Below, piece after piece: positions 1 through 64,000 of a DNA stretch of 64,000 bases. Numbering within the stretch: position 1 is the stretch's first letter; each line of letters starts with the position of its first letter. A model generated the notes under the pieces. That model was not told the origin of the DNA, did no database searches, and saw only the letters and a program-made list of their open reading frames with translations. The position numbers and the translations under genes are program-made. Source of the stretch: Sedimentisphaerales bacterium (lineage in GTDB: Bacteria > Planctomycetota > Phycisphaerae > Sedimentisphaerales > SM23-30); the NCBI GenBank assembly GCA_963666285.1, contig OY762711.1; one strand, given 5' to 3'.

Positions 1-1182
1 CATAGTCATCAGGTTGATAATATTGCGAAGAGATTTGACAATAGCACCGCATACTATGATAGAAACACCAATCGCAACAATTGCAATAACAATACCGGAG
101 ACAGAAGAAAGATTAACAACATGATTTATAGAATCACACATATTATGAGAATCAATATCAGCTTTCTCACTGCTTTGAGTAACAAGAGCAACCTGATCAG
201 AGATTTGCTTTTCCAACATTTCCGTTAAGGAATTAACTGAACTTCTAAAATGATCAAAGGCAACAAGGGCATTATTATGACACTCTTTCCTGGATAACTG
301 GCTGTTGATACTCTCGGCACACAAATCAACTACAGCAACAGAATCTGCCTGCCATTTGTCAAAATACCCCTTAAGCTCGGTGTAAACAGCTTTCATATCA
401 TTATTAAAAACAGAAGCAGCTTCAGCGGTTCTATCAGCAACCTGCTGAATATTAGAGACATTATCATCAATAATCCCCTTGATTTTTTCAGGAGAATTAC
501 ACTGCAAAGCCTGTACCTGGGCAAGATAAGCCTGATACATATCCCGGTCTGCACTAAGTATCAAAGAAAAACTATCAAATAGTTTATTCATCTCATTTTT
601 AGAGAAATTTTCTCTGTCGGCAATGGATTTGATTTCATTTTCGAGCAGGTTTTCAATTTTGTCAACAGCGTTGCGCATAAAATTAAACTGTTCGATATTG
701 TTTTCCATGAGCAGTTGACGTTTATTGAAATTGTCAGCCAATTCAACAGAAATTTTGAGAGTTTTTCTGCTATTGTCTTTCCAGACCTGGTATTGCTCTT
801 CAAATACTTTATACTGCTGCTTCATGCTTTCATCAAAACCGGCAGAAGACAGATTCACACGCTGCTGAACCTGTTCAATGTTTTCCAGGTTGTCAACATC
901 AAGCTTCTGAAGCGTCTGAGTATCAGAAGTTTCCATAGCTTCAACCTGAGCCAGGTATGCCTGGTATGCATCGCGATCAGCATTCAAAAGATAGGCGATC
1001 GACTCGTTTGATTGATTGATCTCCGGAATTTCTTCCTGAACAATAGGCATAAAAACATCGTTTACAGTTTTTTCTACCTGGTCAGCGACATTGAGCATTT
1101 GGACGCGGCTGTAACCGGCAAATAAAAGTAAACCTACAACCGGAATCGAAACAGTAACTAAAATCTTTGCTTTAATAGTCAT
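1..1182 (-). CDS. Methyl-accepting chemotaxis protein-like receptor, 5' part (runs off window edge); not in ORF track
   Basis: Partly translated by hand: MTIKAKILVTVSIPVVGLLLFAG (TM1), helical periplasmic region with duplicated LxADRDxYQAYLAQV, TM2 GIVIAIVAIGVSIIVCGAIVKSLRNII at the edge. Cytoplasmic domain not visible. Confidence 0.75.
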   Translation of the reverse strand, partial: MTIKAKILVTVSIPVVGLLLFAGYSRVQMLNVADQVEKTVNDVFMPIVQEEIPEINQSNESIAYLLNADRDAYQAYLAQVEAMETSDTQTLQKLDVDNLENIEQVQQRVNLSSAGFDESMKQQYKVFEEQYQVWKDNSRKTLKISVELADNFNKRQLLMENNIEQFNFMRNAVDKIENLLENEIKSIADRENFSKNEMNKLFDSFSLILSADRDMYQAYLAQVQALQCNSPEKIKGIIDDNVSNIQQVADRTAEAASVFNNDMKAVYTELKGYFDKWQADSVAVVDLCAESINSQLSRKECHNNALVAFDHFRSSVNSLTEMLEKQISDQVALVTQSSEKADIDSHNMCDSINHVVNLSSVSGIVIAIVAIGVSIIVCGAIVKSLRNIINLMTM

Positions 1183-1707
1183 CTTTAACAACTCTTTCTC
1201 TATGAAACAATTAACAATTTATTAACATTCGTGCCTTACGAATATTAAGTCTGACTTTCAGATGGCGAAGTTTAACATCGGGCATAGATAAATAACTTTT
1301 TTTCCTAAATTTTAACGTTTCTATGAAAAAAAAACACAGATAAGTTTTTTCAAAAAAACTAATTAAAACATAAAAACAGCGATAACAGAACAAAGGGAAT
1401 TATGTAAATATAAAAAAAAATAGAAGCGGCAGGAATAATTATAGGACTTTAACCTTTATGTAATTCATACTAAAAACACATTATTGGACGCAAAGAAGTG
1501 TAGTACTAAAACTAGCAATTAATAATGCAGAGAACCCACATTAATAAAGAATTTTTAACATTTCTTCTGATTCTTGATATTCAGAGTAATTCAGCAGTCT
1601 AACTTTCAGGATTAACTTAATATTAATCTTGCTTCATCTGCTATAATTATTATATGATATCACTTTCGATGCAATGTCGAAGAATACATAACTATATGGA
1701 GAAAATA

Positions 1708-3033
1708 ATGTTAGCAAAAGCAAGAGTTTGGAAATACGTGGTATTGTGCCTGCTGCTGATAAGTGCAACACTATCAGCAAAGGCCAAAAATGTGATACTT
1801 ATGATAGCAGACGGCGGCGGAATAAACGAAAATGCCGCGGCAAGCTATTACGAATATGGCGAGATCGGTCACCAGGTATATGACAAGCCGGTCGGCAGCC
1901 ATAAATGGGTGCGGCTGGGCTGTACAACATACAGTGCAGGCGGAGAATATAACCCGGAGAAGATGTGGTCAGATTTCAATCACCAACTGCATGGATATAC
2001 CGACTCGGCAGCAGCAGCGTCAGCATTAAATACCGGGACAAGGGTAACCAACGGTCGAATCAACATGACAGACGATGGCATTCCACTTGACACCTTTGCA
2101 AAAGATGTCGTTCAAACAGGACGATCAGCAGGTATAGTAACAGATGTTCCAATGGCACACGCAACACCATCCGGAGTCTGGGGCCATAATATGGACAGAA
2201 ATAACATCCCAGAACTTTTTAGCGAAATCGCCTTTAACTCTCCCGGTTTGAAGGTTGCTATCGGGGCCGGTAACCCGAGATATGACAATGATGGTAAAAG
2301 GCAGGACGAGTATAATGATTCCGGGTATTTTCCAGCTAAAGCAGACTGGCAGAAGCTACACTCTAAACGTAATGACGGCTGGTATTTCACAAGTAAGCGT
2401 TACGATGTTCTAGCCATTGCCAACCAGGAGAAGAAAGTTGACCGGCTATTCGTGGTACCTCAAGTTGGCGAAACATTCCAGGCCAGACGCAGCGGAAAGG
2501 GATTTGAACCTTTGACTGATACCGTCCCGCGTTTATCTGAATGCGCAAGAGCAGCGTTAGAAACACTGAATCAAAATGATAAAGGTTTTTACCTAATGAT
2601 AGAAGGCGGAGCTATTGACTGGGAAGGTCACGCCAATAACCTGGAAAGAAATATTCAACAGTATATGCTGTTTAATAAAACTGTTAAAGAAGTTGTGGCA
2701 TGGGTAGAAGCAAACAGCAGCTTTGACGAGACTCTTTTGATTGTTACCGCAGACCATGAAACCGGCGGTTTGTGGGGTACAAAGGGCAATTTTGAACCTA
2801 TTGGCAACAATGGAAAAGGAAAGCTGCCAACCGCAAACTTTAACAGCGGCAACCACAGTAACCAGTTGGTACCACTATTTGCTATCGGCGCAGGAAGCGA
2901 AAAATTCCTTGAACTGATAGACGGTAAAGATCTGAAAGCAGCAGAAACCTATAAAGCACTTGTAGGCTGGGAAGGTGATTATGTTGAAAACGTCGATATT
3001 TATACTGTGATGAAAAACAGCATAAAAGAATAA
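1708..3033 (+). CDS. phoA: Alkaline phosphatase, secreted
   Basis: Signal peptide; KNVILMIADG, TDSAAAASA (catalytic Ser), HATPS, EGGAIDWEGH, TADHETGG. ATG at 1708 follows GGAG. Confidence 0.9.
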   Translation: MLAKARVWKYVVLCLLLISATLSAKAKNVILMIADGGGINENAAASYYEYGEIGHQVYDKPVGSHKWVRLGCTTYSAGGEYNPEKMWSDFNHQLHGYTDSAAAASALNTGTRVTNGRINMTDDGIPLDTFAKDVVQTGRSAGIVTDVPMAHATPSGVWGHNMDRNNIPELFSEIAFNSPGLKVAIGAGNPRYDNDGKRQDEYNDSGYFPAKADWQKLHSKRNDGWYFTSKRYDVLAIANQEKKVDRLFVVPQVGETFQARRSGKGFEPLTDTVPRLSECARAALETLNQNDKGFYLMIEGGAIDWEGHANNLERNIQQYMLFNKTVKEVVAWVEANSSFDETLLIVTADHETGGLWGTKGNFEPIGNNGKGKLPTANFNSGNHSNQLVPLFAIGAGSEKFLELIDGKDLKAAETYKALVGWEGDYVENVDIYTVMKNSIKE

Positions 3034-3053
3034 ACTTTTACAGATATAAAAAC

Positions 3054-3096
3054 AAAAAGAGAAGCAAGGTTATATACCGCCCTGCTTCTCTTTTTT
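3054..3096. terminator. Bidirectional intrinsic terminator between phoA and PPIase gene
   Basis: AAAAAGAGAAGCA...TGCTTCTCTTTTTT inverted repeat between convergent genes. Confidence 0.8.
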
Positions 3097-3112
3097 ATAC
3101 TTCAAAAAATAA

Positions 3113-3541
3113 TCAAGCAATTTCAACCAGCTCAATCTCAAAAGTCAGATCTTCGCCGGCAAGCTGATGGTTACCATCAAGCGTGATATGGGTTTCAGTG
3201 ATTTTGGTAACAGTAACCGGCACAGCCTGGCCGTTGGGCTGAGGAAGATTGAACATCATCCCAACTTCAACTTTCATATCATCCGGAAAATGCTCTTTGG
3301 GAGCTTCCAATACCATATCATCGGTTTTTTGGCCATAGGCTTCATCGCAAGGAATTTCAATGGTTTTCTTTTCGCCAACTTCCATACCTTCGACAGCATT
3401 ATCGAATCCCGGAATCATCATCCCGGCGGCAACTTCAAATTCAAGCGGTTCGCGGCCATGCGAACAATCAAATTCTGTGCCGTCTTTTAGTGTGCCGCGA
3501 TAATGTACTTTAACTGTATCGCCTTTTTTTGCCTGTGCCAT
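3113..3541 (-). CDS. FKBP-type peptidyl-prolyl isomerase, SlyD/FkpB-like (no His-rich tail)
   Basis: VKVHYRGTLKDGTEFD, MIPGFD, AYG, LDGNHQLAGEDLTFEIEL. Confidence 0.9.
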   Translation of the reverse strand: MAQAKKGDTVKVHYRGTLKDGTEFDCSHGREPLEFEVAAGMMIPGFDNAVEGMEVGEKKTIEIPCDEAYGQKTDDMVLEAPKEHFPDDMKVEVGMMFNLPQPNGQAVPVTVTKITETHITLDGNHQLAGEDLTFEIELVEIA

Positions 3542-4229
3542 TTATCATACCTCTAATTTTGGGCGTTATATTTTTTTCGCTATCTACTTTGAAGCGATGC
3601 AACATTTGCATTGGCATATCAGCGGGCAAAGATGCTTATTTCGTGTACCCATATGCCTGGTGATGCAAATACAATAAAAACATACATTTACGCCAAAACT
3701 CACAGCAAAAACAGGTATCCTGCCATAAGAACGGGAAAAAATGCATTACTAATTACACAGGATATAGGAAGTGCCGCTGAATAGCAAGAATATATACAGA
3801 AGGATGCGACAGCTGCCGGATATGAGCGACGAGAAAACATCGCAACAGGAAAAAATGTAATCAAATGTAAAATAAAGACTTAAGTGGAAAAGTTGTTTTT
3901 CATTGAAAGTGATTATAAGCCTGAAAAACAAAAAAACCGTAAAACCATAAACTGCAACTCCTTATAAATGATAGAATAGGTATTGTTGACATTTTTTGAA
4001 AAATCGTAACAGATTAACTATAAACTAATTTGCAAAATTTAATATTTAGATTATCATATAGCTTCGAAAAGAGTAAGTAATTCTTAGGTATTCAACCTGC
4101 TACACACCTGGTGAAAGATTTACCCAATTATTTTGTCTTTCTGCATTAATTGAATTCAAATGTATTGTTCATAAGTACATATTCAGTTAAGGGTATATCT
4201 ATGGATGTGAAAGAGAATACAAAGGAGCT

Positions 4230-5546
4230 ATGAGAATAATCTATATGCTATGTCTCGTGCTCGTCTGTCTTTTTTCCTCCCTGGTGCAAGCCGAAATCGG
4301 AGGGCTATTGGGCAGCGGTACGGCAATAGATCCATACCTGATAGAAAACCGTGAAGATCTCATGAGGTTCTCTAACAGCAGCTATGCGCATAAATACTGG
4401 CAAGCCGGTGTTTATGTTCGTTTGAAAGCTGATATAGAACTGAATACCAGCAGTACTACTGCACTGGCTGCCCCAGATTCAAAAGAGGACTTACCATATT
4501 CATATAACGGGGCAGGATTTGCCGGAATATTTGACGGCTGCGGCCATACCATATCCAATCTTAATATTGTCACAGAAGATCATCTGACAGAATACCTGGG
4601 ATTATTTGGAAAAGTAACCGGAACGGTCAGGAATTTAAAGCTGACTAACCTTATGATAATTACTCGAAATTCGATTAATTATGCCGGAGGTATCTGCGGC
4701 ATGAACGAAGGCGGCGAGATATCAAACTGCAGTATAAGCGGAATAATAATAACCAAAAGCAACTGCTACTACCTGGGCGGCATCTGCGGCGGCAATTATG
4801 GCGGTAAGATAACAGAGTGTCAGTCTGACTGCCTGATAAGAAGCGGCAGCTACTGCTGGTACCTTGGAGGGATATCAGGTTATAATGAACAGGGATATAT
4901 TTCCCGAAGTTTCGCTGAATATCGAATCTCTTCGGATAATTGCGGAATGGGACTGGGCGGGATATGCGGAGCCAATACCAAATCCGGTGTTGTAAGTAAC
5001 AGCTACGCAAATGGTAAAATATACTGCATGAAAAGAAACACTTTTGTCGGCGGTTTATGCGGGCTGAACAGCCATGGAGGCTACATTTTGAATAGCTATT
5101 CCGTGGGTGAAATACAAGCCGACTATGCAGTTGAACATTCAGGCGGATTGTGCGGCAGTAATACAGGCAGGATAAAAAACAGTTTCTGGGATACCGATAG
5201 TGGCGGAACAACCGGCAGCGGCGGTACAGGACTGGCAAATGCGGAAATGCGTCAACCAGCCACTTTTGCTAATGCCGGGTGGAGCGTTTACAGCAATAAA
5301 GGCAATGAAGCTATCTGGCAGGTTAATGAAGGAGAATACCCGGTATTAATTTGGGGGGTAAAAAACCCGACAGCTGATATTAATGGAGATGGAAAAGTTG
5401 ATATTCTGGACTTTGGCTGCTTTTCGGTAAGATGGCTGGAGGAACAATGCCAGGATAAGAACTGGTGTGACGGGACAGATATTGATATGTCAGGCGAAGT
5501 AGACCGCCGGGACCTGGAGTGTATTTTGGAAAAATGGTTGGAATAG
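4230..5546 (+). CDS. Secreted GLUG-repeat protein with C-terminal dockerin-like domain
   Basis: Signal peptide; GSGTAIDPYLI; repeated GGICGxN; C-terminal DINGDGKVD / DIDMSGEVD..W. Confidence 0.8.
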   Translation: MRIIYMLCLVLVCLFSSLVQAEIGGLLGSGTAIDPYLIENREDLMRFSNSSYAHKYWQAGVYVRLKADIELNTSSTTALAAPDSKEDLPYSYNGAGFAGIFDGCGHTISNLNIVTEDHLTEYLGLFGKVTGTVRNLKLTNLMIITRNSINYAGGICGMNEGGEISNCSISGIIITKSNCYYLGGICGGNYGGKITECQSDCLIRSGSYCWYLGGISGYNEQGYISRSFAEYRISSDNCGMGLGGICGANTKSGVVSNSYANGKIYCMKRNTFVGGLCGLNSHGGYILNSYSVGEIQADYAVEHSGGLCGSNTGRIKNSFWDTDSGGTTGSGGTGLANAEMRQPATFANAGWSVYSNKGNEAIWQVNEGEYPVLIWGVKNPTADINGDGKVDILDFGCFSVRWLEEQCQDKNWCDGTDIDMSGEVDRRDLECILEKWLE

Positions 5547-5579
5547 TGGTAGATTGAAATGGTATTTGGCTGAATTGAT

Positions 5580-5610
5580 AAAAGGCCCGGACGAGATATC
5601 CGAGCCTTTT
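5580..5610. terminator. Intrinsic terminator between convergent genes
   Basis: AAAAGGCCCGGA...TCCGAGCCTTTT. Confidence 0.65.
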
Positions 5611-5688
5611 AACTATATAAAGTAATGCGGGGAACGCTTGAACGTTTAGTCAATTAATAGTTAAACGCTCATTATCATAAAACCTGTT

Positions 5689-7578
5689 TTACAGCAGTTT
5701 TTCAAAATCTTCAACCTCGCCGCCATTCAGACAGCATTTGATAATATCAACACCCAGCTGGTCAAGTTCAGGATGGAGAATCTTTTTGAGTTCCTTCTCG
5801 AAGAATCTGTATAACATACCTGATCCCCGATCATAGCCATCATTACCAATCTCACGCTGTAAGTTCGTCTGGAGCAGCCATTCCGGAATCGGAGTGCCTT
5901 CAACCTGCATAGAGTTGAGAGCATAGCCAAGCAGCGTACAACGAGCTTCAGTAATCTGTTTATCCCTGAATTTAGCCTCGCCTCTTCTGCCAAGATATTC
6001 TCTTGATATCCACTGCGGCATAAAACCAGTTGCCCAGCAGCCAACATGCTGATTGGGAATAAGGACATATCGAACCTTTTCGGTCTGCTGCATTTGTCTG
6101 AGCAGCAGGTTTGCCTGGTCAACAACACGACCGGTAGCAAACGGCCAGTATGAACCGACACCTTCACTAACAATGCCGGCATCATCATCAGCAGTAACAC
6201 TTGGGTTGCCGTGCCCGCGAGGAGCAACCAGTCGCCATAGCCACGCAAGAGCAGGCGGAAGAATATGCAGGTAACCGAGAATACCGTAGCTTGGATTTTC
6301 GCGGGTACAAGGAGGAGTTCGCACACCAAAACTTCTAATCATAACATCGGCAGGCTCTTTAACAGCATCAGGCACATATTCACGCGGCATAATAACACGC
6401 GGGTTCGGGCAAGGACTGCCGGGTTCATCCATAGTATGCTGCCAGATAAGAGCGGTGGCATCCGGCGCAGAGTCAATATTAAGAAATATCAAAGGGGCCG
6501 GAGGATGAACAGTAAGGCCTTCCAGATGCGGGTCTGTGCCGTATTTGTCAATGTGGTTAACGCGCAGGAACCATGCCGCCTCAGCATCCCTGACACGCAG
6601 GTATCCATCAGTCTTTTCAGATACCGGATAGGTAAGAGCCATATCATCGGTTACCGGGTAGAGGCGACATGTCTGATTGATATTAAGCGTACGCTCTTCG
6701 CCATTGAGAATATTTTTGGCGATAAGCAGACGACCATCATCTTCACGGTGCGGATATTCGAGCATCTCACTCTTTCCACCACCGGAAGCACCTTCGTGCA
6801 TAATGGTTGTAATATTATCATATGGAGTTTCAACCTGAACGGTTGAAGCATGCAGCGTCGGCCAGTCTTCAGCTTCACCAAGCGTAAGCAGAACACCGTA
6901 AACCCCCTTCTTGGCACTTGGGCCGGGATAGAGGTTATAAGCAAATACCTCGTGAACATCACTGAGCCGGTTATGAACAACAACCTGTTTTCCGTCAAAA
7001 TGAGTGTGTCGGAAAGGAGGCGCAAGATATATCACACTACAGAATTTGAAATCTTCCGGAACTTCATTCGGGTCAACCATACCCTGCAGGTCGGCCAGCC
7101 CGCCAATAAAGAAACCGGCATTCTTAGGAGAAATAAGTATGCCGCCCTTTTTAACAGTATTGTCCATACTTGCCAGTTTGAATATGGTAACAACTATATC
7201 CTGACTTTTAAGCCAATCGAAGGTATCATCACGGGTGAGGTCAAATGTAGTACCAAATTTATCAAGATAAGTCTGCTTGTCAGTTTGTTTATCATCAGCA
7301 ATATACATGCAGCCTGGATCACGCCGACGCATATACTGCTCGGTATAATTAACGACAAGTCCGTTACGCACTTTAGTTACTGTAGCTTCGAGATAATCTT
7401 TACCATCAACCGGGTAAGAAACCTCAAATGTGCCCTGTTCCATACCACCCATAGCCAGCGATAAGATCTCTTCGCGGTTTTTCGGCATGGTAACTGATTT
7501 TGCCCCTGACATAATTTCTTTGATCTGCTTTGGCAGATTAAGATTTTGCCAGGATTTGATAAAATTTACTTTCTTCAT
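5689..7578 (-). CDS. DUF4914-type protein with PEP-carboxykinase-like motifs
   Basis: YPGPSAKKG, LHAS, GASGGGKSE P-loop, VTDDM, NPR in PEPCK order; family name recalled, not searched. Confidence 0.7.
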   Translation of the reverse strand: MKKVNFIKSWQNLNLPKQIKEIMSGAKSVTMPKNREEILSLAMGGMEQGTFEVSYPVDGKDYLEATVTKVRNGLVVNYTEQYMRRRDPGCMYIADDKQTDKQTYLDKFGTTFDLTRDDTFDWLKSQDIVVTIFKLASMDNTVKKGGILISPKNAGFFIGGLADLQGMVDPNEVPEDFKFCSVIYLAPPFRHTHFDGKQVVVHNRLSDVHEVFAYNLYPGPSAKKGVYGVLLTLGEAEDWPTLHASTVQVETPYDNITTIMHEGASGGGKSEMLEYPHREDDGRLLIAKNILNGEERTLNINQTCRLYPVTDDMALTYPVSEKTDGYLRVRDAEAAWFLRVNHIDKYGTDPHLEGLTVHPPAPLIFLNIDSAPDATALIWQHTMDEPGSPCPNPRVIMPREYVPDAVKEPADVMIRSFGVRTPPCTRENPSYGILGYLHILPPALAWLWRLVAPRGHGNPSVTADDDAGIVSEGVGSYWPFATGRVVDQANLLLRQMQQTEKVRYVLIPNQHVGCWATGFMPQWISREYLGRRGEAKFRDKQITEARCTLLGYALNSMQVEGTPIPEWLLQTNLQREIGNDGYDRGSGMLYRFFEKELKKILHPELDQLGVDIIKCCLNGGEVEDFEKLL

Positions 7579-8005
7579 GGTTTTTCTCTACTTTTACTGT
7601 CATTCCGTACAGCATCTGTATGTACAGACTGCTTACCTTAGGTAATTTTAGGGAAATTCCGGTATTTAATGCGGGGTTCCATACCAAAATCAACACAATC
7701 CGGAATAATAGGCCGGCGATATAATCGCGTGTAAATTTTGCCTGTAAAGTACTTTGCGAGACTAATACTGCCTGCCCAATACTAACGAAATGTGGCAAAT
7801 CGATATAATATTATCGACAAAACAGAAAAAAGTCAAGAAAAAAACAGATTCTGGGCCTACCTGCCGAGAGGGAATAAATAGAAAAGTTAATCTACCAAAA
7901 CCTGAAAATCCGGCGATCAAGACATACCACGGGAATTACATAATCGAAAAAAGTGGTAGAAATAGAGGGGAAAGAACAAATGAAGAATTGCAATAATAAA
8001 CAGTA

Positions 8006-8058
8006 AAAAATCTGCCTGGTATCCGGGACAAAATAAAATGCCCCAGATACCAGACAAA
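8006..8058 (-). terminator. Intrinsic terminator after MCP gene
   Basis: Minus strand UUUGUCUGGUAUCUGGGGCA...UGUCCCGGAUACCAGGCAGA followed by a U run. Confidence 0.75.
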
Positions 8059-8082
8059 TAATCAAAACTACGAAAGTTAACT

Positions 8083-10017
8083 CTAATTAAAATCTATAAA
8101 ACTTTTTTCACTGGAAAGCCCCCAGTCATTTTCACTGGCAAATGAAGATTGGCCATTTGCGATATTATGAAAAGCTGAATCAGTTCTGCCAAATGTCTTG
8201 CCAGAATCCAGATTACCAGAAGCATTTCCACTAATGACAGAATTCAGTTCCATAACAATCTGATTCATCTGGATAGCCTGGGCACTGAGTTCTTCGGAGG
8301 CACTGGCAGATTCCTCGGCATTAGCAGAGTTCTCCTGAGTTATCTTATCCATCTGGCAGATAGCATTACTGATCTGCCCGATCCCCTGTGCCTGCTCATT
8401 ACTGGCTGCCGAGATATTACTAACCAGCTCGGCGGTTTTACCAATGTTTTCCACGATCTCATCCAAAACACAGGATACCTGCCCGGCAATTTCCACACCA
8501 TTCCTGGAATAATTAACAGCACCTTCGATCAAGGAAGAAGTGTTTTTGGCAGCTTCAGCAGAACGCATCGCCAGGTTTCTAACTTCTTCAGCAACAACAG
8601 CAAACCCTTTACCTGCCTCACCGGCACGAGCAGCTTCAACAGCAGCGTTCAAAGCCAGAAGATTGGTCTGGAAGGCAATTTCGTCGATCACTTTAATAAT
8701 CTTGGCTGTCTCATCGCTGGAATTCTGAATATCCAATATTGCCTCATTCATTTTCTGCATTTCTAAAATTCCCTGATCGGCAGACTTACTGGCTTTATCA
8801 GCAAGCTCGTTAGCAACTTTAGCATCAGCAGCACTCTGCTTTGTCATGGTTGACATTTCTTCAAGACTGGCAGATGACTCTTCCAGTCCGGCAGCCTGTT
8901 CGGTAGCACCCCTGGCAAGAGACTGAGAAGTAGAAGAAACCTGGTTAGCAGCATCGGTAACCTGTTCCGAACCTGAAGTCAGAGATGAGATTATTCTATT
9001 GATCGGCTTCACTATACCACTGGTCAAGACAAAGGCAATAATCATACCAATTACCACAGCTATCCCCGAAGAAGCTATGATCATGAAAGAGGCATTCTGT
9101 ACAATAGCCTCAGAGTCTTTTTCCAATTCCATGATCACTCCACCTACTTTGTCTCTTACAGATTTAGCATTACCCATAACCTGCCCGGCTTTTTCTTTCT
9201 GGTTCAACTGCTCCTGACGCTGAGTAGCGATACACTTACAAAAGATGTCAACCTGCTCCTTATAGCTATCCAGTGCCGGTATGGCTTTCTGAATAGCCTG
9301 CCTGGTTTTTTCAGACTTCATTATAGTTTCGGCTTTTAACAGATTTTCACGGGCCTGTCCTATATATTGTATCCATACCTTTGCCAGCTTATCCTGCTGC
9401 TCATGCTGAATAGCATTCAGACATTTATAAGATACAATATAAAAAGCATTAACAGATTCAAGACATTTATGAGCAAAAAAAGTATTTTGCACTAAATCTT
9501 TACTAACCTTACCATCTTTTTCTGTCTCCAGGGTATAAGATTCAGCAACTTCAACAATTGTATTAACACTATCCAAAACTATAGCAGCGAGTTCAGAACG
9601 AACCTTTCCGGCCTTGTTTTTTTCATTTTCCAAATTTACATAATCTTTGAAAGAATCATCATATTTTTTCATATTTTCATCAATAAGCCTGGCATCGCTT
9701 TTGATATCTGATGAAATGTCCATATTCTCAATTTCACCGGCTATATTGAGTATTATATTTGCCTGTTCTTCCTGCAGAGCTTCATATTTACTATCTTTAT
9801 AAATCACATATCTAAGACAATGAGCCTGCGTGTCCTGAGCAGCTGTTAAGATAGCGTTAGCTTTGTCAGCAACATCAACCTGCTTAACAATATTATCCAT
9901 AGCCCCAATAGTTCTTTGCAGACTGGAGTAGCCAATAAAAGCTACCAGCGACATAATCACTAATATACAAATAAAACCACCATACAACTTAACACTTAAT
10001 TTAACATTCTTCAGCAT
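8083..10017 (-). CDS. Methyl-accepting chemotaxis protein (paralog A)
   Basis: Two TMs; signalling tip [40 protein letters not shown]. Confidence 0.95.
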
Positions 10018-10107
10018 TACAGTCTCCTCAAGTTATCATTAACATTTCTCTTTACTCAAACAACATGAAATCTTCAGAAAAATAACAGATCATTTTCCTG
10101 ACCAATG

Positions 10108-10135
10108 CTTCGACCATAAAACCAACTGACATAAA
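10108..10135 (-). promoter_or_regulatory. Putative sigma28-like promoter of MCP A
   Basis: TTTATGTC-N12-GGTCGAAG; same motif and spacing upstream of paralog B. Confidence 0.5.
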
Positions 10136-10967
10136 CAAAATAAATGCGATATCAGGCAGAAAACACAATATCTCTACCAAAAACATTGCATTTTTATATA
10201 GAATCTTACAGAAAAATACATATACATAGATTGCAGATATTGCAATATTTCAAGAACTAGACACCCAAAAAATAACACCCAAAAAACTGCAAAAAAACAA
10301 AAAAATGTAAAAAAGCATAATGACAATTATCTGTCATAAAGTCATAATTTTAATTTTCAATTCCACATAAAATGATAATTTAAGAAAAAATGGGCAATAT
10401 TCCGACCTAACTGATAAGGTCCATGAAATAAAACATGTATGATATAACAAAAGAACTACACATTAATTAATCGCAATATTGACTTATTTTTACCATCTTA
10501 TAGAATGCACTCGCTAAAAAATAATATTTTTTCAAAAAGTTATTATAGGATTCTTCTAGATGTTTTGTATCAAAATTTATCCCCATATGCACTGTTATAT
10601 TTTGCAGTTACTCACCATAAAAATATCTATTAAACAGTATAAAAATAAGTAATTATCTAAAATAATTTTATACATAAGGATATAATGATAGCATAGACAA
10701 ATCAATGTTGACATGTCAACATCATACAAAAAACCAAACTAACCAAGAGTGCGGTTTATGCTACGCATCATATACATGGCGCACTTTTGACTGTTCAACA
10801 TTATACGCAAAGGCCGGAACAGGGCCAATTAAGTGAAAAACGAATAGTGAAAAATGAAAAATTAAGGTGTTCGACTATCGTCTCACGTTTTGTTTAATAT
10901 TAAAGCGTTGCAGGAAGGCCCTTTTAGGCGATTTTTGCAACTTAAAAACTGCGAAAGTAAACCAAGA

Positions 10968-11627
10968 CTAAATAGGATTATTTCTAACAATTCTCAATAA
11001 TAGCTTGTAGATATCTTCACTTCTGTGATTAAACCGAAATTCACACTCTTTAAGGTGAAGAGCAAAAGCCTTACGTCTGATACCTCTGAATCTTGAAAGT
11101 CTGTCTTTAGCACCTATCCAAAAAGTCTCAACAGTATCTAACTGATTTGTTTTAAGATTACACCCAGTTAACCCCAGTCTATAAATTTTTTTCTGGCCAA
11201 AATCAACAATACTATTAAAAGAAACGATGCCGTCTTCTTTGAACCCAGTATCACCCAACCTATTATTAACAATCTTATTCAATTGCTTTCTTGTGCAGTT
11301 TTTAACTACCTGAGTATAAACATTATCGTCATGTTTAATTATCCCAAACACCATCAATACCTTTTTATCTTTTAGTAATCCACAATGACAGCACCCCGGA
11401 CAATATTTACATTTAATCCTGCTATTTTTAAGATTTACCGGCTTATGATCGTCACAATATCTAGCAATCCTTTCTCTCAACATTATTACAATACTATTTG
11501 CTGTCTTTCGAGAAACACCTGCTATTTTAGCAATTTTATTGACTTCTATGTCAATCGCAAAGAGTCGAATAATCTGTCTGATTTTTATTTCTGATATTTT
11601 AGCGCTCTTTTTATATTTATTTTTCAT
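10968..11627 (-). CDS. IS1595-family (IS1016-like) transposase derivative, catalytic region degenerate
   Basis: MKNKYKKSAKISE..RLFAID, VFGIIKH..VYTQVV, ETFW..AK.RL..FRGI, LHLKECEFRFNHR; the VDESYFG motif is replaced by a Cys cluster; no terminal inverted repeats found. Confidence 0.75.
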   Translation of the reverse strand: MKNKYKKSAKISEIKIRQIIRLFAIDIEVNKIAKIAGVSRKTANSIVIMLRERIARYCDDHKPVNLKNSRIKCKYCPGCCHCGLLKDKKVLMVFGIIKHDDNVYTQVVKNCTRKQLNKIVNNRLGDTGFKEDGIVSFNSIVDFGQKKIYRLGLTGCNLKTNQLDTVETFWIGAKDRLSRFRGIRRKAFALHLKECEFRFNHRSEDIYKLLLRIVRNNPI

Positions 11628-11844
11628 ACTACAAAACAATACTGCTCATCCAAGCATTAGCGTACTGTATAGTTTCCGATTTACCCTGAGCAAACTTGGA
11701 AAAATGAACTAAACATAACCAAGAACAGCCGCCAAGCATAATCTGTACAAGAAAATTCGATTTCAAATAAAAAACATTGTATAGCACCTGGGCAAAATTA
11801 CTTGCCAAGGCACTATACAAAAGAATATGAGAAGAAATGAAGGT

Positions 11845-13782
11845 TTATTTAAATTCGCTATAACTGTTATTATTGGAAAGTGCAAAATCATTATTGCAGT
11901 TAAAGGATTCTTCCGCAGCAATCCTGTGAAAAACGCTATCAGCATCGCTCAAAAAAGCTCCTCCCCCGTGCTTCACATTTTCAATATTTTTTCCACTAAT
12001 AACTGCACCCAGCTCCATAACAATCTGATTCATCTGAACAGCCTGAGCACTAAGCTCTTCTGACGCACTGGCAGACTCCTCTGCATTTGCAGAATTTTCC
12101 TGAGTTATCTTATCCATTTGACAAATTGCTTTACTAATATGCTCTATTCCCTCGGCCTGCTCATCACTGGCAGCAGAAATATTATTTACAAGACTTGCTG
12201 TTTTATTGATATTATCAACAATTTCATCTAATACACAAGACACCTGCCCGGCAATGTCCACACCATTTCTGGAATAATTGACAGCACCTTCAATCAACGA
12301 GGAAGTATTTTTGGCAGCTTCAGCTGAACGCATTGCCAAATTCCTAACTTCTTCGGCAACAACAGCAAATCCTTTACCAGCCTCACCGGCACGAGCAGCT
12401 TCAACAGCAGCATTCAAAGCCAGCAAATTGGTCTGGAAAGCAATTTCGTCAATTACTTTAATGATTTTAGCAGTTTCACCGCTGGCATTCTGAATATCCT
12501 GTATAGCAGAATTCATCTTTTTCATTTCAGCAATACCTTTATCTGCCGAGTGACTTGTCTTTTCAGCAAGTTCATTAGCAACTTTAGCATCAGCAGCACT
12601 CTGTTTTGTCATAGTCGACATTTCCTCTAAACTTGATGATGACTCTTCAAGCCCGGCAGCCTGCTCGGTAGCCCCCCTGGCAAGCGACTGAGAAGTTGAT
12701 GAAACCTGATTGGCAGCAGCTGTAACCTCACTCGATCCCAATGTCAGTGCAGATATTATCCGGTTGATAGGCTTTACAATTCCACTAGTCAATATATAAG
12801 CTATTACCAAACCAATTATCACAGCTATACCAGAAGAGGCAATAATCATAAAAGAAGCATTCTGCACAATGGCCTCCGACTCTTTTTCCAATTCCACGAT
12901 CATTCCACTCACTTTGTCTCTTACCGATTTAGCATCTTCCATAACATGCCCGGCTTTTTCTTTCTGTTTCAACTGTTCCTGACGCTGGGAAGCAATACAC
13001 TGACAGAACAGCTCAACATTTTCTTTATATGTATCTAATGCCGGCAAGGCCTTTCTGATTGCCTGCCTGGTTTTTTCTGAATGCATCATCGTTTCAGCCT
13101 GAACCAGCAGTTCTCGAGTGCTGTCAACTTTTTGTATCCATTCTTTAGCTAATATATCCTGCCGCTCGGCATCGCTGGTACAAAAACACTTATAAGCAGC
13201 CACATAAAACTCATGCACCGATTCAAGACATTTATGAGCAAAAAAAGTATTGTTAGCAACATCTTTATTAACCATTCCATCTTTTTCGGTTTCATGAGTA
13301 TAAGATTCTGCTACTTCAACAATTGTATTGACACTATCTCGAACAGTATTTGCCAGTTCCAATCTAAGTTTACCGGCACTCATCTTTTGATTTTCCAAAG
13401 TTACATAAGATTTAAATGACTTATCATATTCGCTGGCATTCTCTATCATATCACCTGCTTCATCTTGTATTTCAGAGGAAGTCTGTAAAGTTTGAATTTC
13501 CTTAGCAGTATCGAATATAATATTAGCCTGCTCATCCTGCATAGTTTCATACTTGCTGTCTTTATAAATAATATATCTTAAGCAATGAGCCTGAGTATCC
13601 TGAGCCGCTGTTAGAATTGTGTTAGCTTTATCAGCAACATCAATCTGCTTAACAATATTATCCATAGCCCCAATAGTTCTTTGCAGACTGGAGTAACCAA
13701 TAAAAGCCACCAGCGACATAATCACCAATATAAAAATAAAACCACCATACAGCTTAACACTTAGTTTAACATTCTTCAGCAT
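11845..13782 (-). CDS. Methyl-accepting chemotaxis protein (paralog B)
   Basis: Same architecture and signalling tip as 8083..10017. Confidence 0.95.
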
Positions 13783-13864
13783 CTTTCACTCCATAATTCA
13801 TTTTTTCGTTTATAGCCTAATTACATTACATTTAACAATTTAACATTCTGTATTCAAAATGAAT

Positions 13865-13892
13865 ATTCGACCTGAAAAATACGTAACATAAA
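13865..13892 (-). promoter_or_regulatory. Putative sigma28-like promoter of MCP B
   Basis: TTTATGTT-N12-GGTCGAAT. Confidence 0.5.
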
Positions 13893-14045
13893 TTTAAAAG
13901 TGTTACTCTAAACTACCAACACATTTGGGAATGAAAAAAATGGCATCATTTTTAGAAGCTGTCTTAAAAATACAGCTAAGAATCAGCAAACACGAAAACC
14001 AACCATGGGAACTACCCCAAAAGAAAATACATCTAATCACGCACG

Positions 14046-14621
14046 CCTCCTGCATAGCAGGAGGTCTGAGGAAGGCCCCTAAAAGGGGCCGTTGGGTTCA
14101 CTTACTTCAAATTATCTTCATTACGGTCTTTTATTAGTTGATTCTTGACATAATTCCTTATTACTTCAATGTCAAGTCCAACTGTACTTACATTATAACC
14201 TCGAGACCAAAAGCTCCTTCCAAACAAGTTACCTTGATGGCGATCAAGTAGCCTGTTTATGCGGATAGCACTTTTGCCCTTCAAAAAACCTATCGCCATT
14301 GCAATACTATACTTAGGCGGAACACTTAAAACCATATGAACATGATCCTTAGCTAAGTTTCCCTCTATTAGTACAATATCCTTTTGACGACATAATTCTC
14401 GCAATATCTCTCTAATCTGAGTGCGATTCCTTTTAAACCTTTCTATCCTACGATATTTTGGTACCATTACTATATGATACTTACAGTCCCATTTGACATG
14501 GGATTGACTTCGCCAGTCTTTCATTTTGGTTCTCCTTTCGCCCCTTCCAGGGCCTTCCGGAGAACCATTTTATACGCTTACTACGGCAAAGCCTTATAAA
14601 TTCTCACCGGCAAAGCCGGTG
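14046..14621 (-). mobile_element. IS200-type insertion sequence (tnpA only); exact ends uncertain
   Basis: Y1 transposase flanked by hairpins CCTCCTGC-ATA-GCAGGAGG (14046-14064), GGCCCCT-AAA-AGGGGCC (14074-14090) and CACCGGC-AAA-GCCGGTG (14605-14621). Confidence 0.85.
14102..14524 (-). CDS. tnpA: IS200/IS605-family transposase
   Basis: YHIVMVPKYR, HUH motif DHVHM, FWSRGY, catalytic YVKNQ. Confidence 0.95.
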   Translation of the reverse strand: MKDWRSQSHVKWDCKYHIVMVPKYRRIERFKRNRTQIREILRELCRQKDIVLIEGNLAKDHVHMVLSVPPKYSIAMAIGFLKGKSAIRINRLLDRHQGNLFGRSFWSRGYNVSTVGLDIEVIRNYVKNQLIKDRNEDNLK

Positions 14622-15026
14622 GTTTACGCGGTTACAATTAACAAAATAATGTCAAAAGAAACTCAAAACCATTTGAATTATTAAGATATTTAATGTTTAA
14701 TTCTAAAAAAGTTGATATATTTTCACCCGCTCTACAAGCTAACAAAAATACTTTTTTGGTGTCAACAATAATATAAATAGCTGCACCCACAATTTAACCA
14801 GAATCAAATTCAGCTATTGTACAATAGAAACAATGTTTTCATATTATTAACGTCAACAATATGCATTATTTTTTAATACGTATTACTTATTGACTTAAAA
14901 TAAGTTACGCACCTTTTTCATGCTTTTGCTTCCCATGACCCTCAAAAAACACACTTCCAAAAATAATATACTAATTATTTTCTAAAAAAATAACAAGGAT
15001 CTGCAAATTCGATAATAAAATTTCTG

Positions 15027-16313
15027 TTATTTACTTTGAGATTGCGGTATCTCCGTCAAAGATCTGACTTCATCAGCAATGATCTCTATGGCTTTAGCAA
15101 CGGCTGTGTCATCCTGGGAATAGGTCATGCGTATACACTGGTCCTTATGGTCCCAGTCCTGATCCATGCCTGGGAAGAAATAATGGCCGGGAACGACAAG
15201 AACGCCTCGCTGTTTAAGCCGCTGATAAAGCAGTTCGCAGGAAATGGGCAGACCTTTGAACCAAAGCCACAAGAAAAGGGCACCTTCAGGCTTGTGTATA
15301 TAGTAGTCTATGCCGGTAAAGTTCTCGTGAATAAGCTGGACCGCTCTCTGACATTTTTCAAGGTAGTACGGCCTGATTATGTTCTTACTGATATCGAGAA
15401 CCTCACCGGAACTGACCAGCGACCTGGCAACAGCCGCTCCCATAGCGTTAGGTGCCAGTGACAGAACAGCATTAAACTCAGATACCGCCTGGATAACTTC
15501 CTTATCAGCAATTACTATACCGGTACGAGTACCGGGCAGGCCGAACTTGGAAAGACTCATGCTAACAATAACATTTTTAGCCCAGAACGGCTGAGCTTCA
15601 GTGAAAATAATATTCGGGAAAGGAGTTCCGTAGGCATTGTCAAGTATTAGCGGTATGTCGTGCTGCTGGGCAAGAGCGATCAGGCGACTGACCTCTTGGT
15701 CGGTAAGCACGTTACCAGTAGGATTGGTAGGCCGCGAGATACATATAGCACCAATATCATCAGTAACCTTGAGCCGGTCAAAATTAACATGATACTTAAA
15801 AATGCGGTCCGGCATCATCTCAACATCTGGCATAAAGCTGCGGAAGATATTGCCGCCGATACCAATATCAGCATAACCGATATATTCCGGGGCAAGCGGC
15901 AACAAAACTTTTTTCTGAGAGCCATCAGCAGCAACCCCGGCAAACATATTGAATAAGACGAAAAAAGCAGACTGACTGCCTGCGGTAAGAGCGACATTCT
16001 CCGGTGCAATATTCCAGCCGTATTCTTTGTTCATAAGCGAACAAAGGGCCTCGATAAAGGCGATATTACCCTGCGGAGAATCGTAAACACCGAGAGCACG
16101 CTCAAAACTGTCGCCATGAGCCATAAGCTCATTCATTGATCTGCGGAAAATCTTTTGAAGGTCCGGTATCAATGCCGGGTTACCGCCGCCAAGCATGAGA
16201 ATATCTCTGTTAACATTCATAGCATGGCCGAGATCGTCCATTAAAAGACTGATACCGGACTTGCTTTTCAACTTTTCGCCAAATAGAGTCAGTTTCATTA
16301 TATCCACCGTCAT
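15027..16313 (-). CDS. avtA: Valine--pyruvate aminotransferase
   Basis: LMDDLG, MLGGGNPA, SRPTNPTGNV, DNAYG, SLSKFGLPGTRTG, PEGALFLWLWF. Confidence 0.9.
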   Translation of the reverse strand: MTVDIMKLTLFGEKLKSKSGISLLMDDLGHAMNVNRDILMLGGGNPALIPDLQKIFRRSMNELMAHGDSFERALGVYDSPQGNIAFIEALCSLMNKEYGWNIAPENVALTAGSQSAFFVLFNMFAGVAADGSQKKVLLPLAPEYIGYADIGIGGNIFRSFMPDVEMMPDRIFKYHVNFDRLKVTDDIGAICISRPTNPTGNVLTDQEVSRLIALAQQHDIPLILDNAYGTPFPNIIFTEAQPFWAKNVIVSMSLSKFGLPGTRTGIVIADKEVIQAVSEFNAVLSLAPNAMGAAVARSLVSSGEVLDISKNIIRPYYLEKCQRAVQLIHENFTGIDYYIHKPEGALFLWLWFKGLPISCELLYQRLKQRGVLVVPGHYFFPGMDQDWDHKDQCIRMTYSQDDTAVAKAIEIIADEVRSLTEIPQSQSK

Positions 16314-16500
16314 TATGTTACTATTAAAATGAAGACCTATATAGTATTACTTTAAATAACCAAAATCCATGAAAAAATCGCCAAATTCAGCAATACAAAC
16401 CGCCAGTCTTAAACATCATATTTGCCTTTTTCTAAATTTAGCAATAATATCTAAGTAAAGATCAAAATTATACAAAACAAGCTTAATAAAGGAATATAAT

Positions 16501-16965
16501 ATGTCAAAGCTAAAACCAGGCGATAAGGCACCCAACTTCAAACTACTGGACCAGGATGAAAACACAGTATCATTGAGCGATTTCAAAGGCTATAAAATAT
16601 TGATATATTTTTATCCTAAAGCCAATACTCCAGGCTGCACCAAGCAATCATGCCAGGTAAGCGAGTCACTGGGAAAATTGGAAGCTGCCGGAATAAAAGC
16701 TGTTGGAATCAGCCCGGATACTCCTGACAAGCAGGCAAACTTTGACCAGAAATATGATCTTGGTTTTCCTCTGCTTTGCGATACCAAACTCGAAGTCGCA
16801 AACGCATATGGCGTTTACGGCGAAAAAGAATCATTCGGCCAGAAGAAAATGGGAATAATTCGCAGCTCTTTCCTGATCGACGAAAAAGGCAAAATAATCG
16901 AAACCTGGTATAAGGTAAGCCCACTGGATACGGTGCCGCTGGCATTGGAAAAAGCCAAAGGCTAA
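16501..16965 (+). CDS. bcp: Thioredoxin-dependent peroxiredoxin BCP
   Basis: YFYPKANTPGCTKQSC, GIIRSSFLIDE. Confidence 0.92.
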   Translation: MSKLKPGDKAPNFKLLDQDENTVSLSDFKGYKILIYFYPKANTPGCTKQSCQVSESLGKLEAAGIKAVGISPDTPDKQANFDQKYDLGFPLLCDTKLEVANAYGVYGEKESFGQKKMGIIRSSFLIDEKGKIIETWYKVSPLDTVPLALEKAKG

Positions 16966-17723
16966 TCGGCTTTCCGGCATTTACCGGCGATAAACACCCT
17001 GTCGTCTATGAGTTCACAAATAAGTTCACCCCCACGAGGAGAGAGCTGATGTGCTAAAAGTTTATTTTTACCCATAATCTCAGCCCAATAAGGTGCCAAC
17101 TGGCAATGGGCAGAGCCGGTAACGTGGTCCTCATCGATCCCAATATTAGGGGCAAAAAACCGGCTGACAAAATCGGCTTCATCGCCAGGTGCGGTAATAA
17201 TAAGTCCCCTGCGGTCCAGCTGACGTATGCGGTCAAAATCCGGGACAAAAGCCAGTACCTGCTGCTGAGTGCCGAGAACGGCCATAATATCAACACCGGC
17301 AATTACCTCGACTGGGTCTGTTTTGATTGCGTCAAGCAAAAGCCTGCTTGCCTTAGTCGGTTTACCGGGGCGAGCGGGAAAATCCAAAATTAGATAATCG
17401 TCATCCAATGCGATGGTAAGATCGCCGGCACCGCTTTTGAGCTTTACCTGCCCATTCTGAATGCCAAGGATATTGAACAAGACGAAACCAGCAGCAAGAG
17501 TGGCGTGGCCGCAAAGGTCAACCTCACAAACGGGGGTATACCACCTAATCTGCCAGCATTCGCCCTGCGGCACCAGCATCGACGTTTCAGGCATGCCGTT
17601 GTCTCGGGCAATCTCCTGTAATTCGTCGTCTGGAAGCCACTGATCCAGGACGCAGACACCGGCCGGGTTACCGGAAAACCTGTCGTTTACAAAGGCATCG
17701 ATAATATATGACTTTTTGTTCAT
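16962..17723 (-). CDS. PhzF-family epimerase/isomerase
   Basis: DAF..GNPAGV, ET, EVDLCGHATLA, SRFFAP..EDHVTGSAHC. Confidence 0.92.
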   Translation of the reverse strand: MNKKSYIIDAFVNDRFSGNPAGVCVLDQWLPDDELQEIARDNGMPETSMLVPQGECWQIRWYTPVCEVDLCGHATLAAGFVLFNILGIQNGQVKLKSGAGDLTIALDDDYLILDFPARPGKPTKASRLLLDAIKTDPVEVIAGVDIMAVLGTQQQVLAFVPDFDRIRQLDRRGLIITAPGDEADFVSRFFAPNIGIDEDHVTGSAHCQLAPYWAEIMGKNKLLAHQLSPRGGELICELIDDRVFIAGKCRKAD

Positions 17724-17838
17724 TACTTTATCTCCAAAGAAATCTAAACTGTAAGCAATTATAGCGATAATAAGGGCGTATTAAAAGATACAGTCAAAAG
17801 AGATTTATACCATAACAAACTCCCGACAATACTCAAAC

Positions 17839-17868
17839 AAAAAAGGCCGTCCCAGATGGAACGGCCTT
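17839..17868 (-). terminator. Intrinsic terminator closing the nuclease locus
   Basis: AAGGCCGUUCCA-UC-UGGGACGGCCUUUUUU on minus strand. Confidence 0.8.
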
Positions 17869-17920
17869 CGATATGAGAGCTGCACAAACATGCAACTTAT
17901 TTTTATGAGTGGTTAATCAA

Positions 17921-20635
17921 TTATTCGATGGTTTCGCATAAAGATGAATCACTCCAGTCGCAATCAAGCCATTCAGAAAGTATAACTGCAAGATCAGCAA
18001 CGTCTACGATACAGTAACTATCGTTAGACCTTACAATATCATTGTCCGGATTAGCTAAACAGACTTCCGGGAGAGTCTCAATAGAACTAACCAAGGTACC
18101 ATAAGCAATAGGGCTAGTCTGGAACATTACTTTTCCTGACAGGTCATTACCAAACTCGTCTTCATGGTAAGGTACGCTAACAATTATTTCATCAATGTAC
18201 CCACAAACAAGATCTGGAGTATAATTATTAACAGTATAGGCTACTATTTTTAATCCATCACGAGCCGGGTCACCCACATCAAAGGTAAACAAAGCGGTAC
18301 TATATTTCCACTCTGTATCTGAATATATAGGAAGCCAATCAACTTTATCGCCAGCATAACCACCATCTGTTTGATGGAAATATCCAAGACGCAAAGAAGG
18401 AACTTCATCTGCAAAATCATCCTTCCATTTCACAGCAACATAAACCTGATCACCATCTTGAAGACTATCAACCTGAGCTAACATTATCTGTGCTGTATCC
18501 CAAGTACTGCTAGTAACTTTTAACAGCTTATTAGATGTGTCTTCAGGGTCAACGATATTTTCGACAACAGGAATCTGGTTTGGTTCATCCCAGGAAGAAT
18601 GCGGATATGTTTCCATTGCAGTTTTGCCGTCATCCCAGCCGTACTTATAAAATTTATAGAACATACTATTGGCATTTGGATCAGGAACTCCATAGCCATC
18701 TTCCATCCAGCTGTCAGCAACAACTGTAAAGTCTGCCATATCAACGGTACAATCACCTGTCAGATCGTTTTCGAGATAGCAAATAGGATCATTAGGTTCT
18801 TGAGGGAATGTAATAGTAGCACCCTCAGGCACCCAAAGTTCAAGGTCATCGACCCAACCATAGTCACCTTCGTTAGAGTACAACTTTGCATCAACAACAA
18901 GCGTATCCCTATCGTTTGCATCACCATCATCAAAAGTCCATTCGTGCCCTAACATAGTCCAGTCATCATCACACAATGTTAAATTGCCTTCAGCAGAAGC
19001 AACATTACTTCCATCTACTTCATAATGTCCCCAAAGTCTAACTCCTAGTCCTTCACTTTCACCTTTCTTGGCCATAATTCTGGCACGAACAATATCTCCG
19101 TCAGACAAACCAGAAATTTTTGCAAGATAAGCTTGTGAATTGTCATCACTCTTCAAAGTTGCCTTTAGTGAACTAAAACCAGAATTAAAATCATTTTTAT
19201 CATTTCTGGTTTCAATATTAGAACCTCTACCTACATCAATACCATTATTCTCCCAGCCATAAGAGGCATCCGGGTCAGTCCATTCCGTAAAATCAATAAC
19301 CGGCACATTCGGCTCAACACTAACACCGGTTCCAGGGAAAGTAATCGTTGCATACCCTGGGGCTGTAATATTTAGATCATCGGCATAGGAATATTCATCA
19401 GTTGCCCCATAACAGCGTATCTGCACATCTAAAGTTGTGCCTGAGGTCGTCCAGGTGAAACTTTGAGTACCCCAGCTGGCTGAGGTATAACCCTGACTTG
19501 GCCCACCCACGTCAGAATAGCCAGAAGCCCATAATCTAGTACCATAAGTAGTATTAGTTCCATGATATTGGAGCCTGACTGCGGCAGAAACCTGATCCCC
19601 TGGATTAAGGCCGGTCACACTGGCAGCTTTAATGTAAGCAGTACTACCAGAAGTTTTGGTCAACTTCACTGCTGACGATCCACTTGTTTTTTCTTCAGAG
19701 GTAAACTCAGATGTCACATTGCTATCAAATAAAGAAGGAGAAGCTCCGTCTTCCCAGCCATATGCCATTGCATTAAAGTCAGGGGCACTTCCTAGAGAAT
19801 AATAAACAGTAACAACACCGCCCATAACCAATTCTTCACCCGAAGCCGGATCCTGGCTCACAAAACCACCAACCGGAACATCATCACTATAAGCATCTGC
19901 TATAACTGCTGTCAAACCAGCTGACTCAATTGCAGACTGGGCAGCAGTCGAACTCATTCCAGCAACATCGGGAACAATAACCATTGTGGAATTTGGAGTT
20001 ACTTCTGAAAATGTTGTGGCAACAATCAAATTATCAATTGAAAGATCTCCAGTATAAGTTCTTTGCCTGATTGAAACACCGTCAATAGGATCAACTACAT
20101 AAGTATAGGTTGCAGAAATTGTATCACCGGTATCAACCACCGTAAGCGAAGAAATTTTATTAGCAAAATCAACACCAACTACAACACGGTACGTTGTATT
20201 GAAATCATACGTCTGGCTAGTAAAAGAAGCGTATGCCAAACTAGATGAATTATAATTTATCGCAAACTGGAACCCGGTATCTTTTGCAACAACATACAGG
20301 CGGCTTCTATAATAAGTACCGGAGCTTGGTTTATAATGGAAGAAGTATTCACCGGTATTGGCAGCTGAAACATTAATATCAAAACCAGCATAAATTTCAC
20401 CAGATGTCTGCTCGGTAAATGTTGCATAAACATCTTCAGTGTTACCATCAACAACAAATATTTTACCACCATCAACCTGCAGTTCTCCTACTGTAGTATC
20501 GACACTAGTGGAATTCCAAGCAGCATTATCAACCAAGCTGCCGTCAGGATAATTAAAATTATCATCAAGCAAAACATCAGCATTAACTGCAACACAAATT
20601 AACAGTACAAAAAATGCAAATAGTTTTTTCATCAT
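17921..20635 (-). CDS. Secreted multidomain protein: beta-sandwich, PASTA, three YGW(E/D) beta-sandwich repeats, two dockerin-like motifs
   Basis: Signal peptide; VPDVAGMS..SDDVPVG..SQDP (PASTA); YGWEDG/YGWENN/YGWDDG repeats; DLTGDCTVD..W and CIVDVADL..EWLDC. Confidence 0.7.
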   Translation of the reverse strand: MMKKLFAFFVLLICVAVNADVLLDDNFNYPDGSLVDNAAWNSTSVDTTVGELQVDGGKIFVVDGNTEDVYATFTEQTSGEIYAGFDINVSAANTGEYFFHYKPSSGTYYRSRLYVVAKDTGFQFAINYNSSSLAYASFTSQTYDFNTTYRVVVGVDFANKISSLTVVDTGDTISATYTYVVDPIDGVSIRQRTYTGDLSIDNLIVATTFSEVTPNSTMVIVPDVAGMSSTAAQSAIESAGLTAVIADAYSDDVPVGGFVSQDPASGEELVMGGVVTVYYSLGSAPDFNAMAYGWEDGASPSLFDSNVTSEFTSEEKTSGSSAVKLTKTSGSTAYIKAASVTGLNPGDQVSAAVRLQYHGTNTTYGTRLWASGYSDVGGPSQGYTSASWGTQSFTWTTSGTTLDVQIRCYGATDEYSYADDLNITAPGYATITFPGTGVSVEPNVPVIDFTEWTDPDASYGWENNGIDVGRGSNIETRNDKNDFNSGFSSLKATLKSDDNSQAYLAKISGLSDGDIVRARIMAKKGESEGLGVRLWGHYEVDGSNVASAEGNLTLCDDDWTMLGHEWTFDDGDANDRDTLVVDAKLYSNEGDYGWVDDLELWVPEGATITFPQEPNDPICYLENDLTGDCTVDMADFTVVADSWMEDGYGVPDPNANSMFYKFYKYGWDDGKTAMETYPHSSWDEPNQIPVVENIVDPEDTSNKLLKVTSSTWDTAQIMLAQVDSLQDGDQVYVAVKWKDDFADEVPSLRLGYFHQTDGGYAGDKVDWLPIYSDTEWKYSTALFTFDVGDPARDGLKIVAYTVNNYTPDLVCGYIDEIIVSVPYHEDEFGNDLSGKVMFQTSPIAYGTLVSSIETLPEVCLANPDNDIVRSNDSYCIVDVADLAVILSEWLDCDWSDSSLCETIE

Positions 20636-20663
20636 TACATTCTCCTAAGAATTAAGTGATAAA

Positions 20664-22838
20664 TTACATGCCCCAATTGTTTGCAATATAAGACAAATCA
20701 TACAAGTTTACAATAAAGTCGTTATTAAATTCGGCTGACTGCCAGCCGGTAGAATTTTGCATGTAGTTCTGGATATAGATCATGAGGTCTTCCATATTAA
20801 CGGCACCGTCAAAATTTATATCACCCATTTTGCATCCCATATGAGTTTCGACCAGTAATTCAAGATCGGCGGTATCAACCATACCTGAATTATCAAGATC
20901 GTATTTAGAGGCAGCAGTACCTATCGCATCGATAAGTAAATTGATATCATCAATATCAAGGTCATTATCGCCGTCGAAATCGTTTATCGCCGCATAACGA
21001 TAGTTCATACTAAAGTTGAAAGAGCCATTCTGCACACCTTGTGAATCACTCTGAATGGTAAGCTGCAGTGTCTTTTCACCGGCAGTATCAGAATTAAGCG
21101 ATAGAGAATGAACTAAAAATTCCTGAGCGTTAACTGTATAGGAACTTTCGACTCCGGCAATAACAGAACTGCCCTGGTCAAATACAGCGGAAGCAGTAAG
21201 TCCATATGACGGATTTTCGGTATATTCGCCCACAGCCATACCAACATATACAGACTGGTTCATGGCAATCTCGGCAATCTTCCAATCGTTCCAGTTTACG
21301 CCATCGGAAGAATACGAGCCGGTAATAAAATTACCGGAACGGGAAATTTTTAGCCAGACAGGAATAACTATCTCAGCGATATTACCATCTAATACCGCAG
21401 AATCGCCGGTTACCTGACGAGTTCGCCATTTAAGTCCGAAATCACGAGACTGATAGAGCCAGGCAAACTTAGAATTATCTTCGAGAGTTTCGCGAATCAT
21501 AAGACCGGCCTCAGCCGCTGGAGAATCACTTTGCAGTTGGGAAAGTCTAAGAGCCAGCTCACCATCATCAGCCAACTCACGATAGACATAGGTAAAGTTA
21601 TCGCTGGAACCAGAGATTTTACCTGAAGCAACAATAGAAACACTGGAAGGTGAATCAGCAAGGTTTACCGAACCATCAACAGGCGGCTGACCGATATCGG
21701 TATAAGACCAGTTACCTGGATCTTCGCCTGTGTTATTGCTCTCGAGGTTTGTCTTTATAGTATAGTCAAGTTCATCATCCAGGCTGTCAGCGGCAGTATT
21801 GCTGACTCTGAAGCTGAAATTATAACCGGGACATACAACCTTGCTATCCGGTAATTGCGACAGAACCGAAACATCCATAACGGCAGGCATCTGATATTCG
21901 GCAACAACCGGGATATGGTCAGAAGCGGTCATAAGAGCGTACAGCACGTTTGGTGCCGCACCACTACCGGTATTGATACTATCATCATAATCATGGGTGC
22001 CGTTATTGCCAAACCCTCTATAGGAATCGGTTATCATGGCAAACCCTTCTTCATCATTTAATTCCTCAGTAATAAACTGAAAATCAAACCGGTCGTCCAT
22101 ACCGCCGCTAATCATACCGTCAATTGAACGGCTTGACGGAGCCTGGGTATGCCAGCGTTTATAATATCTGCCGGACCATCCGCTGGACTCAAGACCAACA
22201 GGATCAAATGCCTGACCGTTTCCACTGGAAAGTAATTCGACAAATGCAGGCTCATCAGTATCATAAATATTAAAATCACCGGCATAGATAATACTGGCAT
22301 CGCCGAGCGAGTCGGCATCTTGTCTAACCAGTTTAATTGCCTCGTAACGTCTTGATTCATTGTCGCCACCGGAACTGGCCTTGAGATGCATTGTATAAAT
22401 ATAAAAGACTGCATCATCTCCGGAATAACCAACCGGCTGGAATTTATATCGAATAACATGCCGATCTACATTATTATCCCTTGGCACCAGGTACTGATCC
22501 AGCATGCGCACGGTATTATAATTGTAGACAGCGCCCATAGTACCACCGCTTCCACTTCCATTTATGGTACTGCGTCGATAGTCACATGATGGATTGAGCC
22601 TGTTTAGTATCTGTCGGACCTGTTCGGTAGTAGACTCCACTGAATCCTGCTCTTCCATGACGATAACATCAAGCGGTCGCTGGATGCCATCAACATTTTC
22701 ATTACACATCGCCTGCAGAACCGTATCAAGTCCGGTACGGATCTCTCCATTTGCTATATTATATGCAGCAATCCTGAGTGCTGCCGGGCATGGTAATGCC
22801 ACAAACAGGATCGCCAGTAATGTAATTCTCAGTTTCAA
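20664..22838 (-). CDS. Secreted endonuclease/exonuclease/phosphatase (EEP) family nuclease with ConA-like domain and dockerin-like repeats
   Basis: AAYNI, MEEQ, HLKAS, AGDFN, DDRFDFQ, SDHIPV; AGLMIRE beta-sandwich; DFDGDND/DINFDGAVN repeats; TTG start. Confidence 0.85.
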   Translation of the reverse strand: MKLRITLLAILFVALPCPAALRIAAYNIANGEIRTGLDTVLQAMCNENVDGIQRPLDVIVMEEQDSVESTTEQVRQILNRLNPSCDYRRSTINGSGSGGTMGAVYNYNTVRMLDQYLVPRDNNVDRHVIRYKFQPVGYSGDDAVFYIYTMHLKASSGGDNESRRYEAIKLVRQDADSLGDASIIYAGDFNIYDTDEPAFVELLSSGNGQAFDPVGLESSGWSGRYYKRWHTQAPSSRSIDGMISGGMDDRFDFQFITEELNDEEGFAMITDSYRGFGNNGTHDYDDSINTGSGAAPNVLYALMTASDHIPVVAEYQMPAVMDVSVLSQLPDSKVVCPGYNFSFRVSNTAADSLDDELDYTIKTNLESNNTGEDPGNWSYTDIGQPPVDGSVNLADSPSSVSIVASGKISGSSDNFTYVYRELADDGELALRLSQLQSDSPAAEAGLMIRETLEDNSKFAWLYQSRDFGLKWRTRQVTGDSAVLDGNIAEIVIPVWLKISRSGNFITGSYSSDGVNWNDWKIAEIAMNQSVYVGMAVGEYTENPSYGLTASAVFDQGSSVIAGVESSYTVNAQEFLVHSLSLNSDTAGEKTLQLTIQSDSQGVQNGSFNFSMNYRYAAINDFDGDNDLDIDDINLLIDAIGTAASKYDLDNSGMVDTADLELLVETHMGCKMGDINFDGAVNMEDLMIYIQNYMQNSTGWQSAEFNNDFIVNLYDLSYIANNWGM

Positions 22839-22871
22839 TTCTCTTCCTTCGCTGACGTAAAAATTTTTTTC

Positions 22872-23876
22872 TTATCTAATTCTAAAATTACTCTTTGCCT
22901 GAACCATAGGGTCTTTGGTGCTGTTACCATTAACAATAGTCGAACCTTTAGGCCAGTATCTATGAACATCCAACGATTCTTCAAAGGTACTGCTCTCGGC
23001 ATGACCGTCAAAATAAGTCAGATTCATCCTGTTGTTGCTATGTCTGAAAGCATATTTCTCTGTTCCTTCTTGCAGGGTTGCCTCCCAAACACCGGTACCG
23101 ACAGCCTGAACATCAATACGGAATGGATCACCGCCGCTGCTGGAAACAATCGGAGTGGCAGGACCATACATAGCATAATTACCGCCATCATTCTGGAAAT
23201 TTATTGCATTTAGAGATATACGCATATCAGCAGTACTCAGATACCTGCTGCCTTCCATCATAAAGACCTTTTCAGAAGGGCGCCCAACCTTATTAATTTT
23301 CGGAGCATAGTTGTCAGGCACCATACCATTTCCATATTCACTGTCAGTAACATATGGGCTGCCCTTAGAACTATTGGCACTATAAGTCAGAAAAGCCAGT
23401 GACGCACTATAGCTCACCTGTTTTACTGCCTGAACATCAGGAATCAAGGTCCCACCATATTCATAATCATAATATTCTCTGTTAGAAGGACAGCTGAAAT
23501 CGTGATTAGATAATTGGATAAATCTGTCTACGCGATTTTCGGGGAGAGATAGCATTCTTCCCATAAGAGGCGACATCCAGTCCATATTTTGAACTGGTGC
23601 CCTGGAAGAAGAATCCACGCTGGACAAATCTCCCCCTCCAATTTTCAATCCGCTGGTATTGGGGCCAGGGAGCCAATCTTCATTTTCACTGGTATACATC
23701 TGAAGAGCAGTTCCTGCCTGCTTGCAATTGCTCAGACATACAGTCATGCGTGCCATTTCCTTGGCCTTACCCAAAGCAGGCATGAGAATCGACACCAGTA
23801 ATGCGATAATGGAAATAACGACAAGAAGTTCAATAAGTGTAAATGCATGTTTACGTCGGATTTGTGCTTGTTTCAT
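22872..23876 (-). CDS. Prepilin-type N-terminal cleavage/methylation protein (DUF1559-like, H-X9-DG C-terminal motif)
   Basis: [26 protein letters not shown]+..[19 protein letters not shown]. Confidence 0.9.
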
Positions 23877-23888
23877 ATCTTTCTACCT

Positions 23889-24200
23889 GGTTGTTGCGGA
23901 TAGCTCAAGTATGAGTGTGGAGGCAAAACCTCACTTGATATGCGCAGGGAGTCCAACCCTGCACGGCTATGCTTTTAGCTCTCAATATCATATTACTGCA
24001 ATATGGCCCAAAGGCCTTCGGTAGAGACTACTCACCAGACTGAATCCCCATTCAGCGTAATCTCTACAAAACAAAAAACTTTCGTTATCAATGCCGCACT
24101 CACCTGGCAAAACAACGATTATTGTCATATCTCTTATTGCATACCAAGTCGAATAATCGACTTGTACGGCCACTAAAAGGCCTCTATAACGCAATCCACC
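23889..24200 (-). ncRNA. Candidate large structured RNA (multi-branch, possible pseudoknot)
   Basis: Closing helix plus about 8 internal stems; G-U wobbles in five stems work only on the minus strand; see findings. Confidence 0.65.
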
Positions 24201-24237
24201 TTTTCTTTGTAATTCTCTTTTCTTCTATTATGCTATT

Positions 24238-24276
24238 AAAACTGTGTGCGGCACGCCTTAAACGCACCACACACAA
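24238..24276 (-). terminator. Hairpin/terminator after PEP-CTERM gene
   Basis: UGUGUGUGGUGCGU-UUAAG-GCGUGCCGCACACA-GUUUUA. Confidence 0.65.
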
Positions 24277-24298
24277 TTTATATTCTTCTCAAAAATTA

Positions 24299-24910
24299 CT
24301 ACTTTCTTCTGCGAATCAGAGCCAGTGCACCAGCAGCAATCAATGACATTGTTGCAGGTTCAGGAACAGGTACACTAATAGTAGCATGATCTGGAGCTGT
24401 AATAGTCATGTCATCCACCCAGACTGTATCGCCAAGATCTGAATATGTACGAGCTTCAATTACCAAACCAGTTGCTTCCGGATCTGTGGGAGCATAATTC
24501 CATGTCCACTCAAGATAAGTCCAACCTGGACCATCTGAGTATGCACCATTACCACTAGCTGAACCGGCATATGCATCAATATCATTCAATTCATTGTAGT
24601 GAGCCCAGATACGGCCCTTTGGATCTTCATTTTCAGGAGTAGTATCATAGGCCCAGAAACCTACAGTTACCTGATCACCAACCTGAAGGCCTTCGATCCA
24701 TGCAACATAAGCCTGAGGTGTGCTAATACCACCATCAACAAGCTTAAGAGAAGCACTGCCGCTGTGAACATACTCAGAATCATTTGTAGCTGTAACAGGG
24801 TTATAGTTGCTCAGAATAGTACCACCATCTTCCCAGCCATAAGTAATAACTGCCGCATTCGCTGCAACTGCCATAGCTGCTACCATCATAATTGCAAAGA
24901 ATTTCTTCAT
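24299..24910 (-). CDS. PEP-CTERM surface protein with one YGWED beta-sandwich domain
   Basis: MKKFFA signal peptide after GGAG; C-terminal VPEPATMSLIAAGALALIRRRK. Confidence 0.9.
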   Translation of the reverse strand: MKKFFAIMMVAAMAVAANAAVITYGWEDGGTILSNYNPVTATNDSEYVHSGSASLKLVDGGISTPQAYVAWIEGLQVGDQVTVGFWAYDTTPENEDPKGRIWAHYNELNDIDAYAGSASGNGAYSDGPGWTYLEWTWNYAPTDPEATGLVIEARTYSDLGDTVWVDDMTITAPDHATISVPVPEPATMSLIAAGALALIRRRK

Positions 24911-25090
24911 TTTCGTTTTCTCCATTTTTTCATAAGTAATAATTTACTATATTCCAAGTGCCCTCTGCACTCTTTCTCACATTCATAAGTTGGGCAATTC
25001 AACAATAAGTTTTAAGTATTATATACTTAGAACTGTTAGCTTATTATTAAAGGTAAGCGAATAATGAAATTGCTCATCATTATATCTGTT

Positions 25091-25984
25091 CTAAAACTGC
25101 CTTTTATGCCAGCCAGGCAGTTCAACCTCTTTCGATGCCTCCCAGGCATAAAGGTAAAGTCCGGACGTCAGGCTCACGCCTCGTGAAAACATATTTCTGG
25201 CAGCATCCAGAACTTTATCATCTTCTATTGTTTGTTCTTCAAGCTGAGGAATCCCATTGTATAGACTGTATACATAAGGCACCTCTTCATTGCTTGCTTT
25301 GATAAATTCAAATACTGTCGGCAAGATCATACCGGGTATTTGAACAATTTTGATACTTGCAGGATCAGGTAATTTATCCTGTGGTATCTTTTCAATCAGG
25401 GCATCCAGCTTTAAGTGGATACCTTTCATTTCCTTGGCATCACTGCCATCCTTTATCAGGCCGTCATAATACTTCGTCGCATGCAGCGGCATCGCCGCAT
25501 CGCCGCAATAATGAGCCAGGATGCCGGCATAAACCAGGCATTTTGACTGTATATATTTATTATCAGGCCATTTGCGATATTCGGCAAAGGCAATAATTAA
25601 TCTTTGGGTATACTCTGTGAGAGAATAGGGAAGAGTCCCTACTTTGCCGGGCTTCAAGTCATGCTTAAAGCACCATTCGGCAAATTCATAGCGATCAAGC
25701 GGCAATTCATCGTCGGTGAAATATTCGAGGTCAAAGAAATGATCAGGATACTCAGCTCTTCGCAAAGCCTGGTCATTGAGCTTTTCCTTAAATATATCAG
25801 GGTCGATGGAACTGTGAGTCGCTTGTTGAATATTATTGGTAAAAAAAGAAGGTACCTTGCCTTGAATGACTTTTCCAGTCATAACAACAATTGATTCATG
25901 GCCGGCATTATGCCATCCCCCAAAAATAAATATACCACAAATCAAAACGGCAGCGCATCCGATGCGCACAAGTACATTTCTCAT
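25091..25984 (-). CDS. S1/P1 nuclease / Zn-dependent phospholipase C superfamily protein, secreted
   Basis: Mature N-terminus W-x3-GH (WHNAGH), DPD, HFFDLE, HYCGDAAMPLH, GIHLKLD. Confidence 0.8.
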   Translation of the reverse strand: MRNVLVRIGCAAVLICGIFIFGGWHNAGHESIVVMTGKVIQGKVPSFFTNNIQQATHSSIDPDIFKEKLNDQALRRAEYPDHFFDLEYFTDDELPLDRYEFAEWCFKHDLKPGKVGTLPYSLTEYTQRLIIAFAEYRKWPDNKYIQSKCLVYAGILAHYCGDAAMPLHATKYYDGLIKDGSDAKEMKGIHLKLDALIEKIPQDKLPDPASIKIVQIPGMILPTVFEFIKASNEEVPYVYSLYNGIPQLEEQTIEDDKVLDAARNMFSRGVSLTSGLYLYAWEASKEVELPGWHKRQF

Positions 25985-26285
25985 TCGGATCTCCAAATAC
26001 TATTCAATTGTCTATTTCACTCACAAAGTCCTTCTGGCAACCATTATATAGAGTTATAGTTTTAAAATCATTAAGATTATGTTATTTTTTAAAACATTGG
26101 CAAAAAGAATAGCTCGTATTTTTTTTCGTTTTATAATTCTTTTCTATATAGATATTTGCGATTTTAACAAAATTGTAATTTTGTATTTTTTTTCAAATAA
26201 TAAACTTTTTTTGCCTCTGCTTAGAAATACAAATTAACAAAATACTATAATAAATTAGAAAAACAATAGACATAAAGGAGATAAA

Positions 26286-26876
26286 ATGACTGCAATACAG
26301 AATAATAGAATAGCACAAAATAACGTTTCAAATATATTTACAAACAGGTGGTCGCCCAGGGCTTTTTCATCTGAACCTATTGAAAAAGAAAAAGTTATGT
26401 CTCTTTTTGAAGCCGCCAGATGGGCCCCTTCTTGTTATAACGATCAACCATGGATGTTTGTGTATGCAGACAATAAAGAAGACCTTAAGCCTTTCCAGGA
26501 ATTGCTGGTACCACAAAATCAGGCATGGGCCAACAAGGCTCCTGTTCTTGCGGTAATATTTGCGAGAAAAAGGTTTATGTTCAATAACAAGGAGAATATG
26601 TGGGCTGAATTTGATGCCGGAGCAGCTTGGATGTCTCTGGCCTTGCAAGCAAGAGAGATGAACTTATACGCACACGGAATGGCAGGTTTTGACCGGGAAA
26701 ATACATGCAAAATCCTGGGAGTGCCAGAAGATGATTATACACCTATTGCCGCTATCGCAATAGGATACATAGGTGACAAAAATGACCTTCCGGAACAAGC
26801 AGCAGAAAATGAGCATCCAAATGAGAGAAGAGAAACCGCGTCGTTTGTCCATAAAGGGAAATATCAAGCAAAGTAG
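26286..26876 (+). CDS. Nitroreductase family protein
   Basis: RWSPRAF, AARWAPSCYNDQPW, DAGAAW, HGMAGFD. Confidence 0.92.
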   Translation: MTAIQNNRIAQNNVSNIFTNRWSPRAFSSEPIEKEKVMSLFEAARWAPSCYNDQPWMFVYADNKEDLKPFQELLVPQNQAWANKAPVLAVIFARKRFMFNNKENMWAEFDAGAAWMSLALQAREMNLYAHGMAGFDRENTCKILGVPEDDYTPIAAIAIGYIGDKNDLPEQAAENEHPNERRETASFVHKGKYQAK

Positions 26877-26965
26877 ACGCCAGGTCCGATCCATAAGTTC
26901 CTGACTATATCATAACCAAGTATAAATCAATAACCAGCTATATTCCCTAATCGGAATAATTTGGC

Positions 26966-28957
26966 TTAGTTACCACTTATACTGCTATCACTTGAATCTT
27001 TTGTGGTGCCGGAACCTTTAACTTCAAAGGAATACCTTGCGGCAAGTGCTCTTTTGTTAGCTATCTTGTCTTCGACCGAAATTACGATCTGGTATTTACC
27101 TGGTTTAAGAGTCGGAACTTTGAATGGCCCCCTGAGAAAGAAATCTTTTCGCTTATTCAGTGAAGGTGTATCTCGTACGTCTTCGCTTATCTGCTCCAGG
27201 ATATTTAGACTGGCATCATAGAGAGTTATTTCAGCATGAAGAAGAGTGAAATATTTGTCATCTTCGTTTTTCTGGTATTTGTAGTTTTCCAACTCGCAAT
27301 ACACAACCACTTCACGCGATCTGCCGCTTTCTAAAGCATTATCAGCAATAACCTGATAACGGCCAAAATCTTCAACGGTATTGCATATTTTGAAATTACT
27401 GATTTTTAAATCTGCCTGATCGGCTATCTTATCTTCAAGGATTTTTACTGCACTGAGAGCATTATTGGCAAACATCGGATCGTTTGACTCATGGGCCTTA
27501 ACACCAAGAATTGCCGCCCGCGCCAATGCCATCGAATCCTTTTGCTTCTCAAGCGGAACCATTGCCAACTCCTGCAAAGCCTTGTCGTGTTCGCCATGAG
27601 CAGCATAAGCATAACGCAACGCCATCTGCAATTCCAGATTTCCTGGCTCTTTTTTCAGCAATTGCTCCAGGTTAAAAATAAGTTCCTGTGTATTACCTAC
27701 CACATTCGCCGGATTCATATAACGATTATACTCAGCAACCGCAGGCAAAGTTTTTGTATCGCTTTGACCGGAACCAACATCAATTCTGCCGACATTAAGA
27801 GCAGGTTGTGAGTTCCTGTCAGTTTTTTCAGAGACAGTTGAGAGAAACGGTTGAGAGTTTATATCTTTTTTGGCTGTGTACTGAGGCAGTTCACTTTCGA
27901 CTTTATACCCTTCAATCCTTGGAGTGGCATAGCCATTGCCGTAAGTATCTATCTTATTTTCTTTATTATAATCCTGTACCTGGTTATTCCTCATCGACGA
28001 GACATTACTGTCAAGAGCCAGAGGCGACGACTTGCTTTCACTTACAGGAGTCTGTTGAATACCAGACTGCAAAGATGCATCTTGCTGTTTATCATAATAT
28101 ATACCGGTTATCTCAGCCGGCTGCAAAAGATTGCGACTTGACAAATTGCCGGAATTATTGCTGCGATACATATCAGATTGAACTGACCCCTGATAATTTC
28201 TACTCAGATTCTGCGAGATCAGAGGCTGTTGAGCAGATGCAGCATGGTAACTCCTGTTCCCAGGATAAGAGTCATTTGCGGACTGCTGTGATGTGTTAGA
28301 ATTTAACTGTCGCCAGTTATTATTACTATTATTTTGATTATTCTGCTGATTACCATAACCGGTAAACTGCCCGGCATTATCGGTCTGCGTAAGCGGCACA
28401 TTATTTTGCAATTGGTTTCTATTATTCAAATTATTTGCCGCTGCATTAGTATTATACTGATTATTATATGCCGATGCGTTCTTTGCCGCCGCAGAGCTAT
28501 TGTTATTTACAACAGGATTGCTTGTATTTTCATATGAAGCGGCGGAGTTAGATTCCGCAGTCGAGGGCAAAATATATGTAACAAAACCATCTCTATCAGC
28601 CTCTGAATTATCTGGCTCAAATACCTGGATGGTTTTACCATCAGAAGCAGAAGGCTGTATCATTGAATCATTGCGCACAGCATTTGCAGAATTCTTACCT
28701 GAAGGTTTCTGACCCATGCGAGAATTGAAATTCCAGTCGTTTAGCTGGCTATACCCGTTGTCCGCCCCACGGCCATATCGATTGTTTTCTCCGATATTAT
28801 CATTCGACATGACCGACATTTTATTCGCTGCCGGGCCGTTATTATAATCATAACTGCTCGGTGAGCTGGGGCTGCAACCTCCGGAAAACAGTGCCAATGT
28901 TGTAGAAAGAGCTGCCGAAAACAGCATACCTCGGCCAACATTATTCAAGTTTGCCAT
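26966..28957 (-). CDS. Hypothetical lipoprotein: long N/Q/S-rich disordered region, TPR-like helices, C-terminal beta domain
   Basis: Lipobox-like LFSGGC; ATG 28957 preceded by GGAGG (ORF extends to 29026). Confidence 0.65.
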   Translation of the reverse strand: MANLNNVGRGMLFSAALSTTLALFSGGCSPSSPSSYDYNNGPAANKMSVMSNDNIGENNRYGRGADNGYSQLNDWNFNSRMGQKPSGKNSANAVRNDSMIQPSASDGKTIQVFEPDNSEADRDGFVTYILPSTAESNSAASYENTSNPVVNNNSSAAAKNASAYNNQYNTNAAANNLNNRNQLQNNVPLTQTDNAGQFTGYGNQQNNQNNSNNNWRQLNSNTSQQSANDSYPGNRSYHAASAQQPLISQNLSRNYQGSVQSDMYRSNNSGNLSSRNLLQPAEITGIYYDKQQDASLQSGIQQTPVSESKSSPLALDSNVSSMRNNQVQDYNKENKIDTYGNGYATPRIEGYKVESELPQYTAKKDINSQPFLSTVSEKTDRNSQPALNVGRIDVGSGQSDTKTLPAVAEYNRYMNPANVVGNTQELIFNLEQLLKKEPGNLELQMALRYAYAAHGEHDKALQELAMVPLEKQKDSMALARAAILGVKAHESNDPMFANNALSAVKILEDKIADQADLKISNFKICNTVEDFGRYQVIADNALESGRSREVVVYCELENYKYQKNEDDKYFTLLHAEITLYDASLNILEQISEDVRDTPSLNKRKDFFLRGPFKVPTLKPGKYQIVISVEDKIANKRALAARYSFEVKGSGTTKDSSDSSISGN

Positions 28958-29199
28958 TTTGGCCTCCGTGCAAATTGACCAGATAGACATTTCCGCCATA
29001 CCTGATCCATCAATATAACAATCCATTGTTCTTGACGTCGAAACTCAGCACATACAGAGCTCAGCCTCTTTCCAATCAAAGTGGGCTAATTACTAAACTA
29101 TTATTACAAGTTCCGATAACTAGGTTTCCACATAGCCTATTTTAACCCAGTTTATTGATAATTCAAATATATTTTGCCAAAAAAAGTAAAGAAATAAAC

Positions 29200-30090
29200 T
29201 CAAACCAGTTCAGATAAAGTATTTTCCAGGCAAGAATTGTGAAATTCAAAACCGGCATCCAGCAGCCGTTTCGGGTAAGCCCGGCATGAAGAAAGCAAAA
29301 CCTCCTGTGCCATCTGACCAAATGCAAGCTTCAGAACAAAAGCGGGAACAGGTAAAAACGCCGATCTTTTATATGCTTTTGACAACACCCCGGTAAATTC
29401 TGAGTTCGTAACCGGATTGGGACTGCCGGCATTGACGGGCCCGCTAATATCATTATCCAGCACAAAAATAATTGCCCTGACCAGGTCATACAGCGATATC
29501 CAAGACATCCACTGTTTACCTGAGCCTAATCTGCCGCCAAGACCAAGCTTGAATATAGGTGCCATCATGGCCATCGCCCCGCCGCCATTGCCAAGTACCA
29601 TAGCAATACGTAAATTAGCCACCCGAATACCAGCCTCTGAGGCAGAAACTGCTGCACATTCCCAATCACGGCATACTTCAGCCAAAAAACTTCTTCCTGA
29701 TGGCGTAGATTCAGAAACAAAATTGTTGCCGGAATTACCATAAACCCCTATAGCAGATGCAGTTATAAACAACTTTGGTTTAGTGTGCACACTTGAAATA
29801 ACCTTTGACAGAAACTCAGTCGATTTAACCCTGCTATTATAAATCTCACGTTTCTTTGATGCCGACCATCTTCCCAGGATGTTTTCCCCGGCCAGATGAA
29901 TGACTGCATCTATTCCTTCCAGATTATGCAAATCAATATATTCTGACCGGTAATCCCAGTATATCTCCTCCTGCGATAGAGACTTACTGTTATTCCGTAC
30001 CAGCCGAATAACAGTGTCACCTCTGACTGTTAACTCTCGGCATAGTGACGTACCAACAAAACCTTTTGCACCTGTGACTAGTATCAGCAA
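29200..30090 (-). CDS. TIGR01777-type NAD-dependent epimerase/oxidoreductase
   Basis: VTGAKGFVG, HLAGENI..RW, SAIGVYG, GGRLGSGKQWMSWI, P.RL..AGFEF. Confidence 0.9.
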   Translation of the reverse strand: MLILVTGAKGFVGTSLCRELTVRGDTVIRLVRNNSKSLSQEEIYWDYRSEYIDLHNLEGIDAVIHLAGENILGRWSASKKREIYNSRVKSTEFLSKVISSVHTKPKLFITASAIGVYGNSGNNFVSESTPSGRSFLAEVCRDWECAAVSASEAGIRVANLRIAMVLGNGGGAMAMMAPIFKLGLGGRLGSGKQWMSWISLYDLVRAIIFVLDNDISGPVNAGSPNPVTNSEFTGVLSKAYKRSAFLPVPAFVLKLAFGQMAQEVLLSSCRAYPKRLLDAGFEFHNSCLENTLSELV

Positions 30091-30194
30091 TCTTATTTAC
30101 CTCCAGTATATAATATCAAACACAAAAGTATACACCAGAACAAGCTTAAAAGTATAGCCAGGTATTATAATCAGGATAAAATAAGCCATATGCA

Positions 30195-31442
30195 CTATAC
30201 TTGCATTCTGGTATTGATTAACTGCACTGCTGTTAAAGCCCCGTCCTTTTCTGCTCGAAGAGCATTAGAAATTTCAGTTAACTGCCCTTTTATAGTTTCA
30301 TTAGAATCAATCTCCAATAGTGCCTGTTTAAAGATAGAAGGATCAAGCCTGTTTAGCCTAAGCTTTTTTCCGGCATTCATCATTTCTACCCTGAAAGCAT
30401 TATCAAACTGATCATAACCGAATGGAACTACTATACCCGGAACACCTGCTCTCAATGTTTCGCCTGTCGTATTTATGCCGCCATGATGAACAACAACATG
30501 TGCTTTGGGAAAAATACTGCCAAAAGGAGCAAAAGGAACTGTAAGAATACTATTATCTTTATCGTTATACTTTTCCAGTTTCGGGCCAACCAGAAGTAAA
30601 GGCCTTTTTAACTGCTTGCATGCAGGAATTATGTTATCATATACTCTATGTCCGTGCATTGCTGCTGTCGAGCCCATACCGACAATAACCGGCTTTTGTT
30701 CCTGACTAAAAAAACGGGCAATTTCCGGCGGCATCTCATGCCAGTCTATTACATGGTCATCACGGAAATAACCGCAAACATGTGAATTTGGTGGGTCATC
30801 AGAAGCAGAAGGACGAAAGACAGATGACCATGCTCCCAGATTTAACATAGCTTTGGAAAAGAGAAAATTCCAGCTGCCATAACAATTTGGTACTGAAATT
30901 TCCCGGCACGCTTTTGCAAATTTTAACCTCAATGACTGGACAAATATCGGTTGAATACACTTTGCTAAAAGCCTGTGTAACCAGACCGGAGGCTGGTAAT
31001 AGCTATAATGACTTGGCTGCTCAACTGACATCCAGCCCGTCGGTGTTGTCATAAGAATACAATATGGCAGTTCTGCCTGAAGTGCGGCAAAAAGCCCGCC
31101 CATTTCCAATAGGTGGCTTACTACAAGATCAATTTTTTCTGCTTTTACAGCTTCTGATGCTGCCGGATACATTACTTTCATACCCGGTATAACTAATTCT
31201 TCAAACAAAGCTTTAGGCCCCTTATGTTTATCAAGAAATCTGGGTGCCTGCTGCAGAAAATCAAACAGATCTACATATTCCCCGGCAGGAATAAAATTTA
31301 AGCCGGCATTGGAAATATTTTTTTCATAATAAGGATTTGCCAGAAAAAACACATCATGCCCGGCATGCTTCAAAGCACGCCCCAAAGCAAGAAATGGATT
31401 GAAATCTCCGGAAGAGCCAAAACTGCTAAGCAATATCTTCAT
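30195..31442 (-). CDS. GT1/GT28-like glycosyltransferase
   Basis: GSSGDFNPFLALG, HHGGINTT.E, PFGYDQFDNA. Confidence 0.88.
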   Translation of the reverse strand: MKILLSSFGSSGDFNPFLALGRALKHAGHDVFFLANPYYEKNISNAGLNFIPAGEYVDLFDFLQQAPRFLDKHKGPKALFEELVIPGMKVMYPAASEAVKAEKIDLVVSHLLEMGGLFAALQAELPYCILMTTPTGWMSVEQPSHYSYYQPPVWLHRLLAKCIQPIFVQSLRLKFAKACREISVPNCYGSWNFLFSKAMLNLGAWSSVFRPSASDDPPNSHVCGYFRDDHVIDWHEMPPEIARFFSQEQKPVIVGMGSTAAMHGHRVYDNIIPACKQLKRPLLLVGPKLEKYNDKDNSILTVPFAPFGSIFPKAHVVVHHGGINTTGETLRAGVPGIVVPFGYDQFDNAFRVEMMNAGKKLRLNRLDPSIFKQALLEIDSNETIKGQLTEISNALRAEKDGALTAVQLINTRMQV

Positions 31443-31467
31443 ATCATTACCAAAAAGAAGATGCTAT

Positions 31468-31503
31468 AAAAAAAGCCTGCCGTAAACAAATTCGACAGGC
31501 TTT
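31468..31503 (-). terminator. Intrinsic terminator after hisB
   Basis: AAAGCCUGUCG...CGGCAGGCUUUUUUU on minus strand. Confidence 0.7.
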
Positions 31504-31522
31504 GTATATTTGAATTGTCAAA

Positions 31523-32113
31523 CTAAAGCACACCTTTAGTACTTGGTATCTGGTCGCTGCCGGGCTTTACGGCTACTGCCTGGGCAAGTGCCCTGCCAAG
31601 AGCTTTGAAAATGCCTTCGGCAATATGGTGGTCATTAGAACCATAAGGCACATTGATATGCAAATTGATCATTGCATTGTTTACAAAAGCCTGGGTAAAC
31701 TCTTTGGTTAACTGGGTATCAAAGGCACCAATTTTATCAGAAGAAAACTCCGCGTTAAAAACCAGGTACGGTCTGCCGCTGAGATCAACAGCACAGTTTG
31801 CCAATACTTCATCCATAGGTACCGATGAAGAACCGTATCTTGTAATTCCACGTTTATCGCCAAGAGCCTGTGAAAACGCCTGGCCAAGAGTAATACCTAC
31901 ATCTTCAACTGTGTGATGATCATCAATATGCAGATCGCCGACAGCTTTAAGCTTTAGATCAAAGCCGCCATGCTTAGCCAGGTGACTTAACATGTGGTCA
32001 AAAAAGCCTATACCGGTTTCAAGCTCATATCTGCCGCTGCCGTCAAGGTTCAGCTCCAGCCATATCTGCGTTTCTGTTGTATTTCGTTCAATTGTAACAG
32101 TTCTTGATGACAT
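31523..32113 (-). CDS. hisB: Imidazoleglycerol-phosphate dehydratase
   Basis: GFFDHML, IDDHHTVED, PMDE, NDHHIAE, PSTKGVL. Confidence 0.97.
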   Translation of the reverse strand: MSSRTVTIERNTTETQIWLELNLDGSGRYELETGIGFFDHMLSHLAKHGGFDLKLKAVGDLHIDDHHTVEDVGITLGQAFSQALGDKRGITRYGSSSVPMDEVLANCAVDLSGRPYLVFNAEFSSDKIGAFDTQLTKEFTQAFVNNAMINLHINVPYGSNDHHIAEGIFKALGRALAQAVAVKPGSDQIPSTKGVL

Positions 32114-32140
32114 AATAAATACTAACCCAAGTATCGAATA

Positions 32141-33490
32141 TTACTCTATAACTTCATATTCTTCATTAATTTTGATCAAAGTATACATCATACCTGCATC
32201 AACATCTTTTTTCTTACCGGTACGCTGCTCCGGGAATAGCTGGTTTCCATCCAGGATCATCAGGTATTCAACATCAAGCAAATCCTTTAGTACCTGGCCT
32301 TTTTCAATATCAAAAACAGCTTCAGAAATAACCTTTGGCTCCTGCAAATCGCTGTTTTGTTTAAGTATCATTTTGAATGGATCACCGGCAGCCGGAGGTT
32401 CAGGCATACCTTCCGGTACTGTATAAAGAGGCTCGATAGAAGTCTTAACGTTCAGGATATTATCTCCTTCAGTGAAATTGTCAGGGACATATATCATTCT
32501 CATTGCTTTTGCATTCAACATAGCATCTGGAATTTCCTGGTAAGCATCCCAACCGCTTGGCAGCACTTGGCCACCTTCACAAGCTTTGATAAAAGGACGC
32601 TCTATGATATTCCTGACACTTTCTTCGCCGATAAGATAACTTACACGACTATTGTCATCAACAGTAACATGAAGTTCTTCCAGCAATTTATCATGATCCA
32701 GAAGTTCATGAATAGTACCGTCTTTTCCAACTTTAACAGTTACTGATTTACCGGCAACACCAGGTTCACCTTTCCAGGTAGAAGTGGTTTTTTCCGGGGT
32801 ACTAATATAACTGTTTTCCTTGGTCTTCTTTTGAACATTACTTGCAAGTGTCAGTTTAACTTCATCAAAAGTAAGTTTTATTGTTGCGGTTCCCTGGCCG
32901 TCAACATCCTGGACTTCACGCGAAATTATGTATTCCAACTCTGTTGTCCTGCGACCGGTCTCTGACGGTTCCTTACCCTGCATTTCGACCCAAACACGAT
33001 TTAAAGTATTCTTACTATACCGGATTTTATCTTTTTCACCGGCGGTATATTTTGTGCAGATGATAGCTACAGGATCCTCTATAATGACTTCAGGCTCAGA
33101 AACTGTTCCTTCTTCGGCCTGAGCAGACAACTTAGTCATACGGTCAAGGGCAGCTTTACGAACGATCTTATCGTCATGCTCAATAGCAATATTTTTCAGT
33201 TCTGCAATGTCAGTTATGTTCTGAATCCTTTCGACCTCAGTCGAAAATTTAGATATCTGATCCAGAGCCGCCTGTCGAACCTCACTATCTGCGTGGTCAA
33301 GAGCTATATTTTCAAGCATAGCAATATCTGTCATACCCTGGACATCTTCTACTGTCACCTGGGCTATTTCGACAGCCGCAGAATCTGTTTCAGATACAGT
33401 TGCATCGGGTGTATCTTGAGGCTGGCTACAGCCAGAAATAAACATAAATGCTGTGAAAGCAATAACTAACAAAAAAACCACTTTTTTCAT
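32141..33490 (-). CDS. Hypothetical lipoprotein with duplicated HEAT-like repeat and beta-rich C-terminal domain
   Basis: Lipobox FISGC; repeats TDIAMLENIALDHADSEVRQAALD / TDIAELKNIAIEHDDKIVRKAALD. Confidence 0.65.
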   Translation of the reverse strand: MKKVVFLLVIAFTAFMFISGCSQPQDTPDATVSETDSAAVEIAQVTVEDVQGMTDIAMLENIALDHADSEVRQAALDQISKFSTEVERIQNITDIAELKNIAIEHDDKIVRKAALDRMTKLSAQAEEGTVSEPEVIIEDPVAIICTKYTAGEKDKIRYSKNTLNRVWVEMQGKEPSETGRRTTELEYIISREVQDVDGQGTATIKLTFDEVKLTLASNVQKKTKENSYISTPEKTTSTWKGEPGVAGKSVTVKVGKDGTIHELLDHDKLLEELHVTVDDNSRVSYLIGEESVRNIIERPFIKACEGGQVLPSGWDAYQEIPDAMLNAKAMRMIYVPDNFTEGDNILNVKTSIEPLYTVPEGMPEPPAAGDPFKMILKQNSDLQEPKVISEAVFDIEKGQVLKDLLDVEYLMILDGNQLFPEQRTGKKKDVDAGMMYTLIKINEEYEVIE

Positions 33491-33644
33491 TACAAACTCC
33501 TGTTTCAGTGACTCTTCTCTTAAAACAAAAAATTGATACTAGTTTAAATTATCCAGATTAACATCCGGACAACATTAATATATGCTAATTGATTATAATT
33601 TACAACAAATAATTACTCGTAAACCGCTCTTGCTGCACGGGTTG

Positions 33645-34643
33645 TCAGTTACCCGGCAATTGATCGATTTTTTTATCTACCATATAAAACATGCGAACTT
33701 TGCGCTTCTGGTTCTTTCCAGAAGATTTTTTCAACCTGTCCGGCAATACTTCAACGACAGTCCTGTCAAACTGCTTTACAAAATCCCCTTCTTTGGTATA
33801 AGCTATACAGCCCTGACCAAAAACAGAAACCGCAGAATGAGTGCTTGTCTTGTACTTATCATCAATATCAGTTGGAGGCTCCTGATCATTATCCAGCTGG
33901 CCCGGTAGTCCCTCGCACTTTATGTCGTAATATACCTTTTGGGCCTCCTGCGGCCAATCGGCAGTGTCTTTTTCAAGTTCTCCGGCTTCCCTGACAAATC
34001 TCTGACCCTCAAAAGTAGGAATACTAGGAACAGTAACCATATTGCTCCCTATCAATGAGCCAACCGAAAGATTCTTGCTTTCAACTCCGTTATAAAAGCC
34101 GGGAGATACATATTCCTTGAGCCTGTCTTCCTGCAAAACCATAATCGCCTGGTTTTCCGCATTCAGTTTATCGTTTGCCTGGCCTTTCATATACTTTTTA
34201 ATTTCAGGGTCTATGTCTTTCAACTCTATAACACGACCATTTTTATCAACTACTGCTGAGTAACTTTTGCCTGCAAGCTTTTCAAAAGCCTGGACAAACT
34301 TATCCTGCATTTCCTTACGTTTGCTTTCCTTTGTATTTACCTTGGTATCTGTACTACTGTATTCGAAAACATAACCAAGGGTAGAGAGTTTTGCATCCAG
34401 TTTATCAATAGTGGCTACAACAGTAGCATTACCATTACTGTCAACATCGGTTACATCAAATGAAATTTCCATCGTCGTGGTTTTATCATCTGCATTATTA
34501 AAAATTGACATACTCAACTTACTGCTGATCTCTACTTTTCGAGAAAAGCTGTCACCTTTTTTGAGGGTAAGTTTGTCACAGCCAGACAAAGCCAGACACA
34601 TTATGAAAACCATAACAATTTTCAACCAAAAACTATTTTTCAT
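33645..34643 (-). CDS. Hypothetical lipoprotein, distantly similar to its neighbour
   Basis: MKNSFW..LALSGC lipobox; shares VTDVDSNGNATV and AGKS..V..+.G.+.EL with 32141..33490. Confidence 0.6.
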   Translation of the reverse strand: MKNSFWLKIVMVFIMCLALSGCDKLTLKKGDSFSRKVEISSKLSMSIFNNADDKTTTMEISFDVTDVDSNGNATVVATIDKLDAKLSTLGYVFEYSSTDTKVNTKESKRKEMQDKFVQAFEKLAGKSYSAVVDKNGRVIELKDIDPEIKKYMKGQANDKLNAENQAIMVLQEDRLKEYVSPGFYNGVESKNLSVGSLIGSNMVTVPSIPTFEGQRFVREAGELEKDTADWPQEAQKVYYDIKCEGLPGQLDNDQEPPTDIDDKYKTSTHSAVSVFGQGCIAYTKEGDFVKQFDRTVVEVLPDRLKKSSGKNQKRKVRMFYMVDKKIDQLPGN

Positions 34644-34793
34644 ATTCAGCTCCATAAATAAAACGGAAAATCTTAATATCTGTCGGAATATATTTACTAC
34701 AGGAAATAAGACACCGAAGTTCGTACCCAAATATTAATTAATGAAATAATACATCTCTACTTTCATAACAGCTGATAACAGCTGAGCTTGCCA

Positions 34794-36857
34794 CTAAATA
34801 AACTCTAACAGTCGACAGCCGCGACTTGCCAGAACTTTTTTCACCGCAGCCTCTTTTCTCCTGGCATTACCGGTCATAAAATCAACGATAGCAATATCTT
34901 TGAATTTACTTAGCAGTAAAGTTATGGGACCATCTTCTGCTCTGGCCTCAAAACCTTTGATACCGCCGGCAAATAATTCCGGTTTATATACCAGAATCCA
35001 GTCAAAATAACTGCCAGATAATATGTCGGCATTTCTGGAACTATTGTTTATTTCATTATTTATATCAGGCTTAGATTTTTTGACGCCACAAGGGATAAAT
35101 CTCAGATTCTCCAGATTAGTAGAAGAAGAATACATATAGAAGTCCTTGCTATTTTCCAGGCAATACCAGAAACCTGACTCCTGCGAGGCATATTCCTGGT
35201 TCTGGTTAAATATGGATTCTGTAGATTCACTGTTAAAGTCTGTAAAGATCTTTTCCAGCATGCCGTCCTCCGAAGCAGACGCCAGCAACACATTTTGCCC
35301 TTTCAAGGAAAGCGATATTGCCAGGTTTACGACATATCTGGGTGAGGCCTTTGACTTGTCCAGCGATGATATGAGAACTCCGGTTTCTTTCCTATGAGGC
35401 TTCTTCAGCAACTGATGAACCAGCCTGTCATAACTTTCTACCCACCAGGGTTCAAAATCATGCAAATTCCCGGCTGGTGTCGGCTTTGGCTTTTCAATTT
35501 TATACGTCTCGGCATTATCGGACACTCCGACAGAAGTATCAGCCCGCTCATGTTCGAGAGGCACGTTAGTATCCGCCAGTTTCATCGAATCAGAAAAACT
35601 TTCATTTGCTATTACATTAGGACAGCTGATATCCACTCTGCACAATGACTCTATCTTGCAATAGATTGTCATACCTATAAACCAGCCTAATATTATCGAA
35701 AGCGAGATCGTCAGTATCTGGAGAAAACTGTAGGTCTTATATGTCTTGATCTCTCGTGCCGGCTTTTCGAAACTGAATTTACTAAAGTAAGCAGATGCTT
35801 CCTCCAGATTCCCTTGCTCGGCAATTTCATCTGTGCTGCCAGAAATATTCAGCGGCTGACTAACAAATCCCTGGACAAAAGTGATATCATCTTTCAGCTG
35901 ATCGATAGATTTTTTCATCAGTTGCATTTTATAGCGAACTGACTCGCATTTTTCTTTCTCGTCGATTAGTTCCCGGCTCGGATTATTAACCGCTAACACA
36001 ACCTCAGAAAAATTACTATCTTCTGACAGCTTCTTTTCAAATTCATTTATGTCTGCAATGATTTTCTGCCTTTTAGCGAAAACCCTGTTTTTATCTACAT
36101 CTATAGAATCAAGGTCAGAAGAAGAATTACAACGGGCAGCACGAAAATCCAGCTCCTTCTGTTCCTGGTCCAACTGTTTAAGCTGTGTCCTTAGATTATC
36201 AATACCTTTACTCAGTTCATTATTACTGTCGCCTTGATTTCTATTTGTTTCTGCATTATTGTCCTTATCCGGAGTGGTCATCAAATCAAGAATTTTCTGT
36301 TCATGCTGATCAAACTGAACCTTGAGCATATTATACTCATGTTCCATCTCTTTCAGTTTCTCGGTATTCTTCTTTATCCACAATTTTATCTTATAATCGC
36401 TGCCGCCTACCTCCAAAAGATTTTCAGCAGGGTCAACTTCCGATAGGTGACAACAGTTGATAAAATTACTAAACTTCTCTGTATAGTCAAGATTGTTATC
36501 TTCATTGCTGCCATTCTGTTTTATATCCGGAAATACAGCATACACCACAAGAGTATTGGTCGTAATATCGTAATCAGCTTTTAATCGGGGAGCTATATTT
36601 TCACGAAACCTGGAATATGCAATATTCTTAAACTTAATAAATTTTAATTCCAGGAAATTCCTTTTCTGCCAGCTTAGCACAAAATCGTCATCAACAGTAT
36701 ATACAAACTCCTGGCTGTACACCCTGTCAGAAGGTAGATAGTTATCAGCGGCAAACCAGACAGCTGTACCGGTTATAGCCGAAAAGACAATTCCCAATAA
36801 TACCCTGGCTAATAGTCCAGGTCTGAAAAGCACATTGTCATTATCTCTGCCTGCCAT
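34794..36857 (-). CDS. Wzc/GumC-like membrane protein with degenerate BY-kinase-like domain
   Basis: TM, coiled coil, TM, then VLISS..VNLAISLS..GQNVLL and ENLRFIPCG lacking the Walker A GK. Confidence 0.5.
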   Translation of the reverse strand: MAGRDNDNVLFRPGLLARVLLGIVFSAITGTAVWFAADNYLPSDRVYSQEFVYTVDDDFVLSWQKRNFLELKFIKFKNIAYSRFRENIAPRLKADYDITTNTLVVYAVFPDIKQNGSNEDNNLDYTEKFSNFINCCHLSEVDPAENLLEVGGSDYKIKLWIKKNTEKLKEMEHEYNMLKVQFDQHEQKILDLMTTPDKDNNAETNRNQGDSNNELSKGIDNLRTQLKQLDQEQKELDFRAARCNSSSDLDSIDVDKNRVFAKRQKIIADINEFEKKLSEDSNFSEVVLAVNNPSRELIDEKEKCESVRYKMQLMKKSIDQLKDDITFVQGFVSQPLNISGSTDEIAEQGNLEEASAYFSKFSFEKPAREIKTYKTYSFLQILTISLSIILGWFIGMTIYCKIESLCRVDISCPNVIANESFSDSMKLADTNVPLEHERADTSVGVSDNAETYKIEKPKPTPAGNLHDFEPWWVESYDRLVHQLLKKPHRKETGVLISSLDKSKASPRYVVNLAISLSLKGQNVLLASASEDGMLEKIFTDFNSESTESIFNQNQEYASQESGFWYCLENSKDFYMYSSSTNLENLRFIPCGVKKSKPDINNEINNSSRNADILSGSYFDWILVYKPELFAGGIKGFEARAEDGPITLLLSKFKDIAIVDFMTGNARRKEAAVKKVLASRGCRLLEFI

Positions 36858-37127
36858 AGTTTGTAAATTATTCTCTCTTATATACCTCTAGTGCCACGAA
36901 TGTCTCTTTCGCAAACAAGCTCAATATATACATTATACATAAATATCACGGAAGAGACGACAAAATGCCTGCTAGAAAAATATATAATACCATATCGGGG
37001 GCACAAAGTCCATATTCCGTCCAATAATCATGGAAACCTGCTATCTGAACCGCTTAATAGCCTTGCGGTAACTATCTAAAACAAAACCACTTACGATTTA
37101 CAACGCTTATATTCGCCAATCAAATAT

Positions 37128-37154
37128 TAAATACGGTTCCGATTATGCCGATTA
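37128..37154 (+). promoter_or_regulatory. Sigma28 (FliA/SigD)-type promoter
   Basis: TAAA-N15-GCCGATTA, one mismatch from the TAAA-N15-GCCGATAA consensus. Confidence 0.65.
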
Positions 37155-37204
37155 TGTTACTAAATAATACGATTGTAACAACTAACTTTTAGAAGGAGTA
37201 TTAT

Positions 37205-37390
37205 ATGTCTATCAACTTTGACCCGGAATACATCAGGAAGCTAATTATGGAAGCCAACCAGCTGCTTACAGATGACAACATTGACAAAGAATCTCGTTCT
37301 GCACTGCAAAAATGTCTGTTTTCGATCCAGGCCAACGAAAAGACATTCTCCGTCTGCGGCCCTGGCGATGATGAAATCGATAAAGAATAA
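37205..37390 (+). CDS. Small hypothetical protein (61 aa)
   Basis: AAGGAG RBS, upstream sigma28-type promoter, downstream hairpin CCCCATA..TATGGGG. Confidence 0.65.
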   Translation: MSINFDPEYIRKLIMEANQLLTDDNIDKESRSALQKCLFSIQANEKTFSVCGPGDDEIDKE

Positions 37391-37430
37391 CACTCCACCA
37401 GTTACCTGTTGATATAATAAAAAATAACAA

Positions 37431-37467
37431 GGCCCCATAACTAAATAATATGGGGTTTCTTCTTTTT
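37431..37467 (+). terminator. Putative terminator after small ORF
   Basis: GGCCCCATA-N10-TATGGGGTT then T-rich tail. Confidence 0.55.
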
Positions 37468-37589
37468 AAACCATGCTTGAAAATATATAACCATTGTAAT
37501 CATTATCTTTGCTGTATATTAACATCGTTTTTTTGTGCTGTAGCTCAAATTCACTAGCACATGCAGTTTTTATTTATTATATTTCCTGC

Positions 37590-38483
37590 ATGAATACATT
37601 TAAAACAAAAATTATCACTACACTTGCTGCGATAGCATTAACATCAGCTACTTGTTTAAGTTCTCTAATCGAAAATGTTAATTCAACCGGATTTGCTGTT
37701 TATTCAGGCCAAAAACTCTCTACCGGCACCAATGTATCAGTAGATGGAAACACCGGATCAGGTGGCAGCACATGGCTGGCTAATAATACCAATATTGACG
37801 GCAGTGTTTATTCCGGTACCGGATTTTCAACAGGAAGCAATGTTAACATAACAGGATCTGTAACATACGGAAACAGTTTCTGGATGGGCAATAACAGCAG
37901 TGTTGGCGGTGACACACTTCAAGGCAGTTATAATATTGATTCAATCGATATCCCTTCAATTTCGTCCGGCAATGAAAGCTTGTGGTACAAAAAAGATTCG
38001 ACCATAGACCTGGACCCCGGCAGCTACGGCTCGCTTAGTATTTCCAAAGGCAGTAAAGTTTATCTTTCAAGCGGCACATATGACTTCAAAAGTGTATGGT
38101 TTGATAAAGATATAGAAATTGTCCTGAATACCAGCGAGGGTGATATCATTATTAACTCTGCTGGATCCTTCTCAACCGGACAAAATGTTACAATATCAGG
38201 AGATAGCATAAATTCAACTTACATTGTTTCCGGCAGCAGACTGTCACTCGGCAACAATAACAATATAGCCGCGTCACTAATCAGCAGTGCTGGTATTTCT
38301 ATCGATAACGGTTCGATAATTGATGGAATTGTTTATGCCAACCAGGAAGTCTGGCTTTCGAACAATGTCTCTGTTACCGGCTTCACTAATTTATCAAGAG
38401 TTCCTGTACCGGAACCGGCAACCGCACTATTACTGCTTTCTGCATTTCCTTTTGTCCTGAAAAAGACAAGAAATAATAAATAA
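37590..38483 (+). CDS. PEP-CTERM surface protein, Ser/Gly/Asn-rich probable beta-solenoid
   Basis: Signal peptide MNTFKTK..; repeated (F/L)STG.NV.(I/V).G; C-terminal VPEPATALLLLSAFPFVLKKTR. Confidence 0.85.
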   Translation: MNTFKTKIITTLAAIALTSATCLSSLIENVNSTGFAVYSGQKLSTGTNVSVDGNTGSGGSTWLANNTNIDGSVYSGTGFSTGSNVNITGSVTYGNSFWMGNNSSVGGDTLQGSYNIDSIDIPSISSGNESLWYKKDSTIDLDPGSYGSLSISKGSKVYLSSGTYDFKSVWFDKDIEIVLNTSEGDIIINSAGSFSTGQNVTISGDSINSTYIVSGSRLSLGNNNNIAASLISSAGISIDNGSIIDGIVYANQEVWLSNNVSVTGFTNLSRVPVPEPATALLLLSAFPFVLKKTRNNK

Positions 38484-38516
38484 CCAATCTGTCTAAAATA
38501 GCTGACATGACCTCAG

Positions 38517-38546
38517 GGGCAGGATTATACGATCCTGCCCTCTTTC
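38517..38546 (+). terminator. Intrinsic terminator
   Basis: GGGCAGGAT-TATACG-ATCCTGCCC-TCTTT. Confidence 0.7.
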
Positions 38547-38614
38547 GTTTATAGGGTACTTCTAGAAATTGCTTTTGTTGCGAAATAAAGGATCGATTAA
38601 AGAAACAAATGCGC

Positions 38615-38653
38615 AAAAAAAATGGCCGCCGTAAACTTTCGTTTTCGACGACC
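38615..38653 (-). terminator. Intrinsic terminator after response regulator
   Basis: GGUCGUCG-A-AAAC-GAAA-GUUU-A-CGGCGGCC-AUUUUUUUU. Confidence 0.8.
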
Positions 38654-38715
38654 CTGGAACTAATGGATCTCATATATCGCCTAGTGCCTCCTGGCAATAT
38701 AGAGCCGGGTGTTTT

Positions 38716-39312
38716 TTAATGAATAATAGATAGTGTTTCTTCTATACAATCGACCATGTCTTGCAGGTCGAATGGTCTGCAGAGATATGAATCAAATCCC
38801 TGCTGCATAAGGGCTCTTCCTTCCGCTTCAGTAAGAGTTGATGTGACAGCTACAATCCTGGTACCCTGCAACTCAGGGTTAGATCTGATAATATTGCACA
38901 CTTTACTTACATTTATATCATCCAGCATAAGGTCTATAAACAAAATATGCGGCCTGAACTGCTCGGCTATTATACCTGCATCGAAACCACATTCTGCGAC
39001 CTGTACATCAAAACGGTCTTCTTTATTTAACTCAGTAGCAATTACTTCACGCATTTCTTCTTTTGAGTCAACCAGCATAACTCGTGTTGTACCGGCATCC
39101 AGACCATTAAGCGGCATTCCATGTGCCTTCATAAATCTAATCAACTGGTCAAGAGGAATACGCCTGTCTTTGCTGCCCGGAATACGGTAGCCTTTCAGCT
39201 GGCCGGAATCGAACCATTTTGATACTGTTCTTGGGGCAACATTACAAATTTTGGCAACCTGACCGGTTGTTAATACATCTTTTTTATTGTCAACTGTATT
39301 TGGCTGTTTCAC
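38716..39312 (-). CDS. Response regulator with N-terminal excisionase/MerR-like HTH and C-terminal receiver domain
   Basis: LTTGQVAKICNVAPRTVSKWFDSGQLKGYRIPGSKDRRIP; ILFIDLML; YLCRPF; GTG start. Confidence 0.85.
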   Translation of the reverse strand: MKQPNTVDNKKDVLTTGQVAKICNVAPRTVSKWFDSGQLKGYRIPGSKDRRIPLDQLIRFMKAHGMPLNGLDAGTTRVMLVDSKEEMREVIATELNKEDRFDVQVAECGFDAGIIAEQFRPHILFIDLMLDDINVSKVCNIIRSNPELQGTRIVAVTSTLTEAEGRALMQQGFDSYLCRPFDLQDMVDCIEETLSIIH

Positions 39313-39616
39313 TTTAACACCCTGTTCTAATTATCAAGGGGAGAAAGTCTTCTCCGTTCCACTAGCAAGCTCTCTCCGCGAACCACTATTCTATTGTTTA
39401 TTACCTCAGCTCCTCTTGCACCTTTTTCTTCGACAAATAGTACTCGTCAATTAACCGGCACTTCTGTTTTTATTAAAAAATTATGAAAATCCGTACTTTT
39501 TAGGTCTGAAAATTGAAAAAAGCTTATATTTGTTATTAGTTATAGGACCTTAACTGCTGTTTTTACCCTGTTTGCCGGATATTATTCATGCAATAATTTA
39601 GATATTTTTTAAAAAA

Positions 39617-39649
39617 TAAAAACCTGTTTGCTATGAAACAAACAGGTTT
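39617..39649 (-). terminator. Terminator after purB
   Basis: AAACCTGTTTG-N8-CAAACAGGTTT. Confidence 0.65.
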
Positions 39650-39688
39650 AATGCTTATTACTGTAATTCTGGCATGCCCAAAATGGAC

Positions 39689-41128
39689 TTAAACTTTAAG
39701 CTCCATTTCAGCTGCCTTTGCATATTTGCGGTATGTCTTACGGAAAGGAACGATAATATCACGGATAAATGAATCTACCTGCTCCGGACTTCTGCCAATA
39801 TATCTTTCCGGTTTGAGCACATCATTAAGATTAACTTTATCAAACAAATTGTCATTTTTCAGGCGTTCGATAAGGTCATTCTTTCGGCCAAACATTTTTA
39901 CCTGTTCAGCTGCATCCATACTATGCTGCCTGATAGCTTCATGCAGCTCCTGGCGATTGCCTCCGGCCGCTACTGCTGCCATCAGGATATCCTCTGTCGC
40001 CATGAAAGGCAGTTCGGCATCAACCGCAGCGGCTACCACCTTTGGATAGACCACCATACCGTCAATAACGTTTGCCAGGATACCCAATATTGAATCTACC
40101 GCCAGAAATGCCTCTGGTATTGAAAGACGCTTATTGGCCGAGTCATCCAGGGTACGCTCAAACCACTGCTCAGCCGCTGTCATAGCCGGAGAGCTGGCAA
40201 GAGAAATGACATACCTGGAAAGCGAAGTAATTCGCTCACAACGCATAGGATTGCGTTTATATGCCATCGCAGAAGAGCCAATCTGTTTCTTTTCAAACGG
40301 TTCTTCGATCTGCTTGAGATTGGCCAGCAATCTCACATCATTGGCAAATTTATGAGCCGACTGGGCAATACTGGAAAGAGTTGACAAAATATTTGCATCT
40401 ATCTTACGGTTATATGTCTGGCCCGAAACCGGTGAGATACTGCTGAAGCCCATTTTTTTAGCTACCATTTTTTCCAAGCGAACAACCTTACTGTGGTTAC
40501 CGTCAAATAGTTTCAGAAAAGAAGCCTGGGTGCCTGTTGTACCTTTACAAGACCGGAAAACTATTGTCTCCAGGCGGTGCTGAACCTCTTCCATATCTGT
40601 AACAAAATCATAACACCAGAGGGTAGCACGCTTGCCAACCGTTGTTAGTTGGGCCGGCTGAAAATGGGTATAACCCAGGGTTGCCATCTTTTTATACTTC
40701 TTGGCAAATACCGCCATAAGGTCAACTACCTTGAATAACCTGGCACGAACAAGCTCCAGAGCTGTTTTCATCTGGATCAAGTCTGTATTGTCGCCAACAA
40801 AAGCACTGGTTGCCCCCAGGTGAATAATTGGAGCTGCCTTGGGTGCACAATCACCAAAAGTATGAACATGAGCCATTACATCATGACGAAATTTCTTTTC
40901 ATATGCAGCTGCTTTTTTATAATCAATATTTTTCAGATTATCATTCATTTCCTTGAGCTGGGCCTTGGTTATCGGCAGCCCAAGTTCAGATTGACTTTCA
41001 GCCAAAGCCAGCCAGAGCCTGCGCCATGTGCCAAACTTAAAATTAGGCGAGAAAATCTCAGACATCTCGGCAGAACAATAACGGCTTAATAGCGGGTTTT
41101 CATATTGATTGAAATCCTGTTTACTCAT
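39689..41128 (-). CDS. purB: Adenylosuccinate lyase
   Basis: RHDVMAHVH, HLGATS, THFQPAQ, GSSAMAYKRNP. Confidence 0.97.
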   Translation of the reverse strand: MSKQDFNQYENPLLSRYCSAEMSEIFSPNFKFGTWRRLWLALAESQSELGLPITKAQLKEMNDNLKNIDYKKAAAYEKKFRHDVMAHVHTFGDCAPKAAPIIHLGATSAFVGDNTDLIQMKTALELVRARLFKVVDLMAVFAKKYKKMATLGYTHFQPAQLTTVGKRATLWCYDFVTDMEEVQHRLETIVFRSCKGTTGTQASFLKLFDGNHSKVVRLEKMVAKKMGFSSISPVSGQTYNRKIDANILSTLSSIAQSAHKFANDVRLLANLKQIEEPFEKKQIGSSAMAYKRNPMRCERITSLSRYVISLASSPAMTAAEQWFERTLDDSANKRLSIPEAFLAVDSILGILANVIDGMVVYPKVVAAAVDAELPFMATEDILMAAVAAGGNRQELHEAIRQHSMDAAEQVKMFGRKNDLIERLKNDNLFDKVNLNDVLKPERYIGRSPEQVDSFIRDIIVPFRKTYRKYAKAAEMELKV

Positions 41129-41335
41129 AATAAAACCTCAAAACTGTTTAGTTTCAAATTATCAATTAAATCAAAGTGACCGGTTTTACACTTTGCTTTA
41201 TTGTAACAGATTATAGTGCAATCTGTTACATTACTAAATTATATTTGGTTGCCGCCTGCCCTGAGTTCATCGATGGGCTGAGGCATTCCTTGCCTAATAC
41301 CTACTCTCAAACTGACCATAGGCCAGGTTGAGTAA

Positions 41336-42136
41336 TTAAAATAATTTTAAGATATAAGGCATTGTAAAATAAATTATATCATAGCAGGCATGTGCTCCGA
41401 CAACTATACCATAGCCCCGGTAATGAAAAACAAGTGCAAAATAGATACCGGCTGCCATTCTAAAGAGAAAATCACCGGCATGTATCTCTTCCAGCCGGAT
41501 AAATCCGCCTGACATATCAATTCCATAATAATGATGAGCTGCGAACAAAAAGGCGGATATCATTGTTGCCAACAAAACCGAAACGGTTGTATCAAATCTT
41601 AATATATCATCCAAAAGCAGTAAAAGCAGGCCAAGTATTATTAGCCGAAAAACTAGCTCTTCGTAAATACCTGCCCCGACCCCGGTTACTAACTTTGCAT
41701 AATAACTGCTGCCTGTATCAATCTCTGAAAATGATGTACCATTCATTATAAAACAAATAACAAACAAGGGTACGGTTAGTATAAACGATTCAAATCCCAT
41801 CCAAAACAGCCATGATAACCTTACTTTCCAGGGAAAATTACTGAAGATATGCATGCACAACATGGTAATTACTACCATCGCACCGGGAAAGGCCCATACT
41901 AACTTTCCGCCGACACCAAGTACCCTGGCAATACCGATTATCCAGGTAAATGATGTTATTCGTTCTGGTGCATTTGCAATCTGCTCGGCATCTACTATTA
42001 TTGTGCCGATCTCATACAATGCAATCAACGGCAGCAAAAAGCATAGCGAATATAGCGGCCTTCTGACAACAAAGAAATAGTTATTTTTGATAACAACTTC
42101 ATCTGTCAAATCACTTTTTTTTCGACGTGGTGACAT
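41336..42136 (-). CDS. CPBP (CAAX/Abi) family intramembrane glutamic protease
   Basis: Multi-TM; EELVFR, FAAHH, HACYD. Confidence 0.85.
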   Translation of the reverse strand: MSPRRKKSDLTDEVVIKNNYFFVVRRPLYSLCFLLPLIALYEIGTIIVDAEQIANAPERITSFTWIIGIARVLGVGGKLVWAFPGAMVVITMLCMHIFSNFPWKVRLSWLFWMGFESFILTVPLFVICFIMNGTSFSEIDTGSSYYAKLVTGVGAGIYEELVFRLIILGLLLLLLDDILRFDTTVSVLLATMISAFLFAAHHYYGIDMSGGFIRLEEIHAGDFLFRMAAGIYFALVFHYRGYGIVVGAHACYDIIYFTMPYILKLF

Positions 42137-42212
42137 ATAAAAGTAATAATATACAAAATACTGTCAAAAAAGCAACTTACAAAGGTTGCAACAGTTAACC
42201 GTTAACATCTGT

Positions 42213-42257
42213 AAAAAAGAAAACCGGCTCTCTGCATATATGCCAGACAGCCGGTTT
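42213..42257 (-). terminator. Terminator of ribosomal superoperon
   Basis: AACCGGCU-GUCUG..CAGAG-AGCCGGUUUUCUUUUUU. Confidence 0.75.
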
Positions 42258-42285
42258 AAATTCCAATATAAAACCAAATATTTTA

Positions 42286-42861
42286 TTATTCGGCTTTTTC
42301 CTGCTCTTCTGCAGTATCTTCAGCCGGAGCATCTTCTACTGGTGCTTCGTCAGCTGGGGCTTCCTGCTCGGCAGGAGCCTCTTCAGCAGCTGGAGCGGCA
42401 TCTGATACTACAGGTGCTTCTTCTTTTGCTGGTTTAGACTTCTTAGCTTTAGGACCGGTATATTCACCGACCAACTGAAGCAGACATAGCTCACCATTGT
42501 CACCAATTCGCCGATATGGTAGCCTTACGATTCGGGTATAACCACCCGGACGTTCCTTCATTAGAGGGCCGATCTCAGCAAAAAGTTTGGCAATCACCGT
42601 TGTCTCTTTAACTACATCACCATCTTTTTCTACACAGATATTTCTATCCTGCAGTAAAGATATGGCACGACGTCTGGCATGCAGATCGCCTTTCTTGGCC
42701 AATGTGATAAGCTTTTCAGCAAAAGGACGAACAAATTTGGCTTTTTCGATAGTGGTCGAGATTGTACCGTGTTCAAAAAGGGAAGCTGCCAAATTCCGTC
42801 TCAAAGCGGTACGGTGTGCACTTGTACGATTTAAATGTTTACCTGCGCGTTGATGACGCAT
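42286..42861 (-). CDS. rplQ: 50S ribosomal protein bL17 with acidic Ala/Glu/Pro tail
   Basis: MRHQ..LNRTSAHR, RPGGYTRI. Confidence 0.97.
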   Translation of the reverse strand: MRHQRAGKHLNRTSAHRTALRRNLAASLFEHGTISTTIEKAKFVRPFAEKLITLAKKGDLHARRRAISLLQDRNICVEKDGDVVKETTVIAKLFAEIGPLMKERPGGYTRIVRLPYRRIGDNGELCLLQLVGEYTGPKAKKSKPAKEEAPVVSDAAPAAEEAPAEQEAPADEAPVEDAPAEDTAEEQEKAE

Positions 42862-42948
42862 CTAACTAACCTCATTATCTAAATTATATACTTGTTTACT
42901 CTATTACCACTTACTTAATGGTATTACATTTATTACATATCCGAAATA

Positions 42949-43971
42949 TTATTCCGGAGAAATATCATATCCTGCTACATCCAAGCCAAGGCTCAGTTCC
43001 AGCTCTTCCAGCTTACGTTTTACTTCACGTAAAGAGGTCTTGCCAAAGCTTCGCAATGCCAGCAACTGATTTTCATCCTGGCTGACTAGCTGCCCTACTG
43101 TTTCAAACTTACCCATTTCCAGGCAGTTCATAGCTCTTACTGAAAGATCAAGGGCATTTATCGGCATACGCAGTTTTCTGCTCAGCTCATCATTGGTTTC
43201 TACTGTTTCGATATCTGTATCAATATCATCATCAGTAATTTCGCCGCCTACGGCTCCTTTAACTCCAACTTCAGCATACTGAATGAACGGGCCAAGGTGC
43301 TTATGCAGAATCTTGGCTGATTCAACTAGTGCCATCTGAGGAGTCATGGTTCCATCTGTCCAGATCTCCATAACCAGGCGGTCGTAGTTGATTGCCTGAC
43401 CTACACGAGTCTCCTCGATACGATACCTTACTCGAGTTACAGGCGAGTAAATAGCATCGATTTCAATAACTTCCAGATCTTCTGGCCTGGATGGTTTATC
43501 CGCCGGTGAGATATAACCGCGACCACGCTCTACTGTCATTTCAAGGTCAAAATTTACCTCGTCAGTTAATGTCGCAATTTTATGGTCCGGGTCTATAATG
43601 GTTATAGATGCATCTGCTTCAATGTCACCGGCAGTTATATCACCGACTGTATTTTTCCGAATACGCATTGTCTTCGGCTCATCTGAATCCAGCAATATTA
43701 CCAATGTCTTGATATTCAAAATAATATCACAGGCATCTTCCAATACACCGTCCAGAGAAGCAAATTCATGGGTCGCACCTTTTAATTTGATGCTTGTAAC
43801 TGCACTACCTTCAAGTGAAGATAAAAGAATTCTTCTCAAGCTGTTTCCTAAAGTAGTTCCAAAACCACGTTCAAACGGTTCTATATAAAATACACCGTAC
43901 TTGTCTGTTGACCTTTCCAGGTCTAGTTCTACTTTTGTCGGCAGCTCTAATCCACGCCATCTTATACGCAT
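42949..43971 (-). CDS. rpoA: RNA polymerase alpha subunit
   Basis: EPFERGFGTTLGNSLRRILLSS, LSVRA.NCL, FGKTSLRE. Confidence 0.98.
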   Translation of the reverse strand: MRIRWRGLELPTKVELDLERSTDKYGVFYIEPFERGFGTTLGNSLRRILLSSLEGSAVTSIKLKGATHEFASLDGVLEDACDIILNIKTLVILLDSDEPKTMRIRKNTVGDITAGDIEADASITIIDPDHKIATLTDEVNFDLEMTVERGRGYISPADKPSRPEDLEVIEIDAIYSPVTRVRYRIEETRVGQAINYDRLVMEIWTDGTMTPQMALVESAKILHKHLGPFIQYAEVGVKGAVGGEITDDDIDTDIETVETNDELSRKLRMPINALDLSVRAMNCLEMGKFETVGQLVSQDENQLLALRSFGKTSLREVKRKLEELELSLGLDVAGYDISPE

Positions 43972-44151
43972 TATTCTGGCCTCCTGCTGTTAAACATTCA
44001 GTAATTTACCGGCAAACGGTATTGCTATCTGCCAGAGACAGCCTGCATGGTAAATCCTTTCTGTTAACTGCAATATGTATATCGTTACTGGAGCTATGCT
44101 CCATTATATCTGCCGTAATACCGTAAAAACTCGGCTGATATTACATTTTCA

Positions 44152-44787
44152 TTACTTAGAACAGAATTCAACAATCAGCTGTTCTTCGATTGGCAGCATA
44201 ACATGCTCTCTGCCTGGTAAGTTCACAACTATAGCTTCGGCTTTCGCTGCATCTATCTGCAGCCAGTCCTGACCGGGAAGGCCGGCACCTGATTCCAGGT
44301 GTGTCTTTACTATTGTCTGTGATTTATCTTTACTACGAACAGCAATCTTGTCGCCTGATTTCACCAGGTAGCTGGCAATATCTACTTTATGGCCGTTTAC
44401 ATAAATATGACCATGAGAGATCAACTGCCTGGCCTGCTTACGTGAGCCGCCTGAGAAGTTGAGCTTGTAGACTACATTATCAAGTCTTCTTTCCAGCAGG
44501 CATAACAAAGCTTCACCTGTATTACGCTTTTCTTTTTCTGCCATACTGAAATACTTACGAAACTGACTTTCCAGTACACCATAATAGCGTTTTACTTTTT
44601 GCTTCTCACGCAGACGAACACCATAGTCACTGCCCTTACCGCGACGCCATGAATGCATTCCCGGTACTTTGTTACGGCTCTGTGATTCTATCGCACATTT
44701 CGCACTGTCGCATCTACTACTCTTTAGATACAACTTTACGCCTTCTCGCCTACATTGACGACATGCTGGACCTGTGTTTCTTGCCAT
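44152..44787 (-). CDS. rpsD: 30S ribosomal protein uS4 (Zn-binding type)
   Basis: CRQCRREG, LREKQK, LERRLDNVV. Confidence 0.98.
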   Translation of the reverse strand: MARNTGPACRQCRREGVKLYLKSSRCDSAKCAIESQSRNKVPGMHSWRRGKGSDYGVRLREKQKVKRYYGVLESQFRKYFSMAEKEKRNTGEALLCLLERRLDNVVYKLNFSGGSRKQARQLISHGHIYVNGHKVDIASYLVKSGDKIAVRSKDKSQTIVKTHLESGAGLPGQDWLQIDAAKAEAIVVNLPGREHVMLPIEEQLIVEFCSK

Positions 44788-44883
44788 TAGCTTTTTATCG
44801 CTCCTGTTTATACTAAACTAAAAATTTATTTATTCTTACAAAGCTGTAAGCCTGCACACATCTCGGTTCAAGATGAGCAATGC

Positions 44884-45276
44884 TTATACACGACGCCTCT
44901 TGCGAGGACGACAACCGTTATGAGGCAACGGAGTAACATCTTCTATTGATGTTATCTTCAGTCCTGCTGCCTGCAATGATGTTATTGCTGATTCGCGACC
45001 TGAGCCTGCGCCTTTAACCTGCACTTCAACTTCGGTCACGCCGAACTTCCTGGCAGTATTAGCACATTTCTCTGCTGCTCGCTGTGCGGCAAAAGGAGTA
45101 CTCTTACGAGATCCCTTAAAGCCGATTGTGCCGGCTGAATCTCTGCATAGAGTGTCACCGTTTACATCTGTTATTGTTACCAGCGTATTATTAAAGGTGG
45201 CTTTGATATGAGCAATACCTTTGCCAACGCCACGCCTTACATTTTTCTTCTTACCGGTTGTTCTTTTCTTAGCCAT
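44884..45276 (-). CDS. rpsK: 30S ribosomal protein uS11
   Basis: [22 protein letters not shown]. Confidence 0.98.
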
Positions 45277-45438
45277 ATATTTTTCCTGTTATTGTCAACA
45301 GCATTCTTAATTATGCTTCAAAACTTTATGCTATTTACATTCTAACGACTTACTTACTAACCCGGATGACTTTCTAAATCTCTCCTGGCTGCTGCTTCTG
45401 TCGTTAGATATCAACAACAAGCAAGTCCCAAAGGCTTA

Positions 45439-45807
45439 TTAGCCCTTCTTACCTGCTACTGTCTTACGTGGACCTTTACGAGTGCGTGCATTGCTCTGAG
45501 TGTTCTGACCACGTACCGGAAGACCACGACGATGACGCAGACCACGGTAACAGGCGATTTCTTTCAATCGGGTAACATTCTGAGCTAACTGACGACGCAA
45601 ATGACCTTCAACAATATAGTCACGGTCAATTATACCCGCTATACGAGTGATTTCTTCTTCATTAAGATCTCGCGCTTTCATGTTAGGATCAACATTAGCT
45701 TCTTCAATGATCTTCTTTGAAAAATGACGACCGATACCCTGGATATAGGTCATTGCAATCCACAACGGTTTGTTATTTGGTATGTCAACACCTGCGATAC
45801 GAGGCAT
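45439..45807 (-). CDS. rpsM: 30S ribosomal protein uS13
   Basis: [25 protein letters not shown]. Confidence 0.98.
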
Positions 45808-45822
45808 ATTTCAAGTCTCCAG

Positions 45823-45942
45823 TTACTTACCTTGACGTTGTTTGTGACGAGGATTTGCTGAACAAATTACTCTGACAACGCCTTTACGTTTAACTATTTT
45901 ACAACTTTCACAAATTTTCTTTACTGAACTACGAACTTTCAT
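45823..45942 (-). CDS. rpmJ: 50S ribosomal protein bL36 (Zn-binding type); not in ORF track
   Basis: Hand translation [39 protein letters not shown]. Confidence 0.97.
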
Positions 45943-46002
45943 TTTTATTCACCTCAAGCAAGGTTAATTTACATCAAACAGCGAAACTTATATTACTGTT
46001 AC

Positions 46003-46218
46003 TTACTTACGAAGTACAATTCTGCCCCGTTTCAAATCGTAAGGGCTTAATTCTACAGTAACTGTATCACCAGGAAGAATACGAATAAAATGCATTCTCA
46101 TCTTCCCTGATACATGCGCCAGGATCTCATGACCGTTTTCAAGCGATACTCGAAATACCGCATTCGGTAATGCTTCCAGCACAGTAGCTTCAACTTTAAT
46201 TGCGTCTTTTTTCGCCAT
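46003..46218 (-). CDS. infA: Translation initiation factor IF-1
   Basis: [27 protein letters not shown]. Confidence 0.98.
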
Positions 46219-46234
46219 ATAAATTCTATTTATC

Positions 46235-47011
46235 TTAATTTGCCAGTGTCAGTACTTCACATCCACTGTTAGTAATCGCTATCGTATGCTCAAAGTGCGC
46301 TGATGTTTTTCCATCGGCAGTGACAACTGTCCAGCCGTCATCTAAGGTTCTGCACTTCCAGGTACCTGCATTTACCATTGGCTCTATCGCAAGTACCATA
46401 CCTTTTCTCAATAGTAAGTCGTTTCTTAATAATGACTTATCTACAAAGTTAGGTATTTTCGGATCTTCGTGCATCTCTCGGCCAATGCCATGGCCGACAT
46501 AATCACGAACTACTCCGAATCCGGCATCCTCGGCATGCTTTTGCATCTTGCCGGCTATTTCGCTCCATAATACTCCTGGGCGACATTCTTTTACTGCTAT
46601 ATCCAAAACGCCGGAGGTTATTTCCAACAGCTTCGTTTTTTCTTCTGATACCTGGCCTACAGCTAATGTTACTGCTGCGTCACCACAATATCCTTTTAAT
46701 TTTGTTCCGCAGTCAATGCTTATTATATCGCCATCCTGCAAAACTCTTTCACCTGGTATGCCATGTACAACTTCTTCGTTGACACTGGCACAAATACTCG
46801 CCGGAAAATCCGGATATCCCGGACACGGCACACCTTTGAACAATGCTATTGCTCCGGATCGTTCGATTATTTCATCGCTGATCCGAGCCATCTCACCTGT
46901 TGTCAGGCCAGGTTTAACTATCTCTCGGAAATGAGCCAGAACTTCACCGACTATTCTGCCGGCATCTTTCATTTTGACTATTTCTCTATCAGTCTTAATT
47001 GCTATTGCCAT
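46235..47011 (-). CDS. map: Methionine aminopeptidase type I
   Basis: [31 protein letters not shown]. Confidence 0.97.
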
Positions 47012-47021
47012 TATTTAAGGC

Positions 47022-47675
47022 CTAGCCTTTTACTTCATCTAAAACTGCTTTCAAAGAAGCTGTTACTTCTTCAATCGCTACGTTTCCATTTACTGCTTTT
47101 ACATTACCCTGCTTGCTGTAGTATTCTACCAGCGGAGCTGTTTGAGCATGATAAGTATTAATTCTGTTCTGAACTGTCTCGGCTGTATCGTCTGCACGCT
47201 GTGTTAATTCACCACAGCCGTTATCACACTGATTCTCAACCTTAGGAGGTATATATTTAATGTGATAAGCTGCACCGCATTTCAAACAGCTGCGACGTCC
47301 GCAAACGCGTTCTTCCAGCAGACTGTCATCTACCTGCAGATTCAAAACTACATCTATTTTCTTACCGGCTGCTGTTAGTGCCTTATCCAGTTCTTCTGCC
47401 TGGCCGGTTGTACGAGGGAAACCGTCAAATACAAAACCACTTACATCACCGCAAGCATCAATTTCCTTCATCATCATAGCAACAATCAGATCATCAGGTA
47501 CCAATTGTCCGCTATCCATATACTTCTGAGCTTCATTACCCAAATCTGTGCCTTCTTTTCTTTCACGACGAAGGATATCGCCGCTTGAAAGATGTTTCAA
47601 ACCATAGTTTTCAACTATATATGCACACTGGGTACCTTTACCTGCTCCGGGAGGGCCTAAAAATACTACTATCAT
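47022..47675 (-). CDS. adk: Adenylate kinase (Zn lid)
   Basis: GPPGAGKGTQ, DGFPRT, CLKC..CDNGC. Confidence 0.98.
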   Translation of the reverse strand: MIVVFLGPPGAGKGTQCAYIVENYGLKHLSSGDILRRERKEGTDLGNEAQKYMDSGQLVPDDLIVAMMMKEIDACGDVSGFVFDGFPRTTGQAEELDKALTAAGKKIDVVLNLQVDDSLLEERVCGRRSCLKCGAAYHIKYIPPKVENQCDNGCGELTQRADDTAETVQNRINTYHAQTAPLVEYYSKQGNVKAVNGNVAIEEVTASLKAVLDEVKG

Positions 47676-49018
47676 TATCTAGCTCCTTTAATTTTTCCGC
47701 TATCCATAAAGCCGGAATAATTTCTCATCATGAGATTAGTTTCTATTCGCTGTACCAGGTCAAGAGAAACAGATACAACGATCAGTAATCCAGTCCCCCC
47801 GAGGAAATTCGCTATCATAAAATTGACATCAAGGCCAACTATTATCAATGTCGGTACTACCGCAATCAGAGCCAAAAAGCCGGCACCTGCATATGTTATA
47901 CGAGTTACAACCTTTTCCAGGTATTCTGCGGTTCGACGTCCAGGTCTTAAACCTGGTATAAATGCTCCCTGATCTCTCAGGTTATTTGCTATCTCTTTAG
48001 GCTGGAACTGTACTGTTGTCCAGAAGAAAGCAAAGAAGAAAATCAACGCTATATAGCACATATTATATACAAACGCTCGCTGTGAAAAACAATTTTCCAG
48101 GGTACGCCAGATCTGTACATCAAAGGTCTTTGCCAGCTGGCTGAACAGTACTCTAGGCATCTGCATTAGTGTTACAGCAAAGATAATTGGGATTACACCA
48201 CCCTGGTTAACTCTCAAAGGCAGATACTGACGCTGGCCGCCATATACTTTTCTGCCGCGAGTCATTCTTGCCTGTTGAATCGGGATACGACGCTGCCCCT
48301 GAGTAATCAGGATAGAGCCCGCAATTACCGCGATAAAAGCTAGTACCAGTACTGGAATCTTTTCAGCACCAATTACTTTTTCATTTACATCTCTTACTAA
48401 CTGGCCGATTGCCCATGGGAATCTGGACAAAATACCTGCCATAATTATAAGACTTATTCCATTTCCTATTCCATATTCATCAATCTGTTCACCCAGCCAC
48501 ATCAAAAATACTGTTCCGGCTGTCATACCGGCGACACCCATGATTGTGAACATCATATTGTTTTCTAATGCTATTTCAGGATATACAAAGCCGCTTCTTT
48601 TTAGCCAGACCATAATAAATGATGCCTGAAGTACACAAAGACCTACTGCTGCATATCTTGTGTATTCCTGGATCTTTTTACGACCGGATGCACCTTCTTT
48701 AGCCAGTCTTTCCAGTGATGGAACTACTGTTGCCAACAGCTGAAAAATAATTGAAGCTGAAATATAAGGCATAATACCCAGACCAAACAATGAACTCTGG
48801 GTGAGCATACCACCTGTAAACATTGACAGGTAATTTGCCGCCTGCTGCAACGGGTTATCTCCACTATCGCCGCCAAATATCTTGGCCATAGCTTCCTGAT
48901 TTACTCCCGGCAGCGGGATATGAAAACCAACTCGATATATTGCCAGAAGCATTAGCGTAAAAAGTATCTTTTTACGCAATTCCGGGACTTTAAATATATT
49001 TACAAATGTAGAAATCAT
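47675..49018 (-). CDS. secY: Preprotein translocase SecY
   Basis: LGIMPYISASII, GIGNGISL, IPGLRPG, GGTGLLIVV. Confidence 0.98.
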   Translation of the reverse strand: MISTFVNIFKVPELRKKILFTLMLLAIYRVGFHIPLPGVNQEAMAKIFGGDSGDNPLQQAANYLSMFTGGMLTQSSLFGLGIMPYISASIIFQLLATVVPSLERLAKEGASGRKKIQEYTRYAAVGLCVLQASFIMVWLKRSGFVYPEIALENNMMFTIMGVAGMTAGTVFLMWLGEQIDEYGIGNGISLIIMAGILSRFPWAIGQLVRDVNEKVIGAEKIPVLVLAFIAVIAGSILITQGQRRIPIQQARMTRGRKVYGGQRQYLPLRVNQGGVIPIIFAVTLMQMPRVLFSQLAKTFDVQIWRTLENCFSQRAFVYNMCYIALIFFFAFFWTTVQFQPKEIANNLRDQGAFIPGLRPGRRTAEYLEKVVTRITYAGAGFLALIAVVPTLIIVGLDVNFMIANFLGGTGLLIVVSVSLDLVQRIETNLMMRNYSGFMDSGKIKGAR

Positions 49019-49045
49019 TTCGCTCTATGCCTTCCATGTATCTTT

Positions 49046-49492
49046 CTACGATACCAGTTCCACCTTACCGCCAGCTCCGGCAATCTTCTGCTCTGCCGAA
49101 CGACTGAACTTATTTGCAACCACAGTCAATTTCCTTGTTAGTTCGCCACTTCCCAGTATTTTCACTGGCAAATCTGAACTGCGTATCAAACCGGCTTTTG
49201 AAAGTACTTCAGCATTAATTGTTGCACCTTCATCAAAACGATCTAACTGTGATATATTTACAATTGCATAACGTCTGGCAAAATTAGCATTATTAAATCC
49301 GCGTTTCGGTAAACGACGGAACAGAGGCATCTGTCCACCTTCGCTCACGATTGGCAGATTAGGACCAGCATTGGCCTTCTGTCCTTTGTGACCACGTCCG
49401 GCTGTCTTGCCCAGTCCGCTTCCCTGGCCTCGGCCAAGACGACGACGTGCTTTATGCTTTCCTACCAGCGATGTAATCTCATGATTCATCAT
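49046..49492 (-). CDS. rplO: 50S ribosomal protein uL15
   Basis: GRGQGSGLGKTAGRGHKGQ, EGGQMPLFRRLPKRGF. Confidence 0.98.
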   Translation of the reverse strand: MMNHEITSLVGKHKARRRLGRGQGSGLGKTAGRGHKGQKANAGPNLPIVSEGGQMPLFRRLPKRGFNNANFARRYAIVNISQLDRFDEGATINAEVLSKAGLIRSSDLPVKILGSGELTRKLTVVANKFSRSAEQKIAGAGGKVELVS

Positions 49493-49512
49493 GGCTTGTC
49501 TAATTCCTTAAT

Positions 49513-50016
49513 TTATGCAGATATTGTTACTCCGCGAAGCTTTTCAATGTCTTCACGGCTTTTTAACGACAACAAGGCATTCATGGTAGCCTTTACAACA
49601 TTCCTTGGATTTGTACTTCCGTAAATCTTACTCAGTACATCATGCACTCCGGCAAGCTCCAATACTGGACGAGCTGAACCGCCAGCAATAACACCGGTAC
49701 CTGGGTCTGCTGGGATCAGTACAATTTGGGTTGAGCCGAATCGTCCTGTTACCTGATGCGGAATTGTGTTTCCTTCCAGGTTAACTTTATTTAAGGACTT
49801 ACGACCTTCTTTTATTGCTTTTTCGACTGATGGCGGTACTTCATTTGCTTTTCCATAGCCAAATCCCACCTCGCCGTTACGATTGCCAACAACTACTAGT
49901 GCGGCAAAGCTGAAATTCCTTCCACCTTTTACCACCTTGGAACAGCGAAAAATCTTCACTACCTGTTCTTCAAGGCCTGAGCTGTTTTCTTCAATATTTC
50001 GTGCTGCCTGAGCCAC
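49513..50016 (-). CDS. rpsE: 30S ribosomal protein uS5
   Basis: KVVKGGRNFSF, GTGVIAGG; GTG start. Confidence 0.98.
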   Translation of the reverse strand: MAQAARNIEENSSGLEEQVVKIFRCSKVVKGGRNFSFAALVVVGNRNGEVGFGYGKANEVPPSVEKAIKEGRKSLNKVNLEGNTIPHQVTGRFGSTQIVLIPADPGTGVIAGGSARPVLELAGVHDVLSKIYGSTNPRNVVKATMNALLSLKSREDIEKLRGVTISA

Positions 50017-50046
50017 GTGCTATCTCCAAATATCTACAGGTTAAAA

Positions 50047-50412
50047 TTAAAATACCAAACCAGCTTCTCTTGCGGCATCTGCAAGAGCTTTTACTCGGCC
50101 ATGGTACTTATAACCGTTACGATCAAAACGTACTTGACGAATGCCTATTTCCTGTGCCTTACGGGCTAATGCTTCACCTATCTTGGCTGCCGCATCTTTG
50201 TTGCCCTTTGTCTTTGCGCCGTCTACGTCAACATTCATTGTTGATGCTGATACCAGTGTGCAACCGGCTTCATCATCAATTATCTGTGCGTACATATGAC
50301 GTAAAGAACGGAACACTGTCAAACGAGGATTTTGAGCATCACCGCTGATCTTTTTACGGACTCTCAACTTCCTGCGTTGCCATTTCTTATTCTTAAACTT
50401 AGTCTTATCCAT
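50047..50412 (-). CDS. rplR: 50S ribosomal protein uL18
   Basis: [20 protein letters not shown]. Confidence 0.98.
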
Positions 50413-50463
50413 CGCTTTATTCCAGCTAACTTTGTTATATTTTCTAGCTTACTATGCTATTGT

Positions 50464-51033
50464 TTACTTACCAAACGCTTTACCAACCTTGCGGACAATA
50501 CGCTCACCTTTATAGCGAATGCCTTTACCCTGGTATGGCTCTGGCGGACGAACTTTCTTACACTTCGCGGCAAACTGGCCTACTGCCTGCTTATCTGGTC
50601 CGCTGATTGAAAATGCTGCTGGTGTATCATTACCACGAGCATTTGGAGTTGTTATTTCAACTGTTACTCCGGCAGGTACTTCCAGCTTAAATGGCTTGGC
50701 TGTACCAACTGTAAGTTCGATATCTTTTCCAGCCTGTTTGACGCCGTAACCGGTACCGTATACTTCCAGCTCTTTCTTATAACCTTTTGATACACCTTCT
50801 ATCATATTGGCAATCAAAGCCCTGGTTGTGCCATGAAGTGATCTGGACAGACGTTCATCATCTACTCTTGTTACCAGAATCTGTTTGCCTTCAGAATCAT
50901 ATTCAACTTTTACTTTTACATGAGCTTCCCAGGTCAAAGTTGCAGTTGATGAAGCTACCTTGATCAACTGACCTTTAACTTCTACTGTTACTCCTGCTGG
51001 TACTTCTATTGGTTGTTTTCCTATACGACTCAT
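50464..51033 (-). CDS. rplF: 50S ribosomal protein uL6
   Basis: MSRIGKQPI, RPPEPYQGKGIRY. Confidence 0.98.
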   Translation of the reverse strand: MSRIGKQPIEVPAGVTVEVKGQLIKVASSTATLTWEAHVKVKVEYDSEGKQILVTRVDDERLSRSLHGTTRALIANMIEGVSKGYKKELEVYGTGYGVKQAGKDIELTVGTAKPFKLEVPAGVTVEITTPNARGNDTPAAFSISGPDKQAVGQFAAKCKKVRPPEPYQGKGIRYKGERIVRKVGKAFGK

Positions 51034-51072
51034 ATCTAAATATTCCAAATTAATCGTTTATTGTTTCGATTT

Positions 51073-51474
51073 TTAACATACTGTACATAGTAGTTCGCCG
51101 CCGACTTTTTCCTGTCGACATTGTGCATCGCTCATTACGCCTTTATTAGTGCTTACTATTCCTATTCCCAGACCGCCCATTACTTTAGGCATGTCTGCTA
51201 CTGAAAAGTAAACTCGGCATGATGGCTTGCTGATTCTTTTGATCTCGTTTATAACCTTTTCGCCCAGCACACCATATTTCAAGGTGATTCGCAGATCTGG
51301 CTGCTTGTTACTGGTTTCGATTATGTCAAAATCTTCGATATACCCCTGGTCTTTTAGCACTTTCGCAATACCCTGGCATACTTTTGATGACCTTACTGTC
51401 ACATTTGAATGCTCAATTCGTACTGCGTTGCGAATTCTTGTCAGCATATCTGATATTGGATCACAATGACTCAT
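51073..51474 (-). CDS. rpsH: 30S ribosomal protein uS8
   Basis: DPISDMLTRIRNA, STNKGVM, GGELLC. Confidence 0.98.
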   Translation of the reverse strand: MSHCDPISDMLTRIRNAVRIEHSNVTVRSSKVCQGIAKVLKDQGYIEDFDIIETSNKQPDLRITLKYGVLGEKVINEIKRISKPSCRVYFSVADMPKVMGGLGIGIVSTNKGVMSDAQCRQEKVGGELLCTVC

Positions 51475-51578
51475 ATTTATCTTACTCCAAAGTCAGGTCT
51501 ATTACCTTAATTCAAACCTTGTCATTATATTGATATCCGGCTTTTTCAGTTTACCGGCGATATTATCTCTCGTGGCTT

Positions 51579-51764
51579 TTACCAACTTGCCTTTTTAACA
51601 CCCGGTATCTTGCCTTCACTTGCAAGATTACGGAAACAGATTCGGCATATCTTGAACTTACGATATACTGCTCTTGGTCTGCCGCATAGCTGGCAGCGGG
51701 TGTAACTGCGAACCTTAAATTTAGGTGTTGCTTCAGCTTTATTTCTTAATGCCTTACTAGCCAT
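51579..51764 (-). CDS. rpsN: 30S ribosomal protein uS14 (short Zn-binding type)
   Basis: [22 protein letters not shown]. Confidence 0.98.
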
Positions 51765-51825
51765 AAACGCCTCTATAAACTTTGTTTAATTTCTTTATCT
51801 TGTAAACCGCTATTTAGCTTCTACT

Positions 51826-52380
51826 TTACTGATTGTCATTCTTGCCCCGGAACGGCATTCCAAACAAACCAAGCATTTTTCGTGCTTCGTCATCTGTCTT
51901 TGCTGATGTTACCATGGCAATATTCATTCCCTGAACCTTTGTGATACTGTCTGGATCTACTTCAGGAAATACAGTCTGTTCTGTCAAACCCATACTGTAA
52001 TTACCGCGACCGTCAAAACCTTTTGGATTCAATCCACGGAAGTCACGTACACGAGGTATTGTCAGTGAAATCAATCTGTCCAAAAACTCGTACATCATTG
52101 GACCGCGTAATGTGACCTTACAGCCTACCGGCATGCCTTCACGAAGCTTAAAGTTAGATACGCTCTTTTTAGCAGGGCATACCTGGGGCTTCTGACCGGT
52201 GATTGTAGTCATATCCTTGACTGCTCCCTCGACAAGTTTCTTGTCACGAGAACCTTCACCAACACCCATTGATACTACTATCTTTTCCAGCTTAGGTATC
52301 ATCATTGGGTTTTTATAGTTATACTCTTCGCTTAGCTTTTTGCGAATTTCTGATTTATATAATGCTTCCAGTCGGGTCAT
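51826..52380 (-). CDS. rplE: 50S ribosomal protein uL5
   Basis: [20 protein letters not shown]. Confidence 0.98.
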
Positions 52381-52396
52381 CTTAATTTAACCTTAT

Positions 52397-52708
52397 TTAA
52401 TCTATTTGGTTACCAGAAACTGATACTCTTACTTTTTTACCTTTTACAACTTTATAACCTACACGGGTTGGCTTACCGGCTTTTGTGTCGATTGGCATTA
52501 CCTTGCTTATATGGATTGCTTTCTCTACACGAAGTCTGCCGCCCTGTGGATTCATCTGGGTTGGCCTTACATGCTTGGTGACTACATTAACGCCCTGAAC
52601 TACTACTTGTTCTTTTTCTGCGTTAACACTTAGTACTTTTGCCCTGGTGCCTTTACTTTCACCTGACATTACCATTACTGTATCGCCTTTTTTGATACGC
52701 TGTGCCAT
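52397..52708 (-). CDS. rplX: 50S ribosomal protein uL24
   Basis: IKKGDTV.V.SG, GVN..KH, IHISKV. Confidence 0.96.
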   Translation of the reverse strand: MAQRIKKGDTVMVMSGESKGTRAKVLSVNAEKEQVVVQGVNVVTKHVRPTQMNPQGGRLRVEKAIHISKVMPIDTKAGKPTRVGYKVVKGKKVRVSVSGNQID

Positions 52709-52709
52709 A

Positions 52710-53096
52710 TCACACCACCTCCGATGCTAGTGAAATAATTTTCATGAAATTCTTTTCACGTAACTCACGTGCTACCGCACCAAAAATACGTGTTCCCATC
52801 GGGTTGCCATTATCATCTATAAGTATACCGGCATTACTATCAAATCTTACATAGCTGCCGTCCGGACGACGGACCGGGTACTTACTGCGAATGATTACGC
52901 AACGATATACTTTCTTCGGATCAAGATTAGATGTAGGCAATTGTTTCTTTATTGCTACCTTTATCACATCACCTATTGTCGCGGTTTTTCGTGTCTTCTT
53001 TCCGCGGGCAGTACTGCCGCCCAATACACGGATACACATTGCTTCGCGGGCACCTGTATTGTCGGCAATATCTATTATTGTTTCCTGCTGTATCAT
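52710..53096 (-). CDS. rplN: 50S ribosomal protein uL14
   Basis: MIQ..ADNTGA, GTRIFGAVARELR. Confidence 0.98.
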   Translation of the reverse strand: MIQQETIIDIADNTGAREAMCIRVLGGSTARGKKTRKTATIGDVIKVAIKKQLPTSNLDPKKVYRCVIIRSKYPVRRPDGSYVRFDSNAGILIDDNGNPMGTRIFGAVARELREKNFMKIISLASEVV

Positions 53097-53137
53097 CAGT
53101 TAATTCCTGTATATTTATCGATACTGATTCCGGGTTA

Positions 53138-53407
53138 TTAACCTTCAATTACTCTTACGAGTCTCCAGAATTTCGTTTTACTCATCGGACGGCACTTGGC
53201 AATATCTACTGTATCGCCTGGCTTGGCTGTATTCAGCTCATCATGCACATGAGCAACTGTTGTTCTTTTTAATCTCTTGCCGTATTTTGGATGTTTCACC
53301 ATATAGTCCAAGAGAACCTTAACAGTTTTGTCGCCTGATTTGCTGCTCACTGTTCCGCGGTAAGTTTTAAGTTTTTTGCGTTCGTTTGTCGCCATTACTT
53401 TTTCCAT
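53138..53407 (-). CDS. rpsQ: 30S ribosomal protein uS17 (start may be 53395)
   Basis: HPKYGK, HVHDE, RPMSKTK.W. Confidence 0.97.
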   Translation of the reverse strand: MEKVMATNERKKLKTYRGTVSSKSGDKTVKVLLDYMVKHPKYGKRLKRTTVAHVHDELNTAKPGDTVDIAKCRPMSKTKFWRLVRVIEG

Positions 53408-53417
53408 TCAAAACTTG

Positions 53418-53621
53418 TTATGCTTGTTCAGCCGCTATTTCACGCTCACGTATAATAGTCTTTACTCTTGCTATGTCACGCTTTACTTGTTTGAATAAAG
53501 TTGTGTCTTCAACTTTTTCAGTTACTTTCTGACAACGCAGGTCAAATGCCTTACGCTTTAGAGATTCTAACTGATCTCCAAGCTCTTCGTTATTCATTCC
53601 ACGTATTTCATCAATCTTCAT
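53418..53621 (-). CDS. rpmC: 50S ribosomal protein uL29
   Basis: Operon position; KRDIARVKTIIRE. Confidence 0.95.
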   Translation of the reverse strand: MKIDEIRGMNNEELGDQLESLKRKAFDLRCQKVTEKVEDTTLFKQVKRDIARVKTIIREREIAAEQA

Positions 53622-53679
53622 TGTATATATCTCTTATTTAATCGATTCTAATACTACTGTTCGCCTATCATCACTTTTC

Positions 53680-54096
53680 TTATATATGACGACGCTTTAC
53701 AAAACGACATTTTACAGGCATCTTATGTGCTACTCGAAGTAATGCCATCTTGGCTGCTTCTTCAGGAACTCCGCCGATTTCATACAGTACTGTTCCTGGT
53801 TTTACATGTGCTACCCATGCATCCGGTTCACCTTTTCCCTTACCCATACGAACTTCAAGCGGCTTCGCTGAAATTGAACGATGCGGGAATATTCGGATAT
53901 ATATCTTACCTTCTCGTCTCAAAAAGTGAGTAGCTGCAATACGGCCAGACTCGATTGTCTTAGCTGTTATACGGCCAGGGGCAAGACTCTGTAGTCCAAA
54001 TTCGCCATACGCGACATAATTTCCGCGTGTTGCGTTTCCTTTTATTTTGCCTCGCTGAAACTTACGATGCTTTACTCTTTTTGGCATCATTGCCAT
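53680..54096 (-). CDS. rplP: 50S ribosomal protein uL16
   Basis: PKRVKHRK, RMGKGKG. Confidence 0.98.
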   Translation of the reverse strand: MAMMPKRVKHRKFQRGKIKGNATRGNYVAYGEFGLQSLAPGRITAKTIESGRIAATHFLRREGKIYIRIFPHRSISAKPLEVRMGKGKGEPDAWVAHVKPGTVLYEIGGVPEEAAKMALLRVAHKMPVKCRFVKRRHI

Positions 54097-54167
54097 GGCT
54101 CATATCCTCGTTATATCAAAAAAGCGTTATCTTTATTATCAAAATTTAATAACTATATCTGTTCTTA

Positions 54168-54869
54168 CTAGTCTCTGTTGCGTCCGCCTCTGCCGCCTTT
54201 GCGTGGAGGCTGTTTTACCGGAACAATCTCTTCGCCGTATTTGCCCAGGTAAACCCAAACCTTAATACCTATGATACCATAAGTACAACGAGCCAGGCTC
54301 AACGCGTAATCTACATTTGCATCCAGAGTCTGTAGCGGAATTGAACCCAGGATCTGAGTTTCACTTCTTGCCAGTTCTGCTCCGCCCAAACGACCTGAAC
54401 AAATGATTTTAACTCCTTTGGCTCCTGATGCCATCGCTGTTTCACATGCCTGCTTCATTACACGGCGGAAAGCTGCTCGACGTTTCAACTGCTCGCCAAT
54501 ATTTTCTCCTATCAGCTGAGCATTCAATTCAGGATTCTTTATCTCTGATACATTTACTGTTACCTTACGGTTGATCAGATCTTCAAGTGCTTCGCGAAGT
54601 TTTTCTATTTCAGCACCCTTTGGGCCAATTACTATACCTGGACGCGATGTATGTAATGTTATACGAACATCATCACGGGTTCTTTCGATTTCTGTCCTGG
54701 CCAGGGCGCCGTAAGGCTGACGACGATTCAATCTATCATCTAGAAACTTACGAATCTTCTGGTCTTCTACGAGGCAAACGCCAAATGCCTGCTTTGGAGC
54801 AAACCAGCGACTCTGCCATCCTAGGGTTATGCCTGTTCTAAAACCAATTGGCGATACTTTTTGACCCAT
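54168..54869 (-). CDS. rpsC: 30S ribosomal protein uS3
   Basis: MGQKVSPIGFR, SGRLGGAELAR, YGIIGIKVW. Confidence 0.98.
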   Translation of the reverse strand: MGQKVSPIGFRTGITLGWQSRWFAPKQAFGVCLVEDQKIRKFLDDRLNRRQPYGALARTEIERTRDDVRITLHTSRPGIVIGPKGAEIEKLREALEDLINRKVTVNVSEIKNPELNAQLIGENIGEQLKRRAAFRRVMKQACETAMASGAKGVKIICSGRLGGAELARSETQILGSIPLQTLDANVDYALSLARCTYGIIGIKVWVYLGKYGEEIVPVKQPPRKGGRGGRNRD

Positions 54870-54918
54870 TATTTTACCTCTATATATTTACTACGCTTTG
54901 CGGTATTTTTTATTTCTT

Positions 54919-55491
54919 CTAATCGTTTAAATCTACTGTTATATAAATATGACTTGCCAGTTTTGTAAATGGTACGGCACGACCTCTGTCCTTCGGACGC
55001 CAGCGTCTTGTTCCGCGACGTATGCCCGCCCCATCTACTCGTGACTCACTGATATACAGGTTTGTTATATCAACTTCCTGCTCGTCCGCATTTGCTATCG
55101 CACTCTTTAATACCTGGCTAACATAGTATGCTGCTCTCTTGTTGGTAAACTTCAGAATATCTAGTGCATCCTGAACATTGCGATCGCGAATCATATCAGC
55201 AACTAAACGTACCTTGCGTGGTGCCATCGGGCAGAACTTATGTGTAGCAGACCAGGTCTCTAATGCATCTTTGCCTACGCTTAATGCTGAGGCCAGCTTC
55301 TGAACTTCTTCTGCTTTTGGACGCGGACTATATAAACCGCGTTCCCAGTTCTTTACCTTACCAAGGCACTTCTTAAACTCTCTGGCTTTGAGCTCTGTAT
55401 TTACATTCCCCGGCATCAGTGCTCTTGCTAGAGCATCTATGGTCATTCCGGACTCTTCTCGACAGTATTGTAATTTTTCACCGTTTAGCAT
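54919..55491 (-). CDS. rplV: 50S ribosomal protein uL22 fused to N-terminal XRE-type HTH domain
   Basis: aa 80-190: PRKVRLVAD.IR, LKSAIANA, RPKDRGRA, SHI; aa 1-79: L..CREESGMT..LA...NWERG..P....LASALSV. Confidence 0.92.
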   Translation of the reverse strand: MLNGEKLQYCREESGMTIDALARALMPGNVNTELKAREFKKCLGKVKNWERGLYSPRPKAEEVQKLASALSVGKDALETWSATHKFCPMAPRKVRLVADMIRDRNVQDALDILKFTNKRAAYYVSQVLKSAIANADEQEVDITNLYISESRVDGAGIRRGTRRWRPKDRGRAVPFTKLASHIYITVDLND

Positions 55492-55560
55492 CAGTGTTTT
55501 CCTAAATCCAGGTTAATAATATATATTACTAAATCCTAAATCATTTTTATATTCAAGCGG

Positions 55561-55833
55561 TTATTTTTTCTTCTTATCTGCTCCATGACCGCGATAGTTG
55601 CGTGTCGGAGAGAATTCACCTAGCTTATGACCTACCATATCTTCGGTCACATATACTTTATGGAACATTCTTCCATTATGAACCATAAAAGTATAACCTA
55701 CAAACTCCGGTACGATTGTACAACGACGTGCCCAGGTCTTTACCGGATCTTTTTTGTTGGTTTCTTCCAACTTCATAACCTTTTTGTACAACTTTTCATC
55801 TACAAAAGGGCCTTTTTTTAATGAACGTGGCAT
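55561..55833 (-). CDS. rpsS: 30S ribosomal protein uS19
   Basis: [23 protein letters not shown]. Confidence 0.98.
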
Positions 55834-55869
55834 AGCCTTTTCCTTTTAATTCCTTTTACGGTTTATCTT

Positions 55870-56721
55870 TTACAGTACCAACTGTCCGTAATGTTTACTC
55901 TTACGTCTACGGATAATATGTTTGTTACTTGCTTTTCGCTTAGCACGGGTCTTGCCGCCCTTAGCATAAAGACCTGTTGGTGAACACGGATGACGACCAC
56001 CATTTGATCGGCCTTCACCACCACCCATTGGATGGCTTACTGGGTTCTGTGCCTTACCGCGAACGTGTGGCCTGCGACCCATGTGGCGTTTACGACCGGC
56101 TTTTCCTATTCTCACCAGCTGGTGATCTGTATTTCCTATCTGACCGATTGTTGCTCGGCATGATGCATGAATCATTCGCATTTCACCGCTTGGCATGATC
56201 AGTGTGATATATTTTTCATCTTTACCGGCAATACGAGCTACTGATCCGGCTGACCGTACCAGTTTGCCGCCCTGCCCTGGATTCAGTTCAATATTATGAA
56301 CTTCCATACCATTCGGTATGTTTTTCAATGGCATGCAGTTTCCTACTTTTGGCTCTACCTTGTCGCCTGACTCGATTGTTTCGCCTACTGTCAGACCTAC
56401 CGGAGCAAGGATATAGCTCTTTTCGCCGTCTGAATATTGCACTAACGCTATATGACAGGTACGGTTTGGATCATATTCAATTCCAATTACTTCTGCTGCC
56501 ATATTATCTTTCAGACGCTTGAAATCTACCATACGGTAAATCTTACGGGCGCCACCACCACGGAAACGGACTGTTGTCTTTCCACTGTGGTTTCGGCCGC
56601 CATGCTTCTTTATACGCTTGACCAGTGTCTTTTCGGGTTTGGTCTTGGTAACTTCTGCGTAATCGTTTACTGAAGCATTTCTTCTACCGGCACTTGTCGG
56701 CTTGTAAACACGAATACCCAT
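55870..56721 (-). CDS. rplB: 50S ribosomal protein uL2
   Basis: [15 protein letters not shown]. Confidence 0.98.
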
Positions 56722-56835
56722 TTATTATCTTTCCTTAATTCTCTATGCCGTTTCAACCCATTAAGAAACAGCCGTTTATCTTTATGGCTTCGCTGTCGTT
56801 TCGACGGCTCAACCTGAGTTCACTACCTGACTTAA

Positions 56836-57114
56836 CTAGAACAAATCTATTCTGCTGTCTGCATCTAATACTACGACAGCTTTTTTCCAGTCGGCCTTGT
56901 GGCCCATTACCCATCCGCGACGGGCTGGCTTGCCCTTGCGTGTCATTGTTCTGACATCTATTACTTTTACACCGTAAATCTCTTCGATAGCCTGCTTGAT
57001 ATCAGTCTTATTGGCTTTCTTGTCTACTTCAAAAATGTAAGCATTCAAGAATGACTGCTGCATTGTACCTTTTTCTGTTATTAACGGTCTTTTTATTACT
57101 TGATACTTGTCCAC
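56836..57114 (-). CDS. rplW: 50S ribosomal protein uL23
   Basis: PLITEK, ANK.DIKQAIE, WKKAVV; GTG start. Confidence 0.97.
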   Translation of the reverse strand: MDKYQVIKRPLITEKGTMQQSFLNAYIFEVDKKANKTDIKQAIEEIYGVKVIDVRTMTRKGKPARRGWVMGHKADWKKAVVVLDADSRIDLF

Positions 57115-57138
57115 TTAATTAACCTCAGTACAAGGATT

Positions 57139-57774
57139 TTAGTTTTCTGCTTTTACCTGCGGGTTTACCAGGCAATCAAGAGACTTCTTTGTCAAAAGAA
57201 GCTTACGTTTGTTAACGATATCGCCTGCATTTAACTGGTCAACTTCCATAACATCTACTTTATTGATATTACGTATTGACTTGTATACATTTACATCATA
57301 ATCGTCGATTGCTACCAAACAGCTGCGGTCGATCTTTAGATTTTTCAGAATCAATGCAAACTCTTTGGTCTTGGGTGCTGTAAATTCTATCTTGTCAATT
57401 ACCATCAGGTCTTCTGCCTTGATCTTTGCCAGAATTGCACTGTTACGTGCCAGGCGACGCTGTTTCTTTGGCATACGCTGTGAAAAATCGCGGGCATACT
57501 TGGCAAACGCTACACCGCCACCACGGCGAACACATGTGCGGTTGTTACCGACTCGAGCTCTACCTGTTCCTTTTTGGCGGTATAGTTTACGGGTTGAACC
57601 CGCTTTCATGCCACGGCTCTTATTCGCAGCTGTACCCTGACGCTTATTTGCATGGTACATAACTATGGCCTGCTTCAAAAGAGCATTACGAACTACTGTA
57701 CCTAATGCAGCCGGATCTATCTGAACTTTTTCTAGTTCCTGGCCTTCTTTATTATATACTGGTAACTCTATCAT
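57139..57774 (-). CDS. rplD: 50S ribosomal protein uL4
   Basis: RQKGTGRAR, RGGGVAF, PKTK. Confidence 0.98.
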   Translation of the reverse strand: MIELPVYNKEGQELEKVQIDPAALGTVVRNALLKQAIVMYHANKRQGTAANKSRGMKAGSTRKLYRQKGTGRARVGNNRTCVRRGGGVAFAKYARDFSQRMPKKQRRLARNSAILAKIKAEDLMVIDKIEFTAPKTKEFALILKNLKIDRSCLVAIDDYDVNVYKSIRNINKVDVMEVDQLNAGDIVNKRKLLLTKKSLDCLVNPQVKAEN

Positions 57775-57795
57775 TTTTTCGCCTTACTATTCAGC

Positions 57796-58437
57796 CTAGT
57801 TCTTAAACTTAGCTTTCTTAACCATTACGTAACCGTTATTTGGGCCTGCTACAGCACCTTTAACAATTATCAGATTATTTTCTGTGTCTATTCCCATTAC
57901 TTTAAGATTCTTGGTGGTGCAACGCTCGTGACCCATATGACCGGCCATCTTTTTACCTTTTCGGATACCGCGACTGCAACCGGCACTTCCACTGTTTGAA
58001 CCGATACCACCTGGATGACGGTGCTTACGTTCACAACCATGTGTGGCGTCCATACCCTTAAAGTGATGACGTTTCATTACACCGGCGGTACCTTTTCCTT
58101 TGGTGGTGCCGATTACGTCAACGAAATTAATTTCTTCAAATATCTCTACTGTCAGCTGCTGACCTAACTCTACTTCTGCCGGACTATCAATACGATCTTC
58201 ACGTACAAAATATTTTGGAGCTGTTTCTGCTTTAGCTGCATGACCTACTGCAGGTTTCTTGCGACGGTTTTCTTTTACGTCGTTAAAACCTATCTGTACG
58301 GCATTATAACCATCTGACTCTTCTGTCTTGACCTGCATTACAGAACAAGGACCAGCCTGAATCAGGGTAACAGGTACTGACTTACCCCCTTCATCATACA
58401 TTCTGGTCATGCCGACTTTTTTTCCTAAAAGCATCAT
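57796..58437 (-). CDS. rplC: 50S ribosomal protein uL3
   Basis: GKKVGMT, DGYNAVQ, KGKG..GVMKRH, GKKMAGHMG. Confidence 0.98.
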   Translation of the reverse strand: MMLLGKKVGMTRMYDEGGKSVPVTLIQAGPCSVMQVKTEESDGYNAVQIGFNDVKENRRKKPAVGHAAKAETAPKYFVREDRIDSPAEVELGQQLTVEIFEEINFVDVIGTTKGKGTAGVMKRHHFKGMDATHGCERKHRHPGGIGSNSGSAGCSRGIRKGKKMAGHMGHERCTTKNLKVMGIDTENNLIIVKGAVAGPNNGYVMVKKAKFKN

Positions 58438-58539
58438 AGTTAATACTTCCTGTTATTTTCTAAAAATTTAACGTTCTGTTTATTTGCAAAGTTACGATCT
58501 GTTTAACGAGCAGTTGATCCTTTTCGACCAACTGAATTA

Positions 58540-58848
58540 TCACACACGTATCTTTACAAAAACACCCGCAGGTACAACAAGCCGATTCAAGGCTTCTACT
58601 GTATGCGGGTTGGCGTTGTAAATATCTATCAATCTCTTGTGGGTTCTCATTTCGAACTGTTCGCGAGATTTCTTGTCAATATGCGGCGAACGTAGCACGG
58701 TGTATCTTTCAATACGTGTAGGCAACGGTACTGGACCACTGACTTTTGCGTTGGTACGTAGTGCTTGCTCAACGATCTCTTTTGCCGAGGCATCCAGGGC
58801 TTTATGATCGTACGCTTCCATTCTGATTCTAATTTTTTCGGCTTCCAC
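58540..58848 (-). CDS. rpsJ: 30S ribosomal protein uS10
   Basis: [30 protein letters not shown] start after GGAG. Confidence 0.98.
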
Positions 58849-58929
58849 TAAGCCAACTCCGTCTTATTTTAATGGTTTATATTGTCTTAGCGCCTGCATA
58901 CACTGCAAGCATATTGCGATAGACCCGTA

Positions 58930-58958
58930 ATTGTAACGTTCTATGACAATTCTGTCAA
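58930..58958 (-). promoter_or_regulatory. Sigma70 promoter, proximal to S10 operon
   Basis: TTGACA-17 nt-TACAAT, AT-rich upstream. Confidence 0.75.
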
Positions 58959-58991
58959 CTAAAACAAAAAACAAAAATAATTTATAATTAG

Positions 58992-59148
58992 CAACTTGAA
59001 GCTTACGCGGGGGAAATAGTGAAGGAATAAAGAGTTATGTACCGATAACTTTATCTGATAAAGTTCGTCCTCTCGGCACTCTCTTGTCTAACCTACACTT
59101 CACGCGAAAATCCTGTGTCCAGAATATCTCCGCTCGCTTCAGTTGAGA
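58992..59148 (-). ncRNA. Candidate rod-shaped ncRNA or long leader upstream of rpsJ
   Basis: Seven nested helices from 5' CAACU/AGUUG to apical AACUUUAU/AUAAAGUU; begins right after a strong promoter. Confidence 0.55.
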
Positions 59149-59154
59149 CGGGAC

Positions 59155-59183
59155 ATTATATGTGCTTATTCTTGTACCGTCAA
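59155..59183 (-). promoter_or_regulatory. Sigma70 promoter (distal), stable-RNA-like
   Basis: TTGACG-17 nt-TATAAT, T-tract UP element, GC-rich discriminator GTCCCG. Confidence 0.8.
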
Positions 59184-59244
59184 TAAAAAAATAAAAAAAA
59201 TGATCCCGAAAAGAATTATTCTGCTATATTGCCTTTAAAATAGT

Positions 59245-59279
59245 AAAGCAGACTGTAGTAAATACAGCCTGCTTTTTTT
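59245..59279 (-). terminator. Terminator after cheW
   Basis: AAAGCAGGCUGUA-UUUAC-UACAGUCUGCUUU. Confidence 0.7.
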
Positions 59280-59360
59280 GCAACTAATTAGAAATAAGAG
59301 AGTTAAAGTAAAATTACTTATTACGTCTCTTCCTGACCGTCCCGGCCCTTATCGGCTTTC

Positions 59361-59852
59361 TTAAAATCCGGATAACTGGGTACCTGCCAGTACCTGGTCG
59401 ATATCCAGCAATATCTTGACATTATCGCCTACTTTTCCCATCCCAAGAATATAATCTGTATTTACCTGGTTGCCAAACTCAGGTGATGGCTCTATCTGCT
59501 CTTCCTGGATATCCAGAACTTCAGATACATTATCCACAATTATACCAACCTGAACACTGCTTCCGTCGAGATCAACCTCAACTACTATAATACAGGTTTG
59601 TTCTGTTACCTCTTTTTCTTCCATACTGAAGCGACTGCGTAAATCTATTATTGGTATTACCTGGCCACGCAGATTGATCACACCTTTCACCTCTGACGGT
59701 GTCTGTGGGACACTTGTAATATCCTGATAACCGATTATTTCTTTTACTTTCAGTATTTCCAGCCCAAATTCTTCCTGGCCTAATGCAAAAGTTAAATATA
59801 AGCCAGATTTTGCTCGTGAGCCGCGACTTTCAATGTTTGTTGTTCCTGACAT
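59361..59852 (-). CDS. cheW: Chemotaxis adaptor CheW
   Basis: YLTFALG.E.FG, VKGVINLRGQVIPIIDL, GIIVD.VSEV. Confidence 0.95.
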   Translation of the reverse strand: MSGTTNIESRGSRAKSGLYLTFALGQEEFGLEILKVKEIIGYQDITSVPQTPSEVKGVINLRGQVIPIIDLRSRFSMEEKEVTEQTCIIVVEVDLDGSSVQVGIIVDNVSEVLDIQEEQIEPSPEFGNQVNTDYILGMGKVGDNVKILLDIDQVLAGTQLSGF

Positions 59853-60103
59853 CTGACATATCTCCTGATTATATATATATTTATGTCAAATACATAGTTT
59901 GCTTTTCCCCGAAACATCCAATAGCTTCGGCACAATCCATATCGAGTCGTTTTTATCGCTGAATTATCTATTTTAATTCTTCACATAAATGACTATCTGA
60001 TAAATAACTGTTAAAAAATAACTTATACAAATTAAAAACATCTTAATTTTCAGGAGAATATACTTTATTATGTTATTATAGGACTACAAACTTTGGGCAA
60101 CTT

Positions 60104-60496
60104 ATGATTACTGAAAAAAAACAAGCTGAACTTGAAACCAGAATGGCTGATTGCGGCCTTTTGGAATCTGATATCGAAGAAACCTTTATTAAGGGTTCCG
60201 GACCGGGCGGACAAAAGGTCAACAAAACATCTTCATGCGTTCAACTTAAACATGGGCCTACCGGAATAATGGTTAAAATGCAGAAAGAAAGATCACTACA
60301 ACTTAACCGATTCTTCGCCCGGCGAAAACTTTGCGAACTCATCGAACAATCACAGGGAACAAAAACTCCGGAACAAGTCAAAGCCGAAAAGATCAGGAAA
60401 CAGAAACAACGCAGAAAGCGTAGATCCTCACCTAAACGCTCAGCTACTCCACCGGTTGCTTCAGAAAACTCAAATCCTACCAGCCAAGATAGCTAA
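60104..60496 (+). CDS. Peptidyl-tRNA hydrolase of the RF-1 GGQ family (ArfB/YaeJ-like rescue factor)
   Basis: GSGPGGQKVNKTSSCV, ERS..LNR, basic tail KIRKQKQRRKRR. Confidence 0.85.
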   Translation: MITEKKQAELETRMADCGLLESDIEETFIKGSGPGGQKVNKTSSCVQLKHGPTGIMVKMQKERSLQLNRFFARRKLCELIEQSQGTKTPEQVKAEKIRKQKQRRKRRSSPKRSATPPVASENSNPTSQDS

Positions 60497-62387
60497 CCCG
60501 GTTATCCACCAGCCCAACCCCGCCTTTATATATATCTGACTTGATTATGGTGGTAAACTTATAACCAAGATCATCCTGCAAATGCACCACATCGCCCAGA
60601 ATCTTTAATGTCTCCGCTCCATGGCTGCAATCCTGCAACGCCCTCTTTATCACTGGCTCTATCTTATATTCGCTGCCCATCTCAGCCAGAAACACCATCG
60701 CCCTTACCCTCGTCAACGGCGAACTATCGCCACTCATCTCTATCGCTTCTTTCTCAAATTCGATTGCGGTATTGCCAAATGCCGCACATACCGTCATAGA
60801 CCAGAAACGAGCTATCGGATCACTAGACTTTATCGCTGATATAATACCATTTCTAGCCTCTCCATATGGCTTCAGCATCAAATCTGCAATATCTACATAT
60901 CTCCTGATACGAGCTTTATTCTCCCTGCCATACTCCCCAGGATCTTTTATGCCGTTCTCCTTTAGAAATACTGATTCCGGTATTATCCCCAGGTCCGGCA
61001 TTGACACAACTCTATCATACAGCTTTTTCTGCATCTCACTGAGAACAGAGGCATATTCCGGTTTTTCTGCCAGATTATTTGTCTCAAAGGGGTCTTTCTC
61101 CAAATCATACAGCTCATGCCCACTCCTCGGCTCAAAAAATAATGCCTGCGCTGCTGTCAGATTACCGGCCTTAAACATATCACGCCACTGCACAAAAGAC
61201 TGGATTCCCATCCGATAATTATTCTGCAGCGAATACGGCACAAACGGCTCGTAGTTTCGCACATACTTATACTTGCCCTTGCGAAAACTGCGAACCAGCA
61301 GATACAGCTCATCAAATCGATCTGAACTGCACAACACCTCATCCCGAGCATTCAGATCGGCCGGTGAAATACCCTTACCCAGAAACGGTCGGCCGTCCAT
61401 CCCCGCTGGAATTTCAATTCCGGCCAGATTCAGGCTCGTTGCTCCAAAATCAACAAAGCTGACAAATCCGCTTATCTTGCCACCCTGCCCTTGTGGCGAC
61501 AGATGCTTAAATCTCTCCGGCACATGCACTACCAGCGGCACATGCAAACCGGTTTCTGTTATATATCCCTTACTGCCGGGCATCGTACCGCCGTTATCAC
61601 CAATAAAAAAGATAAAGGTATTGTCATACAGCCCGTCTTCCTTTATTGCTTTAACCATATCTCCCACCAGTCGGTCCAGATCTCTTATCCGGTCAAAATA
61701 GGTAGCATATGTTTTCCGAAACTGCCTGGTATCTGGATGCACAGGATACAGTTTTACTGAATCTAAGCTGGTCTGCGGTGAGGAAAGTTTGCCACGTACC
61801 TTTGACTCATGGCTAATTGTAAATGTACGAACATGAAAGAACGGCATATCAGGACTGGGCCTGTCCCGCCACGCATATACGCCGGCAGCGGCATTATCCC
61901 ACGCTCCTGCTCCGGTACAATTATAGTCTGTTTTGGTTGAGTTTGTTGTATAATAACCGGCATCACGCATATACTTCGGAAAACGCTCTAAACCATCCGG
62001 TAAATTGGCAAATTCTATCCTACGATGCCACTGCAAACCTGCCCTGCTGGGATAACAACTCGAAATCAGCGATGATCTCGCTGCTGAACATACCGCAACA
62101 TTACAGAAGGTATTTGAAAACATCAACCCATCTTTTGCCAGTGAATTAATGTTTGGTGTTTCTATTCCATAATCATTATCAAACAGCTTAAACCAATGCT
62201 TCGAACAGTCCTCACCCATAATCCATACAATATTCGGACGCTCGGCTTCTTGTTTAGAACCGCTCGCTCCATACTTCTCCATATCTGAACTATTAGAATA
62301 GTCGTTACCATATATTGGTGTTCCTGCCGTATTAAGCACCAATACAACCATTGCCATGAAACAAAAAACTGACTTTCTAATAAACAT
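60477..62387 (-). CDS. Formylglycine-dependent sulfatase with C-terminal HEAT-like region
   Basis: Signal peptide; RPNIVWI..ED, CSAAR (C-x-A-x-R), GDNG, ELYDLEKDPFE. Confidence 0.9.
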   Translation of the reverse strand: MFIRKSVFCFMAMVVLVLNTAGTPIYGNDYSNSSDMEKYGASGSKQEAERPNIVWIMGEDCSKHWFKLFDNDYGIETPNINSLAKDGLMFSNTFCNVAVCSAARSSLISSCYPSRAGLQWHRRIEFANLPDGLERFPKYMRDAGYYTTNSTKTDYNCTGAGAWDNAAAGVYAWRDRPSPDMPFFHVRTFTISHESKVRGKLSSPQTSLDSVKLYPVHPDTRQFRKTYATYFDRIRDLDRLVGDMVKAIKEDGLYDNTFIFFIGDNGGTMPGSKGYITETGLHVPLVVHVPERFKHLSPQGQGGKISGFVSFVDFGATSLNLAGIEIPAGMDGRPFLGKGISPADLNARDEVLCSSDRFDELYLLVRSFRKGKYKYVRNYEPFVPYSLQNNYRMGIQSFVQWRDMFKAGNLTAAQALFFEPRSGHELYDLEKDPFETNNLAEKPEYASVLSEMQKKLYDRVVSMPDLGIIPESVFLKENGIKDPGEYGRENKARIRRYVDIADLMLKPYGEARNGIISAIKSSDPIARFWSMTVCAAFGNTAIEFEKEAIEMSGDSSPLTRVRAMVFLAEMGSEYKIEPVIKRALQDCSHGAETLKILGDVVHLQDDLGYKFTTIIKSDIYKGGVGLVDNRVSYLGW

Positions 62388-62682
62388 AAAACACCTCGGG
62401 TAAACTTTTTCGACTACACTTCATTATCCGGTTTTTCTATATAGTATTTACGACCAGACAATCTTTCAGGGACTAAAATCGAAAAAAATGAAAATATAAC
62501 ATACTAAATCCAAAGTGACCGGATAAAATCTATGTGTATTGCTTAATAGGCTTTAAGGCAATCAATTACATAATAATCTAAAGGTGACATGATCTGTTGT
62601 GATGTAATTGCCGATAACGATTCCGGCGATATAAAAACCTGTAGTTAAGACACTTGTCAGCTCTCAACTCTCTGCAGAGTTC

Positions 62683-63870
62683 TTACAACTCTGCTATCGA
62701 CGATGTAATGGAACGCGTAATTATCGCTCCGGCTATAATACTTAACAATATACCTACTGCCGTAAATACCACCTGGAACTTTTTAGACATAGCAATTACT
62801 TCTCGTGATTTATCCCCCGTCATTACATATACTTCTCGGGATTTATCAACAGCTGCTAAAATCTTATTTTTACAGTTTACACTATCTTGTAATAAGGTTT
62901 CCTGTAATAACTTCACTTCGAGCTTGGCTCCTGCCAATTTTCGATAAGTTTCAAATAATCCGCCTTCTTGCACTATCAACTTCTCTAACTCGTCAAAATT
63001 CTCTTCTGTCTTACCAAAAACTGCTTTTGCATCTTCACTGTCTATCCGACGTCCCAGCCTTTTCTGACGGGATCTATACCACTTGACCCTTTTGGCAATA
63101 CCATTTTCGCACTCTGTCAGTTTTTCCTGGTTCAACTCTATTGTATATTCGCCAATTATTTCTTTTATCTCGATACAATAATGTATCAACTTGTCGGAAC
63201 TCTCTAAAAGTGGATATATCTCGTAAAAAGTAAGCTCGAGCATTTCTCCCATCTCTTCTGCTAAAGCATCGCCTGCTTGCATTTTTGTTTTAGACACTTC
63301 CTCCATCTCGTTCATTGATGCACGTGCCATATAGTTCAGCTCTGTCAAAAGATCAAGCTGGCTTTTAGATTTTTCTTCATATAAACTCAGTTTAACAGCA
63401 ACTTCTTGACCATAGATCAAACTCTGCAAATACAACTCGGTCATCACTTTGATCTCATTTACGTAACTTTTATAAACCTTTATCTCCTGTGCTATTTCCA
63501 GGTTTACCCCGCCGATCTCGCATAGCTTGCTTATTCTTACAGCACTTTCATCAAATTCCTTTGATAAAACCTCTAACTGGGTCTTATGTTTATCAATTAA
63601 CTCCGGATCTGTCTCACGCAGTATATCAAATGATAAATTATATGTCTGCTGTATATTTTCCGTTAACTTCACTGATTCATCTGCCAATGGAACTGCAACT
63701 CCGGCAAACAATTCGACAGTTGATTCTATTCGATTTAACCCACTCCAGCTTACAGCACCTAATGTTCCTATTACAACTGATAATATGAAAAAAGCTAATA
63801 TCAGCTTTTTTCTTATGGTTGCTATCGAATAATTGCTGCCGTCTTGTGATTTCATATCTGGCGTACGCAT
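62683..63870 (-). CDS. Chemoreceptor-like membrane sensor lacking a cytoplasmic signalling domain (truncated or sensor-only)
   Basis: TIRKKLILAF TM1, helical periplasmic region, TM2 then ITRSITSSIAEL-stop. Confidence 0.6.
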   Translation of the reverse strand: MRTPDMKSQDGSNYSIATIRKKLILAFFILSVVIGTLGAVSWSGLNRIESTVELFAGVAVPLADESVKLTENIQQTYNLSFDILRETDPELIDKHKTQLEVLSKEFDESAVRISKLCEIGGVNLEIAQEIKVYKSYVNEIKVMTELYLQSLIYGQEVAVKLSLYEEKSKSQLDLLTELNYMARASMNEMEEVSKTKMQAGDALAEEMGEMLELTFYEIYPLLESSDKLIHYCIEIKEIIGEYTIELNQEKLTECENGIAKRVKWYRSRQKRLGRRIDSEDAKAVFGKTEENFDELEKLIVQEGGLFETYRKLAGAKLEVKLLQETLLQDSVNCKNKILAAVDKSREVYVMTGDKSREVIAMSKKFQVVFTAVGILLSIIAGAIITRSITSSIAEL

Positions 63871-64000
63871 TGAATATACCTCTTATATGATTATTTGCCA
63901 TGTGCTATCAAAACCAGTTCATAGCATTAAGGATCTTATATTACTGTGCTTTCAATACTGCTCCACTCTTCGGCTTATAAACTTGCACGCGATTATTGCC

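Follow-up and report, generated by a model that had tools for sequence, protein, structure and literature searches.

A hairpin-rich orphan spacer element between PEP-CTERM and prepilin-like genes in a Sedimentisphaerales bacterium

We identified, in the spacer between a PEP-CTERM gene and a prepilin-like gene, a 312-nt hairpin-rich element (positions 23889 to 24200, minus strand, of the 64,000-nt stretch of DNA that we analysed, hereafter the window). The element is a real, above-background, orphan structured spacer. We read it tentatively, at a probability of about 0.4, as a species-specific expansion of a stem-loop spacer in a PEP-CTERM/pilin-like/phosphodiesterase operon, where it would lower the expression of the pilin and nuclease-like genes. 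The overall fold of the element is weakly supported.

The cassette, its spacer and known RNA families

The window sits on contig C1 of the source genome (G000; 6.35 Mb, 97% complete, 41% G+C) and holds 0 tRNAs. The minus strand carries, in order, an S1/P1-nuclease-like gene, a PEP-CTERM protein, a 422-nt spacer, a prepilin-like protein, a phosphodiesterase-like protein with a weak dockerin and a PASTA protein. The parts are as follows.

25091..25996, minus strand: upstream gene, weakly S1/P1-nuclease or Zn-phospholipase-like (Pfam E 0.04-0.05, sub-threshold); syntenic in relatives G002 and G003
24299..24925, minus strand: PEP-CTERM protein, 208 aa (PF07589, E 5e-6; TIGR02595)
24239..24279, minus strand: hairpin A, a strong stem-loop 3' of the PEP-CTERM stop (fold; z -9.25 in a 100-nt window)
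23889..24200, minus strand: hairpin-rich element, G+C 0.45, single-copy, homologue not found (folding, DNA and model searches)
24168..24182, minus strand: small GGCC/GGCC hairpin (p 0.82), with the first of two copies of the motif AGGCCUUU-N-GGCC-RUA
24145..24164, minus strand: 8-bp hairpin CAAGUCGA/UCGACUUG (p 0.94)
24082..24118, minus strand: candidate switch arm, predicted to fold either as a hairpin with loop GUGAGUG (24103-24097) or as an anti-RBS strand (24112-24093) pairing with 23899-23881
24021..24067, minus strand: 11-bp plus 7-bp helix with a 7-nt bulge, in both folds (p 0.87-0.99)
23989..24016, minus strand: second GGCC hairpin and weak CAUAUUG/UAAUAUG hairpin (fold); variants of metagenome run X4 lie here
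23942..23979, minus strand: GCUA/UAGC hairpin and 8-bp GUGCAGGG/CCCUGCGC hairpin, in both folds (p 0.89 and 0.99)
23905..23938, minus strand: bulged stem (p 0.02-0.08 when pseudoknot energy is left out); its bulge CACUCAU (23917-23911) would form one strand of the proposed pseudoknot
23874..23913, minus strand: last 40 nt of the spacer, with the 3' strand of the closing helix, the ribosome-binding site (RBS) AGGUAG and the ATG; resembles the post-hairpin stretch of G003
23988..24128, minus strand: 46-codon open frame within the element, relatives not found by protein search; probably no gene
22872..23876, minus strand: prepilin-like protein, 334 aa, with N-methylation motif (PF07963) and weak DUF1559 match (PF07596, E 0.008)
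20664..22838, minus strand: protein with N-terminal phosphodiesterase-like (EEP-type) domain (TDP2, E 0.012-0.025, weak) and weak dockerin (E 0.001)
17921..20635, minus strand: PASTA-domain protein (PF03793) with repeats of the PEP-CTERM protein's domain

The nuclease labels of the cassette genes derive from sub-threshold matches and from motifs; the motifs of the 20664..22838 protein look like those of the EEP type. The cassette (17921-25996), whose enzyme labels are weak matches, recurs in the same gene order in several relatives; it may serve to scavenge nucleic acids or phosphodiesters outside the cell. Planctomycetales records were among the relatives of its PEP-CTERM protein. The pilin belongs to a large family of 52 prepilin-like open reading frames (ORFs) on the same contig with near-identical N-termini, several of which have very A+T-rich spacers of 450-1100 nt; a pattern search placed a PEP-CTERM gene within 1.5 kb upstream of only one of the 52. 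There was no excess of promoters in the element region (7 sites, 6.2 expected).

The sequence-only reading that first described the element recognized in it no known riboswitch or ribozyme, and the Rfam searches agree: 0 matches at the gathering threshold in the window and 0 matches at E <= 10 to the Rfam 15 covariance models on 23880-24210. Two Rfam matches outside the element were judged to be chance. The comparison with MISL suggested in the same reading led nowhere, as MISL is described as an Rfam RNA in one report (10.1101/2024.02.24.581671), so the Rfam scans should have covered it, and the element has no Rfam match. A housekeeping RNA was rejected, RNase P, tmRNA, SRP and 6S RNAs all being found elsewhere in the genome above cut-off, as was a group I or II intron: no Rfam intron model matched the element, while the genome's group II intron was detected. 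Nor did the element, by eye, resemble the core motifs of these introns (P7 with J8/7; domain V). Likenesses to RNase P, T-box, hammerhead, c-di-AMP and lysine riboswitch, retron and SRP Alu domain were dropped after a check by eye. The TnpB family (PF07282) had 0 matches in the genome, and no TnpB or IscB gene, a feature of omega-RNAs and reRNAs, adjoins the element. Judged by titles and the starts of abstracts, the open-access literature describes no such RNA; subscription papers lie outside this scope.

Other elements of the genome were recorded along the way. The group II intron domains D1-D4 (RF02001, RF01998) lie at C1:3876200-3876700. A 1.6-kb insertion sequence occurs in four copies of >99% identity (C1:1589361-1590978 and near 5026669-5028287, 5746160-5747771 and 2394573-2396140). 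It encodes a 347-aa transposase that looks IS110-like, and its non-coding end of ~490 nt is structured and could contain a bridge RNA. Contigs C2, C3 and C4, of ~65 kb each, share sequence with the C1 region near 1004400.

Folding strength and two predicted folds

The element has on the minus strand a minimum free energy (MFE) of -108.9 kcal/mol (z -4.51), which 0 of 100 shuffles equalled, so that the proposed check against shuffles came out in its favor. A z of -4.5 or lower was reached by 7 of 181 random intergenic 312-nt windows of the genome, sampled from 1144 intergenic runs, and none of the 181 matched its energy excess. After G+C correction the element ranked 12th among 404 G+C-rich intergenic windows, ahead of the tmRNA and RNase P windows, in a ranking that used a window offset by 12 nt. 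Among 177 GC-matched windows, 6 had an MFE of -108 or below and 17 had local hairpin energy as high as the element's. These comparisons place it in about the top 3-10% of the genome's intergenic windows for folding. Its G+C content (0.45) also stands apart from that of 21 other long pilin-upstream windows (0.25-0.37), in none of which a similar fold was found; only one of these had z < -2.5, and it holds an apparent tRNA. No structural paralogue was found among 20 highly folded intergenic regions of the genome. Five single-copy, strongly folded intergenic regions without an Rfam match (L289, L290, L292, L293 and L294, near C1 positions 5387400, 5895800, 141800, 2152000 and 5682900) fold further below the G+C trend than the element does.

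The stems named in the sequence-only reading are all present where it placed them, as are the two copies of GGUGAGU (24104-24098 and 24036-24030) and the 12-nt distance from the 3' end of the element to the pilin ATG at 23876. Three helices are robust in the 312-nt fold (24164/24145, p 0.94; 24067/24021, p 0.99, with its inner stem at 0.97; 23964/23942, p 0.99) and are common to both alternative folds described below. The argument that G-U wobbles confined to the minus strand mark a selected RNA did not survive, as the plus strand has a z of -4.48 and the energy gap between the strands (minus less plus) is -18.3 kcal/mol versus -18.5 in 150 shuffles, a gap explained by the high G and U content of the minus strand. 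Pairs with p > 0.8 include 6 G-U on the minus strand versus 1 on the plus strand, 3 of the 6 being internal; calculated from base counts, the chance of such a split is ~0.2.

Complementary ends exist, as claimed, but the helix that would close them is at chance level: a partner at least equal to the end-closing duplex (-11.7 kcal/mol) occurs somewhere in 992 of 1000 shuffled bodies. When flanking sequence was included, five of six windows lost both the closing helix (p <= 0.01) and the hairpin that presents the GUGAGUG loop; the strand 24112-24093 instead paired with 23899-23881, leaving the pilin RBS paired at 0.82-0.98. Only the sixth, which stops at 23870, kept the closed fold of the earlier reading (closing helix, p 0.77). 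Constrained ensembles of a transcript ending at 23860 put the RBS-open and RBS-closed states at -114.7 and -114.9 kcal/mol. The anti-RBS duplex (-20.8 kcal/mol) was matched by 53 of 1000 shuffles, and the pilin ranks 5th of 48 pilin-like genes of the genome for predicted RBS pairing.

The UCAAGU/ACUUGA stem is present as sequence, yet it reaches a probability of only 0.02-0.08 when pseudoknot energy is left out. As for the 7-bp long-range pairing of GUGAGUG with CACUCAU, the complementary strands exist (6 Watson-Crick pairs and one G-U) but are borderline against controls: 16 of 500 loop-permuted controls had a pseudoknot of at least 7 bp, and the 0 of 200 full shuffles with 7 bp come from a control that is tilted because MFE loops were used. 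Holding both pseudoknot strands free in the closed fold costs ~3 kcal/mol (-108.8 versus -111.9 unconstrained) and the duplex is worth -7.7 kcal/mol before loop penalties; therefore the pseudoknot could tip the balance to the closed fold. The predictions are no more than suggestive of a pseudoknot, and the closed, multi-stem pseudoknotted fold is an unproven candidate, one of two predicted folds of near-equal energy.

Searches for relatives and the spacers of related cassettes

DNA and model searches found the element in a single copy in its own genome, contrary to a dispersed MITE or other repeat. The two covariance models (R1, 23905-24118; R2, 24068-24200) were each built from one sequence and are therefore insensitive, so distant relatives could be missed; the genome sets searched overlap. 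A BLAST-type DNA search of 60 relatives gave only 8 short weak matches, among which model R1 recovered a single 25-nt match (E 0.11), and DNA searches of 400 phylum genomes, phages and plasmids found no homologue. Model R1 found no second copy in the source genome and no homologue in 140 order, 24 family, 149 class and 149 phylum genomes. With model R2, the source genome, 149 order and 149 class genomes yielded one match, on a small gene in G003, which we rejected as chance: an equally good score was reached by 36 of 64645 random segments, and the gene's true orthologue lies elsewhere in the source genome. Pattern scans of GTDB, JGI metagenomes and IMG/VR gave, among the matches listed, only chance ones; model R1 was run on 100 of at least 146 and 100 of at least 120 of these loci, and BLAST and nhmmer alone on the rest. 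A pilin protein search of assembled genome contigs gave no confirmed locus. The element was not found in three congeners by DNA search or model R1. Found in one species only, it therefore looks more like a recent, species-specific spacer than like a conserved new RNA class.

The only independent copy came from metagenome run X4, as two 151-nt pieces (depth 3.5-4.5) with three substitutions and one insertion, differences that come from single low-depth contigs and may be errors. One change breaks a closing-helix pair, one removes a closing wobble and two leave a 5-bp second GGCC hairpin (contig depth 4.5). The pieces cover the spacer only and carry no evidence of expression. Runs X1 and X2 probably are the source, and run X3 is identical to the element over 24086-24200. 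A motif pattern chosen after seeing both copies, AGGCCTTT-N-GGCC-RTA, has just two occurrences in the 6.35-Mb genome, and both lie in the element (24002-24017 and 24165-24183, 166 nt apart). The repeated GGCC motif is present in 32 of 151 order genomes, about the control rate, and 29 GGCC-motif loci of order genomes gave no model match beyond the motif or a short hairpin. Aligned half against half, the element scored no better than 131 of 500 shuffles and therefore shows no clear duplication.

The sequence-only reading had tied the element to PEP-CTERM/pseudopilin cassettes and had let the idea depend on homologous spacers, none of which was found within the searches run. We collected 16 related spacers through relatives of the pilin (upstream regions of 27 of 29 loci) and of the PEP-CTERM protein (12 of 150 order genomes). 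Fourteen are only 67-287 nt long, and none tested carries the element: no match was seen in the 15 that were aligned, nor with model R1. The link between element and cassette is refuted within the genomes searched. Of the two long spacers, one (404 nt, z -3.7) and the other (421 nt, z 0.35), neither aligns with the element. The 404-nt spacer (L051, in G014), unrelated in sequence, is possibly a second, independent expansion.

Of the 16 spacers, 15 were folded; one or two strong hairpins dominate the folds of the short ones. The PEP-CTERM-to-pilin spacer measures 181-183 nt in all three congeners. The syntenic cassettes of G001, G002, G003, G017 and G756 have spacers of 151-287 nt dominated by one strong hairpin, and gene order is kept in G003, G017 and G756, and in G002 up to the contig end. 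Strong hairpins of unrelated sequence lie between the PEP-CTERM and pilin genes at L043, L252-L255, L260 and L053-L056 and, in the window, at 24239-24279; in the closely related cassettes that were folded, the stem-loop behind the PEP-CTERM gene is conserved in position, not in sequence. Hairpin A is the positional counterpart of the dominant hairpin in these spacers. Six close spacers show no alignable counterpart of the element's body (for the best, 29 of 300 shuffles were as good). Its last 40 nt match G003 (0 of 300 shuffles as good; 15 of 17 positions identical, 4 of 500) and, weakly, G002 (5 of 300). When long gaps were allowed, G001 and G002 aligned slightly better than shuffles did (4 of 200 and 5 of 200). 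The match to G003 makes an ancestral 3' strand of the closing helix probable, and this speaks against a clean insertion with inverted repeats at its borders.

Possible origin, role and likeness to known systems

We favor, with the reservation stated at the outset, a species-specific expansion of the stem-loop spacer. In the source genome, hairpin A (24279-24239) is followed by ~290 nt of extra hairpin-rich sequence and then by the probably ancestral 3' end, and the match to G003 together with the weak long-gap alignments to G001 and G002 fits growth in place. The operon would be read as one transcript, and hairpin A would protect or partly terminate the PEP-CTERM message. The added hairpins and the predicted anti-RBS helix (24112-24093/23899-23881) could then lower the expression of the pilin and downstream genes further, or, alternatively, shield the processed 5' end of those genes. 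The closed pseudoknotted fold would then be the other state, with the RBS open, and no conserved architecture. The mode of action would resemble that of intercistronic stem-loops in cellulosome operons, by which subunit ratios are set. One study (PMC4423207) reports that growing operon spacers acquire new stem-loops and that these set transcript ratios. The shortness of 14 of the 16 related spacers, with one or two dominant hairpins and preserved gene order, supports the expansion, as do the pairing of the RBS in five of six flanked windows, the near-equal open and closed ensembles and the lack of a promoter excess. Against it, the anti-RBS duplex is matched in 53 of 1000 shuffles and the RBS pairing ranks only 5th of 48, and an energy excess that 0 of 181 windows match is more structure than a damping spacer needs. 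Among the roles proposed earlier, the most probable is still that of an element acting in cis or in processing/stoichiometry; the tie to the cassette is not supported.

The step in G+C content and the unalignable body would fit equally a foreign structured element, be it a non-coding RNA gene without relatives or the remnant of a non-autonomous mobile element, that was inserted into the spacer of this lineage. We regard such an insertion as rather unlikely. The element is a G+C island in an A+T-rich spacer, absent from searches of three congeners, with AGGT flanking both of its loosely inverted ends; it folds further below the G+C trend than the tmRNA and RNase P windows, and it recurs, with 4 differences, in two pieces from an independent metagenome run. 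Yet it is single-copy, matches to its ends in the genome are scattered, with 2-3 mismatches, and no intergenic near-match to either end was seen beside a transposase (in contexts that are unannotated). It lacks similarity to the resident IS110-like elements and group II intron, the genome has no TnpB-family match, the 3' arm of the apparent inverted repeat is common to G003, and no donor was found in phages, plasmids, or among the matches listed from the IMG/VR and GTDB scans. Also unlikely is a functionless or nearly neutral cluster of hairpins that arose by local duplications or inversions and whose boundaries were picked because they pair. The equal z of both strands with a strand asymmetry as in shuffles, the end helix at chance level, the 17 of 177 GC-matched windows with equal local hairpin energy, the short internal repeats and the X4 change that breaks a closing-helix pair all point that way. 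Such a cluster does not account for a fold that 0 of 100 shuffles and, in energy excess, 0 of 181 intergenic windows attain; the half-against-half alignment (131 of 500) gives no clear duplication, and the second GGCC hairpin keeps a 5-bp stem despite its two X4 changes (one contig, depth 4.5).

Riboswitch classes are recognized by their conservation, and the failure to find a homologue is one reason why we consider improbable a regulated translational switch, riboswitch-like or protein-bound, in which a ligand would stabilize the closed fold and pseudoknot, hide the anti-RBS strand and open the pilin RBS. Such a reading would make the element a rare and undescribed RNA of 310 nt, a switch or an ornate non-coding RNA, with a pseudoknot that controls whether the RBS of a pilin-like/extracellular phosphodiesterase operon is open, possibly sensing released nucleotides or phosphate, with relatives too rare or diverged for single-sequence searches. 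It draws on two mutually exclusive folds of equal predicted energy that share the arm 24118-24082, on a pseudoknot duplex that could offset the difference between -108.8 and -111.9, and on an element that ends 12 nt before the ATG. The pseudoknot and anti-RBS helix are, however, equalled in 16 of 500 controls and 53 of 1000 shuffles, and relatives run the same cassette without the element. It is very improbable that the 46-codon frame represents a small gene, a pseudogene or a leader peptide: its ATG context resembles the pilin start (an 8-nt repeat, D2) and a weak model match fell on a small gene in G003, but the protein search returned only the window's own protein and the G003 match is chance (36 of 64645).

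If the element does no more than damp the genes behind it, it illustrates on a modest scale how an operon spacer gains structure in one lineage, and the damping reading directs attention to the positionally conserved stem-loop behind the PEP-CTERM gene of these cassettes. Were the two-fold switch true, which the present evidence does not favor, the element would count as a large RNA regulator outside the described classes and would offer a handle on what PEP-CTERM/DUF1559-type cassettes respond to.

Some translational riboswitches act through an anti-Shine-Dalgarno expression platform. The element is like them in that a predicted alternative helix covers the RBS and excludes the closed pseudoknotted fold; it is unlike them in having no recognized aptamer or found homologues, both of its features being borderline against controls. 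Its multi-stem fold and possible pseudoknot recall the large ornate RNAs (MISL, ROOL, GOLLD, OLE and HEARO), from which it differs in the lack of an Rfam match, the conservation not found and a position away from tRNAs; at ~310 nt it is also shorter than ROOL, for which one report gives an average of 581 nt (PMC5737381). Like the candidates of the GC-IGR pipeline, as its description presents them (PMC11109978), it is a long, G+C-rich structured spacer without an Rfam match in an A+T-rich intergenic background, but the motifs in that description rest on many representatives and covariation and the element has one representative. Unlike SRPS and cellulosome spacers, the spacer examined here has about ten hairpins over 310 nt, in one species, and a predicted long-range anti-RBS helix. 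It shares with them the SRPS feature of a stable stem-loop in the operon spacer behind the upstream gene, which both hairpin A and the element provide, and, as in those systems, the stem-loops lie behind a surface-protein gene and ahead of dockerin-like enzyme genes and vary in number among relatives.

Follow-up and report, generated by a model that had tools for sequence, protein, structure and literature searches.

Bacterial ribosomal protein uL22 (PF00237, TIGR01044) is one of the four proteins that surround the exit of the ribosomal tunnel, an area described as a docking platform (in the accessible part of PMC5071890). Forms of uL22 with extra terminal residues have been described, such as chloroplast uL22c and NF008917, a family in which L22 is fused to an unknown domain. 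The XRE regulators (for example C.Csp231I, BswR, SinR, ImmR, the 434 repressor and CapH) share a five-helix cro/C1-type HTH fold that is also used on the ribosome by MBF1/EDF1. According to the available portion of PMC7486125, the HTH of EDF1/Mbf1 is placed between h16 and h33 of the rRNA and that of archaeal MBF1 associates with ribosomes. Likewise, AP2 transcription-factor domains have been recruited to a mitoribosome, where they bind rRNA (PMC11652630, for the part available). Expression of the S10 operon involves leader RNAs that are structured, located 5' of rpsJ and restricted to one lineage, like the uL4 leader of Escherichia coli and the S10 leader of Firmicutes. In E. coli, the operon is controlled by uL4 via the leader and the accessible text of PMC10931766 mentions no regulatory role of uL22. 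More generally, such r-leaders are often clade-restricted and their ligands are hard to guess (PMC7247131, accessible sections).

The window, i.e. the whole stretch of 64,000 nucleotides analysed here, includes an S10 operon in which rplV, flanked by rpsS and rpsC and present in a single copy, encodes an XRE domain fused to uL22 (Table 1). The core sequence, the fold and the operon position are those of bacterial uL22. In contrast to the other extended forms, the addition is a complete N-terminal domain of 70–80 aa of the transcription-factor type, and the score with NF008917 (48.6 bits) is below the cut-off (526). The domain has the fold of XRE regulators (Z 8–10) and, like them, a W-x-x-G-x-x-x-P motif after helix 3. 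However, it differs from them by an insert in the HTH turn, by variable base readers, by its fusion to a ribosomal protein and by the lack of any operator found. The HTH of EDF1 is also similar to the domain model (Z 7.0), but MBF1/EDF1, in which an N-terminal MBF1 or zinc-ribbon domain precedes the HTH, is a free archaeal and eukaryotic factor of the small subunit, whereas the HTH of uL22 is bacterial, covalent and belongs to the large subunit. In the fused protein, the HTH comes first and uL22 after it, and no MBF1 family match was obtained. The leader that precedes this operon resembles the known S10 leaders in the features listed above and has no match in Rfam. No published report of the fusion or of the leader was found in a search that lay mostly outside subscription journals; 'L22' does not occur in the accessible part of PMC7203096. 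Whole foreign domains are rare in core bacterial ribosomal proteins, and this one is fixed in an order and two further families.

Table 1. Features of the rplV fusion gene and of the region upstream of the S10 operon (coordinates in the window)
Feature	Coordinates	Strand	Support or remark
rplV, XRE-HTH::uL22 fusion, 190 aa	54919..55491	-	Sole rplV match in the genome
XRE/cro-C1 five-helix N-terminal domain, aa 1-79	55255..55491	-	Pfam HTH_3, model helices, fold search
uL22 core, aa 80-190	54922..55254	-	PF00237 and TIGR01044 above cut-off; Foldseek TM ~0.9 to uL22 chains
AGGA ribosome-binding site	55500..55503	-	8 nt 5' of the rplV ATG
HTH-turn insert lengthening helix 3, aa 26-41	55369..55416	-	Alignments A1 and A2
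Asn48-Trp49, invariant, end of helix 3	55345..55350	-	70/70 in A2, 50/50 in A1
uL22 tunnel beta-hairpin insertion, 3 residues, aa 158-160	55012..55020	-	Order-specific within the class
Promoter-like site P1, TTGACG-17-TATAAT, upstream of the S10 operon	59155..59183	-	Same position in 43 loci of the order
Structured leader RNA: closing stem, invariant internal loop AGCGA / G..AGU, variable hairpin	59087..59148	-	Anchored alignment
Promoter-like site P2, TTGACA-17-TACAAT, near rpsJ	58930..58958	-	Similar sites in many relatives

An earlier note on this DNA had described a 190-aa uL22 with an N-terminal XRE domain at the rplV position, preceded by an AGGA upstream of the ATG at 55491, and had considered the fusion to be obligatory; all three proposals are supported. 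PF00237 matches aa 82–186 at 98.5 bits (cut-off 28) and the score with TIGR01044 is 93.1 bits (cut-off 73.65). The isolated aa 1–79 match HTH_3 at 25 bits (E 1.9e-5; cut-off 23) in two separate stretches, though the score falls under the cut-off, to 21.5 bits, with the whole 190-aa protein. Among the fused members, matches with E≤0.01 were obtained with HTH_3 for 20 of 70 and with HTH_31 for 31 of 70. The AlphaFold model of the whole fused protein has a pLDDT of 92 and a pTM of 0.80, the latter value suggesting a defined pose of the two domains. None of the nine codons ending at W80 is ATG, GTG or TTG, an ATG occurs in this junction stretch in just 4 of the 69 fused genes, and a search of the genome gave a single match to rplV and a single match to the profile of the HTH domain. 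No second rplV was seen in this genome, nor any close stand-alone relative of the domain, either there or among 1.84 billion representatives searched with its profile. An artefact of assembly or annotation, including an error at the junction, is ruled out by the conservation of the fusion in 139 genomes, by the junction sequence and by a contig from run X1 (this run may be the source sample), which covers 54979–59400 with zero differences.

The source names seen call the fused protein plain L22, one record begins downstream of the HTH domain, and a protein atlas search returned L22 clusters only. A public record of a fused gene, P0276 (cluster of P0155), is annotated as a 122-aa L22, whereas five of the seven members of this cluster have 177–184 aa; annotation can therefore hide the HTH domain. 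The uL22 core has a particularity of its own, the three-residue insert in the tunnel hairpin, which is found in all 40 sequences of the order and in none of the 67 other sequences of the class; an insert of equal length is present in five of six planctomycetes outside the class. As other insertions in the uL22 hairpin affect the tunnel, this one could alter its constriction.

The model of the domain (pLDDT 92.8) includes five helices (aa 4–14, 18–25, 35–50, 60–69 and 74–77), in agreement with the XRE fold, and among solved folds the isolated domain is nearest to XRE-type repressors and controllers (for VIA, Z 10.0 and rmsd 1.6 over 67 aa). The matches to TniQ in a PDB sequence search (E ~1e-3) were taken as generic HTH likeness. 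A large-subunit chain of the Toxoplasma mitoribosome, 9g6k_Lj, gives a middling score with the domain (Z 7.3, rmsd 3.5). The extra segment that had been noticed between the HTH helices is recovered in the alignments as an insert whose length ranges from 0 to about 16 residues; it is absent from one genome (L073), most relatives have a shorter form, R-x-G-L, and the genus of the window has a longer one.

The Asn-Trp pair that ends helix 3 is invariant in both alignments, A1 consisting of 50 sequences picked from search matches and A2 of 70 rows found by their NW motif. Besides, G29, G52 and P56 are mostly conserved, as are several basic positions (K/R6 in 63/70, K/R47 in 56/70, R27 in 46/70), and the mean net charge of the domain is +3 to +5. 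The position of the conserved residues in the helices suggests that they are exposed at the surface. The domain has a dN/dS of 0.02–0.28 in 11 of 12 close pairs, the last one being saturated (simple counting, ungapped), and is thus under purifying selection. Its mean identity within the order is 42%, versus 53–88% for ten ribosomal proteins of the S10 operon. If the domain is compared with the 434 repressor, the bases would be read mainly by positions 43 and 44, and position 18 would correspond to the Gln of helix 2; all three are variable among orthologues, N48 alone being invariant. The R11/E50 pair, which we take to be a feature of canonical XREs, is found in about 8–9 of 48 sequences of the order, including that of the window, whose family keeps the pair. 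On sequence grounds, such a pattern suits a fold that grips the backbone of a nucleic acid better than an orthologous sequence-specific repressor.

A survey of the rplV architecture across Planctomycetota, which the earlier note had recommended, indicates that the fusion is common to one order and to two families of Phycisphaerales, order and family names (Sedimentisphaerales, Phycisphaerales) being derived from the names of the matches. In the order of the window, it was found in all 139 matched genomes (141 searched) and in all eight families; in each of the 139, the best match starts at or before residue 45 of the query, i.e. inside the domain, and the open frame has at least 181 codons. 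In the order of G155, the fusion is present in all 40 genomes of family f5 (39/39 without G616, marked unpublished) and in all 11 genomes of family f109. One locus of the latter (L123, from G567) has a frameshift inside the HTH-coding part of rplV, which is probably a sequencing error. The other four families of this order (94 genomes matched) score as plain uL22, and in 26 loci fetched from them, only 24–76 nt separate rpsS from the uL22 core, which is too short for the HTH domain. In the rest of the class, there is no fusion among the matches listed, and 20 fetched loci as well as five further genomes are all unfused. Outside the class, no fusion was found among 150 listed rows of a phylum search of 401 genomes, six loci being checked. 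Among the 1.84 billion representatives, the best single-domain matches are either rplV fusions or pieces of such fusions, broken or chimeric, and the remaining profile matches are multi-repeat or generic XREs. The fused uL22 is a real, clade-defining variant, fixed in one order and two further families.

In a FastTree phylogeny of five other S10 proteins (113 rows, eight near-duplicates dropped), fused lineages appear at three separate positions, and each of them has an unfused family as its sister. In the tree of uL22 cores, f5 and f109 group with unfused Phycisphaerales (support 94), and their cores lack the three-residue hairpin insert of the window's order. Transfer of whole fused rplV genes is opposed by this core tree, but a single fused clade of cores is not rejected by the AU test (p 0.113; one in three of the rows of the order used). 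The fused domains form one group relative to nine ordinary XREs (support 88; 73 columns), within which f5 and f109 (95) are joined to the part of the order outside the window's own family, f1 (96). Furthermore, a metagenomic fusion, P0157, combines an f5-like domain with a core that is nearest to an unfused family. These results make a single origin of the domain likely and suggest that the HTH module would have been transferred onto resident rplV genes; an ancient gain followed by many losses would also be compatible with the data.

The role that we favour, with roughly even confidence for and against, is that the XRE fold has been co-opted on the surface of the 50S subunit, near the tunnel exit, as a permanent appendage that contacts RNA. 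An XRE-type repressor domain would have been fused onto the N-terminus of uL22 and kept as a folded and permanent part of the subunit, where it would sit at the place of uL22, next to the exit of the tunnel on the solvent side. It would not read DNA sequences; K6, R27, K/R47, N48, K/R51 and K55 would grip the rRNA backbone or a neighbouring ribosomal surface, and this grip may help the assembly or the stability of the 50S subunit or shape the exit platform. Because there is neither another rplV nor an internal start, every ribosome would carry the domain. The variation of the base readers 43 and 44 while the basic residues and N48 are kept and no operator is found supports this reading, and an identity lower than that of the other ribosomal proteins is expected of a peripheral appendage. 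The HTH of EDF1/Mbf1 and the AP2 domains of the mitoribosome are precedents. Sister families that live without the domain count against it, and the invariance of Asn48 in the recognition helix is compatible with a specific contact to a nucleic acid off the ribosome as well. Among the roles put forward in the earlier note, the rRNA-binding extension is the one that fits best. An appendage of this kind predicts an extra folded domain beside the tunnel exit of these ribosomes, visible by cryo-EM, and the fused and unfused sister families offer a natural comparison for the recruitment of a DNA-binding fold to RNA.

A broader scheme, which we consider rather unlikely, would make of the repressor domain captured by uL22 a regulator titrated by the ribosome, bound to 23S rRNA when assembled and to the S10 leader or to DNA when free, its module having spread between orders by in-place recombination into rplV. 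If true, this would be a bacterial counterpart of MBF1 incorporated in the ribosome and a new kind of ribosomal-protein feedback. Its part concerning RNA can be considered separately: surplus HTH-uL22 would bind the S10 leader and shut the operon, the HTH giving specificity as uL4 does in E. coli. This control, unlikely in our view, draws on the presence of the leader, which begins a few bases 3' of P1. In 36 of the 45 loci of the order, the 400 nt that precede rpsJ include the k-mer AGCGAGC, versus 1 of 24 in f5 and f109 and 1 of 44 unfused loci. When more upstream sequence is taken in, 43 of the 45 loci (41 distinct once duplicate species are removed) show the full motif with its invariant internal loop, homologous sites being those of L047–L050 and L067–L105. 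In 27 sequences outside f1, 91% of the cells are paired, versus 29–37% in slid controls, the structure having been drawn from the same sequences. Nine of 15 pairs, mostly in the inner hairpin, changed on both sides (0/500 shuffles). With a covariance model, 49 of 61 genomes of the order give a single copy each, nearly all about 3.5–4 kb upstream of rplV, whereas the unfused loci of the class, sister family included, give none. The model misses the window's own family genome-wide and, in a search of the loci, detects six f1 loci weakly and not that of the window, whose leader copy rests on the anchored alignment.

However, the model does not detect any leader in f5 and f109, the other two fused families (24 loci), either, so that the ligand need not be HTH-uL22, and clade-restricted r-leaders are common anyway (PMC7247131, accessible sections). 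The loop resembles helix 41 of the 16S rRNA of the same genome, and a post-hoc descriptor fits four rRNA sites, helix 41 among them (0.6 expected). This likeness would point to a protein of the small subunit such as uS10, which we take to contact the helix 41 region. Since it is present in one of three fused lineages and possibly mimics the small subunit, the leader is treated as a finding separate from the fusion. It is a candidate new r-leader, on the novelty of which the Firmicutes S10 leader (PMC7247131 Figure S1) may bear, and it adds a candidate control element of the S10 operon outside the lineages in which such control was studied. Many members outside f1 have a second conserved stem further down (AAGGAAGGC / GCCUUUCCU), and in the genus of the window the leader region can form a long alternative hairpin. 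Elsewhere in the window, positions 45775–45886 on the minus strand resemble the alpha-operon leader RF00140 weakly, with 24 bits for a gathering score of 38.

Action on DNA, either as a sequence-specific regulator of S10 or rRNA promoters in the free state or as a non-specific tether between ribosome and nucleoid, is distinctly unlikely. The XRE fold is intact, N48 is invariant on the recognition helix and the family of the window keeps the R11/E50 pair of canonical XREs. Nevertheless, the presumed base readers are not conserved, and the insert in the HTH turn differs in length between relatives. Moreover, no shared operator was found from -60 to +50 of the S10 promoters in 43, 16 and 6 fused genomes, only promoter boxes. 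An ATT-N8-AAT palindrome, the sole one enriched, occurs in 23 of 43 genomes, above shuffles, but it was rejected as an operator, as it mostly corresponds to the final codons of fusA. In many relatives (L048, L077, L082, L085, L087–L090 and others), fusA ends with a stop codon that overlaps the -35 box of P1. The idea of the earlier note that the free protein could act on DNA as an autoregulator of the S10 operon is weakened by the variation of positions 43 and 44, by the low conservation of the domain and by this negative search. The region that it had designated for EMSA/ChIP (58850–59190) does contain a conserved element, which is a covarying RNA and not a DNA palindrome. In the genome of the window, cheW replaces fusA upstream of the operon, and P1 and the leader are retained.

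A role of the domain as a docking site at the exit, for trigger factor, SRP, PDF/MAP or some lineage-specific protein, seems improbable too. It would suit the location of uL22 on the exit platform (PMC5071890, accessible part) and the three-residue hairpin insert of the order; however, the conserved face is basic, which fits nucleic acid better than most protein partners, and both bL32 and the C-terminal helix of PDF are unchanged. Protein bL32 is kept in 57 of 60 genomes, fused or unfused, which led to rejection of the domain as a replacement of bL32. The C-terminal helix of PDF is similar in fused and unfused genomes, no altered tail being seen among 24 PDF tails (from 26 loci). The domain is therefore not replacing a lost part. 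In a comparison of 34 sequences, neither a column nor a helix length of the 23S rRNA follows the fusion through its three lineages: 11 columns exceed the 0.6 threshold, none is clean, and the best one (position 1992 of G000) is shared by an unfused family, while H24, H25 and H98 vary independently of the fusion among the rows listed. These negative results for bL32, PDF and 23S rRNA weaken the idea of a replacement part and also count against the 50S appendage. A taskless passenger, entrenched as the source of the start codon and packed on the first uL22 strand, would account for the poor conservation (42%), the lack of any rRNA or protein covariate found and the existence of unfused sisters, but this is very improbable, as a whole 70-aa fold and its polar or basic N48, K6 and R27 are retained in three lineages and a short deletion would give back a normal uL22.

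Helix 98 of the 23S rRNA is itself variable within the order: it is absent in the genus of the window (L167, the 23S rRNA of G000, positions about 2760–2770) and in G411, and present or much expanded in other members (L171).
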